Below are positions 1-64,000 of a stretch of 64,000 nucleotides of DNA, in pieces. Source of the stretch: an uncultured Rivularia sp. GTDB taxonomy: Bacteria > Cyanobacteriota > Cyanobacteriia > Cyanobacteriales > Nostocaceae. The DNA is taken from NCBI GenBank assembly GCA_963665115.1, contig OY762007.1, positions 928,001-992,000 on the forward strand, read 5' to 3'. How positions within the stretch are numbered: the first letter of the stretch is position 1; the number at the start of each line of letters is the position of its first letter. Made by a program: the position numbers and the translations under genes. The notes beneath the pieces were generated by a model that was not told the DNA's origin, searched no databases, and saw only the letters and a program-made list of their open reading frames with translations.

Positions 1-83
1 GACAAGGTGACTTTTGAGATGGGGAAATGGGGAGAAAGTAGTTCATAACTTCTCACTTCTAACCATTAACTCATAATTTCTAA

Positions 84-146
84 TTCCTAACTCCTAACAA
101 CTAACAACTAACAACTAACTACTAACTACTAACTACTAACTACTAA
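84..146. repeat. Heptamer short tandem repeats (STRR; CTAACAA/CTAACTA)
   Basis: Tandem 7-mers visible directly upstream of the first ORF. Confidence 0.85.
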
Positions 147-152
147 TCTTAT

Positions 153-1193
153 ATGTCAGACCCTTTAATTTCAGTAATTATACCGACCTACGGGCGCGAG
201 GAAGCGTTGCGGGATAGCATCGTGGATGTGCTTAAACAAGATTATTCTAATTATGAGGTTTTGGTGGTAGACCAAACTCCGAAGCATCAACCTGAAATTG
301 AAGCTTATTTAGAAGAACAAGCTGATTCAGGTAAAATCCAATGGTATCGTTTGGATTGGGCAAGTTTACCGGGAGCGCGTAATTATGCGGTGCGGCGGTC
401 TGCGGGTGAGATAATTTTATTTATCGATGATGATGTATTGTTAGAACCGGGATTTTTAGCGGCACACGCAAAAAATTATCAAAACCCAGAAATAGGAGCT
501 GTTGGAGGAAGAGTCTTCGACCGCATGAAAATGGAAGATTCGGCTAAAGGTTATACCCAAGGGGAAGGTAATTATACAGAGTTAGAATATCTACCTCCTC
601 AAGCAATGGACCCCGGAGTTGCTTGGTATTATATTGATTTAGTGCATACGACAAAACCCCAGGAAGTTTTAACTGCGAGGGGTTGCAATATGTCTTTCCG
701 TCGCGAATTGTTTACTAAGCACGGATTGCATTTTGATGAAAGATTTCGTGGTAGTGCGGTGCGGGAAGAGTCAGATTTTTGCCTGCACATCCGTAAGACC
801 GGGTATAAAATTTGGTACGACCCAGAAGCGCATTTAGTGCATTTAGGAGAAGAAACGGGTGGTTGCCACGATATCAGTACTCGTTCTACTAAATATCAAT
901 ATACCTTCTATCACAATCATTTCTTACTGGGGTTAAATAACTTAACTGTCAATCAAGCTTTGCGTTTTTACGCTCGTTTGTTTGACTGTCATGTCTTGGG
1001 CAGACCTCCTTGTCACAAAAGCGGCTCTCCGATCAAAGTGTTAACTCGCGGCGTTTTTTATAGCTTAGGCTTTTTGAAGGCTTTAGGAACTAAAATTCAG
1101 TCATTATGGAATGACGGTCAAGTTTATACTCAGCAAGATAAGCAAATTGAAGTTGTAGAAACAAATTCTAGAAAACCTGTTGGAAGTTTCTGA
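153..1193 (+). CDS. hpsN: Family 2 glycosyltransferase, hormogonium polysaccharide HpsN-like
   Basis: ISVIIPTY start, FIDDD (DxD), GCNMSFRR; precedes two GT4 genes as in the Nostoc hpsNOP arrangement (recalled). Confidence 0.75.
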   Translation: MSDPLISVIIPTYGREEALRDSIVDVLKQDYSNYEVLVVDQTPKHQPEIEAYLEEQADSGKIQWYRLDWASLPGARNYAVRRSAGEIILFIDDDVLLEPGFLAAHAKNYQNPEIGAVGGRVFDRMKMEDSAKGYTQGEGNYTELEYLPPQAMDPGVAWYYIDLVHTTKPQEVLTARGCNMSFRRELFTKHGLHFDERFRGSAVREESDFCLHIRKTGYKIWYDPEAHLVHLGEETGGCHDISTRSTKYQYTFYHNHFLLGLNNLTVNQALRFYARLFDCHVLGRPPCHKSGSPIKVLTRGVFYSLGFLKALGTKIQSLWNDGQVYTQQDKQIEVVETNSRKPVGSF

Positions 1194-1412
1194 AAGTATT
1201 GATTATTAAACCTTACTAGACGCAGAGTACACAGAGTCAAGAAAAGCTCTGCTTTTTTAAGTAGGGAACTAGAGAGAAATAAAAAGCCCCCCTTAAAAAA
1301 GGGGGGTTGGGGGGATCTAAATATTTAAGGTTCTAATAAAAATTATTTAAAATTGCCTATTCCCTGTTCCCTATTCCCTACTCCCTTTAAATAAAAATTA
1401 TTCTCTAAAATT

Positions 1413-2585
1413 ATGAAAATACTAGTAGCCAGTCATACATATATAGTAGATTTAAACTGCGAAAAATTACGCGCTCTATCTCGATTGCAGCCAGATATAG
1501 AAGTAACGGTAGTAGTGCCTAAAAAATGGCGACCTGGGGGAGTTCAAAATAAAATTATCGAAACAGAATATCGCGATGAAGGTAATTTTCGCATAGTTCC
1601 GGTTTCTAATTTTAGTCAAAATCATCAAGGTTTACTTACTTTCGGTAGCGATTTAATAAATTTATTAGGAAAGTTTCGTCCTAACATTATTCATGTAGAA
1701 CAAGGTTCTAGAGGGTTGGCTTATGCACAAATGATTACTTTAAATGCATTTTTGGGACTTAAAGCAAAAAATGTCTTCTTTACCTGGTGGAATTTACCAT
1801 ATAATTTAAAATTTCCTGTTTCGGTATTAGAAAATTACAATCTTGATAACAGTCACGGAATTATTTCTGGAAACCAAGATGGTGCAGAAATATTGCGCGA
1901 TAGAGGATATGAAGGACCAATTAAAGTAATGCCGCAACTGGGTGTAGATGAAACTTTATTTACACCAAAATCTCAACCAGAATTAGCAAGCAAAGTTGGT
2001 CTTGAACCTGATGATTTTGTAATTGGTTTTGTCGGACGCTTTGTACCTGAAAAAGGTATCATGACGCTTTTAGATGCTTTAGTAAAAATCAAAGATAAAT
2101 CTTGGAAATTCTTGCTTTTGGGAAGAGGAGAGTTAAAAGAAGAAATATTGCAGAAAGCTGAAGAGAAAGGAATTAAAGACAGAATTATATTAATTGAAAG
2201 CGTTCCCCACGATCAAGTTGCAGACTATATAAATCTGATGAGTACTTTGATATTGCCATCAGAAACAACTTATAAATTTAAAACCTTAACTTCCGTTGGT
2301 TGGAAAGAACAATTTGGTCACGTAATCATTGAAGCAATGGCTTGTAAAGTACCCGTAATTGGTTCCGACTCCGGCGAAATTCCCCACGTAATTGGCGATG
2401 CGGGATTGATATTTCCAGAAGGTAATGCTGAAGAATTAGCCAATCGCTTGGAACAGTTAATAGACAACCCCGATTTAACCGAAAATCTCGCTCAAATGGG
2501 TTATGCAAAAGCAATGGCACAGTATACGAATATTGCTTTAGCCAAACAGCAATTGGAATTTTATCAAGAATTGGTTAGTGGGTAG
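1413..2585 (+). CDS. hpsO: Family 4 glycosyltransferase, HpsO-like
   Basis: GFVGRFVPEKG and EQFGHVIIEAMACKVPVI (Ex7E) GT-B motifs; gene order. Confidence 0.75.
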   Translation: MKILVASHTYIVDLNCEKLRALSRLQPDIEVTVVVPKKWRPGGVQNKIIETEYRDEGNFRIVPVSNFSQNHQGLLTFGSDLINLLGKFRPNIIHVEQGSRGLAYAQMITLNAFLGLKAKNVFFTWWNLPYNLKFPVSVLENYNLDNSHGIISGNQDGAEILRDRGYEGPIKVMPQLGVDETLFTPKSQPELASKVGLEPDDFVIGFVGRFVPEKGIMTLLDALVKIKDKSWKFLLLGRGELKEEILQKAEEKGIKDRIILIESVPHDQVADYINLMSTLILPSETTYKFKTLTSVGWKEQFGHVIIEAMACKVPVIGSDSGEIPHVIGDAGLIFPEGNAEELANRLEQLIDNPDLTENLAQMGYAKAMAQYTNIALAKQQLEFYQELVSG

Positions 2586-2602
2586 TTGTTAGTAGTGCGA
2601 GC

Positions 2603-2754
2603 ATCTTGCTCGCTAGAAATATAACAATATCTTGCTCGCTAGAAATATAACAATATCTTGCTCGCTGGAAATATAATAATATCTTGCTCGCTAGAAATAT
2701 AATAATATCTTGTTCGCTGTAAATATAATAATATCTTGCTCGCTGGAAATATAA
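2603..2754. repeat. Tandem array of a 26-bp unit ATCTTGCTCGCTAGAAATATAACAAT, six copies
   Basis: Units start at 2603, 2629, 2655, 2681, 2707 and 2733 (last partial); no spacers. Confidence 0.9.
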
Positions 2755-2961
2755 GAACCGGAGCATCTAAATTATTTAAAGAAAAACTAGGGAGCAAGAT
2801 TTAAAGAAAAACTAGGGAGCAAGATGCTCCCACTACATATTTTTATGAAAGCTAAAAATATTATCAAAACAATTAGCAACTATAGCAGCTTTAAAAGAGT
2901 GCGTTATGCTCTGCGACAACACACCCTACAACTAACAACTAACCACTAACAACTAACAACT

Positions 2962-4147
2962 ATGAAAGTATTACAAATCGTTCCTTCAATTTCTCTAATT
3001 TACGGTGGCCCCCAGTCAAATGGTTTTGGGACTTGCACCTGCTCTAGCACGTCAAGGTGTAAAAGTTACCATTCTCACAACTGATAGTAATGGTGATACG
3101 GGACAAAAACCTTTGGATGTTCCGCTAAATTCTCCTATCGAACAAGATGGTTATGAAATTATTTATTTTAAATGTTCGCCGTTTCGTCGCTATAAGTTTT
3201 CTGTTGATTTATTGAAGTGGTTAAATAATCATGCTCATGAATACGATTTAGCTCATATTCATGCTTTATTTTCTCCTGTTAGTAGTACCGCTGCTGCTGT
3301 TTGTCGTGCTAAAAAACTACCTTATATTTTACGTCCTTTAGGAACTCTCGATCCAGCAGATTTAAGCAAGAAAAAGCAGTTAAAACAACTTTATGCAGCA
3401 GGTTTAGAACGTCCTAACATCGCAAAAGCTGCGGCAATTCACTTTACCAGCGAACAAGAAGCGAAAGTTTCTCATCGATTTGGGGTGACTACCAGAGATT
3501 TGGTAATTCCCCTTGGTGTGAAGGAAATGCAGGAATGTAGAGACGTTAAATTTAACCTCTCCAGTAAATTTGATATTCCCGACAACGTACCAAAAGTATT
3601 ATTTATGTCGCGAATTGACCCCAAAAAGGGATTAGATTTATTAATTCCGGCTTTAGAAAAACTTTTAAGTGAAGGGTTAGATTTTCATTTTGTTTTAGCT
3701 GGAACCAACCCTCAAGATCCTAGTTACGAACAAAAAATAGAGTCGCAAATTCAAGCTTCGCCTTTAGATAAACATACTACCATTACTGGTTTTGTTACCG
3801 GGGAATTAAAATCAGCTTTACTTGAATCAGCCGATTTATTCGTTCTACCTTCCTATTATGAAAACTTTGGTATTGCTGTAGCTGAAGCGATGGTAGCAGG
3901 AATCCCGGTAGTAATTTCAGACCAAGTGCATATTCATCAAGGAATTAGCGGTAGCGAATCTGGATGGGTAGGTACAACAAATACCTTGGGAATTGCAGAT
4001 TTAATCCGAGAAGCCTTGAAATATCCAGAAGAAAGACAGCGTAGGGGTTTGCTGGCAAGGAAATATGCATTATTGAACTATAGTTGGGATGCGATCGCGC
4101 AAAAAATAGTTGAGGCTTATCAAGATATTATTAAGGTCAAAGGTTAA
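2962..4147 (+). CDS. hpsP: Family 4 glycosyltransferase, HpsP-like, with a +1 C frameshift at 3009-3013 (probable sequencing error)
   Basis: ATG 2962 gives MKVLQIVPSISLIYGGP; removing one C joins it to SQMVLGLA... of ORF 3005..4147; ENFGIAVAEAM GT4 motif. Confidence 0.75.
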
Positions 4148-4401
4148 AGGTTAAAGGTAAGGAGTTAGGAGTGAGTAGTGAGTAGTTAGGAGTTAAGAAT
4201 TTTATTTCTACCTTGTCTCCTTGTCTCCCCTTCTCCCCATCTCCCCCTCTACCCTCTTCCCCATCTCCCCATTCCCTGTTCCCTAAAATACTTACATTAA
4301 GTTAGATATATGTTTAAATTAATTATCGGAAAGTTTAACAAAATATTTGTATACCAAAAAGTAAGCTGAAATAACGCGGTTTTAATAAAAGGAAATTGAT
4401 C

Positions 4402-5415
4402 ATGAGGAATAAATATAAGAGACAGCAGGTAGAGTCGAATCCACGGCGCTGGCTTTTAGAGATTTTATTCCCAGATAAAAAGTTTGATGGGCAATTTCAG
4501 AATCCTGGTACGGAAAAGATTTTTGATTTTGATGATGTGATGGCAATTGATAATCCAATTGCTTTTATTACTCAAGAAGTCGCTTATTACCCAGAAGGTG
4601 ACGATCGCGAATTATTTGCAGTGTTTATTCCTGGATTGGGGCAACCTGAAGAAATATCTTCAAAGAGAAGTAGGAGATATGCACAGACTTTAAATACTGG
4701 GGTTGCGAATCTGAATAATTCTTCTTTTCTCAAACAAAATCCTCTTTTTAAGTTTGTTAATCAATATTTAGATTGGATAGATGCTGCTATACATCGCATC
4801 GGTTTAGCTGGAAGTCCTGCAATTAGAAATACTGCGATTTTAATACTTCATGCGATAGAAAACGATAAGCCTGTTAATTTTTCAGGGGATAGTCATGGAA
4901 CAATTTTGTTAGCTCGCGCTATTAATCGTGCTAAAAGAAAGTTTGTTGGAAAACACGCAGCTTTTTGGAATTTTAAAGCGCGAAAAATTCAAGAAAAAAG
5001 ATGGGAAAATCGTACAGATCAACTAATTAATGTTTTTGCTTTTGGCAACAGCTATCAAAGATGGGTGAAAGGACCAAAATATATCATGGTATCAATTAAA
5101 GGTGATATAGTACCGGAAAAATTTGGCATGAATCGCAACATAGCCAATAAGCAAGGAAGAGACGATATCAAATTTATTATATTTGAGCGGATATTTGATA
5201 AAGGCAGTTTTGAAGCTCACAACATGATGTTTACAACCGAACTTTTGAGACAAACTTTTATTAAAAACAATATTACAATTGGTGATTTCGCTGGTTTATA
5301 TCATCAATTGAAAATGAGTAGTTTGAAACTTGTCACACTAAAAGAAGTTTCTTGGCCAGATGATATGGAAGATTATGTCTGGAATGAAGAAAGTCTTAAG
5401 GCAATTAGGAGTTAG
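4402..5415 (+). CDS. Hypothetical protein, possible alpha/beta-hydrolase fold
   Basis: Long ORF; GDSHG resembles a GxSxG nucleophile elbow, followed by GDIVP and EAHN. Confidence 0.55.
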   Translation: MRNKYKRQQVESNPRRWLLEILFPDKKFDGQFQNPGTEKIFDFDDVMAIDNPIAFITQEVAYYPEGDDRELFAVFIPGLGQPEEISSKRSRRYAQTLNTGVANLNNSSFLKQNPLFKFVNQYLDWIDAAIHRIGLAGSPAIRNTAILILHAIENDKPVNFSGDSHGTILLARAINRAKRKFVGKHAAFWNFKARKIQEKRWENRTDQLINVFAFGNSYQRWVKGPKYIMVSIKGDIVPEKFGMNRNIANKQGRDDIKFIIFERIFDKGSFEAHNMMFTTELLRQTFIKNNITIGDFAGLYHQLKMSSLKLVTLKEVSWPDDMEDYVWNEESLKAIRS

Positions 5416-5427
5416 GAGTTAGGCATT

Positions 5428-6072
5428 TTAATATGACTCCGATTTTTCAAGTTTAAATTTACCGCTTTTTTCTAATCCTTTCCAGTTGCTAGGTAAATTA
5501 GGTCCAACTATGTGAAATGGAGGATTTCCTTCGAGAATATGATATACAGCATATTTAGTTTTGGTGAAGTACATTCTGACGGGCAGGGATGCCCATCCCA
5601 CAAGACTTTCGGAATATAGCTTTGTACCTCATTTAGCTGCAAAGGGCTGTATATGTCTGGGATTTGATGAAAATCTACCGCAACATATTAATGCAACTGT
5701 AGTTAATTCTCCGTTCTCAGACTCTACGGTTACATTTATCCACTCTGGAATTTTACCTTCTATCCAAATTAAATTTACTACTTCTGCGGGAGTCTCAAAT
5801 TCATAAATTTCATCTTCCCAATCTCTTGTAATTCTTAATTCACCTTCTCTCATAACACTACAAATATGGTCATTAGAGCAATTTAGATAAACCTTAAATT
5901 GAATTCGATGGGGTAAATTATTAGTTACATATTGTTGAGTAAAGTCTCTTGCTCTATCTGCTGCTGTAATAAGACTATTTTCAAAATTATCTGGACTAAA
6001 ATCTAAGTTTTCATATACTTCATCATCAATTGGATTAACTTTAATTCCCTCAGCACTATATTTACTACTCAT
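5428..6072 (-). pseudogene. Hypothetical gene interrupted by a MITE (about 179 aa when restored)
   Basis: Removing 5547-5649 plus one TA restores ...NPRHIYHILEGNPPFHIVGPNLPSNWKGLEKSGKFKLEKSESY-stop. Confidence 0.8.
5545..5651. mobile_element. MITE, 103 bp, flanked by a TA target duplication
   Basis: TA|CAGC...TGAAGTACA left end and TGTACCTCA...GCTG|TA right end form an imperfect 29-bp inverted repeat. Confidence 0.8.
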
Positions 6073-6135
6073 TATTACAGAAAATTATTATATATCTATT
6101 TTACCAATCCCCAATCCCCAATCCCCCATGCCCAA

Positions 6136-7254
6136 TTAGTTAGCTCTCTCCCACAATCTTTGAATTTCACCAAAAATCTTTGTATCTGGTGGTGCCGATT
6201 TTTTTACTGACAGATTAACTTCAGCACCGGGAATATTTTGATTCCAAGGGCTATTCGGAACGGTTTTTAAGTCTACTGAATTATTTGCGGGACGAAAACC
6301 ATACTGTACAAAGACTGCTTGTTGTTCTTTTTCTGTTAAGAAACCAAGGAATTTTTGAGCAGCATTTGCGGTTCCTCCGTCAACATTACGTTTTACTATT
6401 GCAGCGGTAGAAATTGTTTCAATTGTGGGGTTAAGATAATAAATTTGATAGGGTTTTCCTTGAGTTTTACGAGCTTGTTCCCAACGATGTAATGCTATGC
6501 TTTCATAAACTGTTGCGACATCGGCATCATTAGCACCTTTGGCAATGAATTCTTCTAATAAGATATCGGTAGAGCGTGGAGGTTGATAAACTGAACGTTT
6601 TACTAAACCAAATAATGATTCGACAGCGGTATTATTGAAAGTTGAACTGTTAAGCTTAGCACCAGCTTTTGATTGCGCCCATAAACTCATAGTTAATTGT
6701 CCGCTATTGGAACGAGTTGGGTTAGTGGTAACAAAATCAAAGCTTCCCCAATCGCTTGCTCCACCAACTCCACTCCAGTTAGCCGATTGCATGGCTTTTT
6801 CTACTCTATCCCAATTAAAACGTCCGTCGGGGAAAAGCACTTTACCTCTTTCTTGCCAAGCTATTCCTACTAATATTGTTTTGGCTATTGGTTGGGGTTT
6901 GTCGTAAAAAGGATTATCGGAATTAGTCGCTTGATAACGATTGGATAATTCTGTTAATTTCTCTCCGTTAGCTGGGATTAAGATAGTTGGGGTAAAGTCG
7001 TTTTGGTTGTCGATAAATTTATTAACTATCTCTTGAGAACCCTGGAATTTTAACTCTATTTTGATGTTCGGATTTTCTTGTTCAAATTGAGTTTCTAACT
7101 GTTTGAGAGGTTCTTGTAATTCCGAACCGCTGACGATGATTACTGTTTGCTGTAAACCGGGAATGGGAGCGTAAGCTAATCCTAATGAGGCTAGGATTAT
7201 TCCCAAGGAAGTAATCGTGCGGTTTCTTTTTTTGGTTTGAGATTTATTGTTCAT
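6136..7254 (-). CDS. Extracellular substrate-binding domain protein
   Basis: N-terminal hydrophobic anchor; SGSEL, PTRSNSG, VYES and YGFRP motifs of SBP-like proteins. Confidence 0.75.
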   Translation of the reverse strand: MNNKSQTKKRNRTITSLGIILASLGLAYAPIPGLQQTVIIVSGSELQEPLKQLETQFEQENPNIKIELKFQGSQEIVNKFIDNQNDFTPTILIPANGEKLTELSNRYQATNSDNPFYDKPQPIAKTILVGIAWQERGKVLFPDGRFNWDRVEKAMQSANWSGVGGASDWGSFDFVTTNPTRSNSGQLTMSLWAQSKAGAKLNSSTFNNTAVESLFGLVKRSVYQPPRSTDILLEEFIAKGANDADVATVYESIALHRWEQARKTQGKPYQIYYLNPTIETISTAAIVKRNVDGGTANAAQKFLGFLTEKEQQAVFVQYGFRPANNSVDLKTVPNSPWNQNIPGAEVNLSVKKSAPPDTKIFGEIQRLWERAN

Positions 7255-7327
7255 AGGAATATCAAATAATCAGAACTGATAAATTTGTTTGTAATTATGA
7301 GGGATAAAGCCCCAACTACGAACTCGA

Positions 7328-9053
7328 TCAAAATTCAAGCTGTAAATTCGACATTAATTTTGAAATACTTTCTGGATCTCCTTTAGAATAATAACCACCG
7401 TTTAATTCAGCGATTGTCTTAAGTGCTTCGGGATTAAATTCTCGTTCATCTCCGTAACCAACTGTAAAAAATGCAATCCGTTTCTCGCTATTAAAACCAC
7501 TTTTTTGCAGTTCTTGTTTTAGCTGTTCTAAAGATGTTTCTGAAGTAGTATCGTCTCCATCTGTTAATATCAAAACTGCATTAATTGCATTCGGACGAAG
7601 ATTTTCTCCCAACCAGTTACGAGCGCTAATCGCTGCATCGTAAAGTCGAGTTCCACCTCCTGCTTCTAAACTACCGATAAACTGCATTCCTTTATCTCTT
7701 CCTTCGGGAGTTCCGTTTACTAATACGGGAGGACGAATTTCTTTGTCAAAATCAATTAAGGCAATTTGCTCTTTCGGCCCTAAACTATTAATATATGTCT
7801 GCAAAGTTCTCTGTACAGCAGGTAATTTTTCTCCCTCCATCGAACCCGAAGAATCAACTACTACAACTACTAAAGATGGCTTCTTAGCGACTTCCTGCCA
7901 GGATTTGAGCATTACTTCGACAACTTCTGGTTTTGGAGGTCGTAACGAATCATACTTCGCTTGGGGATTCACGCCAAATTCCGGTGAAAACTTTGCACCT
8001 AAAGGAATTCCGGGAATTCCTGGACGCAAACCCAAGTCAGTGGCGATTTTTTGCACTTGTGGCGATCGCAAGTAATCGATGAATTTTTCTGCTGCTGCTT
8101 TTTCATCGGTGTTTACCCAAGGTGCTTTAGGTAAAATGGCCCGCATATTTGAGGTGAATGTAGCTTTGGGATACACTGCTTGATAGCTTTGCTGTCCCGG
8201 CTGTAAGTGAGAATTTGCATCAATTACGCTTGATTCGTACACAGAGCCTACCGAAGCCCAGAATTGACCATTTTTGACCATCGACTTTGCTAAGGAACTT
8301 GTAGAAGTACCGTAACGAGTAATCTTAGTTTGAATCTGTTGAACCTGGGACTCAAATTTCTGGACATCAGCAGCCGTCATAGTTTCGGGGACGTTTACCT
8401 GATACGCTCGCAAACTGCGTGACTAAAGTTTGCAATCCTGAATTAGAACGAGTTGGGGCAGTATGAACGTAGTTTACTGGTAATAAAGGTGCTGAGGGGT
8501 CAATATCGCGATGATTTTTGGCGCTAACCAAAGCCTTGTAAGGATTATCAACTTTTTGTAGTCCTTTAGCAATATCCGCTTGCGCCATCAAAACCATTGG
8601 TGAATTAGCTAGTAAAGGGGATTCGGTAATTTCGGGAATATAATTTTGTCCGGGAAACAGTTGATTCATCTGGTAAATCAACCGACTTTGATAAATCTCA
8701 CCATCCACAGAAACAATCGTGGGAAATTCTGGTGATGATTCTTGTAAAGTACCATCTTTAAATTGAGTCGCCAGAGTTACTAATTTGCTAACAACATCAC
8801 CACTTCCCGCAGCTTCGCATTCCACCCGAAAAGCCTTACCATCATCTAACTGCGGTTTTGTAGCGTTGAAATCTTTTGCTGCTTGCTCGCAAAACTTTTC
8901 TAGAGCGCTGCCAACCAGGAATTTTATTTTTAAGCCATTGAAATTATCTAAATTATTTGTAGAATTATTTCCCCCACCGTCGCAAGCAGTCAGTAACAAG
9001 ATGCTGACAACTGTTGCAACATAAGCAACCAAGCGACGACATTTTAAAATCAT
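7328..9053 (-). CDS. Lipoprotein with substrate-binding domain and C-terminal vWA domain, split by a +1 frameshift at 8387-8390
   Basis: LTAC lipobox; removing one base gives SGKRPETMTAADVQ and joins ORFs 8367..9053 and 7328..8413; MIDAS DSSGS and LTDG. Confidence 0.8.
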
Positions 9054-9370
9054 GAATTTCTCCCAGTAAAGAATTAGTGTATTTGGGACTATGTATTATT
9101 TTTCTAGCAACAAGCATCTATATATATATCGGAGCAATGCGATTAATTTACGAGAATTATCGAAGAAGGAGTTAGGAGTTAGGAATTAGGAGTTAGGAGT
9201 TATCAATGCCCAATTACCCATTACCAATCCCCCATGCCCAATCCCCAATCCCCAATTAATTACATTTACGTTTTGTTTCAATCTGCTAAAACCGAATCCG
9301 AGAACCCGGTAATATGTGATGACTGCTTTTTTTAACACGCAAAACTTTCGGACTATCAGGTAATCTTCAT

Positions 9371-10009
9371 ATGGCTCTACGTCTCGGTGATACAGTTCCA
9401 AACTTTACTCAAGCTTCTAGTGAAGGAGAAATTGATTTTTACAAGTGGGCTGGGGATAGCTGGGTAGTGCTGTTTTCCCACCCTGCTGACTATACTCCCG
9501 TTTGCACTACTGAATTGGGTACCGTTGCCAAGTTAAAGCCGGAATTTGACAAGCGCAATGTTAAGACTATTGCTCTTAGCGTTGACGATACTGAATCTCA
9601 CAAGGGTTGGATTGGAGATATTGAGGAAACTCAAAGTACTAAGCTAAATTATCCAATTTTGGCCGACGATGATAAAAAGGTTTCTGACCTTTATGATATG
9701 ATTCACCCGAATGCTAACGCTAAGGTAACTGTGCGGACGGTGTTTATCATCGATCCAGATAAAAAATTACGTTTGAGTTTAACTTATCCTCCCAGCACCG
9801 GACGTAATTTTGATGAAATTTTACGGGTAATTGATTCTTTGCAATTGACTGATAATTACAGCGTTGCAACTCCTGCTGACTGGAAAGATGGCGATGATTG
9901 CGTTATTGTCCCCACTCTAAAAGATCCAGAAGTTCTCAAGGAGAAGTTTCCTAAAGGATATGAAGTGGTTAAGCCTTATTTGCGGATGACTCCTCAGCCT
10001 AATAAATAA
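9371..10009 (+). CDS. 1-Cys peroxiredoxin (Prx6 type)
   Basis: FSHPADYTPVCTTELG active-site motif. Confidence 0.95.
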   Translation: MALRLGDTVPNFTQASSEGEIDFYKWAGDSWVVLFSHPADYTPVCTTELGTVAKLKPEFDKRNVKTIALSVDDTESHKGWIGDIEETQSTKLNYPILADDDKKVSDLYDMIHPNANAKVTVRTVFIIDPDKKLRLSLTYPPSTGRNFDEILRVIDSLQLTDNYSVATPADWKDGDDCVIVPTLKDPEVLKEKFPKGYEVVKPYLRMTPQPNK

Positions 10010-10040
10010 TTTGTTGTTGAATTATCAATAATGTATTAAA

Positions 10041-10187
10041 TGTAGAGACGTAGCATTGCTACGTCTCTGTTATTTGGGTAAAAAACGAATTAATTTGATT
10101 TTGTTTGACTGGATTATCACAATGGGGAGTGGAAATATCCCGATACAACCATAAATACTGGGAGACGTAGCACTGCTACGTCTCTAC
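10041..10187. repeat. Pair of GTAGAGACGTAGCA-TGCTACGTCTCTAC palindromic dispersed repeats
   Basis: Copies near 10041 and 10161; related copies at 3536, 19001, 19264 and 46888. Confidence 0.8.
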
Positions 10188-10304
10188 ACATATGTGGGTT
10201 ATCAAGGAAATTATTTGTTAAATAAATTTATTTATAAAAATTCCCCGTTCCCTTTTAACAAAATTGTCGTTCAAAATAGGAAATATAAGTCTAAGTAAAT
10301 AAAT

Positions 10305-10883
10305 ATGATGCTCTCGTCTCCTTTACTTTTACAATTTCCTTCATCAATGACAGATGAGCAGTTTTTTGAATTCTGTCAGATGAATCGCGATTTACGCATC
10401 GAACGCAATCAATATGGAGAAATATCTATTATGCCACCTACAGGTTCGGAAACTGGCAATCGTAATTTTAATATAGCTGGACAGTTATGGGTTTGGTCTG
10501 AAAAAGACGGTACTGGTATTTGCTTTGATTCAAGTACGGGATTTAAGTTGTCTACTGGTGCAGAACGTTCTCCCGATGCTTCTTGGATAACATTAGAACG
10601 CTGGAATAGTTTGTCGGCAGAAGAAAAACAAAGCTTTGCTCCTATATGTCCCAATTTTGTAATTGAATTAAGGTCAAGAACTGACAATCTTAAGCCTTTG
10701 CAGGAAAAGATGGAAGAATATATGCAGGAGCCTGGAATTCAATTAGGCTGGTTAATTGACCGTAAGAATAGAAGGGTTTACGTTTATCGTCCGCAATCGA
10801 TGGAATGTTTGGAAAATCCGGATACCGTTAGTGGTGAAGATGTATTACCGGGTTTTGTGTTGAATATGAGTAAGGTTTGGTGA
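10305..10883 (+). CDS. Uma2 family (PD-(D/E)xK-like) putative endonuclease
   Basis: RSPDASW, PNFVIELRS and LGWLID motifs. Confidence 0.9.
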   Translation: MMLSSPLLLQFPSSMTDEQFFEFCQMNRDLRIERNQYGEISIMPPTGSETGNRNFNIAGQLWVWSEKDGTGICFDSSTGFKLSTGAERSPDASWITLERWNSLSAEEKQSFAPICPNFVIELRSRTDNLKPLQEKMEEYMQEPGIQLGWLIDRKNRRVYVYRPQSMECLENPDTVSGEDVLPGFVLNMSKVW

Positions 10884-11191
10884 AACAGTTATCAGTGAGC
10901 AGTGAGCAGTGAGCAGTGAGCAGTTAATTATAATGGTTCTTCAATAGTCAGTATTTGAAAGATGGGAAAAGGTTCTGAAAATTTCTTCTGTTGCCTGTTC
11001 CCCATTCCCCATTCCCCGTTGCCTTTTTCTACAATATTTTTTCTTAGAAGATTAATCAACATCTAGAATTGTTCATTATTATATGAATAATTGATTTTTT
11101 TATTAAAAATAAAAGTTAAAAATAAAAAGTAATTTAAATTTTATGGCGATTTAAGTAGATTAGTTGACTTGAAAGAATTAGGGATTAGCGA

Positions 11192-13522
11192 ATGAGACAG
11201 GGTAAGGCTGTAGGTACAAATCAAGTGGTAACGGCGCAAAATGTAAATTTAACGAATTGCCATCGCGAAGCAATTCACATTCCAAGTTCGATTCAGCCGC
11301 ATGGTATATTATTCGCTTTGAGCGAGCCGGAATTTACGATTATACAGGTAAGTAATAATACGTTTGAGTATCTTGGTTTGCAGCCGGAGGAGTTGCTAAA
11401 CCGGAAATTGAGTTCTCTACTTGATAAAAGTCAAATTCAAGCAATGCGTATGTGCTTGACGGAGGATTTTGGCAGCGTAAATCCGTTGAAAGTTTCTATC
11501 AAGCTTGGTCAGGAAACCCTAGTATTTACAGGTATAGTTCATCGGAGTGTTGGTGCGGTAATTTTGGAGTTGGAACCGACGCGTTCGACACAGGATGATG
11601 CAAAGTTTTTTGATTTTTATAACTTAGTTAGAAGTCCTTTAAATAAGATACAGAAAAGTTCGACGCTAAGTGAGCTTTGTAATGTAATTGTCAAAGAAAT
11701 CAGGAAAATAACTGGGTTTGACAGGGTAATGGTTTACCGCTTTGATGAAGATGGAGTGGGTGTAGTTATTGCTGAATCTCCTAGAGAAGACTTAGATAAG
11801 TATTTGGGTTTGCGGTATCCTGCTACTGATATTCCCGAGCCAGCTAGAAGGCTGTATATATTGAATTTACTGCGACTGATTCGGGATGTAAACTATCAGC
11901 CAGTAAAGTTAATTCCTGAATTAAATTCCCAGACTAACGAACCTTTGGATATGAGTTTGTCGGTGTTACGCAGCGTTTCACCGCTACATATAGAATATTT
12001 GAAAAATATGGGTGTTACCGCTACGATGGCGGTTTCTTTAGTGAAAGATAAAAAGCTTTGGGGTTTGATTGTTTGTCATCATTGCGATTCGGAGAAAGCG
12101 GTATCTTACGAAATCCGCACGGTGTGTGAATTTTTGGGACAGGTAATGTCGTTTGAACTAGCAGCCAAAGAAGAGAACGAAGATTTAGACTATAAAATGA
12201 AGCTGAAGTTGATTCAGTCTAAGTTTATTGATTCAATTACTCAAGCAGAAGATTTGGTTGACGGTTTAACCAAAAATCCATCCGATTTATTAGATTTAGT
12301 TGGTGCTTCTGGTGTTGTAATTTGTAACGATGGTATCTTAGCCAGAGAAGGTAAAACTCTTACAGAATTACAAATCAACGAGTTAGTTTCTTGGGTAGAA
12401 GCGCAAATGGGTTCGGAAATTATTTTTCATACCAATTCCTTAGCTAGCGTTTATCCAGAAGCAGAAAAGTTTACGGATGTTGGTAGCGGTTTAGTAGCTT
12501 TAGCAATTTCTAAAGTTCAAAAGACTTATATATTATGGTTTCGTCCGGAAGCTATTCAAACGGTAAATTGGGGAAGAAATCCTCATGAACCTGTAGAAGT
12601 ATTGGAAGATGAAAACATCGATATATCTCCCAGAAAATCTTTTAAATTATGGCAGGAAAAGGTAAAAGGAAAATCCTTTGCTTGGAAAGATTGCGAAATT
12701 GAAGCAGCGTTAGAGTTACGGAGTTCGATTGTCGGTATTTTGCTACGGAAAGCAGATGAGTTAGCGAAAGTTAATCTGGAATTAGAACGCAGCAATGATG
12801 ATTTGGATTCTTTTGCTTATATAGCATCTCACGATTTAAAAGAACCGTTGCGGGGAATTCATAATTATTCTAGCTTTTTAATGGAAGATTATGGAGATAC
12901 TTTAGATAGCGATGGAGTTTCTAAGTTAGAAACCTTGATGCGGTTAACCAAGCGGATGGAAAACTTAATTGATTCCTTACTGCATTATTCCCGTTTAGGA
13001 AGAACCGAGCTTTCGCTACATAATACTAATTTGAACGATATTGTTAATAATACCGTTGATGTCATAAAAATTAGCCATAATACAGAGATTGATATTCGCA
13101 TTCCGAGAACATTACCTATAATTAAATGCGATACCACTCAAATTAGCGAACTATTTGGTAATCTAATTAGTAATGGCTTAAAGTATAATGATAAAACAGA
13201 GAAATGGGTAGAAATTGGTTTCATAAACCCGGTGACTGATACCGAACAATATCAAAAAACATACAGCCATCGTAGCGATTCAGAACCACCAATTATTTTT
13301 TATGTTAAAGATAATGGTATCGGAATTCGTGCTAAACATTTAGAAACTGTTTTTCGCATTTTTAAAAGATTACACGCAGCAAATAGATACGGAGGTGGTA
13401 CTGGGGCTGGTTTGACAATAGTTAAAAAAATTGTTGAGCGTCACGGTGGGAATATTTGGGTGGAATCAATTTTTAAAGGCGGCACTACTTTCTATTTTAC
13501 TTTGCAACCCGATCAAGAATGA
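11192..13522 (+). CDS. aphB: Bacteriophytochrome-type photoreceptor histidine kinase (PAS-GAF-PHY-HisKA-HATPase), CphB/AphB-like
   Basis: LTNCHREAIHIPSSIQPHG, DIP motif, SPLH, PRKSF, SHDLKEPL. Confidence 0.85.
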   Translation: MRQGKAVGTNQVVTAQNVNLTNCHREAIHIPSSIQPHGILFALSEPEFTIIQVSNNTFEYLGLQPEELLNRKLSSLLDKSQIQAMRMCLTEDFGSVNPLKVSIKLGQETLVFTGIVHRSVGAVILELEPTRSTQDDAKFFDFYNLVRSPLNKIQKSSTLSELCNVIVKEIRKITGFDRVMVYRFDEDGVGVVIAESPREDLDKYLGLRYPATDIPEPARRLYILNLLRLIRDVNYQPVKLIPELNSQTNEPLDMSLSVLRSVSPLHIEYLKNMGVTATMAVSLVKDKKLWGLIVCHHCDSEKAVSYEIRTVCEFLGQVMSFELAAKEENEDLDYKMKLKLIQSKFIDSITQAEDLVDGLTKNPSDLLDLVGASGVVICNDGILAREGKTLTELQINELVSWVEAQMGSEIIFHTNSLASVYPEAEKFTDVGSGLVALAISKVQKTYILWFRPEAIQTVNWGRNPHEPVEVLEDENIDISPRKSFKLWQEKVKGKSFAWKDCEIEAALELRSSIVGILLRKADELAKVNLELERSNDDLDSFAYIASHDLKEPLRGIHNYSSFLMEDYGDTLDSDGVSKLETLMRLTKRMENLIDSLLHYSRLGRTELSLHNTNLNDIVNNTVDVIKISHNTEIDIRIPRTLPIIKCDTTQISELFGNLISNGLKYNDKTEKWVEIGFINPVTDTEQYQKTYSHRSDSEPPIIFYVKDNGIGIRAKHLETVFRIFKRLHAANRYGGGTGAGLTIVKKIVERHGGNIWVESIFKGGTTFYFTLQPDQE

Positions 13523-13998
13523 TACAACAACTTGTAGAAAAATCACATTTACCTTTACTAATAGTTGAGGATAGCGACGAAGATTTTGAAGCATTCGGAC
13601 GTTTTGTACGGTGTGCTAAGATTTCTAACCCGGTTTATCGCTGCGTTGATGGTGAAGATGCTCTAGACTTTCTTTATCGTCAAGGAGATTATCAAGATTT
13701 AGAACAAGCACCGCGCCCATCTATAATTTTGTTAGATTTAAATTTGCCGGGAACCGATGGAAGAGAAGTTTTAGAACAAATTAAGCAAGACGATAAACTA
13801 AAGACTATTCCAGTTATTGTTTTTACTACTTCATCCAATCCCAAAGATATTGAAACTTGTTATCGCTTCGGTGTGAATAGCTATGTTTTGAAGCCAATAA
13901 ATGTCGATAAATCTAAAGAAGTAATGCAGTCTATTGTCGATTATTGGTTTAACATTGTTGTTCTTCCTGAAGATAATAAGAATTACGACTTATATTAA
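13519..13998 (+). CDS. Single-domain response regulator (Rcp type) of the phytochrome
   Basis: VEDSDED, LLDLNLPG, KP; 4-nt overlap with the phytochrome stop. Confidence 0.9.
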   Translation: MIQQLVEKSHLPLLIVEDSDEDFEAFGRFVRCAKISNPVYRCVDGEDALDFLYRQGDYQDLEQAPRPSIILLDLNLPGTDGREVLEQIKQDDKLKTIPVIVFTTSSNPKDIETCYRFGVNSYVLKPINVDKSKEVMQSIVDYWFNIVVLPEDNKNYDLY

Positions 13999-14323
13999 GA
14001 ATTCAGTTCAATTTATATTAAATTTAGAACATTATTTATTATTTTTGCAAAATTCGGATATTTGGCTTCAGAGGTAGTTAAGTATCATCAGTTTTAGTTT
14101 ATACTTTATCTTGATATCGTAATAGCCGATCTTTCTCTAAATAATCAAGATCAATATAGATATATATGTAATTTAAAGAATTAGTCTCGATCGGATTAGA
14201 CATACTATTATAAAAAGATGTAAAAATTTAAGAATTATCTTTATTCCATGCCCATTCCCCAGTGCTGCTAAGTAATGGAAGTTTTACGTACTTTGAGGCA
14301 AAGCAGCAAAAAGGTAAAACATA

Positions 14324-16600
14324 ATGCAAAATCAGCGCACAATTCTAATTATCGATGATTGCCTCGAAGATAGACAAACCTATCGTCGCTACTTGCAAAA
14401 AGACGATAAATACGACTATACCTTTTTAGAAAAACAGCATGGGGGAGATGGTTTAGAAGCTTGTAAGCAAATCGAACCAGATGTTATTCTGCTTGATTAT
14501 ATGCTTCTAGATATGGATGGTTTAGAATTTTTGCAAAAGTTAAAGCCTTACCGTAATGGTAGTAAACCATCAGTCGTAATGCTGACGGGAGAAGGTAGCG
14601 AAAAAGTTGCTATACAGGCAATGAAGTACGGCGTTGAAGATTATTTGATCAAAGCAGATACAACAGCAGAAAGCCTGCGTCTTGTTGTTAGAAACGTTAT
14701 CGAAAAAATAGTTTTGCAGCAGGAATTAGCAGCGAGCAAGCAGCGTTTCTATGCTTCGGTAGAAAATATGCTCGACTGCTTCGGTATATATCTTTCTATT
14801 CGGGACGATTGCGGGAAAATTCAAGAATTTCGCAGCGAATATTTAAATACTGCGGCTGGTGAAGACAATTTAATCGGCTTAGAAAAACTTGAGAATGAGC
14901 AAGAAAGAGAATTGTTTGAACAGTATTGTCAAGTTGTAGAAACAGGTAAGCCGCTATCAAGAGAAGTTTTATATTTTGTTAGTAATAAAGAAGGAATTTT
15001 AAGTAAAGCTTACGATATTAGAATATCTAAATTAGAAGATGGTTTTGTGGCAACTTGGCGCGATATTACCAAACGCAAACAATCCGAACAAGCATTGCAG
15101 CAAAGCCAGCGTTTAATTCAACAAATCGCCGATACAACGCCAGATTTATTATATTTATATGACTTAAAAGAACAGCGGAATATTTATATTAATTGTCAAA
15201 TACAACAACGTTTGGGTTTTTCTCCTCAGCAGATTCAGGAAATGGGGGTAGATTTATTAAAAAACTTAATTCATCCAGATGATTTACAGCGTTTAAAAGA
15301 TTATCACGAGAAATTTAAATCGGTAAATGACGGTGAAATCTTATCTTTTGAGTACCGAATGCGCGATGCTCAAGATAAATGGCACTGGTTTAGCAGTCGC
15401 GATACAGTGTTTCTAAGAACAAATGATATACCTCGTCAGTTATTGGGAGTAGTTAGAGAAATTACGGCTCAAAAACAATCTCAACAAACTTTAAGAGAAA
15501 GTGAAGCTCGTTTTCGTCACATTTTTGAGTCAGATATGTTAGGAATCATGTTTTGGAAAACCAACGGTAAAATAGTTGATGCCAATACGCGCTTTTTGGA
15601 AATTATTGGCTATAGTCGCGAAGATTTGCAAGCAGGATTAATTCGTTGGGATCGGTTAACACCCGAAGTTTGGCAAGATGTTGATAGACAAGTAATCGAA
15701 GAAATTAAAAGCAATCGAGTTTGTAATCCTTTTGAAAAAGAATATCTTCGTAAAGATGGAAGTAGAGTGGCGATTGTTTTAGGTGCTTCTTTACTAGAAA
15801 ATTCTGGAGATACTGGTGTTTCTTTTATCCTTGATATTACAGAGCGCAAGCGTATAGAGAAAGAACGCGCTCAGTTATTAATTAGCGAACAACAAGCCCG
15901 AGAAGAAGCTGAAGCAGCCAACCGAGCCAAAGACGAATTTGTGGCAATGGTATCTCACGATTTGCGATCGCCACTGAATGCGATTTTAGGCTGGTCGCGA
16001 ATATTACAACAAAAGGGCAACGACGAAGTAACAAGAAACCGTGCTACAGAAATTATTGAGCGTAATGCCAAGACGCAAGACGCATTGATTGAAGATTTAT
16101 TAGATATATCAAGGATTGTACAAGGTAAGCTTGAATTAAAAATTAATTCGGTGAATCTGCAATCTATAGTTAAAGAAGCAATTGATTCAGCATACCCAAT
16201 CGCAATTGCTAAAAATATTCGTTTAGAATCCCAGTTTGATTTTGCAATAGAAAACACCGTGGGGGATGCCAATCGTTTGCAGCAAGTATTGGGAAATTTA
16301 TTAAGTAACGCAATTAAATTTACACCCGAATCGGGATATATAAAAGTTGATTTACAAAAAATAGAAAATACCGCTCAAATTACAGTCAGCGATACAGGAA
16401 AAGGAATTAGCAGCGAGTTGTTACCATTAATTTTTGAACGCTTTCGTCAAGGTAACGACATTGAAACCAAGCAAAAAGGTTTGGGGTTAGGATTGGCGAT
16501 CGCCCATCACTTAGTAGAATTACATAATGGTACAATTACCGCTAAAAGCCCAGGAGAAGGGAAAGGTACCACTTTTATTGTTAGTCTACCTTTGCAGTAA
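14324..16600 (+). CDS. Hybrid histidine kinase (REC-PAS repeats-HisKA-HATPase)
   Basis: IIDD...LLDY receiver, IHPDD PAS-PAC, SHDLRSPL, NAIKFT, GLGLGL. Confidence 0.9.
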   Translation: MQNQRTILIIDDCLEDRQTYRRYLQKDDKYDYTFLEKQHGGDGLEACKQIEPDVILLDYMLLDMDGLEFLQKLKPYRNGSKPSVVMLTGEGSEKVAIQAMKYGVEDYLIKADTTAESLRLVVRNVIEKIVLQQELAASKQRFYASVENMLDCFGIYLSIRDDCGKIQEFRSEYLNTAAGEDNLIGLEKLENEQERELFEQYCQVVETGKPLSREVLYFVSNKEGILSKAYDIRISKLEDGFVATWRDITKRKQSEQALQQSQRLIQQIADTTPDLLYLYDLKEQRNIYINCQIQQRLGFSPQQIQEMGVDLLKNLIHPDDLQRLKDYHEKFKSVNDGEILSFEYRMRDAQDKWHWFSSRDTVFLRTNDIPRQLLGVVREITAQKQSQQTLRESEARFRHIFESDMLGIMFWKTNGKIVDANTRFLEIIGYSREDLQAGLIRWDRLTPEVWQDVDRQVIEEIKSNRVCNPFEKEYLRKDGSRVAIVLGASLLENSGDTGVSFILDITERKRIEKERAQLLISEQQAREEAEAANRAKDEFVAMVSHDLRSPLNAILGWSRILQQKGNDEVTRNRATEIIERNAKTQDALIEDLLDISRIVQGKLELKINSVNLQSIVKEAIDSAYPIAIAKNIRLESQFDFAIENTVGDANRLQQVLGNLLSNAIKFTPESGYIKVDLQKIENTAQITVSDTGKGISSELLPLIFERFRQGNDIETKQKGLGLGLAIAHHLVELHNGTITAKSPGEGKGTTFIVSLPLQ

Positions 16601-16747
16601 TCAGTTATCAATTATCAATTATTAGTTAGAGGTTAATAGTGAATAGTTATTTATGTTCCACAAAAATAGATAGTTAGTAGTGGGAGCATCTTGCTCCCTA
16701 TTTTTTTCTCGCCATCTCGCCATCTCCCCCATCTCCCTATCTCTCTC

Positions 16748-16850
16748 TAAGCTATTGCGTATTCAATTTGTATATGAGAAGCGGGCAAGATGCCCGCACT
16801 ACAATCGTTCAAATTCTTTACCTTACACAATTTAGCTGCACGTCAGCTTA
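16748..16850. mobile_element. Probable MITE with TA ends
   Basis: TAAGCT...AGCTTA termini; internal CGGGCAAGATGCCCG palindrome related to that inside the 5545 element. Confidence 0.55.
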
Positions 16851-18968
16851 TCAATCAGAAATCAAAACACCATAGGCTTCATTAATCGATCGAATCTTCT
16901 CCTGAGCTTCCACTTGTTGCGGTTGATTAACAAATAAATCTGGATGCCATTTTTTGACTAAACTTTTATAAGCTTGTTTGATTTGTGATGGTGAAGCATC
17001 TGGTTTTAAACCAAGAATATTGTAAGCACGAGCAATTTTATCTTTATTAGTTTCGGGTTTCCGATTATCTTTAAATCCAGATGAATGCATTTCTGATTTC
17101 ATCCGTGCAATTTCTTCATCAATTTCCCAGTTAACAAACTTTTTCTCTACATCTTCTTTTTTTGGAGTTTCTTTTTTCTGGCTAGGAGACTTTTTGAAAG
17201 TTCCGACATCTTCTTTTACTCCTTTACCAGAATAACTATATACAGATTTAGCTTGAGGTGAATTTACAGTAGTTTCTTCTATTTCAACCTTAAATTCAGA
17301 TGGAATATAAATTCCTAAAACTTGCTCTAATTCTCTGTTTAAATTATTTAAAGTATTGTGCCATTGTTTTAATTCTTTTCGTTTCGCGGCTATTTGATCG
17401 GAATCTTGATTGACGGGAACAAATTTAATTACTTTATCGGCTTTCCTTTGGTATTCTTCTAAAATAGATAATCCTTGCTGACTTAATTTTAGTAAATATT
17501 CATCAACAGCATTGATACAATTTCTTGCTATTTTCTCGGTATAAGATTCAGTTGTATTCTCACCACCTTCTTGTAAACCTTTATCAAGTAAATAAGCAAT
17601 ACCTCCACCTACAGCAGCCCCAATGGGGCCACCTAGTAACCAACCAATTCCACCAGCGGCTGCATAGGCTCCAGCATCACTATTATTAGAATTACTTGGT
17701 GGAGGTGGTATTTCTATTTCTGGATGAGCAGGAAATTGAATTGATAAGTTTTCTGGTTTTGATTGTGCAAAGAAATCATATGCTTGTTCTAACCATTTTT
17801 CTAAATCAGTTGTTAATTTTTCTAAATCATGTTTTAAATTATTGGTTTCCCAGTTTTTAAAGTTATTGCTAGCTAATTCAGTTGCTGCATCAGCTTGATA
17901 TTTTTCGCATAAATTATTGAAATTAAACCAATCGCGTAGTTTAGATAAGCTTTGAGCAAAACCTTGTTTAATTAATCTTTCTGCTTTAAGTTTAATTTCG
18001 TTTTTAGCTTTGTTTTTGTCATCAAATTCTTTAATCTCATTTTTTAAAGGTGTAATTTTAGTTTTCAAACCCTGTTGAATTTGAGATGCTATTGATTCAA
18101 TTCTTGGAGAAGAAACACTTGCATCATCTTGTTTTAAACTTGTAGCAATATTTTGTAAAGCGGCTTCAAAAGCAACTAAACCGCTGGTATTTGCGGCTGC
18201 AACATCACCTTTCAATCTTGCTCGTAAAGCTGGTAAAGCATCAACTCGATATAAATTGCTTAAACCAGATGGTAATTGAGAGCGAAAGCTTTCTGCAACA
18301 AACCGCAAACGACTTTGGACTTGTTTTTGTTCTTCGGGTTCGAGTAAATTGAGAAAATTGGCAACGAAAACAACTGTTTTAATTCCTCTATCTAACAACC
18401 AATCGCGTAAATTTTCTCGTTCCTCCAAAGTCATTAATTTACGCGCATCGAGTAACTGCACTACTAAATCAGCACTTAATAATTGCTCTTTGACTAAATT
18501 ATTTTGTTCTTCCCTATCGTTAGTGCCCGGTAAATCGAGAAATTCTACACCTGTTTTTAGAAATGGATGGGGAGAAAAAACTTCTACAGATAAAACATCA
18601 TTTCGCATCCTTCTATCGTCATCAAGGATGGCAAATTCCTTTAAAACATCGGTACCGCTGCGATGAATTTGCTTTCCATCTTGAAAAGTAATGCTAGTTT
18701 TTAATACATCACCATATTTAACAGTAATTGCAGCACCAGTAGTAGGGATTAAATCGATTGGTAAAGTCTTATTTCCCAGTAAAGCATTGAGTAAAGTTGA
18801 CTTTCCGTGATTGAAAGGACCAAAAACCGCAATGCGGAAGTTAGGATTTATAAGATGATGGGAAATTGCTTCGACATCGCGGTAAAGTTGAGATGTTGCT
18901 TCTAAGTTTAATGATTTAGCTGTAGATTTAAGAGTTTCTACAAGTTGTTGGTAATTTTGATGCGGCAT
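16851..18968 (-). CDS. Dynamin-like GTPase with C-terminal DnaJ J-domain
   Basis: GPFNHGKST P-loop, PTT, DLPG; Gly-rich hydrophobic paddle; AYNILGL...KKWHPD...INEAY J-domain. Confidence 0.9.
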   Translation of the reverse strand: MPHQNYQQLVETLKSTAKSLNLEATSQLYRDVEAISHHLINPNFRIAVFGPFNHGKSTLLNALLGNKTLPIDLIPTTGAAITVKYGDVLKTSITFQDGKQIHRSGTDVLKEFAILDDDRRMRNDVLSVEVFSPHPFLKTGVEFLDLPGTNDREEQNNLVKEQLLSADLVVQLLDARKLMTLEERENLRDWLLDRGIKTVVFVANFLNLLEPEEQKQVQSRLRFVAESFRSQLPSGLSNLYRVDALPALRARLKGDVAAANTSGLVAFEAALQNIATSLKQDDASVSSPRIESIASQIQQGLKTKITPLKNEIKEFDDKNKAKNEIKLKAERLIKQGFAQSLSKLRDWFNFNNLCEKYQADAATELASNNFKNWETNNLKHDLEKLTTDLEKWLEQAYDFFAQSKPENLSIQFPAHPEIEIPPPPSNSNNSDAGAYAAAGGIGWLLGGPIGAAVGGGIAYLLDKGLQEGGENTTESYTEKIARNCINAVDEYLLKLSQQGLSILEEYQRKADKVIKFVPVNQDSDQIAAKRKELKQWHNTLNNLNRELEQVLGIYIPSEFKVEIEETTVNSPQAKSVYSYSGKGVKEDVGTFKKSPSQKKETPKKEDVEKKFVNWEIDEEIARMKSEMHSSGFKDNRKPETNKDKIARAYNILGLKPDASPSQIKQAYKSLVKKWHPDLFVNQPQQVEAQEKIRSINEAYGVLISD

Positions 18969-19000
18969 AATTATATATTGAAATAAAAATTGTTATTGGT

Positions 19001-19290
19001 GTAGAGACGTAGCACTGCTACGTCTCCGATATTTATGGTTGTAAAGAATCGTTATTCCGGTAAATGCGGAGACGGGTAGATATTACCTCTCCAATATGTA
19101 TTATTCTAAAGAATCGTTATTCCGGTAAATGCGGAGACGGGTAGATATTACCTCTCCAATATGTATTGTTTCTAAAGAATCGTTATTCCGGTAAATGCGG
19201 AGACGGGTAGATATTAGCTCTCCAATATGTATTATTCTAAAGTATCGTTATTCCGGTAAATGCGGAGACGTAATGTATTACGTCTCTACA
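19001..19290. repeat. 65-66 bp tandem repeat (three full copies plus a partial) between two palindromic elements
   Basis: Units begin AAAGAATCGTTATTCCGGTAAATGCGGAGACG at 19043, 19108, 19174 and (one substitution) 19239. Confidence 0.9.
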
Positions 19291-19348
19291 AATCAATCTG
19301 CGGGTAAACTAATTATGTTTTTACAAATCATTTCGCGGGTAAACGACA

Positions 19349-21424
19349 TTAACCGTAATAAGACAGCAAATTACTATAAGCTGATTCAACATTCTGCAAC
19401 TCTGCAAAAATATCTTTCTCTAAAACTTCAAATCGCTTTAATTCCTCATCGCGGTTAATTTCACGATTTTCTTTTTGCTTCAACAAATTATCTAATTCTG
19501 ATTTCCGAGCCGTAATATCATCTTGAATTCTGCTACTTACTTCTTGCTCGTAAGCATCAAAACATTCTTTGACTGCATGATAAACATTCGCAGATTGTTC
19601 TTCCGCTACTTGCGGTAAATATTTTACTAACTCTTTCCTCGCGGTTTTAACTAACTCCTTCCTTGCTCCATCCGCTTGTACAACTCCTACACCTAAGCCT
19701 AATAAAGCAAAACCAATGGGACCTAGAAAAATACCAGTTACAGCGGTGATTATTCCACCAACTCCGATAACAGTAAAGTAATTTAACAAAATATTTTTCC
19801 AGTCAAAACCGGCACCAGCCATTGCAAAACCAGCGAAGTTGCCTCTCGATAAAGATAATAATCCCATTGCCCATTTTGCCCAAGTAGGAGAATTATCTTC
19901 CTCAGCGTTACTATGAGAATTAATTTTAACTTTTTCCCCAGTCAACTTTTGAGTGATGCTATCGGTAACTTGTGTATAGGAAGCACCATATTTTGCCGCA
20001 CTTTGAGATAATTCTTTAAAAGCTGCGGTAATATCTTCTTCAGCAGTTAAGCTCCAAGCAGATAATTTATCAGTAATATATTGTTCAAAAGCTTTTTGCA
20101 GTGCAATATTAAAAGCTTCCCGCTTCCCGCTACTTAAAAAATCAAATAAATTTAATTCTGGCTGATATTGTAAAAAATCAGTTTCAAAAGTATCCCCTAA
20201 ATTTAAAATGTACCTGCGGAAAGAATCGGAAATACTTTTAGCTTGAATATTACGAGTATCTTTAATTTCTTGCTGAAATTCATCACCAATACTTTTAAGT
20301 TTCTCAAATTCTGGTTCTACAGAATCAATTTTTTCACGAAGTTGATCGACATCTTGCTCTAATAAAGGAATTCGTCTTTCAATTGCTTCTTTTGTATGAT
20401 GACAAGCTTGTCTTGCTAATGTTCTTACTTGACGCAATTCAGCAACCGCTCTTTCTCTAGTTAAAAATATATTTAATGCCTGCATGAACTCGGTAAAACC
20501 AGTACCTTTTAGATCGGCAGCAGGATTTTTTAACCGTTTGCGTAAAGCTTGAATTGAGGAAATTGCAAATACTCTTTCGTCGTAAATATCTTGTCCGTCA
20601 ACAACGCAATATTCAGCTAAGTTGGCTTTAAATACTTTATGCAATCTTTCTTCAGCTTCCCGTAATTCTACCTCATCATCTGGATCGATTAAAGCTTCTT
20701 TTACCTGGTCCCAAGCATTAACTAAAAAGAAAACCGATAAACCTCTACCTTTAATATAGTTTTCTAAATAACGGCGCTCTCCCAAAGTACAAGGTTGAGA
20801 AGCTCGCATTACAAATAAAATTGCATGACAGTTATTTACGTAACCCAAAGATAATTCGTTTCGAGCTTCCGTATCGTTCAAACCAGGGCTATCAATGATT
20901 TCAATACCCTTTTCTAATAAAGGTAAAGGATATTCAACCACCGCATGGCTAACATCGGGAAACGCTGGTTTCTTCTCTGCTTCTAACCTTTTAGCTTCCG
21001 CTGGATCGATAGTATACTTATGTTTAAAAGAATCAAAATCTAACTGTTGCGGACTTTTACCATCATTAAAATGAACCGTTACCGTTTTTTCTGCTCCGTA
21101 ACGCAAAACAGTTAAAACAGCAGTACAGGGATTCACATCGCTAGGTAACAATCGTTCGCCAATTAAAGCATTAAGAAAAGTACTCTTTCCTCGCTTCATA
21201 TCTCCTAAAACCAATAACCGAAATACACCTTCGCGGAGATTTTTACTGACAACCTTAATATCTTCAATATCGCGTTCTAAACTTAATTTACCTGAATTTT
21301 CTTCAGAAGCTTTTTCAGCTTTATCTATAGTTTCAACGATTTTATCTAAAGATTGAGATACTTCCGAACGGACTTGGACAACTTTTCCTAAGTCATCTAA
21401 AAAATTATTATCTGTTTGTATCAT
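19349..21424 (-). CDS. Bacterial dynamin-like protein (BDLP1 ortholog)
   Basis: GDMKRGKST, PCT, DSPG, VNAWD; closely matches Nostoc punctiforme BDLP as recalled. Confidence 0.92.
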   Translation of the reverse strand: MIQTDNNFLDDLGKVVQVRSEVSQSLDKIVETIDKAEKASEENSGKLSLERDIEDIKVVSKNLREGVFRLLVLGDMKRGKSTFLNALIGERLLPSDVNPCTAVLTVLRYGAEKTVTVHFNDGKSPQQLDFDSFKHKYTIDPAEAKRLEAEKKPAFPDVSHAVVEYPLPLLEKGIEIIDSPGLNDTEARNELSLGYVNNCHAILFVMRASQPCTLGERRYLENYIKGRGLSVFFLVNAWDQVKEALIDPDDEVELREAEERLHKVFKANLAEYCVVDGQDIYDERVFAISSIQALRKRLKNPAADLKGTGFTEFMQALNIFLTRERAVAELRQVRTLARQACHHTKEAIERRIPLLEQDVDQLREKIDSVEPEFEKLKSIGDEFQQEIKDTRNIQAKSISDSFRRYILNLGDTFETDFLQYQPELNLFDFLSSGKREAFNIALQKAFEQYITDKLSAWSLTAEEDITAAFKELSQSAAKYGASYTQVTDSITQKLTGEKVKINSHSNAEEDNSPTWAKWAMGLLSLSRGNFAGFAMAGAGFDWKNILLNYFTVIGVGGIITAVTGIFLGPIGFALLGLGVGVVQADGARKELVKTARKELVKYLPQVAEEQSANVYHAVKECFDAYEQEVSSRIQDDITARKSELDNLLKQKENREINRDEELKRFEVLEKDIFAELQNVESAYSNLLSYYG

Positions 21425-21826
21425 GATTTTTGATTAAAATAAAATATTTACTCGGAATTATCGCGATTATCGAAGCTAGTTTAATCGTACTTAGCTTCTT
21501 TGAGATTAAAGACATTCAGTAATTTCGTTTCAATTATCATCAATAAGCACCCCCAAACAAATTTATTATGAATACTAGTATTATTATATAAAAATAAATT
21601 AAATTTACAAAAAATCACCTCAGTGTAATTACTGTTTATAATTATAGTTTGTTAAACAATTAATTAGAAGCTGATAAATTAATTTTGGATATTTTGTATT
21701 GGTAAGAATATACTCTATGTCTGATTAGAAGAATACTTTCATATCTAATATTGATAATTAACTTTAAGGTAGGATGTATTTATGTTGTGTCATAAGCAAT
21801 ATTGATTGAATTAAGGAGATATTTTG

Positions 21827-21981
21827 ATGAAGTGGCGTGTAATTCTCGAACCAGATCCAGAAACCGCAGAATGGGCTATTTGGTGTCCCTGAGTTACCTG
21901 GTTGTGTATCAGCAGGAGAAACGCCCTGAAGTTGCTTTAGAAAATATTCGTGAAGCTATAGAGCTTTATCTTGAACCTTAA
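21827..21981 (+). pseudogene. Short HicB-like antitoxin gene with two +1 C frameshifts
   Basis: AAGGAG RBS; corrected frame MKWRVILEPDPETAEWAIWCPELPGCVSAGETPEVALENIREAIELYLEP. Confidence 0.75.
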
Positions 21982-22355
21982 TTCAAGCATCCCGCTACTT
22001 TGCTACATAAATTTTGAGGGGGAAATAAAGGCTCGTAGTTGTGCTTTAGCGCCTCTGAATTCCCAGATATGAAGCGAAGACGGCGCAACTACGAACGTAT
22101 CAAAATTAATTTGGCATTGGCATACTGTAATAAAATTGATTATCGTAACATCATGCTTGGTGCAGATATTCCAGAAACAGAATGGAAAACTTGAGTCTAC
22201 ATTTAAATCTAATTCTCAATAATCAAATACAATTTTTTTACTCCTTACTCCCCATTCCCTATTCCCCATTCCCTAATTATCTATAAAAAACTTAATATTA
22301 AGTCCCGCAATAAGCCAAAATTCTTATAGTGAAGAAGAAAATTGGTAAATTCAAC

Positions 22356-23330
22356 ATGGACATTAAAAACGGCTTTGTCGGTACCGTCGGAAACACCCCT
22401 TTGATTCGCTTGAACAGTTTTAGCGAGGAAACGGGATGCGAAATCTTAGCCAAAGCCGAATTTCTCAATCCCGGTGGCTCCGTCAAAGATAGAGCAGCAC
22501 TATATATTATTGAAGATGCCGAAGCAAAAGGTTTACTCAAACCAGGTGGCACTGTCGTCGAAGGAACTGCTGGTAATACAGGAATTGGCTTAGCACATAT
22601 CTGCAATGCCAAAGGTTACAAATGTTTAATTATTATTCCCGAAACTCAGTCACAGGAAAAAATGGACGCACTTGCAGCCTTGGGTGCGGAAGTTCGTCCA
22701 GTTCCTGCGGTGCCTTATAAAGACCCCAATAATTATGTAAAATTATCTGGTAGAGTTGCGTCCGAAATGGAAAACGCAATTTGGGCAAATCAATTTGATA
22801 ATTTAGCTAATCGTCAAGCCCATTACGAAACCACCGGCCCCGAAATTTGGGCGCAAACAGATGGTAAAGTTGATGGTTGGGTAGCTGCAACTGGTACGGG
22901 TGGTACTTTTGCTGGTGCATCAATGTTTCTCAAAGAGAAAAACAAAAACATAAAATGCGTTGTTGCAGATCCAATGGGCAGCGGACTTTACAGTTACATA
23001 AAAACAGGCGAAATTAATACAGAAGGTAGTTCCATCACCGAAGGCATTGGAAACAGCCGGATTACAGCCAATATGGAAAACGTACCCATTGATGATGCCA
23101 TCCAAATTGATGACAAAGAAGCATTGCGGGTAGTTTACCAACTTTTAAGAAAAGAAGGTTTATTAATGGGTGGTTCGACAGGAATCAATGTAGGAGCGGC
23201 GATCGCACTAGCCAAACAAATAGGACCAGGACATACAATTGTGACTATATTATGTGATAGCGGCGCTCGTTATCAATCGCGAATATTCAACTCAGAATGG
23301 TTAAAATCAAAAGGGCTGGAAATAAGTTAG
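22356..23330 (+). CDS. cysK: Cysteine synthase (O-acetylserine sulfhydrylase family)
   Basis: NPGGSVKDR PLP lysine, TAGNTG, GTGGT, EGIG. Confidence 0.9.
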   Translation: MDIKNGFVGTVGNTPLIRLNSFSEETGCEILAKAEFLNPGGSVKDRAALYIIEDAEAKGLLKPGGTVVEGTAGNTGIGLAHICNAKGYKCLIIIPETQSQEKMDALAALGAEVRPVPAVPYKDPNNYVKLSGRVASEMENAIWANQFDNLANRQAHYETTGPEIWAQTDGKVDGWVAATGTGGTFAGASMFLKEKNKNIKCVVADPMGSGLYSYIKTGEINTEGSSITEGIGNSRITANMENVPIDDAIQIDDKEALRVVYQLLRKEGLLMGGSTGINVGAAIALAKQIGPGHTIVTILCDSGARYQSRIFNSEWLKSKGLEIS

Positions 23331-23430
23331 GAGTTATTTAATTTTAGATTTTAGATTTTGGATTGGAATATACCGATTACCAATTACCCATTACCCATTA
23401 CCCATTACCAATTCCCAATTACCAAATAAT

Positions 23431-23715
23431 ATGAAATCCGTTCAAGTTTGCCAAAATCGTACTTGTAAAAAACAAGGTGCTGTTAAAGTATTAGCAGCTT
23501 TTAAAGAGAATCCTGTTTCTGAAGTAACGGTAATAAGTAGCAGTTGTCTGGGACAATGTGGTAATGGGCCAATGGTACTAATATTGCCAGAAAAAGTTTG
23601 GTATAGTAACGTTCGTCCCTCGGAAGTCCAAAAAGTGATAGAACAACATTTGTTGGGTGGTAAAAGAGTCGAACAAATGCTTTATCCTCAATTTCACTCC
23701 CAGGTTAATAATTAA
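23431..23715 (+). CDS. Thioredoxin-like [2Fe-2S] ferredoxin
   Basis: CQNRTC and CLGQCGNGP cysteine motifs; WY. Confidence 0.88.
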   Translation: MKSVQVCQNRTCKKQGAVKVLAAFKENPVSEVTVISSSCLGQCGNGPMVLILPEKVWYSNVRPSEVQKVIEQHLLGGKRVEQMLYPQFHSQVNN

Positions 23716-23949
23716 TTATTAGCCAAAAGGATTTTAGATTTTGCGGAAAGTTGAGTCAAAGAAGGTGCGCGGGTTCCCAACGTTGAGAGAAGTAGCGTTG
23801 AGGATGTAGATATTCTTCCCTTCAAACTTTTCCAGATGGATTTTGGATTAAATTATATAAAAATCTAAAATCATCAATTTAGTTCGCCGATTAACCCCTA
23901 AATTCATGGGGATAATCCAAAATCCAAAATTACATAGATGCATATAGAA

Positions 23950-24666
23950 ATGAATATTCAGCAACTACGCGAATCTTTGAAAATTAAATGGGTGAAATAC
24001 TACCATCAAAATCGTCCTTGGTTAGCAAAAATGCGAATTTGGGGAAATTATGATGGTTATCGTCGCCCTTCAAGCGGTTTTATCTTAGCAACTTTATCAG
24101 TTTTAGAACCGAAATTAGATGATTTTTTTCCTTTTATTCTGGAATTAAATAATAACCCAGATGAAATTATTGCTGCATTAGGTCTTAATTTTAACCCCGA
24201 CGAGCATTTACATTTAATAAAGCATTTAGATGAGCGTATAAGCAATGATAAAGTAAATCATAATATCGTTCAAGAAGAAGTTGTTTTCGATACATTTTGT
24301 GCGGAAAAAAGAGACGATACAGAAATTAAGCAACCCATATCTAATTCAACAGCAATTACTAAAATCGCATCAACATCAGAATTAGAATCAATAGAAAAAG
24401 AATTTCAAGCATTTTCAGAATTACTTCAAGAAAATCCACCTGAAAAATTTGCCGAACAAAGCATGATTGCTCAATTAGAAAGTGAAGATGAAGTATTATC
24501 TTTACTTACCATGTGTGATGAAACAAAAGAGCAAGACATAGAAGAAGAAACAGAAGAAGTTAAAAAAGCTTCCAGAAAAAAAGCATCAAGCCTTGCTTCC
24601 TGGATCGACGAATTTTGTCAAGGTACTGGTTGGGATAGGGAAGAAGCTATTTTTATTCCGTTCTAA
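23950..24666 (+). CDS. DUF5331-like cyanobacterial protein
   Basis: N-terminal LKIKWVKYY...RRPSSGFILATL...LGLNFNPD, then an acidic tail. Confidence 0.7.
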   Translation: MNIQQLRESLKIKWVKYYHQNRPWLAKMRIWGNYDGYRRPSSGFILATLSVLEPKLDDFFPFILELNNNPDEIIAALGLNFNPDEHLHLIKHLDERISNDKVNHNIVQEEVVFDTFCAEKRDDTEIKQPISNSTAITKIASTSELESIEKEFQAFSELLQENPPEKFAEQSMIAQLESEDEVLSLLTMCDETKEQDIEEETEEVKKASRKKASSLASWIDEFCQGTGWDREEAIFIPF

Positions 24667-24836
24667 AACAGTGAGCAGTGAGCAGAGAAGGTGCGGGGAG
24701 CGCATATCCGTCGAGCATCTTGCTCGTTAGTATCGAGCGAGCAAGATGCCTCTCTTTCAGACACGCTGAGCCGCACGCTCCGCGTGAACGCTAACGCACT
24801 ACGAAAATTAATTGGAATGACTATAATTCTTAACTC

Positions 24837-25823
24837 CTAACTTTCAATCTTCGGGTATTCGTGAGAAACAAACGGAATTGACACGACTTCTCCTTCGGTT
24901 TCTCCTACTTTCACTTTTAAACCGACACTACCGGCTTTTGTGCGAATGTAGCCTAATCCGAAATAATTATTACCATCTTGAGTGTAGCTTGTAAGTTTTC
25001 CTACTTTTTCATCACCTGCTGTAATTACGGTTCCCAATTCAGCAGCACCATTTAAACGAATTCCCCACAAATTTTGTTTTACACCTTTATAAGTATTTAA
25101 TCTAGCAATGGTTTCTTGTCCGATATAGCAACCTTTATCAAAAGAAACTGTTTGCCATAAACCGACTTCTAAAGGATTATAATCATCGGTTAATTCGGTT
25201 TCTGGCTGCGGTCTTCCTTGTAATATTCGTAACATTTCCCAATCGTTATCTTGGATTTCAATTGCACCAGCTTCGATAATTTTTGACCAAATTTTTTCTT
25301 TATTATTTGCATTCAAAATTAAGGTATATCCAGGTGAAGCTAAACCACTACCTACAGCAATAATATTTTCTGTATCTCCTTCTAAATTAGGAATAGGGAT
25401 ATGGGAACCGTAAGATTTACCAATAATTTCGTCAGCACCTAATTTTTCTACAATAGCGTCGCTTTGAGAACCGATAATACTAAAAGTTACGGTTTCATCA
25501 GTTAAATCGGTTAATTTAACTTTATCGGCAAAGAAAATATATTTATCTAACCACTGAATGAGATACTCGCGACGATTGGGAGAAACCAGTAAAACTACTG
25601 CATCTTCGGTGACGTAAGCACTTGCTAAATCAATAGTGCGAGCAGTAGAAGTTACAAAAACTGTATCGCATCCCTGCCCAGGTTTGAGACTTTCAAAATC
25701 ATTTGTACTTTGATTGTGTAGAAAACGCAAACGATCGTTATCTGAAACCTTAATACGTCCCCAATGGCTGCGATTGTACACTACAACTTTTGTTTCTACC
25801 GTTTGGATAGCTGATACAGACAT
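24837..25823 (-). CDS. ygfZ: YgfZ/GcvT folate-binding protein
   Basis: KGCYIGQE signature. Confidence 0.9.
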   Translation of the reverse strand: MSVSAIQTVETKVVVYNRSHWGRIKVSDNDRLRFLHNQSTNDFESLKPGQGCDTVFVTSTARTIDLASAYVTEDAVVLLVSPNRREYLIQWLDKYIFFADKVKLTDLTDETVTFSIIGSQSDAIVEKLGADEIIGKSYGSHIPIPNLEGDTENIIAVGSGLASPGYTLILNANNKEKIWSKIIEAGAIEIQDNDWEMLRILQGRPQPETELTDDYNPLEVGLWQTVSFDKGCYIGQETIARLNTYKGVKQNLWGIRLNGAAELGTVITAGDEKVGKLTSYTQDGNNYFGLGYIRTKAGSVGLKVKVGETEGEVVSIPFVSHEYPKIES

Positions 25824-26054
25824 AATAATTTTGGATTTTAGATTTATTGTAGAATAACTGATTTAAAAGCTTAAGAAATTTTATCAAATAATATTGTTTG
25901 ATTTTATTTGCATTAAAAAGTCTCCCCTTTCTTAATTTTTGGCAACATTATAGACAACTTGGATAAACATTACATAAATAAAAAAGAGCGAACCGTATTA
26001 CGATTCACCCTTTTTGAAAATTATATTTTACGCTCTTGAGAGCAGCAAACATGA

Positions 26055-27194
26055 CTAGATGTCATTTCTTGTATCCTTAATTTCTACTCTTGGAGCTTGT
26101 GTCTTGTACAAGTCAGCTTCCTTCTGATTCATCTCTAAATCTGTTTTAATTAGAACTTCCTCTTTTGCTACAGAAGGAGAGTTATTATCTTTAGCTGCAT
26201 TCTTCACGGATTTTGCCGCGTCTTGTGCTGAAGTCTTGACATTTTTACCGGCATGCTTAGCGGAATCAGCAGCATCTTTTGCAGAAGACTTTAGATCCTC
26301 ACCTGCTCTCTTAGCAGAATCAGCAGCATCTTTTGCAGAAGACTTTAGATCCTCACCTGCTCTCTTAGCAGATGATTTAGCATCATCAACCGCACCTTTT
26401 ACGGAGCTTGCAGCATCTTTCACAGCTGGCTTAACATCTTCTTTAACTTCATTTACCGCACCCTTGACGGAGCTTGCAGCATCTTTTACGGCTGGCTTAA
26501 CTTCCTCGACAGCTTCTTGAACCGAACCTGCTACACTTCTCATTGCAGGTTTAGCTTCTTCAGCCGCACCTTTCAAGGAATTTGCAGCGCTCTTGATGGC
26601 GGGCTTGGTTTCTTCAACCGTGCTTTGTACGGAGTTACTAATTTTTTGAACGGTAGGTTTTGCTTCTTCCGATACGTCTTGAACTGCTTTAACTACAGAA
26701 GGCTTAGACTCTTGAACTGTTTGCTTAACAGATTCTGCGGTATCAACTACAGCAGGCTTAGTTTGCTTAACAGTATCCTTCACTTCATCTACTACACCTT
26801 TGACAGAAGGCTTAGCTTCCTTAACTGTATCCTTAACTTCATCTACCACACCTTTAATAGAAGGCTTGACTTCCTCGGCTGTATCTTCTACCGCATTACC
26901 TACAGTGTTGATAGCATTACTTGCACTATCAGCTACAGTCTCAGCAGCACCAACAACACCTTCTACAGTTTTATCAACAGCTTCAGATGTACCTTTACCA
27001 GCCATAGCACCGGCTGCTGCACCAGCTACTGCACCGATAATTCCTTTTCTAGAACCTAGCAAACCACCAATTGCTGCACCAGCAACCGCAGCACCGATAC
27101 CGGAACCAGAATTAGATTCCTGTTGTTCTTGCTCTTCTTGAGTTAAATCTTTATTTTCTTCTTGGTTATCTAAAGGTTGTTTATTCTCATTCAT
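26055..27194 (-). CDS. LEA-like repeat protein with glycine zipper
   Basis: GIGAAVAGAAIGGLLG zipper; 11/22-aa and 18-aa A/K/D/E/V repeats. Confidence 0.75.
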   Translation of the reverse strand: MNENKQPLDNQEENKDLTQEEQEQQESNSGSGIGAAVAGAAIGGLLGSRKGIIGAVAGAAAGAMAGKGTSEAVDKTVEGVVGAAETVADSASNAINTVGNAVEDTAEEVKPSIKGVVDEVKDTVKEAKPSVKGVVDEVKDTVKQTKPAVVDTAESVKQTVQESKPSVVKAVQDVSEEAKPTVQKISNSVQSTVEETKPAIKSAANSLKGAAEEAKPAMRSVAGSVQEAVEEVKPAVKDAASSVKGAVNEVKEDVKPAVKDAASSVKGAVDDAKSSAKRAGEDLKSSAKDAADSAKRAGEDLKSSAKDAADSAKHAGKNVKTSAQDAAKSVKNAAKDNNSPSVAKEEVLIKTDLEMNQKEADLYKTQAPRVEIKDTRNDI

Positions 27195-27875
27195 AATAAT
27201 TTCCTCAGTATTTAATATTTAAACTGCCCAATCAATATCAATATAAAATTTGCAGTTCGTCGGATAATATAAATTTAACAATTGCAATTTAGTATTTACA
27301 GCCACTTTAGGGAGACATTACTAAATCATTTTTCAGTCGGAGGTTGGAGATTTAATTAAGTTTCTAACTCTAAAGAAATACTTGAGATATGTTTTTTATC
27401 TAATTAAATGCTAGCCCTGAAGAGCTTATATATAACTCACATGAGTGTAAGTCATATCTTGCACCAAAAGCGATAATCTGAAAATATGCGCGATCGCCCT
27501 TACCAAAAACCAATTTTTGACTTTTATAAAACCTGGTTTGTTTGCGTTTGTTGATAATCATAGAAAATGTCAGGTGTTGAGAAACTCAGTTTTTCCAAAA
27601 AAGCTGATTATTTATTCTTAAAAGTTATGCATTTCATTAAAAAAAACTATTTATAAGTGATACTTATTAAATACAAACTTATTACGAGAGATTCTATAAT
27701 TTTCAGCGATCGGTTGAGATAATTTTCAATAAGTATTGTTTTTAAAGCAACGATCGGATTATCTCCCCCTTCCCCGCTTTTATAAGCAGAATAATGGAGG
27801 AACTGAAAGTTTGTAAGTTTTATTTATAACAGCTACTCCCAACGCGCTTATCAGATTACCGATACAATATCTTCT

Positions 27876-28102
27876 CTCCCTACTCCCTACTCCCTACTCC
27901 CTACTCCCTACTCCCTACTCCCTACTCCCTACTCCCTACTCCCTACTCCCTACTCCCTACTCCCTACTCCCTACTCCCTACTCCCTACTCCCTACTCCCT
28001 ACTCCCTACTCCCTACTCCCTACTCCCTACTCCCTACTCCCTACTCCCTACTCCCTACTCCCCATTCCCTACTCCCTACTCCCTACTCCCCATTCCCTAC
28101 TC
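27876..28102. repeat. Long STRR array (CTCCCTA)n, about 32 units
   Basis: Near-perfect heptamer run with two CCCCATT variants. Confidence 0.95.
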
Positions 28103-28582
28103 TGGTAAACTAGCAAACATCTCCTCAACTACCCTTATAGCCTTCTTATCTAACAAATTCCATTCCACATCACCGCTTTCATCTATTAAACTAGTATCAA
28201 TATCAACTGTGTCATCACTGAGGGTGTATTCAACAAAACATACCTGATAACATAGCTCCCATAGATCCACATTTACTTGCTGCTCTTGACGCTGCAAGCA
28301 CAGATGATATCCTGGATGGGGCGTTGGTAGTTTCGCCAATGTTTCTCTTATTTGTGACCCTTGTTCGGGCATTGCGGTTTCGAGTTCTTGCACCAATTGA
28401 GTGACTATCGCTTTAGTTTCCTCACTCGTACCAGCAGCCCAAGTCAGCACATCATGATAAGTTCCCTTCCAGGAAGAATTGTCAAGTAGCTTGCGAACGT
28501 TATCAACAACGCGAATGAATGTTGGTTGCATCAGTAGTTCCGCCTGCTGCCATGCTATTGAGTTTGTTATTTTTGGTGGCAT
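28097..28582 (-). CDS. Conserved cyanobacterial hypothetical protein
   Basis: 161-aa ORF with ordinary composition ([21 protein letters not shown]). Confidence 0.75.
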
Positions 28583-28740
28583 TGTTAATAAACAAAATTG
28601 TTGAAATCAATATTGACAATGTGTATTTATAAAATACTGGGATTTAAACGAGAATCTTTTTTTTCAAGATAGCGGATATGGTCGCAGTATATATGGAAAT
28701 ATTTAGTACGTCCCGCTTTAAGGGATGTTAACACTGGGGA

Positions 28741-30549
28741 GTGAATATGATAGGCAAGTTACTAGACTATCGTTATCAAATTATCAAGGTTCTTGCAACG
28801 GGTGGTTTTGGTGAGAATTATATTGCTGAGGATACCAAAAGACCGGGTAATCCGATTTGTGTTGTAAAGCATCTCAAACCAACCAGCACTGAGTCTAAAG
28901 TTTTTGATACCGCTAAACGTTTGTTTAAAAGTGAAGCTGAAACTCTAGAACAATTGGGCAATCATGACCAAATACCTAGATTATTGGCTTATTTTGTCGA
29001 AAATCAAAATTTTTATTTAGTACAAGAATTTATAGAAGGACATCCTCTGACTGATGAATTGGTTCCTGGAGAACGTTGGAATGAAAATCAAGTCATTCAA
29101 ATGTTAGTTTCAATTCTCTCTATTTTAGAATTTGTTCACAGTCAAGGTGTAATTCACCGGGATATTAAACCAGATAATATTATTCGTCGTTATAGTGATG
29201 GCAAATTAGTTTTAGTTGACTTTGGCGCTGTCAAGCAATTACGAGCTTCTTATGGTCATGGTTCGTTTCAAGGCATCGAAAACCCTTCTGCTACCGTAGC
29301 AATTGGGACTCCCGGCTATATGCCAACCGAACAAGGACAAGGAAGACCACGGCATAATAGCGATATTTATTCCTTGGGAATTATTGCCATTCAGGCCCTG
29401 ACTGGGGTTGCGCCGATGGATTTACAGGAAGATCCCTACACCGGAGAATTAATCTGGCAAAACTTAGTACCTGTAAGCCGCGAATTAGGAGATGTGCTTA
29501 ATACAATGGTGCGCTATCACTTTAAAGAGCGCTACCAAAATGCAAGCGATGCACTATACGCGATTGATTCATTTTCGCATGATTTGGTACCTCAACCATT
29601 TCCTCAACTGCGTACTCAATCTTCTCCATCTCAACATTCCCGTGTAATGACTATTGCGGTTGCGCCTTCTCAGAAGCGTCAGCCAACACAGGCAGTTCCT
29701 CAACACGAGATTCCTCGCGCTTCTAAAGGTCCAGATTTTTTACAAATATTAATATTACTCGGTTTAGTAGGTGGTGCTGCTTTTGCAACTCCTAGCGTAG
29801 TTAGAAATGTAAACAACTTTGCAAATAATTTTTCTGCGGCTCAAGCAAACTGTACGGCTACAATTGCCGCTAATTCTAACGTTCGTTCCGAGCCAAGTAC
29901 TTATACTAATAATAATATTGTAAAAAAAGTATCAAAAGACACTCAGTTTTTGGTAACAGGTAAAAGGACAAAAAAAGGTTGGGTAGAACTCAAAATTAAT
30001 GCGGTCGATTCCGCATGGGCGCATTCCAACGTGATTAAAAATGGAGACGAATGGATAACTTGTCTGCGAGATCAAAGTATTGCAGTTAAAACCGTAGATG
30101 GCAGCGGATTGATTGCAACACCAGTGCCCCAAGCGGAGCCAATTATTAAAAACGAAGAAACAATAAAACCAGTTGAAAACGCCAAACAAGACGATAAAGC
30201 TGTAGAAGAAGCCAAAGAAAAATACGAATCTGGAGACTTAAAAGGTGCGATCGCCATTTTAGAAACCCTTGCTCCCAACAATAACAGCGTCAAAGAAGCG
30301 CGGGAATTAATGACTCAATGGCAAAAAGACTGGGATAAAGCCGAAGGTTTCTTCAACGATGTAAATACAGCAATTTCTCAAGGAAAATGGGAAAAAGTCC
30401 AGGATTATCAAAAAAATCCCGATAAGTTACCAGATACTAAATACTGGCGAAAAAAAGTTGAACCCTTATTTCAGCAAGCCGCCGAAAATACCAAAAATAG
30501 TTTACCCAAAATAAAACCAGCAGAAGCCGAAGAAGAAAGTAGGGAGTAG
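28741..30549 (+). CDS. Membrane Ser/Thr protein kinase (Pkn2 type) with an SH3b-like extracytoplasmic domain
   Basis: GGFG, VVK, HRDIKPDN, DFG, GTPGYM; TM ILILLGLVGGAAFA; SNVRSEPS...GWVEL. Confidence 0.9.
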   Translation: MNMIGKLLDYRYQIIKVLATGGFGENYIAEDTKRPGNPICVVKHLKPTSTESKVFDTAKRLFKSEAETLEQLGNHDQIPRLLAYFVENQNFYLVQEFIEGHPLTDELVPGERWNENQVIQMLVSILSILEFVHSQGVIHRDIKPDNIIRRYSDGKLVLVDFGAVKQLRASYGHGSFQGIENPSATVAIGTPGYMPTEQGQGRPRHNSDIYSLGIIAIQALTGVAPMDLQEDPYTGELIWQNLVPVSRELGDVLNTMVRYHFKERYQNASDALYAIDSFSHDLVPQPFPQLRTQSSPSQHSRVMTIAVAPSQKRQPTQAVPQHEIPRASKGPDFLQILILLGLVGGAAFATPSVVRNVNNFANNFSAAQANCTATIAANSNVRSEPSTYTNNNIVKKVSKDTQFLVTGKRTKKGWVELKINAVDSAWAHSNVIKNGDEWITCLRDQSIAVKTVDGSGLIATPVPQAEPIIKNEETIKPVENAKQDDKAVEEAKEKYESGDLKGAIAILETLAPNNNSVKEARELMTQWQKDWDKAEGFFNDVNTAISQGKWEKVQDYQKNPDKLPDTKYWRKKVEPLFQQAAENTKNSLPKIKPAEAEEESRE

Positions 30550-30650
30550 AGAGTTAGGAGTTAGGAGTTAGGAGTTGCAAGTAGCAAGTAGAGAATTAAA
30601 AGTTTAAATATCCCCTTGTCCCCTTGTCTCCCCCTCTCCCCCTCTCCCCA

Positions 30651-31256
30651 TCAATTACTAGGAATGGGTGGAAGAATCTCTTCCTGTGCGGGATTATTAT
30701 TTACAGTAGTCGGAGTATTCCGTATCAAATCGGCATCGTAAAAGTAAACGCGACTGCAATATTGAGTCGGACTAGAACAAGTTGCTTCAATCGCAACATT
30801 ACTCACATTGTTTACATCAACCGATACATTTGCCACTCTTGTAGGGCCAATAGTAATAGTTTCAGTTGGTCTTCCGTCCAAGAAAAGTTTAACCTGGACA
30901 CTGGGACTATTTACATTATTGTCGCGCATTCCAAAGCCCAAATTCAAAGTTTGAAATAGATCTTGAGCGCGATCGTCATCTGGTTGAATGTTACAAGTTA
31001 AAGCAGCCGAACGATAACCAGGGCCTAAATAAAATTTACTATTGTAAACCGCTCTACCAATAGAAACATTACGCTTCTCCCTGCGAGCGCTACCGATTCC
31101 GCTTTTAACACACTTGCCTTTCAACAAAGAAGTTGGACGTATTTTTTCTTGCTTTTGAGCAGTTGCTTCACCCAAAGGAAAAAGAGCGGGTAATATTACT
31201 GCAATTGGTAGAACAACCGAACTAATTAATTTCTTTTTTAGCATTGACATTGTCAT
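30651..31256 (-). CDS. Secreted protein, NPCBM/NEW2-like carbohydrate-binding fold
   Basis: Signal peptide ending ATA-Q; beta-rich VKLFLDG...VSVDVNNV. Confidence 0.6.
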   Translation of the reverse strand: MTMSMLKKKLISSVVLPIAVILPALFPLGEATAQKQEKIRPTSLLKGKCVKSGIGSARREKRNVSIGRAVYNSKFYLGPGYRSAALTCNIQPDDDRAQDLFQTLNLGFGMRDNNVNSPSVQVKLFLDGRPTETITIGPTRVANVSVDVNNVSNVAIEATCSSPTQYCSRVYFYDADLIRNTPTTVNNNPAQEEILPPIPSN

Positions 31257-31596
31257 TAATAAATTTCATTCACATTTATGTGAGGCTCATCAAACAATTA
31301 TTTCGGTCAAAATAATGATACCTAATCGTTCCGAATTTTTTTGTATTACAAAATTAGAGATTGGGCATTGGGGATTGGGGATTGGGCATTGGTAATTGGG
31401 GATTGGTAATTGGGCATTGGTAATTGAGGATTGAGATATAAACCTAGATAATAATTCTCCCTCGCTGTGCGATAGTATACCAAATCAAAATTAATTTTAG
31501 TTTTTATCCCCCCTCTTCCCCATCCCCAAAACAAAAAAAAGAGGCACGGAAACCCGCACCCCTATAGTTGTTAAGGAAGACTATTTTTGAATGAAA

Positions 31597-34500
31597 TTAA
31601 TCAACTCTGACGCGGAAGCGAACAAATCCAAATTGTCCACCAGCAGGTAAAGTACCCAAATTGGTAAGTACCGCACCATCTGCTGGGGTACCATTGGTAC
31701 AAATATTTTGGAAATTCGCGGGTATTGGAGCTAAAGGTGAGGAGAAATTACCGTTATCTGCACCGTTACCTGCTCCATTTACGACAATGCTACCGTTTAC
31801 AAAGGTTGTACCGTCGGGAATCAAGTCACAAACTCTAACATTTTGCAATTCTTCTCCACCTTCGCTTAAGAAGTAGATGGTGTATTCTACGATGTCACCA
31901 CTTACTACGGGTGTTTCTAAGCGAGTAATACCTACTGGTGAAGATTGTGGCGATCGATTGAATACATTATCATCTTCATCGTTGGAATCATCTTCAAACT
32001 GATTGAAAGCAACACCGCTAATAGGTGTATTTCCTCTCAATACGTTGGTAATCCGCTTCACTAAACGTAAGTTTACGGGTCCGGATGGTCCCAAACGACC
32101 GGGACGGAAACCAAAATCAACTTCGTTTGTGCTGGGATTTTCTTCGGTTAGCTGAGCCGATAATGTGGTTTCGGTGGTTGGGCTGAAGTCGGTAGGGTCT
32201 GGCAGCTTCTACGGTGTAGTTAGCCAATGGTAAACCGTTAAAGACATAGTTACCGTTATCGTTGGTGGTTGTGGTGGCAACTGTATTACCGTCGGAATCT
32301 CTTAAAGTTAATTGAACTCCAGGAATTCCTTCTTCACCTTCTTCGTTTGGTTCTTTAATACCGTTGTTATTACTATCGGTAAAGTCCTGTACTCCATTAC
32401 CGTTCGTATCGTTGAATACGGTATCGCCGATAGAACCTGGTAATCCAGTCATTCTCACCCCAAAATCAGCATCAACAAAATTTTGATTGGGTTGTAGAGT
32501 TACCGGAATCGGATTGACACCTGTGGTCAGAATACTACCGTCGGGAAGCACCATTTGTACTTGATAATTTCCTGGTGGAAGATTGTTAAAGGTATATTGA
32601 CCTGGGGTATTTTGATTAAAAGCGACTGTATCGGTGTTATCGGTGCGCTGTTCATCTATTTGGTCGTCAGAAGTACCAAAAACACCATCTTCTCCAGGAT
32701 TAATTAATCTAACTACAACACCGCTAACCCCTGGTTCTCCTTCATCTTGGATGCGGTTAGCATTTACGTCAGCAAATACAGTATCGCCAATTGAACCGTT
32801 TAGTGGTGGTTGGAAACCAAAGTCAACTGTATCAATATTTTGACCGGCTTCTAAGTTAACTGGGTTGGTTTGCGTCAGCGTTGGATTCAAACCTTGAGGA
32901 GGATTCTCAATTGTGACGGTGTAAGTACCCGGTGCTACATTAAAAAAGTTGTAGATTCCATTATCGTCCGTAGTGGTTCTAGCAACTTCGTTTCCGTTAG
33001 TATCTCGCAGAATTAAAGTAATTCCGGGGATGCCGATTTCGTTTCCGTTGGGAATACTATCACCGTTGTTGTCGTAGAAAACGAAATCTCCGATTGTCCC
33101 AACTTGTTGTGGAGAGAAACCGAAGTCAGCAGTATCGAAGTTTTCATCTGCTTGTAATGAAATATTACTAGGTGGTGTTTGAGTTGGAGTTAAACCGTCG
33201 GGAGGATTATTAACAACAACTTGGTAGTTACCTGTAGGGACGTTGGGGAAACCGTAAATACCATTTTCGTTGGTAGTTGTGGTTTGAGTCGTATCGTCGG
33301 GAGTACCAAATTGACCGTCGGGACCTGGATTAATTAAGGTAACTTCAACGTTAGGAATTCCTGGTTCACCTTCATTTTGAGTCCCGTCGCTGTTGTTATC
33401 TCGGTAAACGGTATCGCCAATTGTACCCGTCGCTTGAGTATAGCCAAAATCAGCAGTATCAATATTTTCACCTTCACCCAATGCGATCGGGTTGTTCGGA
33501 GTCTGGGTTTGACTCAATCCCTGAATTGGTTGTTGATTTTGGTCGTTAATAGTAACTCGGTAAGTTCCCGCAGGTAAGTTGGGAAAGGTGTATCTACCGT
33601 TTGCATCGGTTTGAGTTCTACCACTGATATCGTCATCAGTTAGACTTTCACCAAACACACCGTCTGGACCCGTTCCCGCATAGTTGACAATTACACCAGC
33701 TATTCCGGGTTCGTTCTGATCTTGTTGACCGTTACCATTCACATCGTTATAAACGGTATCACCAAGAGAACCCGTTTCTTGTTGCTGTCCTGCAAAACCG
33801 AAGTCAATCGTATCAATATTTTGACCGCCTTGCAGATTAATAATATCCGGTTGGGTTTGAGTCGGAGTTAAACCTTCGGGAGTTTCAGTGCTAACTGTGT
33901 AATTCGCTGGAGGTAAATTGGTAAATCCGTATACACCACTATTGTCGGTAGTTGTGGTTTGAGTTGTATCGTCAGGAGTACCCAACTGACCATCAGGACC
34001 AGGACCCGTTAATGTTACCGTGACTCCAGGAATACCAGTTTCACCTGGATCTTGAGTGTTATTACTATTGGTATCGTTGTAAACCGTATCTCCTAAAGAA
34101 CCCGTTCCTGCTTCTTCCGGTGCAAAACCGAAATCAACGTCATTATTGGTTTGATTTTCTGCTAAATCAACTGTTTCTGGTGGGGTTTGTGTTGGAGTTA
34201 AACCATCTGGTGTGGTGGTAGTAACTCGATAATTACCCGGTGTTAAATTAGGGAAGCTGTAATTACCGTTTTCGTTTGTAGTTGTGGTAGTGGTGGTGTC
34301 GTCTGGAGTTCCAAATTCACCATCATCACCGGGATTTGTTAAAGTAACTGTCGCTCCAGGAATACCAGTTTCACCTGGATCTTGAGTGTTATTGCGGTTG
34401 GTATCGTTGTAAACCGTATCCCCGATACTACCTTGTCCTTGTCCTACTGGTTCCGGTACAAAACCAAAGTCAGCATCTTCAAAATTTTGACCTGGCTGTA

Positions 34501-35919
34501 ATTCAACTGGGTTCGTTTGGGTTTGAGTGGCAGTATCTCCTTCTCTGGGACTGGTTGCAGTAACTGTGTAATTACCCGCAGGAAGATTGGGAAATGTGTA
34601 AATACCTTGGTCGTTGGTAGTTGTAGTTTGAGTAGTATCGTCACCAGTACCTAATTGCCCGTCGGGACCTGGAAGAACTAATGTAACTGTAGCTCCAGGA
34701 ATACCTTCTTCTCCGTCATCCTGGACGTTATTTCTATTTCCATCTGTATAAACGGTATCGCCGATACTACCCGTTTGCGGTGGCGAGAAACCAAAATCAG
34801 CAGTATCAAAATTCTCACCTGCTGCCACAACAATGGTTTGTGGAGGCGTTTGAGTCGGATTTAAACCTTCTGGGGGATTACTAACGGTAACTCGATAATT
34901 ACCCGCAGGCACCGGGAAGTTGTATATTCCATTATTATCAGTAGTAGTAGTTTCCGTGGTGTCGTCGGGAGTCCCAAATTGACCGTCGGGGCCTGGATTT
35001 GTCAAAACTAAATTTATTCCACCAATTCCCTCTTCACCAGGATTTTGAGTACCATCACCATTAGTATCTCGATAAACCGTATCGCCAATTGAAGCTGCAT
35101 TTGCGGGCGCACAGATAGTAAATGGAGCTAAACCGATAGTTTGGTCTTGTCCCCCGGTGAACCGAATTGGGTTCCCGGTTGGTAAACAATACGGATTTGG
35201 TCAACAGCACCACCCGGTGTTACGGAAACATTACCATCTCCATTCTCAGGAAATGAGTTTTCGGTGATACCGAAAGCTGTATTCCCGGAAGCTTGAGTAA
35301 ATGGTCCAAGCGCTTGAAGGTTAACAGGAACGTTGGCATTATTATTAGCTGCGCTGACTGTAACTCTATCTTGGAAAACTCGACGATTATCTCGCGCACC
35401 ATTACGGTCAACATCTAACAAAGTTAAAGGTGATGCCAAGCTAACTGGCTGAGCAAAGGTAATCGTAATTGTTGCGCTACCAGGTGGAAAATTACCCGTT
35501 TCTGGAGGTTTTCCCGGACCAATATTTAAACGTAGATTTGGTCCTTGAAGCCCACCATAAACACCACCATCAAATCTCGATTCGGTTCTATCGATTACTT
35601 GACCGGGGATTTCTTCAGTCAAACTAAAGACGGTACGAATTCCGCCAACATTATACTCTTGTGTTAAATCTTGCAGGCTATCGCTAGCGTTGAACTGTAT
35701 TCTTTCTGGTGCAGTACCCGCAGGACAACTTGCCGCATTTTGCGCCATAGCCTTTCCACCCCCGATTATTGGTACTTGGGGTACGCTCAACAACACCGCT
35801 AATACAGTCGTAGACACAAAAGGAGTAGAGATTTTTTTTGCCGAGTACGAAGTATTATTTGCCACCGAACCCGGCTCCCCTTGAGTAATTGCCGATAAAT
35901 GCTTAAATAAAGCTTTCAT
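31597..35919 (-). CDS. Large secreted adhesin (about 1440 aa): N-terminal domain, nine SdrD B-like repeats, truncated C-terminal DUF11 domain; split by two homopolymer indels
   Basis: ORFs 35128..35982, 32117..35005 and 31597..32094 join after correcting C5 at 35151-35155 and G3 at 32195-32197; nine (I/L)GD(T/F)V(Y/F)xD...(D)FG repeats. Confidence 0.8.
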
Positions 35920-36079
35920 TTTTTGCTTCCTAAACAACCAAAAATATTGGGCATTGGGCATTGGGCATTGGGCATTGGGCATTGGGGATGGGAGACAAGG
36001 AGAATTTCTAAGTATTAACTCTTAACTCCTAACTCCTCACTCTTAACCTTCAATCCAAAATCCAAAATCCAAAATGCTT

Positions 36080-38458
36080 TTACCTTCTTCCTTCAATTTG
36101 TAAATCTTGCTCTTGGTCAATGATTTCGAGGTCTATACCCCTGATATCCTTGAAGATGATTTCAGTACGCCTATCCCGTGCGTAATCTACAATGTCTGTA
36201 CTTCCAGGTACCTTAAGTTGGCTTTCACCAAAGGAGCGTATGGTCATTCTTTCAGGTGCAATTCCCGAACGCAACAGATAATTTCTTGTAGACAAGGCTC
36301 GTCGTTTACCCAATGCTTGGTTATAAGCATCGCTAGCTCTGGGGTCTGTATGACCTTGCAGTTCGATGACGATAAAAGGATATTGTTTGAGAACTTCTGC
36401 TACTTTGTCGAGTACTTCGGCACTTTCGTCGCTAATGAAAGATTTATCTAAAGCAAAGTGGATGTTGCGCGGTACTTGAATCTGAATTGGTTCTGGTGGG
36501 GTAACTGGTGGCGTTGGTGGTGGTGCTGGCGGTGTTGGTGGCGGTGGTGGTGTTGGTCTGGAAACGCACTGAGGAGGATTAATAGGCTCAATTCTCGGTG
36601 TAACGTTGACGTTAGGTGGAGTCTCAACCGTACCAATCTTTGTAGCTATCGCCGGTTCTGAAGTTCCGTATTTTGGGTCGGTGGCGATCGCACTAATCAT
36701 GTCCCCTGGCTGCACGTTTTCGACTTGGGCAGTAAATTCGCCGTCTTCACCCGCGCTAACTATAGTCAATGGTTCTGTTAAAGCACCATATCCAGGTTGG
36801 TATATAGCTTCTAGTCCCCGCTGATAGTCGCTCAATTTATAAATTGCAACTTCGCTTCCTTTATCGGCTTTCCCCGTAATAGTGGCGCTGCTGCCGTTAG
36901 GTGCAAAAGCTTTTTCGCTAAATCGCGGAGCGTTAATTGCACCGTTTCCAGTTTCTTTGCGTCGGTTCCCAGAGTTACGTTTGGGATTGGGGCCATCTCC
37001 GCGCTGAAAGTCAATTACTCCCAGGTTTCTCTGGCTATTAAGATCGATACTCAATCCTTCTAAAGCAGCAAATTTATTGTTGCGGATGTCGTTACGTATT
37101 GCTACGCCTCTTTTACCAACATCGTTTCTAGGAAATGCCGTAACTACGACTCCTGGCCCGGCTTGATGGTCAATTTCGTTACCAATGACTTGATGCTCGC
37201 TACCCATAACAAATACAGCCGCTCGCCGGAGTCTTCTGCCGTTATAGGTAATCTTATTATTCTGTACTAATACCTTGCCTTGAGGTTTAAATAAATACAC
37301 GCCTGCGCCGTCGTTGGCACAGATTAAGTTACCCAAAATCTGGGAATTATCAACGACACCTTCAAAGCGCAAGGCATCGGGCATTCCGTCGATCCCGTTA
37401 CCAACGATAATATTTTGCACAACCTGAGTATTTTCCGCTCGTACCGAAGTAATAATTGCACTTCCGGCATGATAAGAAATTCGGTTGTTGCGAATTGTCG
37501 CTCCTTTACTGTTGAAGGCATAAATACCAAAAGCGGAAAGACGATCGGGTACTCTTTCATCTTGAGTTATTCCCAACCAGTTATTTTCAATAACAATATT
37601 TTTCGGGGGTACGTCTCGTTCCCGAAACGGAAAGTTTCTTGCAGGGGGTTTTTGCTGACTAATATCGGGAGGAGGTAAGCGGTGAGCAATTACAATATCC
37701 CCCGGTGGAGTTGTCAGAGTTGCGGGTTCGGGTTTACCGTCGTAAATCAACGCGCTTCCCAACTGTTGCTTGATGGGTTCGGCATTGAAACCGTACATAT
37801 TTAAGCCGCGAATGGTGATATCATCCGCAACTACCGTCAAACCGCGAAATACCTCTTGTCCGGTTGCCGGTTTAATTGTCACCAAGGGAATCGGAATGGC
37901 TATTTCCGCCGTTGCCGAAGTGTTGGCATCGTATCCCGGTTGAGTACTTCCATCAATAGTTAACCCCGGTGCAGCCAAATCGGGCAACACTGTTTGCAGT
38001 TCGATAGTTGTCGCCGCTTGCGGTAAATTAAACTCAATACTGCTTCCCCCTGTTGTCGCGGGAGAAACTTGAGCTTGTTCCGCACTGCTGAGTTGTTGGG
38101 GGGTTAGAGTACCGTTGACAACTTCAATCGCTTCGCGCAAAGTTAATTGAGCATCAGCCGTTACCGCACCATCTTCATTGCTATTTACTACCACCCTTAC
38201 CGCAGGGGCTGAGGGAGTAGTTGGGGTAGAAAATTCCTGCTCTTGTGCGAATACCGCAGTGGGTGAGACCAACCCTGTGCGGAGGTTCCCTCCGTTGAAG
38301 GGATTGGCGAACCCGAAGGGAAGAAATAATATCGAAGTGGGGAAAACGTAAAATATTTTTTTATTCGGTAAAAGCGAACGGATCGTAGGTAAAAGCGAAA
38401 AATTCACCTTTAGCCTTATTACTTTAACCGTATTACTCTTTGACCTTTTCTTGGGCAT
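36080..38458 (-). CDS. Right-handed beta-helix protein with Pro linker and C-terminal OmpA-like peptidoglycan-binding domain
   Basis: LTLREAI motif, IxNNxI repeats, poly-Pro linker, IHFALDKS...GHTD...YNQALGKRRA...RRTE. Confidence 0.88.
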   Translation of the reverse strand: MPKKRSKSNTVKVIRLKVNFSLLPTIRSLLPNKKIFYVFPTSILFLPFGFANPFNGGNLRTGLVSPTAVFAQEQEFSTPTTPSAPAVRVVVNSNEDGAVTADAQLTLREAIEVVNGTLTPQQLSSAEQAQVSPATTGGSSIEFNLPQAATTIELQTVLPDLAAPGLTIDGSTQPGYDANTSATAEIAIPIPLVTIKPATGQEVFRGLTVVADDITIRGLNMYGFNAEPIKQQLGSALIYDGKPEPATLTTPPGDIVIAHRLPPPDISQQKPPARNFPFRERDVPPKNIVIENNWLGITQDERVPDRLSAFGIYAFNSKGATIRNNRISYHAGSAIITSVRAENTQVVQNIIVGNGIDGMPDALRFEGVVDNSQILGNLICANDGAGVYLFKPQGKVLVQNNKITYNGRRLRRAAVFVMGSEHQVIGNEIDHQAGPGVVVTAFPRNDVGKRGVAIRNDIRNNKFAALEGLSIDLNSQRNLGVIDFQRGDGPNPKRNSGNRRKETGNGAINAPRFSEKAFAPNGSSATITGKADKGSEVAIYKLSDYQRGLEAIYQPGYGALTEPLTIVSAGEDGEFTAQVENVQPGDMISAIATDPKYGTSEPAIATKIGTVETPPNVNVTPRIEPINPPQCVSRPTPPPPPTPPAPPPTPPVTPPEPIQIQVPRNIHFALDKSFISDESAEVLDKVAEVLKQYPFIVIELQGHTDPRASDAYNQALGKRRALSTRNYLLRSGIAPERMTIRSFGESQLKVPGSTDIVDYARDRRTEIIFKDIRGIDLEIIDQEQDLQIEGRR

Positions 38459-38500
38459 TGCTCGCTCCTATGACACCACATTTGACCAATATTTCAACAG

Positions 38501-41500
38501 CTAGTTTTTCAGATTGTTAATCAGCTTGGTTTGAGAAGCTTTATTTTGAGGAACTCGGGATTGAGTATTGTTGATAGAGGAATTTTCTCTTCCCTGCTCC
38601 CCATTCCCCGTTCCCTGTTCCCTCTTCAAACGATTAACCAATTTGCTTTTGCTTTGTGAATTCTTCTTCAAACGTTCGGTTAACTCCGACGGTTTCTGAG
38701 ATTGTTGTTGAGAACCGTTTCTTACCAAAGGTGATTCCGATTCTTGTTCTTGTTTTGGAACTGTTTTCTGCAATCCAAATCCGCCGAACAATTCGTTAAG
38801 TTTCAAGCTGACATTTAGGTATAATCCACCTTCCGAGCGATATCCGGTAAAGTCGCGGTCGTCTACGCTACCAAAGGCATAACCGACTCCCAAACGCAAA
38901 TCTGGAGTTAAGTAATATCCACCTTCTACCGCAATTCCAAATTCGTCAAAGTCAGAATTATTGTTGGAATCTTGACCAATCCAGCGTCCTTCTACTGCTA
39001 AATCGGTACGGTAGCCCAATTTATAGCTGGCTCTAGCTTGTGCTAAATTCACCGTTCCATCGTAGCGATCGCCATCGAAATAAGTTACACCGTTACGCAG
39101 CGCGTATTTACCGAAAAATTCCCATCGCCACGAAGGTGCATAAATACCTTCTGCTGAAAATACGTGTCCTGTCGCTGTAGAACTTCCCGTAAACTGGTTT
39201 TCGGGTATGGAGTCAAAGTTTTGTCGCCATTCGTATTTGAGCAAGCCGTTAAATTTATCGTTGGTTGGATCGCGATAAGCTAAACCAACTTTAAAATTAG
39301 CGGTGTCTCCCAATTCTTCAAATCTCACCCCTTGATCTGCACCAAAGTTATTTACCGAGGAAGGTAAAAACACGTTGGCTTCACCCGCTTGTTGGAAGCG
39401 TGCCAATGCTGTTAATGCAGGAGAAATCTTACCTGCCGCACCAACGGATATAAAGGTCGTGTCACCTTCGTCACCATCGCGGAATTCAAAGCGACCGCTA
39501 GCTTTAAAGTCTGGATTATCGGTATAATCCAAGCCGACGCTGTACACAGAACCGGCAAATAATCCCAGGGAAGATGCCGTTTGTCCGACTGCGTAATATT
39601 GCGGTATTCTATCTCCGGCAGCAGTCGAATTAAAGATGTTTCTGAATACGTATTGATAACCCAGGCTCATCCGCAATCCTGGAGCAATGGGCATTCCGTG
39701 ATTGACTCCTAATGCACCTTGTCCTTGCAAGCCGTTGAAGCCCGATAGTACCGAATAACGTCCGTTAAAAGTAGTATCTTTGGCTAGGTTGTAGTCAACT
39801 AAAGTATCTAAAGTAGTTAAGGAATTACCTTCTAGCAAGCTGGTATCGTCGTACCATTGATGCGCCAGTCTAAAGGTGACTCCCTCGAATGCTTGCCAAT
39901 CCAATCCTAAAGTAGTTCTGTTGGGATAAAGCGGATCGGAACCGTCAATGTTAACTTCATTCTGCGCTTGGAAAGTTAAAGATTGAGTCAGAGGAACTTT
40001 CAACCGCGAAACAATTTGCTCTGCATCGCCATTCAATTCATCGTTTGCTCTATCTTCCCGCGAACGGTTGACATACTCGACGCTAGCATCTGCAAAGCCA
40101 AACTTTTGTAAAATCCCCGCTCGGAAAGTCTTTAGTTCGTTATCTAAAGCTTCCCCAGGACGCGCTTGCGGTTGGGGATCGAATAGATCGAAGAAGTTTA
40201 CTAAACCCGTACTAGCTCGACCGAAGTTTTCTTCCACATCGTAGGATACACCCAAAGTTGTGGTATCGGTTAACTTGCCCAACAAACCAGCACCGTAACG
40301 GGTTTGTCCGGGAGAAAAGCTGAATGTAGCGTTGTTATTAAAATTCTCCTCAACCGAACGGTAATAAGCATTTAAGTTTACGCGGTCGTTTAAATTACCA
40401 ATCGCTTCGATACGGTAAGCGTTTCCGGTTAGGTCTTCACCACCGCCAATATTGCTTTCCGACCTCGCATATTCACCGAGAATCTTACCAAAACGACCGA
40501 AGGACAACAGAAAATCCGCTCCATACAGTTCAAAATCTCGATCTCCTTGGTCTTCTCTCAAATAAGAACCGGCGATAAAAGATTTACTGTCAAAATTCTG
40601 AGAGATATTAAACTGTGCCCTTGCAGCATAAATATCCGATTCTTCACCAAACTCCGGCTGATAGGTAACAACAACTTGTCTTTGCAGAGTTGCCCCAAAA
40701 GGATTAAGTTCTGTTGCCAAGATTGGACTTAAGAGTCTAATCGTGCCTCGGTCGTAATCTATTTCATAATCTCGACCGCGATATAGTTCCTGTCTCTTGA
40801 CAATAGTACCGGGACGGTTAATTTCTTCAGCTTCTAAATAAACGCTTTCACTTCCGGGAACCAACAACCGTTGTGATAAAAAGTAATTACCGCTAATACC
40901 TTGAGGAGTAAAAGTATCTCGTTGGAAACCTTCGACGTTATTGGCATATAAACCAGTTATCTGCAAAGGTCCTAAACTGTAATTACCTTTGAAACCATGC
41001 AGTTGACGAGCAGTTCCACCATAAAGTTGAGAAGGTCGAGAAAATTCCTCAGTTCTGTAATCTCCCCACATTACATAATCGGGGTCTGCACCTGGTATTT
41101 TAGAACTGCGTTCAAAACGAGCATAAAAACTATCCGTAGAAGGTGTTGTCGGAGTCACCGTGGAACTATCGCCATACACGGGATAGTTTTGTTCGCAAAA
41201 CTGAATCCCGCCAAATAAACGGTTTCTACCTTCGCAATCTTGGTTAATTGGTCGCTCGCTGTTGAAAGCACCAGTAAACAACCATTCCCCAACTTTACCA
41301 GTCGCAAACACCTGAGAATCTAAATCGACCTCGGTTCCATCACCCGCATCTGGATCGAGGAATTCTCTACGACTACCCCAGAAATTGGTGCCTCTAGCAC
41401 CGATACGAAGATTGACGATACCCGTAACTAAGGAAGGACGCAAGTAGGTGGTGAATTCTACTTGTGTATAGGCTTCTAATGGTTGACTAACAAGTTCGTT

Positions 41501-42520
41501 ATTAAATAGTCTGGTATCTCTACCGCTCTCTAACAGGATTTCTCCATCAATTGCTCTCTCCCTCTGTCTTAGGGTAGATGCAGGCTTTTTAATTTTATGG
41601 ACTGCAGCCCGGATGCGAACGGGTTGAGGTTTCAATCCTGACTGCAAAGTTGCAATAAATTCTCCATTGATCGCACGTGCCTGGAATCCGGGGGCATCCT
41701 TATCTTGGTCGGAACCAATAAACTTACCCGCACTGCTTGTCAGAGTTACTAACACATCGCGAGGAATTACTTCCCCTTCCGGGTTGATAATCTGTCCTCG
41801 GATTTGAATCGTCGAACGTCCATCAGCCTGTACCACTGGGTCGCCTACAGGGGTAATTTCAAGCTGTATCTTGCTACTACTTCTTTGTCTTGAGGCAGGA
41901 GTCGAATTCTCTTGGAAGGGATTAAGAGGCTCTCCTTGAGTTTGCCGATCTTGGGGAACTTGCCGTTGTGGCTGAATAGGCAGTACCTCTTTTTGCGGCT
42001 GTTGGATCTGCCGCTGTGGTTGCTGCTGTCGCTCAAATAAAGACCCCCCTCGTTGGTCAAACAAAGAGTCTGAGCCAGGTGTTGTTGGAGTTGGAGAAAC
42101 GGGACTGTCTCCGATTTCCGCCAGTTTGAGTAACTGCCGTAGAGGTGGCGAAATCTTAGAAGACTCCGATCTTGAAGAAGGTTTAGGCTTTTGACTTTTG
42201 CCCTCTTTTCCTGTGTCAACGCTTAAAGAAGTCTTGGAGGGTAAAGAAGTTTTATGATCTTGACCTTTAACCTCTTTTGCTGTATTCTTACCCTTTTTTA
42301 ATCTAGAACCTATAGATAATTGAGCCTTTTTATCTGAGGATGCAGCTGCTTGAGCACTAGAGCAAATCGTAGAAAAGCCTAAAATTGCTATAACTAACGG
42401 CACAATACCTGCACTACCCAGCTTCAATAGGGCAGGTAACATGGTATGGAAAAATTGCTTTTGGTTACGATAATCGTTGTTGCCAGTGGAGAATCGCACG
42501 CGAGATTGTTTCTTATTCAT
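38501..42520 (-). CDS. Very large predicted outer-membrane beta-barrel protein with a preceding Ig-like domain
   Basis: Signal peptide (AQA-A), low-complexity linker, ADGRSTIQIRGQI Ig-like start, long region of alternating amphipathic strands rich in Y/F/G. Confidence 0.7.
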   Translation of the reverse strand: MNKKQSRVRFSTGNNDYRNQKQFFHTMLPALLKLGSAGIVPLVIAILGFSTICSSAQAAASSDKKAQLSIGSRLKKGKNTAKEVKGQDHKTSLPSKTSLSVDTGKEGKSQKPKPSSRSESSKISPPLRQLLKLAEIGDSPVSPTPTTPGSDSLFDQRGGSLFERQQQPQRQIQQPQKEVLPIQPQRQVPQDRQTQGEPLNPFQENSTPASRQRSSSKIQLEITPVGDPVVQADGRSTIQIRGQIINPEGEVIPRDVLVTLTSSAGKFIGSDQDKDAPGFQARAINGEFIATLQSGLKPQPVRIRAAVHKIKKPASTLRQRERAIDGEILLESGRDTRLFNNELVSQPLEAYTQVEFTTYLRPSLVTGIVNLRIGARGTNFWGSRREFLDPDAGDGTEVDLDSQVFATGKVGEWLFTGAFNSERPINQDCEGRNRLFGGIQFCEQNYPVYGDSSTVTPTTPSTDSFYARFERSSKIPGADPDYVMWGDYRTEEFSRPSQLYGGTARQLHGFKGNYSLGPLQITGLYANNVEGFQRDTFTPQGISGNYFLSQRLLVPGSESVYLEAEEINRPGTIVKRQELYRGRDYEIDYDRGTIRLLSPILATELNPFGATLQRQVVVTYQPEFGEESDIYAARAQFNISQNFDSKSFIAGSYLREDQGDRDFELYGADFLLSFGRFGKILGEYARSESNIGGGEDLTGNAYRIEAIGNLNDRVNLNAYYRSVEENFNNNATFSFSPGQTRYGAGLLGKLTDTTTLGVSYDVEENFGRASTGLVNFFDLFDPQPQARPGEALDNELKTFRAGILQKFGFADASVEYVNRSREDRANDELNGDAEQIVSRLKVPLTQSLTFQAQNEVNIDGSDPLYPNRTTLGLDWQAFEGVTFRLAHQWYDDTSLLEGNSLTTLDTLVDYNLAKDTTFNGRYSVLSGFNGLQGQGALGVNHGMPIAPGLRMSLGYQYVFRNIFNSTAAGDRIPQYYAVGQTASSLGLFAGSVYSVGLDYTDNPDFKASGRFEFRDGDEGDTTFISVGAAGKISPALTALARFQQAGEANVFLPSSVNNFGADQGVRFEELGDTANFKVGLAYRDPTNDKFNGLLKYEWRQNFDSIPENQFTGSSTATGHVFSAEGIYAPSWRWEFFGKYALRNGVTYFDGDRYDGTVNLAQARASYKLGYRTDLAVEGRWIGQDSNNNSDFDEFGIAVEGGYYLTPDLRLGVGYAFGSVDDRDFTGYRSEGGLYLNVSLKLNELFGGFGLQKTVPKQEQESESPLVRNGSQQQSQKPSELTERLKKNSQSKSKLVNRLKREQGTGNGEQGRENSSINNTQSRVPQNKASQTKLINNLKN

Positions 42521-43452
42521 TTCTTACCCTCCGAAAACGCAGGTGTAACGCCAAAATTCACCCGCACCATACTTCCAGGCGCTAATTTCACTAAACGTGA
42601 TGGGCTATTTGTCTCAATAAAGTATTTATTCGGAGCCAAGGAGTAGCCTGGTAAACTAGTTAAATCCAATGCCGCAGAACGATATCCAGAGATAACATTC
42701 GCTAAAGAATACAAACCATTTGCATCCGTGACAATGCGGTTCCCATCATCCATGTAAACTACCGCATTCGGTACTCCAGGTTCGTTTGGCTGCTGTTCGC
42801 CGTCAAAGTTTTTATCGACAAATACCCGTCCAATCAAAGTACCGCAGTCAGACAAAATTCCTTGTCTAATCCGCAATCTATGACTCGATTGGTTACTCCG
42901 TAAACCCCCAGCTGTTGCTTGAGCTAAGTTTCTTCCGGTGCCACGTATAGAATCTGGAGTCACTTCAGCAGCATAGTTAACAACCATGCTTTGTCCCGGT
43001 TGCAGAGTAGCAGTCGAACTTGCAGTAACATTTGTTCCTCGACTAGAAGCATTGATACTTGGAGTGCCAAAATCTACTTCTGTATCACCAATAGAACCTC
43101 TCAACGATTCAGTTACTAATCGCAGACCTAAAGGCAACCTATCGGTAATACTCACGTTCGTAGCTGGAGATTGACCAACATTTTCAATCAACAATCGATA
43201 GATAACCGTATCCCCAGGTTCGGCAGCAGCGCGATCGCCAGTTTTTGTTAATCGCAAATCTGCCGGAGAAGCACTAAGAGTTACTTCGTTAGAATCAACT
43301 CTTTCGTCAGGTAAATTATCTGCACCGCCGGAGGCAGTATTGTTAATCACTGTTTGGGCAACAGTCGGTATAATTCCGTAAGCAATAACACTTAAGGAAC
43401 TAATTGTTAAAAAGAGGCTTTTACGCCTTAGCCATGAAATTAAAAATGTCAT
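42517..43452 (-). CDS. Secreted DUF11 plus SdrD B-like domain protein
   Basis: Signal peptide; LRLTKTGDRAAAEPGDTVIYRL...ITDRLPLG; GRVFVDKNFDGEQQPNEPGV; ATGA overlap with the next gene. Confidence 0.85.
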   Translation of the reverse strand: MTFLISWLRRKSLFLTISSLSVIAYGIIPTVAQTVINNTASGGADNLPDERVDSNEVTLSASPADLRLTKTGDRAAAEPGDTVIYRLLIENVGQSPATNVSITDRLPLGLRLVTESLRGSIGDTEVDFGTPSINASSRGTNVTASSTATLQPGQSMVVNYAAEVTPDSIRGTGRNLAQATAGGLRSNQSSHRLRIRQGILSDCGTLIGRVFVDKNFDGEQQPNEPGVPNAVVYMDDGNRIVTDANGLYSLANVISGYRSAALDLTSLPGYSLAPNKYFIETNSPSRLVKLAPGSMVRVNFGVTPAFSEGKK

Positions 43453-44846
43453 TGGAAGGCATCAATGCAATAAATAGCGGTCATTTTTCTCTCTGTATAG
43501 GCTTTAACTAAAAAACCTATTTTTTCTAATCATGAAATTATTAACCAGTAGCAAAGAATAGTATCACTAAACTTCACCAGCGTTATACGTAGTATCGAGG
43601 AAAATTTTATTTTTCATTTTTCCTACTATGCAAAATGTATATTTTTTTGCAATCAGAGCATATTATTAACTGCTTGTCAAGAATTAAACCAGGTGTATAC
43701 AGTTATCAATTCCTGTATCAAATAAACAAGCATGAGTAGGAATTTTCATTTTTTGAGATAATTTGAGGTCAATTCATCATCTCTATCCCCAACTTCAACT
43801 AAAACTGGTAAGACAAATATTTCCACACAATAGTTGCGTGAAAAATATTTTGACTGCCATTATTGCTTCGTTTATTCAAGCAAATGCACGCTATCAAGAG
43901 TAAATCTGGATTGTTGTCTTTCAGGGATATTGCACTCGTAAATAGTGAACTAAAGCCGATTACCTGACACCTGTACAATTGCAGCTATTTTTTGACCCTA
44001 AATACAACGTGTAACTTTTTTATTAAAGGAATTTCCTCTAAATTTTTGTTATTTGAAATGACTTTAATTTTGTCTGTCTGCGGTAACAACTACCATCAGC
44101 CAAGGAAAATAATATACGCCGTTTCCTCTTGAATATTAAGTAAAAGATATTCACGATCATCTCCATAACCTTCACACCACTAACATTTCTTTTGCTTAAG
44201 GTTGAGTATCCCACGTATGGGTTATTTTTGAGTCAGTAATTACGTTCAGAAAATAATTAAAAATTTCCACGTTAATTATTTATTAGCGTGTTACCAAACT
44301 TTTAAACACCTGACGCAATATATATTCAAAAACTGAACTGCACAACCGATATTGTAATTCTGAGAACCTTTATTTAGTCATTAATTATATTCAAGGTTCT
44401 CATCTACTCATTATTTAAGAACTGCCCTACAGACTATATGTTTCCAATTTACAATCTAGTGGACTACCTAAAACCTGTCTTTGCCGAATCTTTATCTAAT
44501 GGTCACACTTAAGTAATATTACTCAGATTTTTGGCTTAAGCAATCAGGGATTTCCTAATTTATACTGTATTTTTTATGTCAAAGATGATTTAAGTGCTAT
44601 CACTTAAGGTGTAAATACTCTGATTAAAAAAAATTTGTATCATTTAACTTCAAATTAAAGTATGTAATGATTTTTTTGTCTGCAACAACTAATCAAATTA
44701 AAAAAAAATCATAAATTATCCTGAAACAGGAATATGCAAGTTGAATAAGTAATAGACTGTAGGCAATTAGTAAAAATGTAATTAGTTACTATTGACCTTT
44801 TAGAAAGCGCTTCTTCTTTGATCTAGCCACACACTAGCTTGACAAT

Positions 44847-44868
44847 AAATGTGATATAAATCACATTC
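44847..44868. promoter_or_regulatory. CRP-family binding site TGTGA-N6-TCACA
   Basis: AAATGTGATATAAATCACATTC matches the consensus AAATGTGATCTAGATCACATTT at 19 of 22 positions. Confidence 0.7.
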
Positions 44869-45475
44869 TTGCGAAACTGCTTGTTGCCTATTATTTGCAA
44901 GCACGCCCGTTAAAAATAAATATTTTTATACTAAGTTTGCATGAGAATACTTAAGGATAAGTGTAATTATATTTATAGACAGTTCATAAAGTGTCTACTA
45001 TAATTATAAACTTTTGTGTATTTTTTGCTTCTTTTTGGCCGCGATGACTGAAGACAATACAAAGTTGAGCGATTTATTAATCAAGAAAAATATTTAACTT
45101 TTAGTTGTACATTCTTGTTTGAGAAGCTTCTCAAAGAGGCGGTATTGATGATTTTTCTATGTTTGTCGAAAAATACTGAAGAAAATTTAGTTGTGACTAC
45201 CTTTGGTAGAGCTTAGTCTAACGACTCACTGCGTGAACGCTTAACGCCGCTTAAACTATATCCATTAAATGTAGTTGCTTTTTTAGTCACTGTTCTTTAA
45301 TGCAGGCAATGGAAAATTTTGGCATTGCTCCGAGTAAATATATATAAAGTGATAGTCCCTCAAGAGTATTGAGGGAACTTCAAAGCTAATAGTTAGCAAC
45401 AATCTATATAATTTTCAATCCGAACCTGCGCTGTCATCGCTACAGATGCAGCGCTACTGGTCTCATTTTTAATTT

Positions 45476-46117
45476 TTAATAAGTATCGTCGTATTCAGGC
45501 GCTTCCATGCGTCTTTCCGAACGAGGAGGTAAAAACTCAGCGCGACGTACTGGAGGAGATATCGTATTGCTCGAACCATTATAAGGATGAATTACCTGTA
45601 CTGTTCGAGTCGGGCGTTGTTTTTGAGAAAACAAAGCGGAAACTCCAGCGACTACAATACCACCGCCAACTGTAAGAGCCATTCCCCCTACAGCCCAAAG
45701 TATGCCCGAAGACCACCAAGGTTCTTGAGGCTGTTGCAATGCAGCTTGTTGCGCCGAACTTTGATTTTGCTGGGCGCTCAATTGCGACTGGTAGTAGCTT
45801 TGTACTTGAGACTGAAATTGTTGATTTTGATTTTTTAACTGGTCATTTTCCCGTTGCAGGACATCGAGTTGGCTTTTTTGACGTTCCAACTGCGTCCGCA
45901 ACTCGATCGAATCGGGATTTGGAGGAAATTGATTGGGGTAAGTTGGTACGCCAGGATAAGCACCCGGTTGAGCCATATACGGTTGTGCAACTACGGGAGA
46001 TTGCACTTGCGGAGCATTAAAAGTTGCTGGGAGGGAATTACCAGATCCTTTCAACAATAAAAGAGCCGCCAGTCCAGCTACTGCAACTCCACCGATAAAT
46101 GCCATACTTTCACTCAT
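45476..46117 (-). CDS. patN: Heterocyst patterning membrane protein, PatN-like
   Basis: N-terminal hydrophobic segment, Gln-rich coiled coil, C-terminal TM; downstream of ndhL-DUF3007 as recalled for Anabaena. Confidence 0.7.
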   Translation of the reverse strand: MSESMAFIGGVAVAGLAALLLLKGSGNSLPATFNAPQVQSPVVAQPYMAQPGAYPGVPTYPNQFPPNPDSIELRTQLERQKSQLDVLQRENDQLKNQNQQFQSQVQSYYQSQLSAQQNQSSAQQAALQQPQEPWWSSGILWAVGGMALTVGGGIVVAGVSALFSQKQRPTRTVQVIHPYNGSSNTISPPVRRAEFLPPRSERRMEAPEYDDTY

Positions 46118-46609
46118 AACCTTTGCCCCTACAGCGCGACAAAATTAAAATCATTGATAACCTACGCTCTCTCACACTCATTATTTATACCTTACTCAAC
46201 TTAACTTGTGTAACGAAAATATAATAATTTCCTACCAGCTAATGCAGGTTGTTACTGACAATAGCTTATATATTCAAGATCATATCGGTGAAATTGTCTA
46301 CTACACGCGGTTGAATAAAACATTATTGTTATGCATATTTTATATAGTTTTTTATTGTTATCAATATTATTGATAAGTATATATTTAGCCGTTATCGCCG
46401 CATTTAACAGTCTTTCAGCCATAAAAGAAGAATATATATCCAGCCATCTATCCGCAAATAGCTATCTGCCATCAATGATATTTTCACCGTAATAATACTG
46501 GAACATAACGAACGAAATAGTTCAGTTTGAGAATTAACTCGCTTCACGTAAGTTCCGATCTTAATCTATAGATATTAAAAATAATTAAATTTTCAAAAAT
46601 ACTTATATA

Positions 46610-46734
46610 TAAGTAGGTTGGCGTTGAAAATTGTAATTAGGACAAGGGAGTAGGGAGTGGGCAGTAGGGGCAAGGCTTTGAGGCCAATTTACCCGAATGT
46701 TAGATAGTTATGTTTATTTCTGCCGACTTACTCA
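46610..46734. mobile_element. MITE-like element (TAAGTAGGTTGGCG...GCCGACTTACTCA)
   Basis: Imperfect terminal inverted repeats shared with the 57209 element. Confidence 0.6.
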
Positions 46735-46993
46735 ACAGCGGATATTATGATGATGGCTACTGGTGCAGAAAAAGTTTGTAGTAAGAGTTTTAACTCTTAT
46801 ATTGAGGTAAAGCTCTCCTCACTACAAACATTCTCATAATCAATCTTGCGAGCTACTAGTACTCCACCACATTAATTCCGATAGGTTGTAGAGACGTTAG
46901 ACATAACGTCTCCCGAAGGTTACGGGAAAAACGAACCCTTCAGAATTTATGCAATCAACTACTAGTACTCCACATAAATAGGTTAGTCAAATA

Positions 46994-47299
46994 CTAATTA
47001 CCTTCTTCGAGCTCCACCTCAGCTAAAAGTTTATCCCTTTGTTCTGGAGAAAGTTGGTCTAACTTCTGAGCCAAAAATGCTTTTTCGTATTCTTCTCGCT
47101 GTTGATGGTAGGTCATTTTATTTCCTACAGCACGGAAAATATAGGTAAACAACCAGCCAATTAAGCCTGCAACCAATAAAACTTGGCTCCAGATGCCAGC
47201 GCTTAAATTATTTAAGCCAGCGAATTGAAGAACCACATAGGCCAACCCACCCAAAACAAAAACGCCAAATACAATTCCGATAGCGTCAATGCGTCGCAT
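46994..47299 (-). CDS. DUF3007 family membrane protein
   Basis: MRRIDAI start, two TM segments, KMTYHQQREEYE; follows ndhL. Confidence 0.85.
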   Translation of the reverse strand: MRRIDAIGIVFGVFVLGGLAYVVLQFAGLNNLSAGIWSQVLLVAGLIGWLFTYIFRAVGNKMTYHQQREEYEKAFLAQKLDQLSPEQRDKLLAEVELEEGN

Positions 47300-47325
47300 T
47301 TCTTAATATGCCCTGCGAATATATC

Positions 47326-47586
47326 TTAAACTTCAATTTGTCGTCGTCGGGGTCTGAGATTCACAAAGGGTGATAGCAGTAGCAAGCCCGGAAAGAACAA
47401 GAACACTAGAAAATACATGAAGCCACGTTCAAACGAACTGACTGAATACCAGCGAAACTTCATGTAAGTCAAAACAAGAACCGGAATGACCAACAAGTAA
47501 GAACCTGCTAAAGCTAAGTACGTTAAAGGTAGAATTAGCGTCTCGGTCTGCAAGTTCTGTAAATAATTCAGTAGATTCTGTAGCAT
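47326..47586 (-). CDS. ndhL: NAD(P)H-quinone oxidoreductase (NDH-1) subunit L
   Basis: [35 protein letters not shown]. Confidence 0.92.
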
Positions 47587-47839
47587 CTGTCTTCGTGTGA
47601 GTCACGCTCATGGTTGGATCTTTAAGTTCCATAATAAGCTAATCGCTTTATGTTGAGGAAGTTTTAGTTAAGCCCCTTAATTAGTTGTTGCTGCTGAGAT
47701 TGAACTAGGTAATAACCGGGTAAAAAGTCCTTCTGAAAAAAAAGTTTTAAAAAATGTTGGACAAAACACGTAATTAATGGTCAAATATATGAGGAGATAT
47801 TTGAACAACAAGCAAATATCTACAAATTCCCCAAAAAAT

Positions 47840-48204
47840 GGGGGTGTGGCGGAATGGTAGACGCTACGGACTTAAAAAGTTGAGCCTTGTTGAAGAAATT
47901 CTTCAAGTGGATGCTCTCAAACTCAGGGAAACCTAAATCTCACGGGAGACACGGCAATCCTGAGCCAAGCCGAGCCATTATGTTAAGCGGTTATGTTTAA
48001 CGGTTCGGAAGGTGCAGAGACTCGACGGGAGCGACCCTAACGTAATGGCAAATAGTTATTTGTTTGTTAAGTCGAGGGTAAAGAGAGAGTCCAATTCTTA
48101 AAGCCTTGTATTTGAAAAAATATTAAGGCAGTAGCGAAAGTTACGGAAGAATGAAAATCCGTTGACCTTATAAAGTCGTGAGGGTTCAAGTCCCTCCACC
48201 CCCA
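47840..48204 (+). tRNA. trnL: tRNA-Leu(UAA); exons 47840-47873 and 48154-48204
   Basis: GGGGGTGTGGCGGAATGGTAGACGCTACGGACTT | AAAATCCGTTGACC...GGTTCAAGTCCCTCCACCCCCA. Confidence 0.97.
47874..48153 (+). ncRNA. Group I intron in the anticodon, 280 nt
   Basis: AAACTCAGGGAAACC, AATCCTGAGC, GTGCAGAGACTCGACGG and GAGAGAGTCC core elements; terminal G. Confidence 0.95.
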
Positions 48205-48221
48205 CTAAAAATTAATAGTTT

Positions 48222-48264
48222 AAAATTTTGTCCCGGATGTAGTTACATCTGGGACAAAATTTTT
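48222..48264 (+). terminator. 20-bp inverted repeat after the tRNA
   Basis: AAAATTTTGTCCCGGATGTA-GT-TACATCTGGGACAAAATTTT. Confidence 0.7.
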
Positions 48265-48833
48265 ATAAAGGAGTAGGAAGTAGGGAGTAATGATTAGAGA
48301 GTAGTGAGTAGTAAGTAGCGAAATATCCCGATAACAAATAAATTCGTAGTGCGTTAACGTTAGCGAAGCGTGCCCGTACCGAAGGTCGTCCCGGAGGGAC
48401 TTAGGGCATAGTGTGTCCGTCAGGACATGCGTCTTGCTCGCTAGTACAAATCGGTGTAAATAAGGCAACCATTAAAAATGGCTGAAAAGACTAGAAAATC
48501 AAACTTATTACTTATTACTTCTTACTTCCGCGAAGCAGTACTAGTGGCAATTAGCAAGCGAGACGCTTGCACTAAAAATAGATTATTCCCGACAACAATA
48601 TTATGCTTGCCAATCAAATCAAAAATTTATTCCCTACTCCCCATTCCCCAATTTCTACAAGAAAACTTATATTTTCCTGATTGGGACAATTTAAAAGGAA
48701 TTAAATAATTACGGATACGGTCGAGTCCAGTATAATATTTTCACTATTATATCGGTAATTACACAATTAGATGCAATATTTTTATCTCCTGGTCATAAAT
48801 TTATCAAATTTATGTAAAAAAAATACTTAAGTT

Positions 48834-50234
48834 TTGAACAATCGATTGATGCTCCTGGTTGTGAAGGATAAGCTAGTAATAACTGCCATCAGGAGACTTT
48901 TGGGTCTTGAGAACCATAACATGATTGTCGATCGCTTACCGAGTATACAGGGTAAAAAGCATCTTCTTGATTTGAATGATAGAGGATTAGATGTGCAGGC
49001 TGCACAAGAAAAAGTTTATAGCTTTTTTCTAGAGATTGTTCAAAGCCAGGAACCAGAAGATGTTTTACAAGAATTTAAAGATTTATTTATAAATTGTTTA
49101 GATTCTGCTAATTCTAATTCTGAGCTAGGAGTATACCAAATTTTTGTCGGTAGTAACGAACCGGAGTTTAGGAATACTCTCAAACGGACTTGTTATATAC
49201 TTATCAACAATTGGGAAAATCGTCGTAAATACAAATATATTCAAAAGTTAATTGATTTATTTTCCGACCATACGCCGAAAAATACTTTAGGCTGTTCTAG
49301 AAAAATCAATATTTTTAGAACTTGGTTAACAAACTTTATTAATAGTAAAGATTATCAAGAACTAAAATTATTTGCGATTAGACATGAAGAAAAAAGTAAT
49401 ATTCATTGGACAAACCGCTATAGCTCCTATTTGTTATTAGCTCAGTCTACAGACAAAAATAATCCGAAAGAACAACAGCAAGCGGCAAAACGTCTTTCTA
49501 AACAATTGAAGGACAAATTCAAGTTTGAGTTAGCAATGTATATTGCTCGCTCTCAATCTGCGGCTTCTAATATTAATCGTTACAATAATCCCAGTATTTT
49601 GGGAGATGAGGTTTTACGTTTAATCAAAGTCATTGTTGTCAGAAGAGGTGTGTTTAGCTATGAAAATATTGCCAATATTTTTGTTAAGCAGACTCAAAAT
49701 AAAAATGTAAAAGAGTTCAAAGAAAGCTTGTTGAAGTATTTGATATATTCGGTAAGTCAACAAGAATTTGTTGAAACACTGGAACAGCAACTATCTGACA
49801 AGTTGTTTGCATGGAAAGCAGACTATCACGAAGCAGATATTGACAAGAATTTATTACTGAGAACCTGTAATAAGGCAATTGATTGTCTGACTTCGGAAAA
49901 TGGCAAAGAACCTTCCCAGCTATTTATTCTACTGCTTTCTCAGGGTAATCCTCTGACTTTGGTAATTGCACTTCTGAAGATAGTTTTAATTAGTAAACAT
50001 TCGCGTCGTCATTTAGAAATGCGGATTGCGAACATAATTAATTATTATGAAATTTATCAGGAAGAAGAGTGTGATTGGGTAATTAAGTTTATCGAAGTAT
50101 TTAACATCACTTTTGCAATTTATGCAGAAAATGTTGAATACAATTTGATTCAAATGCAAACTGAGAGCGAACCACAAACTAATTTGGATACTTATCGAGT
50201 TTTTTCTCAATTAAAATTAAGTGGGAAAGAATGA
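48834..50234 (+). CDS. Conserved cyanobacterial hypothetical protein (start uncertain)
   Basis: 466-aa helical-looking ORF with no catalytic motif that I recognise. Confidence 0.75.
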   Translation: MNNRLMLLVVKDKLVITAIRRLLGLENHNMIVDRLPSIQGKKHLLDLNDRGLDVQAAQEKVYSFFLEIVQSQEPEDVLQEFKDLFINCLDSANSNSELGVYQIFVGSNEPEFRNTLKRTCYILINNWENRRKYKYIQKLIDLFSDHTPKNTLGCSRKINIFRTWLTNFINSKDYQELKLFAIRHEEKSNIHWTNRYSSYLLLAQSTDKNNPKEQQQAAKRLSKQLKDKFKFELAMYIARSQSAASNINRYNNPSILGDEVLRLIKVIVVRRGVFSYENIANIFVKQTQNKNVKEFKESLLKYLIYSVSQQEFVETLEQQLSDKLFAWKADYHEADIDKNLLLRTCNKAIDCLTSENGKEPSQLFILLLSQGNPLTLVIALLKIVLISKHSRRHLEMRIANIINYYEIYQEEECDWVIKFIEVFNITFAIYAENVEYNLIQMQTESEPQTNLDTYRVFSQLKLSGKE

Positions 50235-50349
50235 ATTGATTTAGGAATTATGAATTAGGAGTTGGACGTAGGAAAAAGAGGTCAAAACAATAAGTTTAAT
50301 AATACATAGTTTTTGATAATCAGCTTAGGGAAAGTGAAAAACGAGGACG

Positions 50350-51264
50350 TTAAAGAAGCCGTTCATCAAACCAAGCGAGACTTGCAGCAGCAGTTTCAGC
50401 GACAATGCTAATTAAACGATACAAAAGACTAGCGCTAATAATCAGTGCGATAGGAAAAAACTGCTGTAAAAGTGCGATCGCAGTTGTTTCAAATACTCCG
50501 ATGCCACCAGGGGCACCAGGAACAACCAAACCCAGCAACCAAGCGAAACTGAATGCTCCTATAACTAAAGGAAGCTGACTTAAATTTATTGGAGCTATTG
50601 CATATAAAGTGATAATAAAACCGGAGGCACGAAGTAATAAAAAGCCGAATTCTCCAAGCAAAGGTATTAGTGGATAGCGATTCAAACTTAAAGAAACACT
50701 AGTAAAATTACCAGTTTTGGATTTATTACTTTTCCGATGGTGTACAAAACGAATTACCCGATTGAGAAACAAAGGGTGAAGCAGGCTCATAGCTACGATT
50801 AAACCCAATATTTGCCCTATAAGTACAGCAACGGAACTTTCCATCAAAGTAAACTGGCTGCACAAAAGCACAACGATTAAAGCTGCTGCCGCCATTAACA
50901 AAGGTTCGAGTAGTACGCTTACAGTAGCGGCGCTAGTACTAACCCTTAAATCTTTTGCAGCCATGATTCGTGCTATGTAATGTCCGACATTACCCGGTAA
51001 ATACTTGGCAATATTTGTTTTAAGATAAGCTTGAATGAGTTTTATAGAGCTTGGATCTCCATCGAACTCTTTAATAATCCAAGTCCATACCCACCCAGCC
51101 CAAATATGTGCTAGCAAGGTAACACCAGTTGCAGTTGCTAAAATTGCCCATCCAGCCGCATCAATACGAATAGCTGCGACTTCTTCCCAATTATTTTTTA
51201 AAGCACTTGCGAGAAAAAACAGCGTTCCACCCAAAAGCAGCCAGCGCAAAACTTGCTTAATCAT
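50350..51264 (-). CDS. Lysylphosphatidylglycerol synthase TM-domain (UPF0104/YbhN) membrane protein
   Basis: KYLPGN, PGAPGGIGVFE, LLYR; multiple TM segments. Confidence 0.85.
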   Translation of the reverse strand: MIKQVLRWLLLGGTLFFLASALKNNWEEVAAIRIDAAGWAILATATGVTLLAHIWAGWVWTWIIKEFDGDPSSIKLIQAYLKTNIAKYLPGNVGHYIARIMAAKDLRVSTSAATVSVLLEPLLMAAAALIVVLLCSQFTLMESSVAVLIGQILGLIVAMSLLHPLFLNRVIRFVHHRKSNKSKTGNFTSVSLSLNRYPLIPLLGEFGFLLLRASGFIITLYAIAPINLSQLPLVIGAFSFAWLLGLVVPGAPGGIGVFETTAIALLQQFFPIALIISASLLYRLISIVAETAAASLAWFDERLL

Positions 51265-51814
51265 TACTGTAATTTTGCTGATAAAGTTTTCATACAGATA
51301 AACACAACAAATAATATGTTACATTGGCCAGAACCCCAAGTATTTTGGTAACTTTATGCAAAATATAGTTTCGTTTTTCTTCGTAAACAATTATAATTAC
51401 CAAAATTTTATTTATTAATTTAATAGAGACAGAAGTTTTAAAAGCTCCCTAATTTTAATTTATGAGGTTTGTGTCAGTATCATTTATAGATAAAAAAATC
51501 ACTCTTTAGATGGATTTCAAGTTACATTGTTTCATAACTAAATATTTATGTAAGATGGACATGAATATTCAATTTATATATTTGGATAAGAATGTAATTT
51601 ATTAGACTTATATCTCTCCAAAGTAAGAGAAATATATAGTTAAAATAGTCGCAAGAATAAGACCTTTGCTAGAGGAAAGACTTGTTTTTTTTCATGTAAT
51701 GTTGACAATTGATAATCAAATTTAGCAGTCTCGAACGGGTAGCATCTGTTTATTAAGCAAATGATTCTTTTTCAAGTTACAACTCATTCAATCATTCAAA
51801 TAAAGGAGTAGACA

Positions 51815-52435
51815 ATGAATAAATTATTTTCTGCATTGAGAAAAATTCAAATCAAGCAAATTCTAACTGCTTTTGTATTAGGAACGTTGCTATTTGTTAC
51901 CCAAGCTTGTAGTTCAGTTGATGCGAAAAGCCCTGATTCTGGTTATAAGGGAGGAATGAACGGGTATAGCGATGTCGATCCTAGAAGCAAAGATGCTGAA
52001 GCCGCAGCGAATATGAAAGCTAAGGGTTTGAGAGATAATGCCGAAGTTAACGAAATCGATCAAACTGGTAGCTTGGGTGGTAATACTCGTCGCACTTTGG
52101 ATAAGAAAGGAGAAAACCTAGAAGATTTAGGTAGAAACGTTAAAGAAAGTGCGGGATATGCAGCAGATAAAACACAAGAAAAAGCTGGAAATTTCGCTGA
52201 GGGTACCAAGCGAGGAATTGAAAATATCAAAGACAATACCTCTGATGCTTTGAATAGTCTTACTAACAACGCAGGTGATGTAGCTGAAGATGCGGCATCA
52301 AGTACTCAGCGTGCTGCTAGAGATGCGAAATTAAGTACTCAACGTGCTGCTAAAGATGCAAAATTAGGTACTCAGCGTGCTGCTGAAGATGCTGGGAATG
52401 CAGTACAAAGAACATTAAGAGATGCAGTTAATTAA
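51815..52435 (+). CDS. Exported LEA-like repeat protein
   Basis: Signal peptide with TQAC; 11-aa repeats STQRAARDAKL. Confidence 0.7.
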   Translation: MNKLFSALRKIQIKQILTAFVLGTLLFVTQACSSVDAKSPDSGYKGGMNGYSDVDPRSKDAEAAANMKAKGLRDNAEVNEIDQTGSLGGNTRRTLDKKGENLEDLGRNVKESAGYAADKTQEKAGNFAEGTKRGIENIKDNTSDALNSLTNNAGDVAEDAASSTQRAARDAKLSTQRAAKDAKLGTQRAAEDAGNAVQRTLRDAVN

Positions 52436-52465
52436 TCAGAAATAACAGTTTTTAATTAACTTTTG

Positions 52466-52500
52466 ATTGGGTAGGGTATTAAAAACCTACCCGATTTTTT
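52466..52500 (+). terminator. Rho-independent terminator
   Basis: ATTGGGTAGG...CCTACCCGAT followed by a T-run. Confidence 0.75.
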
Positions 52501-52682
52501 AATTGGATAATTAAGTCAAAAATAATCGCTATAGATGTACTAAGTAGGGAATAGGGAATAGTGGAAGAAGATAATATTGGTAAATAATATGAATTTTTAG
52601 AGCCGATAATTTTTGTTGATAAGTTCGTAGTAAAAACTTCAGTCCTCTGATTCAGGGCTAAAGCCCTGACTACGAACCTTAC

Positions 52683-54056
52683 CTACTGACCTCTTTTCAA
52701 ATACCAAGTTTGCAATGCTAACCTGTGAATTTGTTGCCAAGGGATATCGTATTTTCGTGCCAATTCCGCGCAGTCTGCATATTCAGGATGTACGTTTGCA
52801 ATAACTTTATCTTGTACCGTTCCTTTCCAGGCTACTTTGACTCTAACTTTGCCATATTCAGTTTCTAAATCTTGAATTTCTCTTTGAAGTACGGCACGTT
52901 GTTGAGTAAAACGCCGAATTCCTAATGTGGTGGTTTCTCGAAATAAAACTGTTTCACATTCAACTAAATCTTGTGGATGACAAATGACAGTTAATAAAAT
53001 TCCTGGACGAGATTTTTTCATTCCTACAGCTTGAGTAAAAACATCTACCGCACCTACTGCAAATAATGCTTCAAATATATAACCTATTGCTTGAGGGCTA
53101 ATATCATCTATTTGCGTTTCTAAAACCGAGATGTTTTCTAAATAAGGACTAATATTATTTTTAGATTCCTGGTTGATATCGCAATCATGGTGATTGTTTT
53201 TTTCAGAAATAACTTTTGAGTTGATATTTTTAGAGTTAAGTTTTTTATCTTGTTTTATATTTTTAATATTTACTGTATTTTCTACATTTGTAGTTTCACC
53301 CAACCAAATACGTAAAATATTTGGTATTTCTAAATCTAAATTACCCGCACCCATACCTATTTTTTCAATATTCATTTCGGGTAGAGAACCAAATTCTGTT
53401 GCCAGAGTTGTCACAATCGCGGCACCTGTTGGTGTAACTAATTCCCGTTCGATGCCGTTGCTATAAACCGGACATTTCCGCATTTCCCACAATTTTAATA
53501 CTGCTGGCACGGGTACAGCCATTATTCCGTGGGCAGCGCGTACATTTCCTCCGCCAGTCGGCAGCTTAGAGCAGTATAGTAAAGGTAATCCTTGATTATC
53601 GCACTCAATTCCCAACCAATCTAAACCCAAACAAGTTCCGACAATATCCACTATGGCATCTACAGCACCTACTTCATGGAAATGGACTCTTTCTGGGGAA
53701 ATACCGTGTACCGCTCCTTCTGCCACTGCTAACTGTCGGAATATTGCCAAACTCCAAGCTTCAACTCTTGGGGGCAAACCTGCTTTTTCGATGATTTGCT
53801 CAATTTCTGGTAAATGTCGTCCGTGATGGTGATTTTGATGATGGTGGCGATCGCCGATTAAATCTACATGAACTTTCGAGGCTTGCTGAGTATTACGGCT
53901 AACAAGTTCAGTCCACAATTTATATTCTTGCTCAATTCCTAACTTATCGAGATTTTCAGTTAAGTATTCGATACTTACCCCCAAACTCACTAAAGCCCCG
54001 AGACACATATCACCAGAAATTCCAGTCGGACATTGAAAATAAACAATTTTACTCAT
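52683..54056 (-). CDS. larC: Nickel-pincer cofactor biosynthesis protein LarC
   Basis: GISGDM, His-rich loop, VHFHEVGAVD, TPTGAA, MKKSRPG, ETTTLGIR, PEYADC. Confidence 0.93.
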   Translation of the reverse strand: MSKIVYFQCPTGISGDMCLGALVSLGVSIEYLTENLDKLGIEQEYKLWTELVSRNTQQASKVHVDLIGDRHHHQNHHHGRHLPEIEQIIEKAGLPPRVEAWSLAIFRQLAVAEGAVHGISPERVHFHEVGAVDAIVDIVGTCLGLDWLGIECDNQGLPLLYCSKLPTGGGNVRAAHGIMAVPVPAVLKLWEMRKCPVYSNGIERELVTPTGAAIVTTLATEFGSLPEMNIEKIGMGAGNLDLEIPNILRIWLGETTNVENTVNIKNIKQDKKLNSKNINSKVISEKNNHHDCDINQESKNNISPYLENISVLETQIDDISPQAIGYIFEALFAVGAVDVFTQAVGMKKSRPGILLTVICHPQDLVECETVLFRETTTLGIRRFTQQRAVLQREIQDLETEYGKVRVKVAWKGTVQDKVIANVHPEYADCAELARKYDIPWQQIHRLALQTWYLKRGQ

Positions 54057-54434
54057 GATTACAGCGAACAGTAAACAGTTATCAGTGAAGAGACTTTTGA
54101 TTAAAAGCTAGAAATTAATTGTGAATGCCCGCAGTGACACCAAAAGTTAAGGAGGCTATAGGGAGCAGGGAACAGGAAACGGGGAATTACAGCGATTTTA
54201 GATATCTGAGTGCGTAAGTCCTATTCATTTGTTTTTGATGCCAAAGTTCTGACAAAGTTTCTATGAAAAAGCTCGAAAAGCCGGTTGAATAAAAAAAATT
54301 ATGTTTTACTATTAGCATTCTTTTTCTTTTTTAAGATTATTTCTTCCACTGTTCCCCATTCCCCATTCCCTACTCCCTTTCAACTTTTAAAACCAATTCT
54401 TAATTCATTTATTACACACTCATATTTTTCTCTC

Positions 54435-55091
54435 ATGGCAAAAATCTTGACTCTCCATCCTGATAATCCGCAAAATCGCCGAATAGAAGATATTATTGCC
54501 GCATTAAAAAATGGCGCGGTTATGCTTTACCCTACCGATACAGTCTATGCGATAGGTTGCGATTTAAGCCATAAGTCAGCTGTCGGGCGGGTGCGGCAAA
54601 TAAAGCAGTTAGCGAATGATAAACCACTGACGTTTTTATGTCCTTCTCTTTCAGACGTGGCTACTTATGCTTTTGTCAATAATGCAGCTTATCGAATTAT
54701 GAAGCATCTGATTCCAGGAACTTACACATTTTTGCTACCTGCTACCAAGTTAGTACCAAAATTAGTACAAAACCCAAAACGTAAAACCACTGGGATTCGA
54801 GTACCCGATAATCCGGTTTGTTTGTCGTTATTGGAAGCATTAGGAAACCCAATCATTTCAACTTCAGCCCATATACCACCTTCAGATGCCGATGATGACG
54901 ATGAATGGATAGAACAAGAACCTTTATCGCGAGTGGAGTTATTTGACCGGATGAAAGGCTTGGTAGATGTAATCATAGATACTGGTAAAGAGCCTGGGGT
55001 ACAAGTCTCTACAATTTTGGATTTAACTGAGGAACAGCCAACAGTTATACGCCAAGGTTTGGGTTGGGAGGAAGTGGAAGGGTGGATTTGA
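54435..55091 (+). CDS. Sua5/YciO/YrdC family threonylcarbamoyl-AMP synthase-like protein
   Basis: YPTDTVYAIGC, KRKTTGIRVP, STSA; ATG 54435 preferred over the STRR-derived upstream extension. Confidence 0.9.
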   Translation: MAKILTLHPDNPQNRRIEDIIAALKNGAVMLYPTDTVYAIGCDLSHKSAVGRVRQIKQLANDKPLTFLCPSLSDVATYAFVNNAAYRIMKHLIPGTYTFLLPATKLVPKLVQNPKRKTTGIRVPDNPVCLSLLEALGNPIISTSAHIPPSDADDDDEWIEQEPLSRVELFDRMKGLVDVIIDTGKEPGVQVSTILDLTEEQPTVIRQGLGWEEVEGWI

Positions 55092-55619
55092 CAAGTAGGG
55101 AGTTAGGAGTTAGGAGTAGCAAGTGAATCACTTTTTATTCTCATAGTCATAAATTTCGCTGCTAATTACGTCTATTGTTACTCACTACTTGTTACTCATT
55201 ACTCACTACTTTAATAATGTCCCCATCTCCCGATCTCCCCACAACCCCTTCTGCTTTATTCTTTACCGAAGTTAAAAAGATCTGTTGTTTTAATTTGTAT
55301 TTTTAATCAATTTTGATACTCCAATTCCAGAATTGTCACATTCGTCAGGCTAGAATGGGGGCACGGTTACTAAGCCGCAAAGCTATAACTTATAAGGCTT
55401 TAAGGAGTTTTAGAGTATTTATACTTACTAGTGTGCCAGTCGTAAATTCGATAAACTCGAAGAAAGCGACACACCAGCCTATCCGGAACTTACGGATATT
55501 TCTTACATTCATAAATGTGAGCAGTGCTGATGGCGACTCTTGATAGATAACGCTCAAGACAAGTGCCTCCTACACTGTCACCGACTTATGTAGTTACGGT
55601 GCAGTACCAATTCTAAAAA

Positions 55620-56852
55620 ATGATGAAAACAAACATTGCTAATCTACCTTCTTCCACATCTGCTGTTGATAACGAAACCGCAAATGAAACTGCAAATGTA
55701 CAATCTCCGGATACTAACAATGCATTAGTTCAGCAGATATGTCAAGAGCTAGAGTCCCAAGTTAAAGCTACTCCTGCTACTATTCAACTAGTTGCCACTC
55801 GCATAGCGAAAGAAGTTGAACGTATTTGCGAAAAAAGCTACCGCATCCAATCATCCGGACAAGTTAAATCTTGGTTGGTTAGTCTATCGCGGCATCGCTT
55901 GCAAAAGTGCTTGCACTACTACCAATTAGGTTCCAGACGCGGTAGGGTAGAGCTACATAGCACCCTTGGTTCTATGGTTTACCGCCACATCAATCTCCCC
56001 GGTTGTCAGTTGGGTTTTGATGCTCGTTACAACTTAATTGAAGATTTTCTTCAAGCATTCTATATCGAAGCGATTAAAGCCTTCCGTCGGGAAAACGAAT
56101 TACCGCAAGATTACACTCCCCGGACTCGCTTACAGTTAGGAGAATACATGGCATTTACCGAACAGTATGCCAAGCGTCGTATTTCTCTACCGGGCAACGC
56201 TAACCAGCAGTTAATCATCCTCCGCGCTCAAGGTTTCAGCCGCCGTTTACCTCAAGAAACCACCGTTGATATGGAGATGGCTTTAGAATCAGCCAAATCC
56301 GAAGATGCTGAAGCTTACCAACGCAGTTCCGCAGTTCAACAAGTGCGATCGCAAATGGTTGCAAAATCCACTTTTGACCCAGCAGAAGAAGCGGAACGCG
56401 ATAGAGTTGTTTCTGAGTTGGTGAATTACTTACAGGCTCAAGGTCAAAGTGACTGTGTAGATTACTTATCGTTGAAACTGCAAGACCTCAGCGCTCCAGA
56501 AATTGACAGAATACTAGGTTTGACTAGTCGTCAGCGCGATTATTTACAGCAGCGTTTTAAGTACCATGTAGAGAAGTTTGCCCGGACTCATAACTGGCAA
56601 TTGGTACACCAGTGGTTGGGTGCAACTTTGGAGCAAAAATTGGGAATGTCTTCCACTCAGTGGGATGCTTTTGTCGGTCAACTTTCCGAACAACAACGTC
56701 AAATGTTGGAGTTGAAAAGCGCCAAAGAAAACGACCAAGCAATTGCAAAAGAACTTAAGTGTACTCCCAAACAACTACAAAAGCGCTGGACTAAGTTGTT
56801 AGAAATGGCATGGTCTATCCGTAACGGTAATACCGAAGCTCAAGCAGGTTAA
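55620..56852 (+). CDS. HetZ-related protein
   Basis: EVERIC, LIEDFLQ, LGLTSRQRDYLQQRFKYH, WQLVHQWL, C-terminal HTH-like segment; no patU genes follow. Confidence 0.75.
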   Translation: MMKTNIANLPSSTSAVDNETANETANVQSPDTNNALVQQICQELESQVKATPATIQLVATRIAKEVERICEKSYRIQSSGQVKSWLVSLSRHRLQKCLHYYQLGSRRGRVELHSTLGSMVYRHINLPGCQLGFDARYNLIEDFLQAFYIEAIKAFRRENELPQDYTPRTRLQLGEYMAFTEQYAKRRISLPGNANQQLIILRAQGFSRRLPQETTVDMEMALESAKSEDAEAYQRSSAVQQVRSQMVAKSTFDPAEEAERDRVVSELVNYLQAQGQSDCVDYLSLKLQDLSAPEIDRILGLTSRQRDYLQQRFKYHVEKFARTHNWQLVHQWLGATLEQKLGMSSTQWDAFVGQLSEQQRQMLELKSAKENDQAIAKELKCTPKQLQKRWTKLLEMAWSIRNGNTEAQAG

Positions 56853-57208
56853 AATCTTGGTTAACAACATCTACCTTTCCAAGCGTAAGCTACCTTTACA
56901 GGAATTTACAGTTACTATAGATGATTTCATCGCATTCAAACAGTGAAAATACTCGCCTCTATCCCCAACAAATACAAATAACAAATATATCAACCGCTTG
57001 TTAGTTTGTCGGGGATAAATAGGGAGCCTCTACTAAAGTTATTGCATTCGTTAAAGTATTTTCATTGTTTGCAAAGTAAATTTTAATTAATACTAATATT
57101 TTAGTTAAAAAAATAAATTTAGATCGCATCATTGTAATTTATAGTTTATTAAAAGATGAAAGATTCATTGGAAAATAAAACAATATCTGCAAGCAACCAC
57201 CAATTAAA

Positions 57209-57442
57209 TAAGTAAGTCGGCGTGAATAAATATAATTGTATAAAGTCCGAAGCGTTACCCTAACGGGTCGTGCCGCGCTGAACACTTTCAGGAAGTATAC
57301 CCGAAGGGCTTAGTGTTCCCTCTTAGCGGGAATGGAGGCACGACAACGCATTCAGCGTTCACCGGAACTGCGGCTCATCGCAATCATTTAGAGGTTTTTA
57401 CTTTTCGTTACATAGCTAGATTTATTCGTGCCAACCTACTTA
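57209..57442. mobile_element. MITE-like element with nested GC-rich short repeats
   Basis: TAAGTAAGTCGGCGTGAATAAAT...ATTTATTCGTGCCAACCTACTTA terminal inverted repeat. Confidence 0.65.
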
Positions 57443-57472
57443 CTATTTCTGTTTAATTAGTAGTTGGTTGCT

Positions 57473-58939
57473 TTATCTGGGCAAAGTCACGGTGAAAATA
57501 GTTCCTTCTCCAACAGTACTATTTACTGCTATTCCGCCGCAATGAATACCGACACAACGTTTAACAATAGACAGTCCCAGTCCCGTACCTGGTTTTGTCT
57601 CAACATTATTAGCACGATAGAATGAGTCGAAAATATGGGGTAAACTTTCCGTAGGAATGCCAATACCTTGGTCTTGAATGCGGAATGTTATTTTACTTTG
57701 CGATAAGCCTAATTCAAAATGTACTTTTTTGTCTGGCTGCGAATACTTTAGTGCGTTTTCAAGTAAATTAACTAATATATGATTAATGATTTTAGTATCA
57801 AGCATTGCAGTGGTTGCACCATCTCCCGATACTTTAAATTCAATACGGTTGGGGTTGTAATTAACTATTGTATTAATTATTTCTTGGCACAGTTTAGCTA
57901 AATCAATCTTAGTTGGATTCAATTGCAAAGAATTAGCTTCTTCTTCGCCAATCATCAACACGTCTTGAACGATAGATGTAATGCGTTGAACTGCTAAGTC
58001 CATTTTTTGAAAATGTTTCTGCTTTTTGTCATCGGTTAATTTATTAAAATTATGGTGCAGAATATCGGCAGAAGACTGAATTACTGATAACGGGGTACGA
58101 ATTTCGTGCGAGATTGTGGCGATAAATTCAGATTTTGCATTGCTAAATTCTCGTTCTCTTTGCAGTGCTTTGTATGTTTCTACTTCGGCTTGCTTGCGGT
58201 AGGTTATATCTTCAGCGACACCTACCATACGAAAGACTTCTCCATTTTCATCTTTTACCGGAAAAGTGCGATCGCGTATCCAACGCATTATACCGTTAGG
58301 CTGGGTAATGCGATACTCCTCATCCATTGATGTTGGGTTATTTTGAATCGCAGCCATTTTACTAGGAAGGTCTTCTGGATGCACCGTGTCTAAGAAAGAA
58401 CGGGGATTCTCGTAAAGTGAAGCACAACTTCTACCCCAGATTTTTTCGTAAGTAGGGCTAATATACAGAAATTGGGTGACATCGACATCGCATACCCAAA
58501 ATACAATATCTACATTTTCTGCAAGCTGCTTAAACTGATCTAAGCTTTGATACAAATCTTTCTGTTCTTCTTTCCGCTCTGTAATATCTTCGGCAGTACC
58601 TGCCATCCGTTGAATATTACCTTGCTCATCGTAAACGGGGAAAGTGCGATCGCGTACCCAACGTATTGTCCCGTCGGGGCGAATTATACGGTATTCTTCA
58701 TCCATATTCCAAGGTTGTTTGCCCACAGCTGCTTGCGTGACACGTTCGACATCATCGGGATGAACGGCTTCTAAAAACGAGTGAGGACTTTCCATGAGTG
58801 AAGCAATACTTCTGCCCCAAATTTTTTCATAGCCAGGACTCATATAGTAATACTCGGTTACGTCGAGAGAACAAACCCAGAAAGCAAAATCCACATTATT
58901 GGCAAATTGCTCAAATACTTGCAATTCTTGTAAATCCAC
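57473..58939 (-). CDS. Soluble PAS-PAS histidine kinase
   Basis: Two SPxYEKIWGRS...VHP(D/E)D PAS-PAC units, SHEIRTPL, NALKYS, GTGLGL. Confidence 0.9.
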   Translation of the reverse strand: MDLQELQVFEQFANNVDFAFWVCSLDVTEYYYMSPGYEKIWGRSIASLMESPHSFLEAVHPDDVERVTQAAVGKQPWNMDEEYRIIRPDGTIRWVRDRTFPVYDEQGNIQRMAGTAEDITERKEEQKDLYQSLDQFKQLAENVDIVFWVCDVDVTQFLYISPTYEKIWGRSCASLYENPRSFLDTVHPEDLPSKMAAIQNNPTSMDEEYRITQPNGIMRWIRDRTFPVKDENGEVFRMVGVAEDITYRKQAEVETYKALQREREFSNAKSEFIATISHEIRTPLSVIQSSADILHHNFNKLTDDKKQKHFQKMDLAVQRITSIVQDVLMIGEEEANSLQLNPTKIDLAKLCQEIINTIVNYNPNRIEFKVSGDGATTAMLDTKIINHILVNLLENALKYSQPDKKVHFELGLSQSKITFRIQDQGIGIPTESLPHIFDSFYRANNVETKPGTGLGLSIVKRCVGIHCGGIAVNSTVGEGTIFTVTLPR

Positions 58940-59328
58940 TCATAAACTCCTATAAAAGAAATAGATGCCGAAATAAATTAAAATATAATTATATTCCCAT
59001 CTAATTTTTACATATATACGCTTCCGTAATTGTATTTTTGTAAACTGAAGAAAAACCTAAATTTAATCTGACGTAATTAATAACTCGTGAATAGTGCCGC
59101 GATTTTTAATATTCTAGTTGATAACTCGCAGGGCTTTAATCGGAAATATCTTAAAATTGATTTGTGCATACAGTTCTCGATTCACACTCCCAGTTACACA
59201 CCATAATTTTGACAAACTAGATAATCTTATATTAAGTGAGAGATTTTCCTTCCTTTAGATTACAATGACGGATAAGTAAGTAGATCGGAAAAACAAATCC
59301 GTTTATAACAAGACACTCTAAAAAAAAG

Positions 59329-59535
59329 ATGTTTGATGGTTTTTGGGATAACGTCTCTCGCTACCCCCGCTATTTAATAAGTACCGCGTTGGGTATATTT
59401 CTGAATGCGTTTGGCTGGATAGAACCAGTGTTTAAACGCCCTATCACCTCGATTCTTTTTGTAGGATTTTTAGTGGGGATTCTCGTTTTTGTTTCTTTTA
59501 CCCTGCGTGCAATGCTTGGGTTCAGTACAATTTAG
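59329..59535 (+). CDS. DUF751 family protein
   Basis: FWDNVSRYPRYLIS; position upstream of rbfA. Confidence 0.85.
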   Translation: MFDGFWDNVSRYPRYLISTALGIFLNAFGWIEPVFKRPITSILFVGFLVGILVFVSFTLRAMLGFSTI

Positions 59536-59622
59536 TAAAGATAGGCAGATTGTAGTAGAGTCAAACCCTATTACAATCTGCTGCATTTTCTGTAGTAAAA
59601 CCTCTGTTAGGAGGCTATTTTT

Positions 59623-60012
59623 ATGGCTACTAATCGCCGCGTTTCCCGCGTTGCTGAATTAATTAGACGGGAAGTTAGCCAAATGTTGCTCAACGGAATT
59701 AAAGATGACCGAGTGGGTACCGGAATGGTTAGCGTTACTGATGTAGATGTTTCTGGCGATTTACAACACGCCAAAATCTACGTTTCAATTTATGGCAGCG
59801 ATGAAGCCAGAGAAGAAACAATGGCTGGTTTAAAATCGGCAACTGGTTACGTTCGCAGCGAACTCGGTTCAAGAGTCCGTTTGCGTCGTACCCCAGAAGT
59901 AATTTTCTTAGAAGACCGTTCGATTGAAAGGGGTAATAAGGTACTATCGCTTCTAAACCAAATTAAAGACCGAGAAAAGCCAGAATCAGATGGAGTAGAA
60001 AATATTGAGTGA
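59623..60012 (+). CDS. rbfA: 30S ribosome-binding factor A
   Basis: [32 protein letters not shown]. Confidence 0.95.
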
Positions 60013-60113
60013 AAACTGCTATAGAAAGCATGGCGATTGCTTTTTTTAATTAAAACTTAGCTACATATATCTATCGGACGCAGCCACTGTTGCGTCTGTT
60101 TTTGTTTGTTGGA

Positions 60114-60331
60114 GAGTTGGGAGTTGGGAGTAGTGAGTTGGGAGTTGGGAGTAGTGAGTAGTGAGTAGTGAGTAGTGAGTTGGGAGTTGGGAGTTGGGAG
60201 TAGTGAGTTGGGAGTTGGGAGTTGGGAGTTGGGAGTAGTGAGTAGTAAGTAGTGAGTTGGGAGTAGTGAGTAGTGAGTAGTGAGTAGGAAGTAGTGAGTT
60301 GGGAGTTGGGAGTAGTGAGTTGGGAGTTGGG
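60114..60331. repeat. Mixed STRR array (GAGTTGG / GAGTAGT)
   Basis: About 31 interspersed heptamers. Confidence 0.92.
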
Positions 60332-61517
60332 ACACCATTCTTATTCCGAGGATTGAAATTAATTTCAAGGCTGCATAAGCTAAGTACGTTAAAACTTACA
60401 TCTTGCACCAGTTTCCGCAAACCCGGTTTCTTTTGGTGAAAACATGAATCTTTCCTTGTACGACGAGCAAGAAAGCGGGTTTCTCAAGGCTCGTTGAGAA
60501 TAATACCCCACCCCAACTCCCTACTTACTACTTACTACTCCCTACTCCCTATTCCCTCTTCCCCACTTCATTTGTAAGAAACTCGATTTATACGCTTATT
60601 GCAACACATCAATTCTTTTTGATTCGAGATTAGTCTATTTCCTTAGATTAGATAGTGATGGCTTACGCACTAACATTTTTAGGAGTTATTTTACGAAATC
60701 TAATATCATACATTGTTATATACCCCTATTTTCAAGAGATTTTAGGCACTTTACGAAAGTTAACAATGTGTTATCCAATATTTCACGTAAATTCAATAGA
60801 TTTAATAATTGCTTAAAAGTTAATTATTATACATTTTCAGTGAATGCATTTTACTATCTACGCAAACCGAATAGATAGCTGAAATTAATCAATGATGCTT
60901 TATGCGAAGTTCAGCACGATTTATAACTATCTTCGAGTTGCTACAGCAATTTATCCGAGGTATTTTCTTTGTAAGTAGTGTTTTTGTTAACCAAGCAATT
61001 ACTAAATCTGTTTAAGAAATTGTTAACAGTAGGTAAGTGTATAGCTTTTTTGTCGTAATTCAACTTTTATATGAAGATATGAATTATACATTTTCTCAGT
61101 TCGATATTTTTTTGCTTGTTATCCTACGGACAGATGCGCTCAAGCTCAATGATTGCTATAGATAAGTTATTCAATCCATCAACCTATTTATAAGACTACA
61201 AACCCTGCCTACTGCATTGATTTTATCCGCTCAACAGTGCCGATAAAGCTCTTTCACAAAACATGACTGGATTCAAAAAAACCTTAATGTTATATTTACT
61301 ACTCAAAAAAAATATCTTTAGCAGAGGTAAAAGTTACGTCATGAAATCATGACATTATTAACATATCTTTATATTTTTTGAGGTTTAATAGCGTCAAAAT
61401 GAAATCAGTTCCGTATAGCAAATTACAAAAAAAGTAATAGCGAATTGGTTTATAACCATGTTCGTTTCGGGTAAATTTTGGGAATAATACTTACGTGTAG
61501 AATAGCGAGTGGCAATT

Positions 61518-61751
61518 ATGAGTGTGAATACGGTGCCTTCTATCAATTACTCTTTAGACGTGATTCAGGATGAAGCGCGACGATTGGTTCAAAAAGGAGT
61601 AGTTAGCCGACAACAGCCGATATATACGTTATGCCAATATATACCCGCAAGAGAGTGGGTTTGTATTGAATGCGAACTGGAAAAATGCGAATTTTTGCTG
61701 CGCGATCGCATAGCGGATTTAATTGGTAGAGAAGTCTGGGAAAACGACTAA
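61518..61751 (+). CDS. DUF4327 family protein
   Basis: YSLDVIQDEARRLV...SRQQPIYTLCQYIPAREW...EVWEND. Confidence 0.85.
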   Translation: MSVNTVPSINYSLDVIQDEARRLVQKGVVSRQQPIYTLCQYIPAREWVCIECELEKCEFLLRDRIADLIGREVWEND

Positions 61752-62440
61752 TTTTGAGTTCGTAGGGTATATGTTTTGGTAGAAACTGGAAATATTTTAG
61801 ATTTTGGATTTTGAATTAAATTATGAATGGTTTCAAGTGGAATCATTTCAACTATGGCAACAATCTAAAATTGTACTAAAATTGTAAATCCCGGCATCCA
61901 AAATTGAGAGACGAATCCAATTAACGATCGAATCAAACTAAATAATATTCAATGCTGGCAACAGCTATAGAATCTCTGTTTTTAATCTGAAAAAACCCGT
62001 CCAAATTTATTTTGAAATCATTTTTTTAAGGCAGCGCGTCCCTGCATTAGCCACTTAGAGCCGTTAATGGTTCGAGTATGGCTTCTATGTTGGGGGGGTG
62101 CTGTCTTTTTTTATGCTATTTTCTGTCCAGCCGGATATAAAGAGATTAATCCGTGTATTTTGGTGGTAATGCAATATACCTTGTTGTAAAGATTAAGTCA
62201 AGCTTATAGCTGTATTTTTGATGAATAAGTTAAGAAGGGGCGATTGTGGGGAATGGGGAATTGGGAATTGGGAATGGGGAATGGGGAATGGGGAATGGGG
62301 GAAAAATAATATTAGTTTATAAGCCGGAGGAGTCCTTTTACAGAGAATTTTAGCTATTTTTTAGCTTACTAAATACTGAAGAACCATTATTCTTTTAATT
62401 TCGATCCCCTTAACAGCCTTTGTTTTTAGGGTGGCTTTGC

Positions 62441-62520
62441 TTGACATTCTCCCCGCACCTAAAAGGTGCGGGGATTCTAAGAATCACTTCTTAGTTTTCT
62501 TCTTTCCACGATCCGACTTA
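62441..62520 (-). mobile_element. IS200/IS605-type right-end remnant
   Basis: Minus strand AAGTCGGATCGTGGAA...AGAATCCCCGCACCTTTTAGGTGCGGGGAGAATGTCAA: subterminal hairpin plus TCAA end. Confidence 0.6.
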
Positions 62521-62779
62521 TGTAAAGTTGATATTAGTTATTCCAGGCATAACATAGCTGAAACTCCCCCTAAAAAGAGGAAACGGTTTGTCTTGATGTT
62601 ATTCAGCCTTTAACAAGCCCTTGCTTATCTAAACCTCCTACCTAATTTATTTATTTTTTTTGTTATGGTGGGTGGATTGTAACAGCGGTTGTTAGAGAAA
62701 AGCTAATATTGCAAGCTGACGGTTTTAATTATAAATAAATCAATATTCCTGCTTCTTTTCAGGGGGGAAATAATTATGA

Positions 62780-64000
62780 ATGAACTTGCGAACAAAACCA
62801 CTGGCGAATTCTCCAGAGAAACAAGCATTCGTGCTGTGGTTTGAAGAAATTGGTATTAATGATATTCCTATAGTTGGTGGCAAAAATGCATCTTTGGGAG
62901 AAATGATTGGACAGTTAACTCCAAAAGGCGTTAATGTTCCCACTGGTTTTGCCACTACTGCTTATGCTTATCGTTATTTTATTCAGTCGGCGGGGTTAGA
63001 AGAAAAGCTGCGGAATCTTTTTGCCGATTTGGATGTAGATGATTTACAAAATTTACGCATCAGAGCCAGGAAGGCGCGGAAGTTGTTGTTGCATACTCCA
63101 TTTCCCAAAGATTTTAGGAGTGCGATCGCCACATCATATAAAAAATTGTGCGAGCGTTATAATGCCGATACCGATGTTGCGGTGCGCTCTAGTGCGACTG
63201 CGGAAGATTTACCGGATGCAAGTTTCGCAGGGCAGCAGGAAACTTATCTTAATGTGACTACAATCGAAGAAGTTTTAGCAGCAACTCATCGTTGCTTTGC
63301 TTCATTATTTACAGATAGAGCAATTTCTTATCGGCATACGAAGGGTTTCGATCATTTTGATGTTGCCTTAGCGGTGGGAGTGCAAAAAATGGTGCGCTCG
63401 GATTTAGCGACTTCGGGGGTAATGTTTTCGATTGAAACCGAAAGTGGTTTTAAAGATGCGGCTTTGATTACAGCAGCTTATGGTTTGGGGGAAAATGTAG
63501 TTCAAGGTGCCGTAAATCCCGATGAGTACCATGTTTTTAAACCAACATTGATATCAGGATATCGCCCAATTATTGATAAGAGATTGGGTAGCAAAGAAAT
63601 CAAAATGATTTACGATGACGGCTCTAAAAATATCAAAAACGTGTCGGTGTCATCTGCCGAAAGAGATAAATTTGCTGTAAACGATGAAGATATATTACAG
63701 TTAGCGCGTTGGGCTTGTTTGATAGAAGATCATTATTCCCACGTCCACGGTAAATATACACCGATGGATATGGAATGGGCAAAAGATGGGATTACCAACG
63801 AATTATTTATAGTCCAAGCCCGCCCAGAAACGGTACAGTCGCAGAAGGTAAGTAATGTTCTGCGGAGTTATAAGTTTGTCGGGACAAGGGGACAAGGAGA
63901 CAAGGTGAATATTTCTCCCCCCTCTTCCCCCTCTACCCCCTCCCCTCATCTCCTGATCGCCGGGCGTGCTGTCGGTGAAGCGATTAGCAACGGCAAAGCG
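62780..64000 (+). CDS. ppsA: Phosphoenolpyruvate synthase, 5' part (runs off the window; absent from the ORF track)
   Basis: Manual translation: VGGKNASLGEM, VAVRSSATAEDLPDASFAGQQETYLN, PMDMEWAKDG, QARPETVQS; no stop before 64000. Confidence 0.93.
   Translation, partial: MNLRTKPLANSPEKQAFVLWFEEIGINDIPIVGGKNASLGEMIGQLTPKGVNVPTGFATTAYAYRYFIQSAGLEEKLRNLFADLDVDDLQNLRIRARKARKLLLHTPFPKDFRSAIATSYKKLCERYNADTDVAVRSSATAEDLPDASFAGQQETYLNVTTIEEVLAATHRCFASLFTDRAISYRHTKGFDHFDVALAVGVQKMVRSDLATSGVMFSIETESGFKDAALITAAYGLGENVVQGAVNPDEYHVFKPTLISGYRPIIDKRLGSKEIKMIYDDGSKNIKNVSVSSAERDKFAVNDEDILQLARWACLIEDHYSHVHGKYTPMDMEWAKDGITNELFIVQARPETVQSQKVSNVLRSYKFVGTRGQGDKVNISPPSSPSTPSPHLLIAGRAVGEAISNGKA

Follow-up and report, generated by a model that had tools for sequence, protein, structure and literature searches.

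Covalently linked pili are a textbook trait of Gram-positive bacteria with sortases, and SpyTag/SpyCatcher is a self-ligating domain engineered into two pieces, a short tag and a catcher. A close relative described in diderm bacteria is the CLIPPER domain, whose Lys-Asn bond was solved in B9T28_05395 of Acinetobacter silvestris (PDB 9IFR; PMC12617251); the terms “donor strand” and “cyanobacteria” have no matches in the text of that paper. In Clostridium perfringens BsaA, an “exchange and lock” mechanism supported by mutants leads to an intermolecular Lys-Asn isopeptide (bioRxiv 10.1101/2024.11.04.621531). Some DUF11 domains form no isopeptide bond, and the complete DUF11 repeats of Litorilinea GhlA and of F-Anchor-3 come with no mention of one. 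An apparent reference to DUF11 in the tafi paper was set aside, since the matches were to DUF1102. Our literature search found no description of a system like the one presented below.

The locus lies in a stretch of 64,000 nucleotides from an uncultured Rivularia sp. (the window); all coordinates are those of the window, and all features are on the minus strand. An initial annotation had proposed that the last DUF11 domain of an adhesin is cut short and is completed by an orphan strand opening a small protein of 311 residues, here called the anchor. The motifs it quoted from both proteins are present at the places given when letters and translations are re-read. Since the adhesin domain is short of two strands and the anchor carries a lone hairpin predicted to supply them, it is likely that the two proteins clip onto each other after export.

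The cargo adhesin and its truncated domain

The cargo adhesin (31597..35919) consists of a signal peptide, a head, about 10 SdrD_B repeats and a truncated CLIPPER domain. Indels near 35151 and 32195 break it into three ORFs (35128-35982, 32117-35005 and 31597-32094), and these two frameshifts are assembly errors. The extra bases are absent from the contigs of X2, X3 and X4; the X1 contig keeps the break at 32195 and has only one base missing at 35151. Close relatives have a single open frame into the truncated domain in seven of nine cases (one of the seven continues beyond the 5' limit of the fetched sequence) and a broken one in two. Most likely, the gene is in truth a single ORF, about 1,440 codons long, that begins with the ATG at 35919, and a true pseudogene was ruled out by the relatives' open frames together with the read-run contigs. 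The head, which sits between the signal peptide and the SdrD_B repeats, received no confident name from the atlas; cargo heads vary widely between loci. Neither the adhesin C-terminus (RFRVRVD) nor that of the anchor (FSEGKK) shows an LPXTG motif with a hydrophobic stretch and basic tail, and the T9SS sorting domain TIGR04183 gives only an internal match of 17.5 bits, below its cut-off of 23.

The truncated domain, or acceptor (“catcher”; 31597..32076), was delimited by profiles, by alignment to 9IFR and by complex prediction. As the initial annotation had read it, the domain runs through LRLVK, GDIVEYTI, NVRVCDLIPDG and GFVRFRVRVD and then stops, without an N-x-A...S-N element. It matches TIGR01451 at 40.9 bits (cut-off 24) and PF01345 at 21.9 bits, under the cut-off of 24.6 as expected for a truncated copy. 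While Foldseek with the acceptor model returned no match at E up to 0.001, a wide VIA structure search recovered CLIPPER at rank 14 (Z 6.8, rmsd 2.0, 88 residues aligned, covering 21-109 of 18-140 in 9IFR); the RrgA Jo-In complex (PDB 5MKC) was also among the matches. The acceptor is in register with CLIPPER Lys715 and ends about 9 residues before Asn806, whose context was taken by eye from Table S6 of PMC12617251. Its chain stops one strand short of the Asn strand, and Lys, Asp and Asn are not all within the adhesin polypeptide. Lys7 (domain numbering; 32056-32058) and Asp84 (31825-31827) are invariant in 33/33; Cys83 and Cys126 are invariant as well and likely form a disulfide.

The adhesin stop is real, because it is followed by a terminator-like hairpin with a T run (31540..31563; one found, 0.4 expected in shuffles), because no N-x-A...S-N continuation was found in the other reading frames beyond it, and because the X1-X3 contigs and the window have zero letter differences over 31500-34053. 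A missing hairpin concealed behind a frameshift is ruled out by the same three observations. It is worth pointing out that alignment A1 was picked by the C-terminal motif and is for this reason unfit for testing truncation, which was judged instead from the relatives' frames and from the cargo ends at anchor loci.

The anchor hairpin, its predicted docking and the barrel

The anchor opens with a probable Sec signal peptide (residues 1-32; 43357..43452), in the order basic-hydrophobic-TVA/Q, to judge from its sequence and homologues. The orphan segment follows directly, as annotated, with QTVINNTAS...VDSNEVTLS at residues 33-60 (43273..43356). This donor hairpin, or “tag”, contains Asn38 (43339-43341), Ala40 and Asn55 (43288-43290), which are kept in 80/80, 79/80 and 80/80 anchors, respectively, among variable flanking residues. 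Taken with Lys7 and Asp84 of the adhesin domains, such conservation of Asn38 and Asn55 in the alignments goes beyond chance. Alignment A2 omits the anchor of locus L018 because it is frameshifted; that fragment still carries the tag.

Behind the hairpin, the anchor has a complete DUF11/CLIPPER domain (residues 66-196; 42865..43257) that matches PF01345 at 51.3 bits (cut-off 24.6) and TIGR01451 at 54.2 bits, and aligns with 9IFR at rank 1 (Z 14.7, rmsd 2.4, 121 of 123 residues). Here Lys70, Asp104 and Asn175 are all in one chain, and K, D and N are invariant in 80/80. When the anchor sequence was compared with those of solved structures, only chance matches came up. In a profile-profile comparison, the tag and the last hairpin of the anchor's own domain scored 14.3 in hhalign, against a maximum of 11.95 in 100 column shuffles and 14.65 for an unrelated stretch, so the sequence likeness between the two is weak. 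The C-terminal SdrD_B-like domain (residues 203-311; 42517..42846; PF17210 at E 1e-5, below the cut-off) is the most conserved part of the anchor, with many invariant columns, and in Acinetobacter locus L102 it is fused in front of the barrel; it is likely the barrel-binding end.

The barrel gene overlaps the anchor stop by 4 nt and encodes a 1339-aa protein (38501..42520) whose N-terminal part is Ig-like and which is predicted to form a large outer-membrane beta-barrel; a rough count gives about 27 amphipathic strands in residues 630-1250. Its atlas neighbours are named outer membrane proteins (score 0.97). No family in Pfam or NCBIfam matches it above cut-off, and there is no match to the usher family (FimD/PapC) at E up to 0.1 in the same libraries. 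The barrel gene comes after the anchor in 74/74 loci with enough flank. Next is a beta-helix and OmpA-like peptidoglycan-binding protein (36080..38458; PF00691 58.9 bits, PF13229 43.6 bits), present in 59/80 loci and missing from several related operons; it is accessory. Among the eight ORFs scanned with Pfam and NCBIfam there was no PapD-type chaperone, fimbrial pilin domain, TasA-family domain or SipW-type peptidase. About 5-6% of words were found in RNA runs.

When the anchor is modelled as a monomer, the donor hairpin comes out with little order (pLDDT 52-60, low confidence). The initial annotation had called for a complex prediction of the adhesin domain with this N-terminal segment, and the two docked with ipSAE of 0.84, 0.83 and 0.85, while the best of three controls gave 0.00. 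Of 157 solved complexes, 116 come up to the mark passed here, and of 215 mismatched pairs, 2 do. The runs share at least 95% of contacts, and partner pLDDT is at least 89. The predicted interface is formed mainly by the donor hairpin and includes Lys7 and Asp84; donor strand 1 adjoins the Asp84 strand and strand 2 the Lys7 strand, as in CLIPPER. Since the pair rebuilds a known fold, the pass may stem from likeness to solved complete domains. The claimed pairing nevertheless stands, given the structural alignment to CLIPPER, the controlled prediction, the conservation of both halves and the natural fusions described below. One part of the claim needs amending: the anchor N-terminus does supply the donated element, but the alignments to 9IFR make it a two-strand hairpin rather than a single strand. 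It had also been supposed that a domain folding by itself would speak against the idea. The truncated domain is modelled confidently alone (pLDDT 89.6) and therefore may be stable without a partner, yet the hairpin docks in the complex.

The expected convergence of Lys, Asp and Asn is borne out in part. Lys7 and Asp84 are at the interface, but Lys7-Asn38 is not among the 25 most confident contacts of an output without side-chain geometry; the most confident Lys7 contacts are Ser54, Asn55 and Val57 of the second donor strand. By analogy with CLIPPER, the likely reactive residue would be Asn38. Asn55 was considered for this role and is disfavoured because, of the two missing strands, it is the first that bears CLIPPER Asn806, and because some longer-type (type-B) anchors have no second Asn.

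Related loci, fusions and longer operons

The arrangement is conserved in homologues, as the initial annotation required. The cargo stops at the same strand in all 41 anchor loci with a visible cargo end (53 loci were examined, 11 were open-ended and 1 had no cargo frame), and full-profile acceptor matches are C-terminal in 56/56 among the best 150 representatives. The suggested survey of co-occurrence found the acceptor in 18 and the barrel in 19 of 121 cyanobacterial genomes, related genomes and so not independent ones, and all 18 overlap; the sole exception is G125, with a barrel but without acceptor or anchor genes nearby.

There are also proteins in which the two partners are joined. In several proteobacteria the adhesin and the anchor form one chain with the hairpin in cis: the C-terminal ends of giant adhesins from Nitratireductor and Sinorhizobium match the anchor profile from 14 to 283, and fusions in Sulfitobacter and Vibrio match it from 37 and 24. 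In the cyanobacterial proteins P0320 and P0336, a cargo head that shares 51-53% identity with one cargo from the window's genome is joined to the anchor body, and neither tag nor catcher is present. These natural fusions lend support to the reading of one domain split between two genes.

Longer operons were found in other cyanobacteria, Thermus, Deinococcus, Acinetobacter and Novosphingobium, with the full gene set on pTT27 of Thermus thermophilus HB8 (TTH_RS10905-10925) and one such operon at C1:365-400 kb of the window's genome, which has three operons of the system in all. They add shaft subunits that have both hairpin and truncated domain and use Glu in place of the Asp, together with a small truncated copy whose only match is a weak one to DUF11. 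Lys and acid are both kept in 0/15 of these small copies whereas true acceptors retain them, a pattern that fits selection on reactivity; the small copy is likely a chaperone. The tag pattern is missed by 25 of 120 longer anchors (about 1/5), many with N-x-V variants. Queries with the shaft and small proteins gave no match in five genomes with only the minimal operon, and both matched in G000. The window holds the minimal form of a larger system with shaft and chaperone-like subunits elsewhere.

Proposed assembly and relation to known systems

We consider it probable that the adhesin clicks to the anchor through the donated hairpin, likely with a Lys-Asn seal, and is thereby hung on the outer-membrane barrel. 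All parts would be exported by Sec, and the anchor hairpin would fill the place of the acceptor's two missing strands. Lys7 and Asn38 would then form a spontaneous isopeptide bond with Asp84 as the catalyst and release of ammonia, which is a reasonable expectation from CLIPPER chemistry (PMC12617251). The anchor C-terminal domain would bind the barrel, with the adhesin passing through it or being displayed on it, and the OmpA protein may tether the complex to peptidoglycan. In the minimal operon the cargo would be joined straight to the anchor, tip on base; in longer operons shaft subunits would polymerise between them, and the small disarmed acceptor may shield hairpins until assembly.

It is unlikely, though worth weighing, that the hairpin completes the acceptor in a non-covalent joint as in chaperone-usher pili, with Lys, Asp and Asn serving packing or hydrogen bonding. 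The complex prediction speaks for docking only and does not list Lys7-Asn38 among its top contacts, the bond is missing in some DUF11 domains, and BsaA N35A oligomers withstand cold SDS without it. Against such a joint, acceptors never vary in their buried Lys and Asp while the small copy shows reciprocal loss of them, which fits selection for and against reactivity, and the solved homologue CLIPPER does form the bond. Less probable still, the truncated domain could act as an export signal akin to a C-terminal sorting domain, the hairpin being a transient receptor and the cargo being released from the cell. Very different cargo heads do come with one and the same C-terminal domain and closing motif, and in some operons a single anchor is accompanied by several cargo genes (L109-L111; C1:380-399 kb of the window's genome), but a pure signal leaves shaft subunits with both halves unexplained and has no need for catalytic residues, and the fusions put cargo and anchor in one permanent chain. 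We give very little credence to the idea that the two features have nothing to do with each other, in which case the C-terminal domain would be a stable short Ig variant and the anchor N-terminus would pack against the barrel or the anchor's other domains. The confident model of the adhesin domain alone and the weak likeness of tag and internal hairpin agree with it, yet the tag, poorly ordered in the monomer, docks well in the complex, the fused forms have the hairpin in cis, and P0320 and P0336 have lost both halves together.

Beyond the click of adhesin and anchor in the window, we lean, with less assurance, towards a widespread class of systems for pilus building and adhesin display, so far undescribed, among bacteria with two membranes (Cyanobacteria, Deinococcota, Alpha- and Gammaproteobacteria). 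A split CLIPPER, with its Asn hairpin at the N-terminus of one protein and its Lys/acid catcher at the C-terminus of another, would serve as a universal enzyme-free covalent plug. By means of it the tip, which has only the catcher, the shaft, which has both, and the base, which has only the hairpin, would be welded into a single chain at a giant outer-membrane barrel, with the disarmed catcher as a reverse chaperone and cargo heads freely swapped; the window would show the minimal tip-on-base form, a natural tag/catcher pair. If true, this would give covalent fibres and displayed cargo a way across the outer membrane that needs no sortase, by a barrel for which the scanned libraries yield no matching secretion family. 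Hundreds of hypothetical genes of cyanobacteria that form mats and biofilms would gain a function, and protein engineering would gain tag/catcher pairs that are natural and possibly mutually orthogonal and heat-stable.

The system shares with CLIPPER fibrillar adhesins (DUF11, PF01345) the CnaA-like fold, identical Lys/Asp/Asn positions and a diderm surface context with an OmpA-like anchor (PMC12617251); the difference is that the bond there is within one chain, whereas here the domain is divided between two genes before the Asn strand. BsaA, of the TasA family, likewise has an N-terminal donor segment with Asn and an acceptor with Lys and a catalytic acid, but it is a Gram-positive homopolymer with a TasA fold, one donated strand, a Glu catalyst and SipW processing, and has no barrel, interchangeable cargo or tip/shaft/base grammar. 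Chaperone-usher pili (FimH-FimA-FimI, FimC, FimD; PMC13721041) have an acceptor-only tip, a donor-plus-acceptor shaft and a donor-only base, an outer-membrane barrel, a dedicated helper and donor-strand complementation between subunits, all of which find counterparts here, the last as a two-strand hairpin and by prediction only. These pili are non-covalent, with a single donor strand, a pilin Ig fold, a 24-strand usher and a strand-donating chaperone; the split-CLIPPER system has a hairpin, a likely covalent joint and a barrel without usher match, and its helper, resembling a disarmed acceptor, would cap the donor, a reversed logic. The thread of Sulfolobus acidocaldarius (Saci_0406) combines donor-strand complementation with apparent intermolecular isopeptide bonds, but is archaeal, links an N-terminal amine to Asn of subunit n+2, and has an unrelated fold and no outer membrane (PMC9715654). 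Engineered split isopeptide pairs come close in principle, as a self-ligating domain divided into a short tag and a catcher; those are laboratory-made, while the split CLIPPER would be natural, and conserved in thermophiles too.

The operon and the truncated end of its adhesin

In the window, which comes from a filamentous cyanobacterium, the minus strand carries four genes of the same orientation. They encode the 311-aa DUF11 protein that we call the anchor (42517-43452), a predicted barrel protein of 1339 aa whose start overlaps the anchor stop, a beta-helix/OmpA protein between the barrel and adhesin genes, and an SdrD_B-repeat adhesin, the cargo, which reads as three ORFs in the window assembly. 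At 32195 and 35151 the assembly has extra bases that are absent from contigs of sequencing runs X2, X3 and X4; contigs of run X1 keep the break at 32195 and have just one base fewer at 35151. A single open frame runs through the last adhesin domain in 7 of 9 close relatives and is broken in the other 2, and we treat the adhesin as one gene of ~1,440 codons.

The initial annotation held that the C-terminal domain of this adhesin (the acceptor, 31597-32076) lacks one strand with an N-x-A...S-N motif, which the anchor would carry as an orphan segment (the tag, residues 33-60); every motif that it quoted is found in the window. No reading frame at the adhesin end supplies the segment, and a terminator-like hairpin stands 3' of the adhesin stop. 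DUF11 has been renamed CLIPPER and was shown to form a Lys715-Asn806 bond with Asp748 nearby (PMC12617251). As modelled, the anchor's own domain aligns with the solved CLIPPER structure 9IFR over the whole chain, 18-140 (Z 14.7, rmsd 2.4, 121 residues), and the adhesin domain over just 21-109 (rmsd 2.0, 88 residues; Z 6.8, middling taken alone). With residue 708 numbered 20, Lys7 of the acceptor falls on Lys715 and its final residue on 797. Asn806 sits on the following strand in a hydrophobic-x-N-x-V/A context, as judged by eye from the gene in Table S6 of the same paper. The adhesin is therefore without the last two strands, and the matching Asn is the first of the orphan segment, Asn38. Thus the truncation and the orphan segment stand as annotated, while the missing element comprises two strands instead of one. 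PDB 7WRK (TTHA1873, a hypothetical protein of Thermus thermophilus) rivals 9IFR in its match to the anchor CLIPPER domain (Z 14.6) and is possibly a CLIPPER-like structure so far unrecognised.

Several features surround these genes. Between the OmpA and adhesin genes, at 35946-36070, stand short repeats of 7 nt in tandem (CCCAATG-type and similar); they are scattered across the genome, and here they give rise to a spurious upstream ATG at 35982. An exported 201-aa protein (30651-31256, minus) that matched no Pfam family directly follows the terminator; its position is kept in Rivularia relatives, and it occurs at 8 of 80 loci. Upstream of the anchor, ~2 kb (43453-45475) have no same-strand ORF above 65 codons and may contain a long regulatory leader. 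Beyond them lies a Gln-rich membrane protein of 213 aa (45476-46117, minus; ~2 kb upstream), for which no family reaches the cut-off and which has a homologue at 36 of 80 anchor loci.

Conservation and predicted docking of the two halves

Both halves are kept in homologues, as the initial annotation had anticipated. Across 80 aligned anchors (the window and 79 of 80 loci, frameshifted L018 being left out), Asn38 and Asn55 are invariant and Ala40 is present in 79, with variable residues around them. Lys7, Cys83, Asp84 and Cys126 are invariant among 33 aligned adhesin C-terminal domains. Among 53 anchor loci with ~10 kb downstream, the cargo end is visible in 41, and each time the protein terminates at the same strand; in 11 others the cargo gene extends past the flank, and the remaining locus has no cargo frame. 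An acceptor profile search found 9,848 representatives at E <=0.001; within the best 150 of these, all 56 full-profile matches end no more than 3 residues from the C-terminus, behind heads that differ greatly. The barrel gene comes next after the anchor in 74/74 loci with sufficient flank. The acceptor was found in 18 of 121 cyanobacterial genomes, all 18 with a barrel, a pattern and not a statistic because the genomes are related. Barrels occur in 19; the single exception, G125, has a lone barrel (L134:8629-12561) with an N-terminus like a long-type anchor body and no cargo genes nearby, either a remnant or a fused minimal form.

The complex of the acceptor (159 aa) with anchor residues 33-197 was predicted with ipSAE of 0.84, 0.83 and 0.85 against 0.00 for controls, at least 95% of contacts shared between runs and partner pLDDT of at least 89. 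In a benchmark, the ipSAE mark is attained by 116 of the 157 complexes of solved structure and by 2 of the 215 mismatched pairs, counts that are approximate for the alignments built here. The predicted interface covers mature anchor residues 1-2, 4-16 and 18-32, plus 62-66 and 149-153. In the model, acceptor 80-84 pairs with the first tag strand, Asp84 facing Ala40/Ser41, and acceptor 5-9 pairs with the second, Lys7 facing Ser54, Asn55 and Val57; the tag strands thus take the places in which the two final strands of a CLIPPER domain would be expected. The docking that had been foreseen is thus predicted, with Lys7 and Asp84 contacted, while the Lys7-Asn38 contact falls outside the 25 best contacts of an output that carries no side-chain distances.

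The complex may pass owing to likeness, since the pair rebuilds a solved fold. The hairpin docked in the acceptor even with the anchor's own complete domain present in the prediction, and the tag resembles the anchor's internal hairpin weakly in sequence. Alternatively, the adhesin domain could fold completely by itself, which would speak against donation: the acceptor alone does model well (pLDDT 89.6), yet the hairpin docks, and in the anchor monomer the 30 tag residues reach pLDDT 52-60 vs ~88 for the domain. We are confident that the hairpin complements the adhesin's acceptor domain.

Longer operons and natural fusions

The window's genome carries three operons of this kind, and 24 cyanobacterial stretches sort into the minimal type of the window and a longer type with two extra genes, which we call shaft and helper. 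The shaft (820-990 aa) bears a tag at its N-terminus and a truncated domain at its C-terminus; its Asn and Lys are present in 13/13, with Glu at the Asp position in 12 and one ambiguous. The helper is a lone truncated domain of 150-200 aa in which Lys and the acid occur together in none of 15 copies, mostly with Gln for Asp, and two with Asp have no Lys. The acid is likewise absent from the helpers of Thermus, Deinococcus and Novosphingobium and from all 11 copies listed for 17 metagenome loci. In cargo acceptors Asp is present in 27/27 rows, one protein among them appearing twice, and all 26 rows in which the Lys strand aligned have the Lys. The reciprocal loss of catalytic residues in the helper is the best indirect sign of real chemistry. 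Neither shaft nor helper matched in five minimal-type-only genomes searched, and both queries match in the window's genome as a positive control; the absence fits direct joining of tip on base, and a helper required only where proteins carry both halves. The tip/shaft/base/helper/barrel grammar recurs in Thermus thermophilus HB8, Deinococcus ficus, Acinetobacter, Novosphingobium and Synechococcus NIES-970.

The full-length paralogous operon of the window's genome (C1:365667-399285; L132, L133) encodes a shaft, a disarmed helper and an anchor together with a barrel, an OmpA protein and about six cargo proteins, with several broken frames that are probably assembly errors. Three cargo-like genes in it (381952-384675, 384850-389148 and 389348-391992) combine an N-terminal tag of the shaft type with a C-terminal acceptor, and the adhesins themselves may thus chain. 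The third operon (C1:3276567-3283938) is of the minimal type without the OmpA gene, its anchor frameshifted in the assembly. In Thermus thermophilus HB27 (pTT27; L157, 11965-18958) all that remains of the operon is the barrel gene and a 3' portion of the anchor gene, with RecQ on one side and CRISPR genes on the other; the five genes are all present in HB8 (L153), and the two strains make a natural strain pair for comparing reduced and complete operons.

Each natural fusion abolishes one junction of the proposed chain, cargo-anchor or anchor-barrel. In Nitratireductor and Sinorhizobium the C-terminal region of one giant DUF11 adhesin matches the anchor profile (positions 14 to 283), with the N-x-A...S-N hairpin in cis before the last domain and a barrel homologue adjoining the gene; Sulfitobacter, Vibrio and Eleftheria share this two-gene plan. 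Acinetobacter has anchor and barrel in one fused protein with the tag at its start. In P0336 (Pseudanabaena frigida according to its source) and P0320, a cargo head with 51-53% identity to one of the cargoes of the window's genome is joined straight to an anchor body, and the tag and the acceptor (or catcher) are both absent.

A proposed mechanism and known systems

The feature is real and conserved; the truncation, its conservation, the gene order and the fusions are direct observations. In the mechanism that we propose, the operon proteins would be exported, Lys7 of the adhesin would bond Asn38 of the anchor with Asp84 as catalyst, the anchor would bind the barrel, passage would take place through the barrel, the OmpA protein would tether the assembly to the wall, and the helper would act as a chaperone. 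The architecture of the original idea is very probably correct, and its chemistry probably so; a covalent lock between the halves is, overall, a likely outcome.

The engineered SpyTag/SpyCatcher pair and the type IX sorting domains serve for comparison. In a chiefly open-access literature, where an unseen report is possible, neither a split CLIPPER pair nor such an operon was found described; the sources considered include PMC9715654, PMC13721041, PMC11821415, PMC12357932, PMC13278184, 10.1101/2025.08.19.671072 and 10.64898/2026.10.17.759780. Tested for membership, the window's system falls outside both the sortase pili and type IX cargo. The lock proposed here is similar to that of BsaA (10.1101/2024.11.04.621531), and the system lies outside that group as well. 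It works in a way similar to the chaperone-usher pilus, yet by the tests of membership it is a different system.
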